From contig JBHLOI010000084.1 of NCBI GenBank assembly GCA_048940645.1, positions 1 through 11,933 on the forward strand: a DNA stretch of 11,933 nt, in the 5' to 3' direction. The notes below the pieces were generated by a model. It saw nothing but the letters and a program-made list of their open reading frames with translations. It ran no database searches and was not told the origin of the DNA. Within the stretch, counting starts at the first letter, position 1; each line of letters begins with the position of its first letter. The stretch is from Promethearchaeota archaeon (GTDB taxonomy: Archaea; Asgardarchaeota; Lokiarchaeia; Sigyniarchaeales; SOKP01). The translations under genes and the position numbers were made by a program. Shown piece by piece: positions 1 to 11,933 of this stretch.

Positions 1-2
1 TA

Positions 3-1655
3 AAAAGAATTAAGAAATATGGAAGATTTGGATGCTTTTTCTGTGATGATTTGACTGCTGAATATGCTGATATATCAATAGGATCTATAGGTTCTGAACC
101 AGGTTGGTCAACTGTAATTATTCGAACAAAAAAAGGTGCTGAGTTCTTTCAAAAAGCATTAGATTTGAATTTAATTGTTAAAAAAGAAATTAAAGAGAAT
201 AGCAAGAGCTTTAATGAACTGAATAGAATTGCGAAGTCTAAATTAAAAAAATACATTAAACAACGAAGAGTAAAAATGATAGAGCAAGAACCTAGTGAGA
301 GAATCAAAAATTTTGAAGAAGTTCCATATGGTTTAACGGATGATATGATGAAACTAGAAGTACAAAGGTGTTTACAATGTGGTTTGCCTCTATGTGTAAC
401 AGGTTGTCCTGTAAATATACGAATTCCTGAGTTTATTAAACTTTTAAAAGAAGAAAAATATATTGAAGCTCTTTATAAAATTAAAGCTAGTAATCTTTTA
501 CCCGCAATTTGTGGAAGGGTTTGTCCACAAGAGACCCAATGTGAAGATACATGCTTGTTAAATTCACTTGGAGAACCTATAGCAATAGGTTATTTAGAAA
601 GATATATTGCAGATTGGGAGAGAAGAAATAAATTAAAGGAATGCCCTGATTGTGCACCTCCGAAAGGTATTAAAGTTGCAGTTATAGGCGCAGGACCTGC
701 AGGACTAACATGTGCGGGGGAATTAGCAATGAGAGGATATGATGTTACTATTTTTGAAGCATTCCACGCGGGAGGAGGTGTACTAACATACGGGATACCA
801 GAATTTAGATTACCAAAAGAAATTGTAAAAGATGAAATTGAAACATTAAAAATGCTAAATGTTAAAATAAATTACAATGCAATTATCGGAAAAACGTTAA
901 CAATAGATGATTTGAAAGAAAAAGGGTATAAAGCGTTTTTTATTGGAGTCGGAGCAGGCTTACCAACCTTTATAAAAGTAGATGGCTTAAGTTTGAATGG
1001 AGTTCTAACTGCTAATGAATTCTTAACAAGGTCTAATTTAATGAAGGCTTATAGATTTCCTGAATATGATACCCCAATAAAAATAGGAAAAAAAGTTACT
1101 GTTATAGGTGGAGGTAATGTTGCATTAGATTCAGCTAGAACTGCTCTACGGTTAGGTGCTGAACGAGTAATTATAGTATATAGAAGATCAGAGGCTGAAA
1201 TGCCTGCAAGAAGAGAGGAATATCATCATGCTTTGGAAGAGGGTGTAGAATTTCAATTTTTAACCAATCCTGTACGATTCATTGGAGCCGAAAATGATGA
1301 TGTCAAACAAATGGAAGTTATAAAAATGAAATTGGGAGAACCAGATCAATCAGGACGCAGACGACCAATTCCTATTGAAGATTCAGAATATCTGATAGAC
1401 ACTGATACAATTATCATAGCGATTGGTACAAGAGCAAATCCTATCCTCACAAAATCCATCCCGGGATTAAGATTAAACAAATTTGGATATATTGAAACTC
1501 ATGAAAATTGTAAAACAAATATAGAGGGTATTTATGCGGGAGGAGATATAGTGACTGGAAGTGCAACTGTGATATCTGCAATGGGATGTGGGAAAAAAGC
1601 TGCAAAAGCAATCGATCAATATTTACAAGACAAATATCTTAATAAAAAAGAATAA
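3..1655 (+). CDS. 5'-truncated fusion protein: F420 hydrogenase/dehydrogenase beta subunit (FrhB/FdhB) C-terminal domain joined to an NADPH-dependent Fe-S flavoprotein of the NfnB/SudA/GltD ('homotetrameric glutamate synthase') family
   Basis: The frame is open from nt 3 (KRIKKYGRFGCFFCDDLTAEYADISIGSIGSEPGWSTVIIRTKKG), matching the FrhB C-terminal GCxxCxDxxAExADISxGxxGSxxGWSTVxxRTxxG signature, so TTG51 is not the real start. From about nt 264 the sequence is NfnB/SudA-like: RVKMIEQEPSERIKNFEEV, CLQCxxxxCxxGCP, CGRVCPQETQCEDTC..LER, FAD motif GAGPAG, YGIPEFRLPK, NADP motif GGGNVALD..YRR, and GGDIVTGSATVISAMG. Confidence 0.9.
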   Translation, partial: KRIKKYGRFGCFFCDDLTAEYADISIGSIGSEPGWSTVIIRTKKGAEFFQKALDLNLIVKKEIKENSKSFNELNRIAKSKLKKYIKQRRVKMIEQEPSERIKNFEEVPYGLTDDMMKLEVQRCLQCGLPLCVTGCPVNIRIPEFIKLLKEEKYIEALYKIKASNLLPAICGRVCPQETQCEDTCLLNSLGEPIAIGYLERYIADWERRNKLKECPDCAPPKGIKVAVIGAGPAGLTCAGELAMRGYDVTIFEAFHAGGGVLTYGIPEFRLPKEIVKDEIETLKMLNVKINYNAIIGKTLTIDDLKEKGYKAFFIGVGAGLPTFIKVDGLSLNGVLTANEFLTRSNLMKAYRFPEYDTPIKIGKKVTVIGGGNVALDSARTALRLGAERVIIVYRRSEAEMPARREEYHHALEEGVEFQFLTNPVRFIGAENDDVKQMEVIKMKLGEPDQSGRRRPIPIEDSEYLIDTDTIIIAIGTRANPILTKSIPGLRLNKFGYIETHENCKTNIEGIYAGGDIVTGSATVISAMGCGKKAAKAIDQYLQDKYLNKKE

Positions 1656-1670
1656 AAATTTTTAATTAAT

Positions 1671-2543
1671 TTAAGCCATTTTACTAGGAATCCCTAGAGG
1701 GCATATTTTTAAGCAATATGAGCAATACCTGTTGTTCAATAAACTCTCTATACATTTAGAGCGTTCTATATGGGTAATGATTCCTGTACTCTTTTTGATA
1801 GGCTGCTCATAAACAGCACCTCCTTTACAATTTTTTACACAGGAACCACATTTTTTACAGAATTCTTCCAATTCATCAAAATTCCGTTTCGAGCTCTCAG
1901 GGATATCTGCATCTGTAGTGATCATACTCCATCTCTGTCTCGGTCCAAATTCAGGCGTAATTATCAATCCATTTCTTCCCATTATCCCTAAACCCGCCGA
2001 GACTACATGGGGGCCATATAGTAATTTCCCCCCGAATGGATGATGAGCTTCACTTTTGTAACCTTGTTCTTTTAGATATTCAGCTAATTCTATTGTAATA
2101 TCACCTAACACTTTATATACCCTAAATACTTCAATTTCACATTTAGTACTGGGAGCAGTTTCAATACCATCATCCCATTTCATTTCCATACCAAGTATGA
2201 TCCCATTTTTTCCATAAACTTTTAGATCTTTAAAAATATAATTTTCATTGACAGGGATATAACTTATGAAATCTACTTTAGACTCGATTGCTTTTTTTTC
2301 AAATTCTTTCCAGAAATCTGCAGTAACTTCTGTTTTTGTATTATTTTCATTCCCATATTTAGTTTTTCGTGCTTGTTGAAAACCTTTAAAGGTTCCCCTT
2401 ATATATTTACTAAAAAGTTTAGCTGTTTCGCGATTTACCACTTCTGGAGGACCTGCACTCATTGAGAAGAGTTCTTTGGGAATAATAAAGACTAAATCTT
2501 CATTTTTCCCCACATATGTTGGTTCAATCCCTACATCAGACAT
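1671..2543 (-). CDS. Reductive dehalogenase (RdhA)-like / QueG-superfamily cobalamin- and 2x[4Fe-4S]-binding protein with no Tat signal
   Basis: Contains the RdhA-type segment AGLGIMGRNGLIITPEFGPRQRWSMITTD, then FCKKCGSCVKNC and C..CSYCLKICP cluster motifs, with an upstream Y..LxxxxxxLAEYLKEQGYKS helix. There is no RRxFxK Tat peptide. Confidence 0.8.
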   Translation of the reverse strand: MSDVGIEPTYVGKNEDLVFIIPKELFSMSAGPPEVVNRETAKLFSKYIRGTFKGFQQARKTKYGNENNTKTEVTADFWKEFEKKAIESKVDFISYIPVNENYIFKDLKVYGKNGIILGMEMKWDDGIETAPSTKCEIEVFRVYKVLGDITIELAEYLKEQGYKSEAHHPFGGKLLYGPHVVSAGLGIMGRNGLIITPEFGPRQRWSMITTDADIPESSKRNFDELEEFCKKCGSCVKNCKGGAVYEQPIKKSTGIITHIERSKCIESLLNNRYCSYCLKICPLGIPSKMA

Positions 2544-2613
2544 GTAACTTCCACTTCTTATTTTAAATGAAAAAATTTTTACTTTTATTCATATTAAGTT
2601 AATTATAAAGATA

Positions 2614-5600
2614 ATGGTTTCTAAAATTAATATTAAAAAGTACACCTGCCCTTTTTGCGGTAATGCACTATCTTCGAGATTTTCTAGATGTTTTAATACT
2701 TACTGTCAAGGACAAAAGTTTAATCTCGGTAATCTAGTTATTTTTCGGTTAAATCCCGAATTAGGGATAGGAAGGATTATAAAAAAATTAGAAATTCCTG
2801 CTTCAAAATCATTAGATGGAGAAGATACAATTTTTATTACGAAATTTAAAGTTTTATTTAAAAATAATATCGTAAAAATTATCCATCCAATTGATCTTAT
2901 ACATAATACTTATAGCGTTAATAATAGGCTCATAACTAAAGAAGGTATTGGTGTTATAAACTCAAAAGATTTTTCTATAAAAGATGGTAAAATCTCATAC
3001 GAAATATTATTTTCTAATGGGAAAGTTTCTCAAATCGAAGAATCTGAAATTATTTCCCTGTATCAACCTACTGTAAAAAGGATAATTTCAAATAAGATAA
3101 TTGATGATCCTCAAAATTTCTTAGTAAAATACTGGGCAAATTTGTTTCATTCTTATTATACCTCATATCAGATTAAATGTATTACTAATTCTCGATTATC
3201 TCTAATGCCCCACCAAATAAATGTTGCCCATAGATTATCCGAAGAACATTTTCCAAGGGTTATATTGGCTGATGAAGTAGGTCTTGGAAAAACAATTGAA
3301 GCAGGAATTTTCATTAAAGAGATGATGGCAAGAAGCTTAGCTGAAAGGATCTTAATCATAGTTCCTGCGTCATTAACGTCACAATGGGCATTTGAGATGT
3401 TGAATAAATTCAATATCAAATTTACAATTTATGATGGAAAGAAAATTAAAGAATTAAAAGCTAGAGGGCATTATAAAGGTTCTAATATACTACAAAATCC
3501 TTTTTATTATGATAATTTAATTATATGTTCGTTACAATTCGCTAGAAACCCCAAATATATCGAATTATTGACTCAAATTTCATGGGATATTGTAATTTTC
3601 GATGAGGCTCATCATTTGAGGCGTTATTTGTTAAATGTAACTACAGGTAATTATCGGGAAACTCTTAATTATCAATTAGCTAGAAAGTTAAGTAATTCAA
3701 CCGAATCGATGCTATTATTAACAGCCACTCCGTTGCAACTTCATTCTTTTGAGTTATATTCTTTAATTGAGCTTGTTCAAAGAGAAGCTTTTGAGAACTT
3801 TTCAAACTTTGAACATTTTAGGAAGAACATGCCTTTCATTAACCTACTTGTATCAAATATCAACCAGATTAATAAGTTAAATAATTTTGAAGTAAAAAAT
3901 ACAATTAAACTTCTAAAAAGCCTTAATTATGTTGATAAGAAAAAAGATGATAAGTATATTTTAAACCTGATGAAAGAAGATTCATTCAAATTAAATCTTT
4001 TAAAAAGAGTAGAAAAAGATCATACTCTATGGAGATTCTTGATAAGAAATCGAAAAAAGAATGTTTTTACTAATGATTTATTAAATAAGAGGATTGTAAA
4101 AACTATAATGGTAAATCCATCAAAACGGGAATTAGAGACATATAATGAAATTCGTCTATATTTAGCTAATATTTACAATTCATCAATAAGTAAACAGAAT
4201 ATTGGATTGGGATTTATTATAACCACCTTGCAAAAATTATTAACTAGTTCTAAATATGCTTTTTTAAGGAGCTTAGAAAGAAGATTGGAACAAATTGAAA
4301 GGGATAAGAGCCTTTTAATGAACTTAGAAAAATTCAAAGAAGAAGATCCAGAATATTTTGAAATAGAATTAGAAGAAGAAAACATAGAAAGTGATACTAT
4401 AATTAACTTTAATAAAGCTAATACTAGTAAAAAACAAGATATATCACTAGATTTAATAAACCAAGAGAAGCTGTTAAAGAACTTTCATGATAAATTAAAA
4501 TCATTACCATATGACTCAAAATCTAATAAATTGATTGAACTACTTACCCAGATTTATAATAACAATCCTAATGAAAAGATTTTAATTTTCACTCAATTTG
4601 TAGATACATTAAACCATTTAAAACAATTATTAGAAAAGCAGGAACAAGATAGTGAAATTGAAATATTTTATGGAGGTATGGATAAAGATCAAAAAGATAA
4701 AGCTGTTGAGAGATTTAGAGCGAGTAAAAAATTTGCGATATTAATCTCGACAGAAATAGGAGGTGAAGGTAGAAATTTTCAGTTCTGTAGAGTATTAGTT
4801 AATTACGATTTACCATGGAATCCAATGAAACTAGAACAACGAATAGGAAGACTTGATCGAATTGGTCAAGAATCCAAGGAGATATATATTTACAATTTCT
4901 TCTTAGAGGGGACAATCGAGACAGATATTATTTTTGCACTCAATAAAAGAATTAATTTGTTTGAAGAATCAATAGGAATTCTGGAACCTATAATTGGAAA
5001 AATTGAAAAAGATATAAAAGAAATTATTTTTACTGAAACTGAAGGCAAAAAAAGGAAAAGATTAAATGAATTTTATCGTAGTATTGATGAACAATTTCAG
5101 AGAGCAAAGGAAATCGAAATGCAATTAGACGATTTATTAATAGACAAAAAATCATTTCGCATGGATGATTTAATCACATCATTGGAAGCTTGCGAGGAAG
5201 TTAAACTAAGTCATAATGAACTTTATCTTTTGATGAAGTGTTTTTTCGATTTAAACAATCATTTTTATGGATATTTGCGAACAAATTCTTCCAAAAGTGA
5301 AGTTTATACAACTATTCAATTAAATGAGATTTTATTAAAAAATCCTTATCTAAAACTTTCCAAAAAATATATCGGAACCTTCAATTTGAATGTCGCGCGT
5401 GAGAGAGAAGAAATTGACTTTTTTGCTTTAGGACATCCTTTAATAAACAGTGTTATAAATTTTTGCCGATCAAACACATTCAAAGGTACATATACTATTC
5501 TTAATTTAAAGAAAGTATATATACCTGAAGATAATAAATTAAGTTTAAATAGCACTCGGGAAATGTATATTCTAATTTTCAATGTTAAATTTCAAGGATA

Positions 5601-6204
5601 TATTATAGAAAATCAATATATTGCCATTGTAGTTGATAAAGTTGGTAACGAAATAGAAAACTTAGCAGATTTTATATTGGATATTGAAAATTTCCACAAA
5701 ATCTTTGAATTTAATATACATAATAATAAATTACCTCTACTAAAACAAGAATTTATGGAATCAATCATTCAAAGAGCTAAATCTATTGTTAAAAGAAAAA
5801 CTTCAATTTGGAAACAGGAAATTAAGGCATTAAATGATAAAATCTTCACTCTAGAAAGGAATAAAAAAGAAAAAATTTATGAATATAAAAGTAAAGTTTT
5901 GAATCTAAAAATAGAAGGATTAAAGAGGAAATTGGAAAAAAAAGAAAGACAAAAGCCGACAGAAAGACAATTGAAAAATATCTCAAATCTAACAGATGAG
6001 GTTAGAAAAGAAGAGAAAAAGATAAAGATAAAACAACTAGAAGAGGATATTCTTTTTCTTAATAAAGATATTAGATTAACAAACAAAAAAATTGATGATT
6101 TGTTATTTGAATTTGAAGATATTAAAAAAGAAATGACTCAACGAAATTTAGCTAAATTCTATACTAATTTAGATGCTTTTGCTATTATACGATTAGTTGA
6201 TTAA
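2614..6204 (+). CDS. RapA/HepA-family SNF2 ATPase with N-terminal zinc ribbon, tandem Tudor/SH3-like repeats and C-terminal coiled coil
   Basis: Helicase motifs: PHQ, motif I ADEVGLGKT, Ia IIVPASLTSQW, II DEAH, III LTATP, IV LIFTQF, V STEIGGEGRNFQF, NYDLPWNP, VI EQRIGRLDRIGQ. It also has the RapA-like C-terminal segment GTFNLNVAREREEIDFFALGHPLI and an N-terminal CPFC-x10-C-x4-C. Confidence 0.9.
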   Translation: MVSKINIKKYTCPFCGNALSSRFSRCFNTYCQGQKFNLGNLVIFRLNPELGIGRIIKKLEIPASKSLDGEDTIFITKFKVLFKNNIVKIIHPIDLIHNTYSVNNRLITKEGIGVINSKDFSIKDGKISYEILFSNGKVSQIEESEIISLYQPTVKRIISNKIIDDPQNFLVKYWANLFHSYYTSYQIKCITNSRLSLMPHQINVAHRLSEEHFPRVILADEVGLGKTIEAGIFIKEMMARSLAERILIIVPASLTSQWAFEMLNKFNIKFTIYDGKKIKELKARGHYKGSNILQNPFYYDNLIICSLQFARNPKYIELLTQISWDIVIFDEAHHLRRYLLNVTTGNYRETLNYQLARKLSNSTESMLLLTATPLQLHSFELYSLIELVQREAFENFSNFEHFRKNMPFINLLVSNINQINKLNNFEVKNTIKLLKSLNYVDKKKDDKYILNLMKEDSFKLNLLKRVEKDHTLWRFLIRNRKKNVFTNDLLNKRIVKTIMVNPSKRELETYNEIRLYLANIYNSSISKQNIGLGFIITTLQKLLTSSKYAFLRSLERRLEQIERDKSLLMNLEKFKEEDPEYFEIELEEENIESDTIINFNKANTSKKQDISLDLINQEKLLKNFHDKLKSLPYDSKSNKLIELLTQIYNNNPNEKILIFTQFVDTLNHLKQLLEKQEQDSEIEIFYGGMDKDQKDKAVERFRASKKFAILISTEIGGEGRNFQFCRVLVNYDLPWNPMKLEQRIGRLDRIGQESKEIYIYNFFLEGTIETDIIFALNKRINLFEESIGILEPIIGKIEKDIKEIIFTETEGKKRKRLNEFYRSIDEQFQRAKEIEMQLDDLLIDKKSFRMDDLITSLEACEEVKLSHNELYLLMKCFFDLNNHFYGYLRTNSSKSEVYTTIQLNEILLKNPYLKLSKKYIGTFNLNVAREREEIDFFALGHPLINSVINFCRSNTFKGTYTILNLKKVYIPEDNKLSLNSTREMYILIFNVKFQGYIIENQYIAIVVDKVGNEIENLADFILDIENFHKIFEFNIHNNKLPLLKQEFMESIIQRAKSIVKRKTSIWKQEIKALNDKIFTLERNKKEKIYEYKSKVLNLKIEGLKRKLEKKERQKPTERQLKNISNLTDEVRKEEKKIKIKQLEEDILFLNKDIRLTNKKIDDLLFEFEDIKKEMTQRNLAKFYTNLDAFAIIRLVD

Positions 6205-6262
6205 ACTAAAGTTTACAAAAACTTTAAATGATGAATCTTCATTAGTAATGATGGTGACACTA

Positions 6263-6661
6263 ATGTCAAATCCAACGACGGAAGATGCCTCTTTATTTCT
6301 CCAATTATTTGGAATAATGATGGGAGATTTGGAATTTAGGAAAGCTTGGAGATGGATATTTGAAGAATTAGATGTGAAGAGTTATGATGATTTTAAAGCA
6401 AAATATCCATTGAAGAGTGAAGAAAATAGAAACGTTCGAATTTTCACTGGTTATATGGAAATGTTAGCTACTCTAGTAAACAAGGGACTTATTAGTGAAG
6501 ATTTAATCTTTGACTTATGGGGCTCACTAACTTGGGAAAAATTAGAAACTCTTGTTCATGGCATCCGAAAAGATATCGGAATGCCTAGATATTTAGAGAA
6601 TTATGAAGTTTTAGCTAAGAAATATATATATTGGGCAGAAAAGAACCCTCCCAAAGTTTGA
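6263..6661 (+). CDS. Small alpha-helical hypothetical protein, DUF4760-like (about 132 aa)
   Basis: Contains the pattern GYMEMLATLVNKGLISEDLIFD..WEKL..R..P..LENYEVLA, typical of DUF4760-type proteins. I moved the start from TTG6197 to ATG6263 because GGTGA (6253-6257) lies 5 nt upstream and a TTTAAAT box sits at about 6223-6229. Confidence 0.65.
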   Translation: MSNPTTEDASLFLQLFGIMMGDLEFRKAWRWIFEELDVKSYDDFKAKYPLKSEENRNVRIFTGYMEMLATLVNKGLISEDLIFDLWGSLTWEKLETLVHGIRKDIGMPRYLENYEVLAKKYIYWAEKNPPKV

Positions 6662-6685
6662 AAAAATTTAAATTTTTTTTTTTTT
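6661..6685. terminator. Probable bidirectional oligo-T terminator between convergent genes
   Basis: A T13 run on the + strand (6673-6685) and an A6 run (T6 on the - strand, 6661-6666) sit between two stop codons. 6661-6678 is a perfect 18-bp palindrome, AAAAAATTTAAATTTTTT. Confidence 0.6.
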
Positions 6686-7496
6686 ATGATTTGATAAAAT
6701 AATACTTTCTGCCATATTTTTTAAAAATTCTCGTTCCTCCTCCTTCTTGAAGAATTTTTAAAGTAGCTTCAGAATTCAAAATTTTCATTCCTCCTACAAT
6801 ATTGACTCCATAATCAAACAAGATATCTGGTATAAAACTAATCGTAGGGCCGACAACAATAATATAATTAGCATTTTTTTTAAAAATTGATAATATATGC
6901 TCTAAAGTATCATTTAATATTGATGTTCCAGTACAAATTAGTATGTCTACTTTCAATTCTTGTTCATTTAATTGATCTATATTGCTTTTAATATTAAATT
7001 CATTTGATAAAGTTTTGCTAATAGGATTGTCATCTACAATTGTTATATTTTTAGTAATTCTATTTATTGCTTTGACTATAGGGGCTATAAATCCGATAAA
7101 ATTAATTCTTGTTTTTTCATTTATATTTAGATAATCAATTAATTGTTCCTTCAGCTCTACATAAGGATTTCTTACAGCTAAAATATGCTGGGAAGCAGCA
7201 TTTAAAGTTGCCACCCCTATTGTTTTTCTTAGACTAACAGGTTCTAATGACCAAGTTATTAGTTCTGTAAATGACAAGTCTGTTAATTCTCCAGCAAAAT
7301 TTATTTTTGAACAATCTGTATTATGAATTACACTTGGTAAAGTCTGAGCTACGCCTAAAAATGGCTCATAAGCATATGCTGCTAATTCAACGCCTGTATA
7401 ACCTAAACCAACAACAACTCTACTTATTTGAGGGGGTAATATTTTATGGTATCTATAAATTCGTAATATAAGTTCAAGAGTCTTTTCTAAAATCAT
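6684..7496 (-). CDS. DUF364 (Rossmann-like) protein with DUF4213 N-terminal domain, putative metal chelation
   Basis: The N-terminal region has VVVGLGYTGVEL..GVA and IGVATLNA. The C-terminal region has DILICTGTSILNDTLEHIL..VVGPT..P..LFDYGV..VGG. Confidence 0.85.
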   Translation of the reverse strand: MILEKTLELILRIYRYHKILPPQISRVVVGLGYTGVELAAYAYEPFLGVAQTLPSVIHNTDCSKINFAGELTDLSFTELITWSLEPVSLRKTIGVATLNAASQHILAVRNPYVELKEQLIDYLNINEKTRINFIGFIAPIVKAINRITKNITIVDDNPISKTLSNEFNIKSNIDQLNEQELKVDILICTGTSILNDTLEHILSIFKKNANYIIVVGPTISFIPDILFDYGVNIVGGMKILNSEATLKILQEGGGTRIFKKYGRKYYFIKS

Positions 7497-7550
7497 TACT
7501 AATTGAAAAAGTATAACACTTATTTTAAGTGTTTAACATTTCTTATTTAA

Positions 7551-7940
7551 GTGATTAGATTGGAATATATAGTAATAGAAAACGATAAAATTGGAAAAAT
7601 TAAAGCTAAATTACTCACAGATAAAAACCCTGAAACTTGTAAGGCAATTTGGGAGAAACTTCCATTTGATATAAACTTATCTAGATGGGGAGAAGAACTC
7701 TATGGGGAGATACCTGTTGCTATTAGCGAAGAGAATTCCCAAGTTGACTGTGAAGTAGGTGACGTTGGTTATTGGCCTACTGGTAATGGTTTTTGCATCT
7801 TTTGGGGACCTACGCCTGTTAGTAAAGGTGATAAGCCAAGAGCAGCTTCTCCTGTAAATATTTTTGCCAAAATTGAAGGAGATGCAAAAATTTTTAATCA
7901 ATTTTCATCGTTTTCTGGAAAAGTAATGAAAGGAGAGTAA
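7551..7940 (+). CDS. Cyclophilin-like fold protein (TM1367/DUF369 family)
   Basis: Motifs PETCKAIWEKLP, RWGEELYGEIP, GDVGYWPTGNGFCIFWGPTP and ASPVN. The start could be GTG7551 or TTG7560. Confidence 0.85.
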   Translation: MIRLEYIVIENDKIGKIKAKLLTDKNPETCKAIWEKLPFDINLSRWGEELYGEIPVAISEENSQVDCEVGDVGYWPTGNGFCIFWGPTPVSKGDKPRAASPVNIFAKIEGDAKIFNQFSSFSGKVMKGE

Positions 7941-8056
7941 TCTCGTAATAATTTAAATCTAGTTTTTTTATAATTCTTTATTGTTATAACTAAAATCAGG
8001 ATTATTTCAAATATTATCCTAATAATATGTAGATTATATCCTAGAATGCATAAATG

Positions 8057-8080
8057 TTCGTGAAAGCACACTTTCACGAA
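8057..8080. promoter_or_regulatory. Perfect inverted repeat TTCGTGAAAG-CACA-CTTTCACGAA (operator or hairpin)
   Basis: Perfect 10-bp arms with a 4-nt spacer in the 278-bp intergenic region, relatively GC-rich against the background. The function is inferred. Confidence 0.55.
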
Positions 8081-8145
8081 AATTATGAATCAAATTAATA
8101 ATAAACTCTTTTAGTAAGCCTTATATTGAAGAAATATAAGATGAA

Positions 8146-8167
8146 AGAGGGCAAAATATTTTTATAA
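8146..8167 (+). promoter_or_regulatory. Putative BRE/TATA promoter for the 8219 gene
   Basis: Purine-rich AGAGGGCAAAA followed by TTTTTATAA, about 50 nt upstream of ATG8219. Confidence 0.4.
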
Positions 8168-8218
8168 AAATAAACATTCTTATTGAAAATAATAAATATT
8201 GAAATCTAGTTTTATATA

Positions 8219-9349
8219 ATGAAAAGATATAACGGGATTGACATTATTCGTGGAATTTCAATGTGGCTGATGATAGCGGGACATTTAATAGATTGGTGGA
8301 TAAAACAAGAGTTCTATTGGCATAAGCATCAAATGTATTCATTCCTTGAACCAATTGTTTCAACTGGATTTTTATTTGCTTCAGGAATTAGTACTGCCTT
8401 ATCATACAAACAGAGTTTATCACGAATTAATCCCGCTAATAAATCTAATTTATCACAAGTAAGAAATGAATATATTTTTAGAGCTTTTTTTATTTTAATA
8501 ATAGCTTTTATATACAATTTTTGTATTGGAGTGTTTTATGAGGGATTCTATAGTCTTTGGAGTTGGTATGTGTTACAAACCGTTGGATTTTGTTTAATAT
8601 TAACGTGGCCGTTTTTAAAGACACCAATTTATATTAGATTAATTTTTGGATTTTTTATACTAACAGTAAACCCTCTAATATTTGAATTATTGAAACAGTA
8701 TGAAGGACAATTAAACTTTTTAGGTTTTACATTTTATTTCTTATATCATCCTGCGGATATTGGATATACTATCTTATCATTTTTTGGAATCTTTTTAATA
8801 GGGACGGTCCTAGGAGATATCCTATTTGATTTGAACAGGCTAGATAACCAAAATGAAAGAAGAGCTAAATTTAAAACCAATTTTATAATTCCTACTTTAG
8901 CTTTTGGTGGATTTTTAATAATTTTTGGTGTTATATATATGTTTCCACACTTTTTAGTATTAAGAACATTTTCATCGTTTATTTATTCTTTAGGTGTAGT
9001 TATAGTTTTACTCTCGATTTTTATTACTATTCAAGAATTTCAATTATTAACTACAAAAAAAAGTTATAAATTCTTATTTTACTATTCATATTATTCGTTT
9101 ACAATTTACTTAACCCACAATCTTTTATTCTTTTTATTTAGTGATTTCTTCAATGTTTTTACAATATGGGTCGCAATTTTCATAGTTACAACCGTAATTG
9201 GAGTGCTTCTTAATTTTACTTACAAAAAAGTTGGAAAAAAAGCTTCTTTAAAAGCAGTTATAGGAATTTTCAGTTACGAATTAGCTAAAAGAATTGCAAT
9301 TAAATCGCAATATAAATTCGAAAAAACTAAAGAAATTAAGGTTTCTTAA
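8219..9349 (+). CDS. Polytopic membrane protein, DUF1624 / heparan-alpha-glucosaminide N-acetyltransferase-like (acyltransferase-3 clan)
   Basis: N-terminal RxxGIDxxRGxxxxxMxxxH motif, then FLFASGIS, RAFFILIIA and VLQTVG, with roughly 10-11 hydrophobic segments. Confidence 0.8.
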   Translation: MKRYNGIDIIRGISMWLMIAGHLIDWWIKQEFYWHKHQMYSFLEPIVSTGFLFASGISTALSYKQSLSRINPANKSNLSQVRNEYIFRAFFILIIAFIYNFCIGVFYEGFYSLWSWYVLQTVGFCLILTWPFLKTPIYIRLIFGFFILTVNPLIFELLKQYEGQLNFLGFTFYFLYHPADIGYTILSFFGIFLIGTVLGDILFDLNRLDNQNERRAKFKTNFIIPTLAFGGFLIIFGVIYMFPHFLVLRTFSSFIYSLGVVIVLLSIFITIQEFQLLTTKKSYKFLFYYSYYSFTIYLTHNLLFFLFSDFFNVFTIWVAIFIVTTVIGVLLNFTYKKVGKKASLKAVIGIFSYELAKRIAIKSQYKFEKTKEIKVS

Positions 9350-9351
9350 AT

Positions 9352-9891
9352 TTATTTATATTTGTTATATAACAGTTCTATTATGGTTTTAAATGCATAA
9401 TCAACATTCTCTCCGGTTTTTGCAGATGTTTGGTAAACTCCTATAATTTTCTTCTTGTTTATAATTTTATTGACTTTTTTATTATCTATTTCATTCTTAT
9501 TAACTAAATCTACTTTATTAGCAAAAATAATGACTGGTATATCACCACAAAAATTTTTAATCTCATTGTGCCAATCCTTAACATTGGTAAGACTCCGAAC
9601 ACCCAAATCATTTTCCTCAAGCGAATATACAATTATGGCTCCCTTACTTTCTTTATAAAACGATGGTCGTAAGAAATGAAAACTATCCTGTCCAGCTATA
9701 TCCCATAAAAAAAGTACGCATTCATCATCATTTATTTTTTGGTTGTACACAGAGAATTGTGCTCCTATAGTTGGAATATAATCGTCTTCAAAGCCACCTT
9801 GAGTAAATCTATTAATAAGAGAGGTTTTTCCAACAGCCCCATCACCAATAACAATAATTTTAAAGATAAATTTTTTAGGAGTCTCTTTCAT
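9352..9891 (-). CDS. Rab-like small GTPase (Ras superfamily), about 179 aa
   Basis: G1 GDGAVGKT, G2 YIPTIG, G3 WDIAGQ, G4 NKVD and G5 TSAK are all present. I placed the start at ATG9891 (MKETPKKFIFK) because a TATTTAAAT box on the - strand (9930-9922) is about 31 nt upstream and too close to ATG9915 for that codon to be the start. Confidence 0.93.
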   Translation of the reverse strand: MKETPKKFIFKIIVIGDGAVGKTSLINRFTQGGFEDDYIPTIGAQFSVYNQKINDDECVLFLWDIAGQDSFHFLRPSFYKESKGAIIVYSLEENDLGVRSLTNVKDWHNEIKNFCGDIPVIIFANKVDLVNKNEIDNKKVNKIINKKKIIGVYQTSAKTGENVDYAFKTIIELLYNKYK

Positions 9892-10089
9892 CAAAAATAA
9901 CCATAAAATACCCATTTCCTAATTTAAATATCATAATTAATTATTTCAAAAAAATTTTTCTTTATTCGATTAAAAATTTTTAAATAGACTATTTCGAATC
10001 CAGTATATTATTGGAGCTTTGAAATTTTTCATAAAGTTATAAACACCTTGAGTAATTTTAATATATATACAAGCTAAGGAAGGATCACT

Positions 10090-10869
10090 ATGAAATACAA
10101 AATAGGAGAAAAAATGGAAATTTACTTTGCTTTATTTGGTGTTGTGTTAGGAGGATTATTAATAGTATTAGCCGCTTTTTTTACTCCAGGATATAATCCA
10201 TTAAATAATACCATAAGTTCATTAGGAAATGGCACAGCAAAATCATTATTTAGTATTGGTTTTGTAATAATGGGGTCATTAAGCATACCTTTTTATATAC
10301 AACTTGAAAGAGAATTAGTTAATATTAAAGAATTTATTAGAAGACTTGCAACAGGATTAGCAATTTTCTCAAATGTATGTATTTCATTAGTAGGAATTAT
10401 ACCAGACGAAACTTACATTGACATATTTTTAATATTTCATAGTTTTGTTGCTTATATTAGTTTTGTGGGTACAAGCCTTTATATAGGTCTTTACAGTCTT
10501 CTAATGTACATTGGTCCTAAATCAAAATTATATAATGGTCCAAAATTTAAAAGATACCAGGCTTACTTTGGATTTTTTATTAATGGAATTTTAATTCTGT
10601 TAATTACAACAAACCATCCTTTAATAGAATGGATATTAATGATTTTCATGTGGATTTGGGGTGTATCTACAGCAATTCAAATGCTATCTTTTAAGTTTTT
10701 TGATATTCCTGGCATGTATTATAGAAAAACACAATTTCCAGAAGCCTTAAAACTGTTTGAAGAAGCCTTGCAAATTTTAGATCGGCTGGATATGCCTGAT
10801 GAGCCAATTACAGGAACCATTAAGAAGAATATTGAATATTTAAGGAGTCAAGTTAGAGAAAAATCTTAA
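10090..10869 (+). CDS. DUF998-like membrane protein with a C-terminal TPR-like helical domain
   Basis: PGYNPLNNTISSLG follows the first TM helix, with about 6 TM segments and GIIPD..H. The soluble tail is GMYYRKTQFPEALKLFEEALQILDRL..TIKKNIEYLR. An alternative start is ATG10114, with AGGAG at 10104-10108. Confidence 0.7.
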   Translation: MKYKIGEKMEIYFALFGVVLGGLLIVLAAFFTPGYNPLNNTISSLGNGTAKSLFSIGFVIMGSLSIPFYIQLERELVNIKEFIRRLATGLAIFSNVCISLVGIIPDETYIDIFLIFHSFVAYISFVGTSLYIGLYSLLMYIGPKSKLYNGPKFKRYQAYFGFFINGILILLITTNHPLIEWILMIFMWIWGVSTAIQMLSFKFFDIPGMYYRKTQFPEALKLFEEALQILDRLDMPDEPITGTIKKNIEYLRSQVREKS

Positions 10870-10886
10870 TTCTTTTATATTCATTT

Positions 10887-10904
10887 AGAGGCATATTTTT
10901 ATAA
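10887..10904 (+). promoter_or_regulatory. Putative BRE/TATA promoter for the SDR gene
   Basis: AGAGGCATATTTTTATAA about 50 nt upstream of ATG10953. Confidence 0.4.
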
Positions 10905-10952
10905 GCTAAAGTATGCAAAATAATAAATTAAAATTGTTAAAATTGATTTAAT

Positions 10953-11795
10953 ATGAAGAAAAAATGGTACAAAGAAAAGGTATTTGTGATTACTGGAGCA
11001 AGTGGTGATATTGGTAGTGCCATATGCAGAGTTTTTGCTCCTTTAGGAATGAGAATGTATTTATTAGATCTACCTAATCCTGCAATAGATGGACTAGTAG
11101 AAGAATTAAAAGGATTGGGCGCGAAATATGTAGAGTGGCTAGCAATGGATTTAACAAATAAAGAACAAATTAGTCAAGTATTAACGACTATCGGAAAAAA
11201 GGAGAAATATATCGATATTTTATTTAATAATGCTGGAATAGGTAGTAAATGTTCTATTACTAATAATGGAAGTTTTGAAGAATATAGAAAAATCATGTCA
11301 ATAAATGTGGATGGTATGTGGTTAGTTCTTCAAGCAGCACTTCCTTATATAGGCCGTCCAGCGCCAACAAAAAAGAATCCTGATAGAAGAGAAGGACAAT
11401 TAATTTTCTCCTCCAGCTCTGCGGGAAAGACGGGAGTCCCTTATATGGCAGCTTATGCAATGAGTAAAAGTGCGATAATTGCATTAGCAAATTCTGTGAG
11501 ATTAGAATATAAAATTCAAAACCATAAAATCGATGTAATTACAGTAGTGCCTGCTCCAGCTGATACAAAATTTTACCATACTTCAGAAATGATTGATTGG
11601 ATAAATAGTTACAAAAAAAGGGGCCTTCTGTTTCAATTTGTTAAAACTAGAGATATTGCTAAGCGTGTGTTAAAAGCATCTAGGAAACGAAAAAAGGAAA
11701 TATTTGTTCCACGTTGGTGGAAGTTACTAGATATTTTGTTTGTCTTTAGTCACCATTTAATAGGAAATTTATTGATAAAAATCGAAAACCAATAA
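10953..11795 (+). CDS. Classical short-chain dehydrogenase/reductase (SDR)
   Basis: TGASGDIG, NNAG, catalytic Ser (SSSSAG) and YAMSK. The Asp ending beta2 (LLD) suggests a preference for NAD(H). Confidence 0.93.
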   Translation: MKKKWYKEKVFVITGASGDIGSAICRVFAPLGMRMYLLDLPNPAIDGLVEELKGLGAKYVEWLAMDLTNKEQISQVLTTIGKKEKYIDILFNNAGIGSKCSITNNGSFEEYRKIMSINVDGMWLVLQAALPYIGRPAPTKKNPDRREGQLIFSSSSAGKTGVPYMAAYAMSKSAIIALANSVRLEYKIQNHKIDVITVVPAPADTKFYHTSEMIDWINSYKKRGLLFQFVKTRDIAKRVLKASRKRKKEIFVPRWWKLLDILFVFSHHLIGNLLIKIENQ

Positions 11796-11897
11796 ATCTT
11801 AAATAATTAGTGTGAACATTTAAATAAACGATAGGAGATATTAAAGTTAATATTCTATTTAAATAGAAAAATTAATAGAAAAAAGGGTAAAATAATT

Positions 11898-11933
11898 ATG
11901 GCAATTCAATGGGGAAAAATGATTTTACACGGG
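11898..11933 (+). CDS. Probable start of the next gene, truncated by the window edge (MAIQWGKMILHG...)
   Basis: The ATG is preceded by purine-rich AAGGGTAA and a TATTTAAATA box at about 11856-11865. The frame stays open to the window end. Confidence 0.45.
   Translation, partial: MAIQWGKMILHG

Follow-up and report, generated by a model that had tools for sequence, protein, structure and literature searches.

An in-frame FrhB–NfnB fusion of Asgard archaea as a candidate F420-linked large subunit of an NfnAB-type transhydrogenase

Which enzyme is encoded where the end of an FrhB-like domain seems to run, without interruption, into a flavoprotein usually named glutamate synthase? This question is raised by the edge of an 11,933-nucleotide stretch of Promethearchaeota DNA (the window), which is the start of a contig (C35). 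The frame at positions 3..1655 of the forward strand, to which all window coordinates below refer, is open at the window edge and encodes 550 residues. Three Pfam domains follow one another in it, with no stop codon between them: the C-terminal third of FrhB_FdhB_C (residues 3-64 of this ORF, positions 9..194, profile 87-148 of 150, 64 bits), which also aligns with FrhB (3ZFS_C) and with an F420-reductase subunit (8RIU_B), then Fer4_20 (residues 100-210, positions 300..632, 132 bits) and Pyr_redox_2 (residues 224-527, positions 672..1583, 134 bits). Since the window has a G+C content of only 26-34%, such long open frames are not there by chance. The FrhB part ends with its C-terminal helix and a short basic joint (positions 195..257, residues 65-85), followed by a complete NfnB/NfnL module (positions 258..1652), recognized through sequence and Foldseek matches to NfnB chains. 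The solved NfnB chains begin to align at residue 86, and the true linker is therefore at most ~10-20 residues long. FrhB and NfnB lie nearly end to end, the junction being at the N-terminus of the cluster-bearing domain of NfnB.

The window holds the 3' 1653 nucleotides of the fused gene (residues 366-915 and the stop codon). Its 5' 1170 nucleotides were found on another contig (C115, L006:3573-4742), the end of which is identical over 77 bases to window positions 1-77, in the same frame. The open ORF of C115 encodes an N-terminal domain of ~100 residues, a 2x[4Fe-4S] ferredoxin domain, FrhB_N and the beginning of FrhB_C. The joined protein of 915 residues thus comprises, in this order, a winged-helix-like N-terminus, the ferredoxin domain, a complete FrhB and a complete NfnB. 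It is collinear with a 915-residue public homologue of ~90% identity, with no gap at the joint between the two contigs. The first-pass annotation, made from the window alone, had described a frame open from the edge and leading from FrhB through a short basic joint into a complete NfnB, and had looked to an FrhB N-terminal domain upstream; both views hold. The ferredoxin domain and the winged-helix-like N-terminus, which lie on C115, had escaped it. The AlphaFold2 model of the full-length fusion has a pLDDT of 81.7 and a pTM of 0.78; when the ferredoxin–FrhB part and the NfnB part were submitted as a complex (48-row alignments each), the score was 0.00, which is taken to speak neither for nor against a contact. 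The N-terminal domain (~110 residues) is modelled confidently (pLDDT 87.6), with no significant Foldseek match in the PDB. It shows just a local likeness, over ~45 residues, to winged-helix, Z-alpha and AsnC-type HTH domains, and sub-threshold Pfam matches to HVO_A0114 and CggR_N. In the most daring reading considered below, this conserved domain could also serve in docking or in a regulation linked to redox state.

The in-frame fusion of FrhB to NfnB is real and conserved. A paralog on contig C118 (75% DNA identity) also continues through the joint into Fer4_20, and the joint is read through in ~100 protein clusters from independent samples. All 42 genomic matches to the joint in related genomes lie in open frames of 853-938 residues, with zero stops. 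Among 32 related loci that were fetched, 25 have whole ORFs of 862-928 residues and 6 stop short where the contig or the locus ends; a single locus (L036) carries one in-frame TAA, which replaces a conserved Glu within FrhB_C. A stop codon near the linker in homologues, which would have undone the first reading, is found in none of them. An assembly artefact, or a strain-specific read-through of two adjacent genes, might be suspected from the window starting at a contig end with the 5' part elsewhere, and from the stop in one related MAG, but the joint sits 190-260 nucleotides inside the contig, the lone stop hits FrhB_C rather than the linker, and the paralog and relatives refute this reading in practice, so that it was dropped as having a negligible chance of being right.

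The distribution of the fusion is narrow. The survey of this architecture across Asgard genomes that had been suggested at first pass recovered the joint in 36 of 301 sampled genomes, all from one GTDB family of uncultured Lokiarchaeia-type archaea, and when 1.84 billion representative proteins were searched exhaustively, just one full-length cluster representative contained it. It is patchy even within its own family (35 of 68 sampled genomes), being missing from several genomes of 98-100% completeness, and is thus not essential. A literature search covering Asgard, F420, Nfn and glutamate synthase topics, with partial coverage of subscription papers, yielded no description of an FrhB–NfnB fusion, in line with the initial remark that no characterised enzyme of this architecture was known.

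The identity of the C-terminal module comes first in the functional argument. At the level of sequence, its likeness is orthologue-grade and designates it as NfnB, not GltD. It matches T. maritima NfnB (4YLF_B) with an E-value of 5.8e-167 and the P. furiosus NfnI large subunit (5JCA_L) with 3.3e-157, compared with 1e-81 for a true GltD (6S6S_G) and 1e-54 for DPD. Its model superposes on 4YLF_B and 5JCA_L with TM-scores of 0.86-0.88 and 54-55% identity, 5JCA_L and 4YLF_B being the top Foldseek ranks. Fer4_20 has eight cysteines (nucleotides 369-554) that match the pair of [4Fe-4S] clusters known from NfnB; across 78 homologues they are invariant or conserved to 99%, and the CPQE motif, likewise conserved, is identical to that of T. 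maritima NfnB. Over the whole fusion, all 8+4+8 cluster cysteines are conserved to this same degree (78 homologues, 59-91% identity). The Pyr_redox_2 region, assigned by Pfam and by alignment to solved chains, provides the FAD and NADPH Rossmann domains, and the FAD of this domain is the bifurcating flavin in Nfn.

The upstream gene provides the second clue. An nfnA/nfnS gene (L006:2702-3586) lies directly upstream and overlaps the start of the fusion. Its product matches the P. furiosus NfnI small subunit (5JCA_S, 1.5e-83) and 4YLF_A (8.4e-74), and keeps the DGTGMCGxC cluster motif. It is found immediately upstream, usually overlapping the fusion start, in 30 of the 32 related loci, the other two ending without upstream sequence, and its product is 68-93% identical in 29 of these loci. 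The search for a partner gene, proposed in the first-pass annotation, was thus rewarded at the expense of the 'single-chain' enzyme proposed in its heading: because nfnA adjoins the fusion, the enzyme appears to be a heteromer of the NfnAB type that has an NAD(H) site. The arrangement resembles NfnAB of T. maritima and P. furiosus in the adjacent genes for both subunits, in the large-subunit module (~55% identity; both [4Fe-4S] motifs and the FAD/NADPH domains are shared) and in a small subunit with the same FAD/NAD and [2Fe-2S] motifs. It differs by ~450 additional N-terminal residues in the large subunit (winged-helix-like domain, ferredoxin domain and FrhB) and by an extra conserved CxxC (C579/C582), which has no counterpart in the T. 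maritima and P. furiosus chains of the alignment. A graft of NfnB into an archaeal electron-transfer protein has a parallel in the HdrA–NfnB chimeras of ANME-1 (HdrA9-11), in which the graft is inserted in the HdrA ferredoxin domain and FrhB is not involved (PMC9012536).

What the FrhB module adds can be read from its motifs and relatives. The CFFC motif (positions 33..44) carries cluster ligands 3 and 4 (C376 and C379, 100% conserved in 78 homologues), which align with Cys192 and Cys195 of M. marburgensis FrhB, the [4Fe-4S] cluster of which is held by Cys104, Cys134, Cys192 and Cys195 (PMC3591093). The four cysteines C288, C317, C376 and C379 are all invariant in these homologues and align to the FrhB cluster cysteines. 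The GSIGS loop (positions 81..95; G392 and S393 invariant, I394 at least 90% conserved) is predicted to be F420-proximal from its alignment with the FrhB loop containing S209/V210, which adjoins the F420 ring in the cryo-EM map of Frh (PMC3591093). In another F420-proximal turn, I-x-KG-K/R (IGKGK in FrhB), conservation is 90% or complete at I346, K348 and G349, and AQDGGIVT, the motif of the FAD-pyrophosphate helix, is conserved in the fusion homologues. Pfam scores for FrhB_N and FrhB_C, all above the Pfam cut-offs, are 70.6 and 101.8 bits in P0002, and 72 and 146 bits in its paralog P0003. The closest solved relatives, both from Ca. Ethanoperedens, are the CODH zeta subunit (8RIU_B, 3e-55) and FwdI (8RJA_E, 5e-48), which are enzymatically proven F420 reductase modules (PMC11493965); FrhB (4e-50) and Fsr (2e-40) come next, compared with only 7e-4 for HCAR (5DQR), a non-F420 member. 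In a test for FrhB proper, the F420-reducing hydrogenase subunit (TIGR03289), the score of 224 bits falls below the cut-off of 331.5. From sequence and genome content, we infer that the module is of the F420 type.

The ferredoxin-then-FrhB layout is itself shared with CODH zeta and FwdI of Ca. Ethanoperedens thermophilum (PMC11493965), and so is the concept of a ferredoxin outlet rewired to F420. In these two cases the module forms a subunit of its own, bound to CODH or Fwd, whereas here it is covalently attached to NfnB and bears an extra N-terminal helical domain. Fsr, the F420H2-dependent sulfite reductase (7NP8/7NPA), also fuses a ferredoxin-plus-FrhB unit to another redox enzyme; its C-terminal partner is a siroheme sulfite reductase instead of NfnB, and it has neither a second subunit nor a pyridine nucleotide.

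F420 metabolism is visible in the genome, which encodes CofD, two CofE and CofG, the last beside a CofH-like gene, as well as an F420-dependent Mtd scoring 366 bits. Of the 121 genomes of the GTDB family, 104 have CofG. About 12 FrhB paralogs occur in varied fusions. No FrhA and no Fno (TIGR01915) were detected above cut-off in this genome, which is 90% complete, so that their absence is not proven. A gene resembling NAD(P)-type methylene-H4MPT dehydrogenase (Mpt_N) recurs beside both paralog types, on the same strand in five type-2 loci and divergent in four type-1 loci. Upstream of the Mtd-like gene lies that of a 241-residue protein with no Pfam or NCBIfam match, its look-alikes being only 'hypothetical' proteins of Promethearchaeota.

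The reading favoured here, to which a probability of roughly 55% is given, is that the fusion would be the large subunit of an NfnAB-type bifurcating transhydrogenase with its low-potential branch wired to F420. It builds on the observed domain content, the cofactor-ligand motifs, the nfnA–fusion pair, and the F420 biosynthesis genes together with Mtd. The small subunit NfnA, encoded directly upstream, would contribute FAD, a [2Fe-2S] cluster and an NAD(H) site; the large subunit would carry at its NfnB N-terminus the 2x[4Fe-4S] ferredoxin domain and the FrhB-type F420 oxidoreductase module (FAD and one [4Fe-4S]). NADPH would reduce the bifurcating FAD of the NfnB module, from which one electron would reach NAD+ through the [2Fe-2S] cluster and FAD of NfnA, and the other would pass through the two [4Fe-4S] clusters of NfnB. 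In ordinary Nfn, these clusters pass the electron to free ferredoxin. Here, it would continue through the clusters of the fused ferredoxin domain, presumably docked on the distal NfnB cluster, to the FrhB [4Fe-4S] and then to the FrhB FAD, which would gather two electrons before transferring a hydride to F420, the presumed substrate. The net reaction would be reversible, with the putative stoichiometry 2 NADPH + NAD+ + F420 <-> 2 NADP+ + NADH + F420H2, and could run physiologically in this direction or the reverse. Against this reading, the F420 couple lies at ~ -340 mV and is not a low-potential acceptor, and bifurcation is thus not thermodynamically required for the reaction of NADPH with NAD+ and F420. 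Free ferredoxin, which F420 probably replaces or supplements, may remain a substrate. That bifurcation would occur among hydride carriers only, the electrons of NADPH going to NAD+ and F420 and free ferredoxin taking no part, is a more daring version that we consider improbable. If this version were true, these Lokiarchaeia could couple F420 reduction to the downhill NADPH-to-NAD+ branch and so bring their F420 pool to a potential well under the -340 mV midpoint. Such a pool would power the reductive H4MPT/C1 steps, as well as further reductions that depend on F420H2, in the absence of Frh hydrogenase and Fno.

Nfn serves as the textbook example of a minimal electron-bifurcating enzyme and, to our knowledge, its low-potential branch has hitherto always ended at free ferredoxin. 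A natural Nfn hard-wired to F420 would, if true, be a new coupling mode linking three cellular hydride carriers in one enzyme. It would offer a candidate answer to how F420 is reduced in these Asgard archaea, which make F420 and have a dozen FrhB paralogs besides an F420-dependent Mtd, whereas neither a canonical Frh hydrogenase nor Fno was detected in this genome. It would also be relevant to the way in which the metabolism of eukaryotes' archaeal relatives is modelled (Wood–Ljungdahl pathway, syntrophy, redox balancing). Comprising just two genes, the fusion and nfnA are a compact subject for expression and cryo-EM.

The strongest rival, although unlikely, gives ferredoxin a larger part. FrhB would be an extra port on a hub for four carriers, with free ferredoxin docking at the distal cluster of NfnB or at the fused ferredoxin domain, and the complex would interconvert ferredoxin, F420, NAD and NADP, for example in an F420 and NADP reduction driven by reduced ferredoxin. 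The ferredoxin-domain clusters lie in the chain and could be surface-exposed, ferredoxin is thermodynamically the more sensible low-potential partner, and many ferredoxin-linked enzymes are found in this organism, such as the aldehyde:ferredoxin oxidoreductase encoded divergently upstream on C115. A ferredoxin-to-F420 route would also be needed since canonical Fno and FrhA were not found. However, the ferredoxin-plus-FrhB unit of Fsr, CODH-zeta and FwdI is a terminal wire, which needs no free ferredoxin.

The first-pass annotation had put first a plain F420:NADP oxidoreductase and second an Nfn variant to which F420 would add one more carrier. The Nfn variant fits better; the plain oxidoreductase, in which electrons would only be exchanged between the FrhB and NfnB flavins, with NfnA and NAD dispensable, has come to look rather implausible. 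F420 and NADP lie at almost the same potential and no canonical Fno was detected, but nfnA is kept beside the fusion, translationally coupled and highly conserved, and the NfnB module holds Nfn-grade identity. The fusion would join the same two cofactor pools as Fno (npdG, the NADPH-dependent F420 reductase), a protein of unrelated fold without flavin or FeS. An identity with Fno itself was rejected because of this different fold, PF03807 giving just a 24-bit Rossmann-level match.

It seems equally implausible that the FrhB-like domain makes no use of F420, serving another substrate or acting as a mere FAD/FeS relay as in HCAR or BciB-type members. The fold does serve non-F420 chemistry in HCAR, and the varied fusions of the FrhB paralogs suggest functional diversification. 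Against this stand the much closer matches to proven F420 modules (1e-55 to 1e-40), the conserved F420-proximal motifs and the F420 genes of the organism.

A small subunit of glutamate synthase (GltD of GOGAT) is very improbable despite the database names, a TIGR01316 'gltA' match above cut-off on the fusion and a glutamate dehydrogenase gene downstream in a few related loci: identity is Nfn-grade, the partner gene is nfnA, no GltB gene lies in the window or on C115, and no convincing GltB core domain was detected in the 90% complete genome, where the best PF01645 match is partial (32.5 bits over 118 of 369 positions). FrhB homologues are also tied to 'glutamate synthase' genes in the putative FGltS(I)/(II) of methanogens and in the FrhB10 clusters of ANME, in which FrhB replaces GltD beside GltB-type catalytic subunits. 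Unlike these, FrhB is fused here to a GltD-fold NfnB orthologue with an NfnA partner.

The name has nevertheless spread, as had been foreseen of automated pipelines. The fusion is publicly called 'NADPH-dependent glutamate synthase' and currently enters metabolic models as such. Some NCBI records moreover trim it to the NfnB part via an internal start. Internal starts used by some public annotations fall in the region of the ATG at positions 276..278 (M457 in full-length numbering), and the NfnB part then passes for a gene of its own. In a tree, Asgard NfnB records of 454-485 residues that seem unfused are nested within the fused clade. Repeated fission of the fusion was rejected as an explanation, since the three traceable records (P0102, P0103 and P0112) are exact C-terminal substrings of uninterrupted ORFs of 912-915 residues and thus correspond to internal-start gene calls.

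The frame 3..1655 of the window (+ strand) is open from the window edge and encodes 550 residues. Pfam places the last third of FrhB_FdhB_C at residues 3-64 of this ORF, Fer4_20 at 100-210 and Pyr_redox_2 at 224-527, with no stop codon between them, which bears out the in-frame FrhB-NfnB fusion proposed in the first-pass annotation. Long open frames are indeed not expected by chance in the window, because its G+C content is only 26-34%. The window forms the start of contig C35, and the source genome (3.83 Mb in 126 contigs, 89.6% complete, 3.7% contamination) also provides the missing 5' part. The last 77 bases of another contig, C115, are identical to window 1-77; this is the longest overlap there is, and it looks like an assembler k-mer overlap. 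The terminal ORF of C115, open in the same frame, encodes a helical N-terminal domain of about 110 residues, a 2x[4Fe-4S] ferredoxin domain (two CxxCxxCxxxCP motifs), the FrhB_FdhB_N domain that had been anticipated upstream, and the start of FrhB_FdhB_C. The joined contigs yield a protein of 915 residues (numbering used below), 90-91% identical to public proteins of 910-915 residues, with no gap at the contig joint.

Several lines of evidence establish that the fusion is real, conserved and phylogenetically narrow. A paralog on contig C118, 75% identical in DNA over window 1-438, has its own start and stays open across the ferredoxin domain, FrhB and the joint until the contig ends within Fer4_20. 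When 5.8 billion proteins were searched by word index with the joint region (residues 1-140 of the window ORF), about 100 clusters of 900-935 residues with identical Pfam content were retrieved, from JGI, ENA, NCBI and Logan assemblies. The named ones come from Promethearchaeota/Lokiarchaeota-type MAGs and are annotated as "NADPH-dependent glutamate synthase" or "Coenzyme F420 hydrogenase/dehydrogenase beta subunit". Among 32 related loci taken from species-representative genomes, the fused ORF is whole and uninterrupted in 25 (862-928 residues) and cut by the contig or locus end in six. In the sole exception, L036, one in-frame TAA (L036:5058-5060) replaces the conserved Glu of DDLTAE inside FrhB_C, the frame being otherwise intact; this stop is either a sequencing error or the mark of a recent pseudogene. 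Of the 301 genomes sampled across the phylum, 36 have the joint, all belonging to a single GTDB family (35 of 68 sampled genomes; 5 of 70 genera). A stop codon at the joint, raised earlier as a sign of assembly artefact or strain-specific readthrough, was found in none of the 42 joint matches in sampled genomes, all of which sit in open frames, and the C118 paralog reads through as well. An exhaustive HMMER search with residues 1-215 of the window ORF against 1.84 billion 50%-identity representatives returned one full-length protein across the joint (360 bits) and one fragment of 111 residues; subsequent matches, at most 162 bits, cover the NfnB part only.

The C-terminal module is best assigned by similarity as an NfnB orthologue. 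Its E-values are 5.8e-167 to Thermotoga maritima NfnB (4YLF_B) and 3.3e-157 to the Pyrococcus furiosus NfnI large subunit, compared with 1e-81 to Azospirillum GltD; both cluster motifs, CPQE included, are kept in the NfnB alignment, and in structural superposition against 5JCA_L and 4YLF_B the AF2 model reaches TM-scores of 0.86-0.88 (54-55% identity). These values, together with the lack of any convincing match to the GltB core domain in this 89.6% complete genome, argue strongly against a glutamate synthase small subunit. That name arises because the NCBIfam model TIGR01316 "gltA" is passed, and the expectation that automated pipelines would apply it is realised in the named clusters and in NCBI records. 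Some of these records (467-477 residues), free NfnB or "glutamate synthase" by label, are exact C-terminal substrings of uninterrupted ORFs of 912-915 residues, which explains the apparent "unfused" forms nested in the fused clade of the tree. They start at internal codons in three public MAG contigs (L013, L011 and L022), and the fusion is thus hidden in those annotations. A CxxC pair, C579/C582 (KECPDC; entered as window 1737-1748), follows the cluster domain and precedes the FAD Rossmann fold; its conservation among the Asgard fusion proteins is 95-97%, whereas the aligned NfnB chains of T. maritima and P. furiosus lack it.

For the FrhB module, the best solved relatives are the CODH zeta subunit (8RIU_B, 3e-55) and FwdI (8RJA_E, 5e-48) of Ca. 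Ethanoperedens thermophilum, followed by FrhB of Frh (4e-50) and Fsr (2e-40), as against 7e-4 for the non-F420 relative HCAR. Zeta and FwdI are ferredoxin-domain-plus-FrhB units linking the CODH and Fwd clusters to F420, hence the F420-reductase activity of those enzymes (Lemaire et al., PMC11493965). In Methanothermobacter marburgensis FrhB, the cluster cysteines (104/134/192/195), the FAD-pyrophosphate helix, and the IGKGK turn and S209/V210 loop beside the F420 ring have been described (Mills et al., PMC3591093). They align, respectively, with C288/C317/C376/C379, AQDGGIVT, I346-x-K348-G349 and G392-S393-I394 of the fusion, all invariant or at least 90% conserved among 69-78 homologues of 59-91% identity. 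The last two cysteines are encoded at window 33-44 (+) and the GSIGS loop at window 81-95 (+).

Directly upstream of the fusion, and overlapping its start, lies an NfnA/NfnS gene (L006:2702-3586, on C115), the nfnA/sudB partner whose presence had been left to be checked. Its product matches 5JCA_S at 1.5e-83 and 4YLF_A at 8.4e-74, with a DGTGMCGxC [2Fe-2S] motif. The C118 paralog is accompanied by its own nfnA, and an nfnA homologue directly precedes the fusion in 30 of the 32 loci, the other two having no upstream sequence. This linkage argues against the single-chain enzyme of the first-pass annotation, whose fusion stands; the protein is predicted to be the large subunit of an NfnAB-type heteromer.

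No other gene is universally linked to the fusion. Recurrent neighbours are a gene for an Mpt_N-type (MtdA/B-like, NAD(P)-type) methylene-H4MPT dehydrogenase-like protein and one for a 241-residue Promethearchaeota-specific hypothetical protein. In five loci, as on C118 (L007:2507-3502 and 3550-4275, - strand, upstream of nfnA), both genes stand before the 928-residue paralog type and share its strand; in four loci they are divergent and upstream of the 910-residue type. These recurrent neighbours may point to a connection with H4MPT C1 metabolism and NADPH. Convergent with the fusion gene, and kept in nine related loci, is a gene for a 290-residue reductive-dehalogenase/QueG-like FeS protein (window 1671-2543, -; TIGR02486 67 bits, below the cut-off of 160; Fer4_7).

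Alignments to solved FrhB chains reach about residue 445 and those to solved NfnB chains begin at about 451, so that the two modules abut almost directly, with FrhB attached to the N-terminus of the NfnB cluster-bearing domain. Overall confidence in the full-length AF2 model is fairly good (pLDDT 81.7, pTM 0.78). By analogy with Fsr, CODH zeta and FwdI, the fused ferredoxin domain would substitute for free ferredoxin at the distal NfnB cluster and relay electrons to the FrhB [4Fe-4S] cluster, then FAD and F420, while the NAD(H) branch would stay with NfnA. The net reaction would be 2 NADPH + NAD+ + F420 <-> 2 NADP+ + NADH + F420H2. The NADP, NAD and F420 couples all lie near -320 to -340 mV, so that under standard conditions bifurcation would be unneeded; where the NADP pool is reduced and the NAD pool oxidised, the enzyme could drive F420 very reduced. 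Alternatively, ferredoxin may still participate in the reaction. In terms of predicted function, the fusion would combine two known kinds of system, NfnAB and plug-in F420 reductase modules. The literature searched holds related systems (FGltS, FrhB paralog surveys in ANME, HdrA-NfnB chimeras, the Ethanoperedens modules) and no description of an FrhB-NfnB fusion.

CofD, two copies of CofE, and CofG next to a CofH-like gene are encoded in the genome, as is an F420-dependent methylene-H4MPT dehydrogenase (Mtd, contig C52, 366 bits); of 121 genomes in the family, 104 score above cut-off for CofG. Fno, FrhA and canonical Mer were not found above cut-off, which at 90% completeness should not be read as absence. 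About 12 FrhB_C matches occur in the genome.

The conserved helical N-terminal domain of the fusion (first ~112 residues, L006:3573-3908, pLDDT 87.6) has a winged-helix/HTH-like core, unusual on a redox enzyme; nothing in the PDB matches the domain significantly, and its Pfam matches (HVO_A0114, CggR_N) all fall below threshold. Stand-alone proteins of 500-508 residues on C107 (L077:3360-4862, -) and C13 (L079:1326-2852, -) contain, in that order, an N-terminal domain of ~150 residues, 2x[4Fe-4S] and FrhB. They share 42-44% identity with the fusion over the ferredoxin-FrhB part, and the C107 copy is 34% identical to its N-terminus over 73 residues; their genes adjoin another ferredoxin-FrhB plus HdrD-like CCG protein, or a polyferredoxin. 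The fused module may descend from unfused proteins of this kind. A 605-residue protein on C59 (L080:1081-2898, +) joins a ferredoxin domain and FrhB to a C-terminal [2Fe-2S] module of PyrK/NfnA-like type (DHODB_Fe-S_bind at 559-594), so that the fusion partners of FrhB in this genome include NfnA-like as well as NfnB-like modules. A second FrhB/GltD-fold chimera, of another topology (820 residues, C20, L075:2030-4492, -), has Fer4_20 and Pyr_redox_2 inserted between FrhB_N (75-145) and FrhB_C (667-739), and its gene is preceded by MvhD/FlpD and hydrogenase small-subunit-like (Oxidored_q6) genes.

Elsewhere in the window, a gene for a 1196-residue SNF2-family helicase (2614-6204, +) is overlapped by a DUF4760 gene (6197-6661, +), and a Ras-family small GTPase (9352-9915, -; E 2e-43) fits an Asgard origin.
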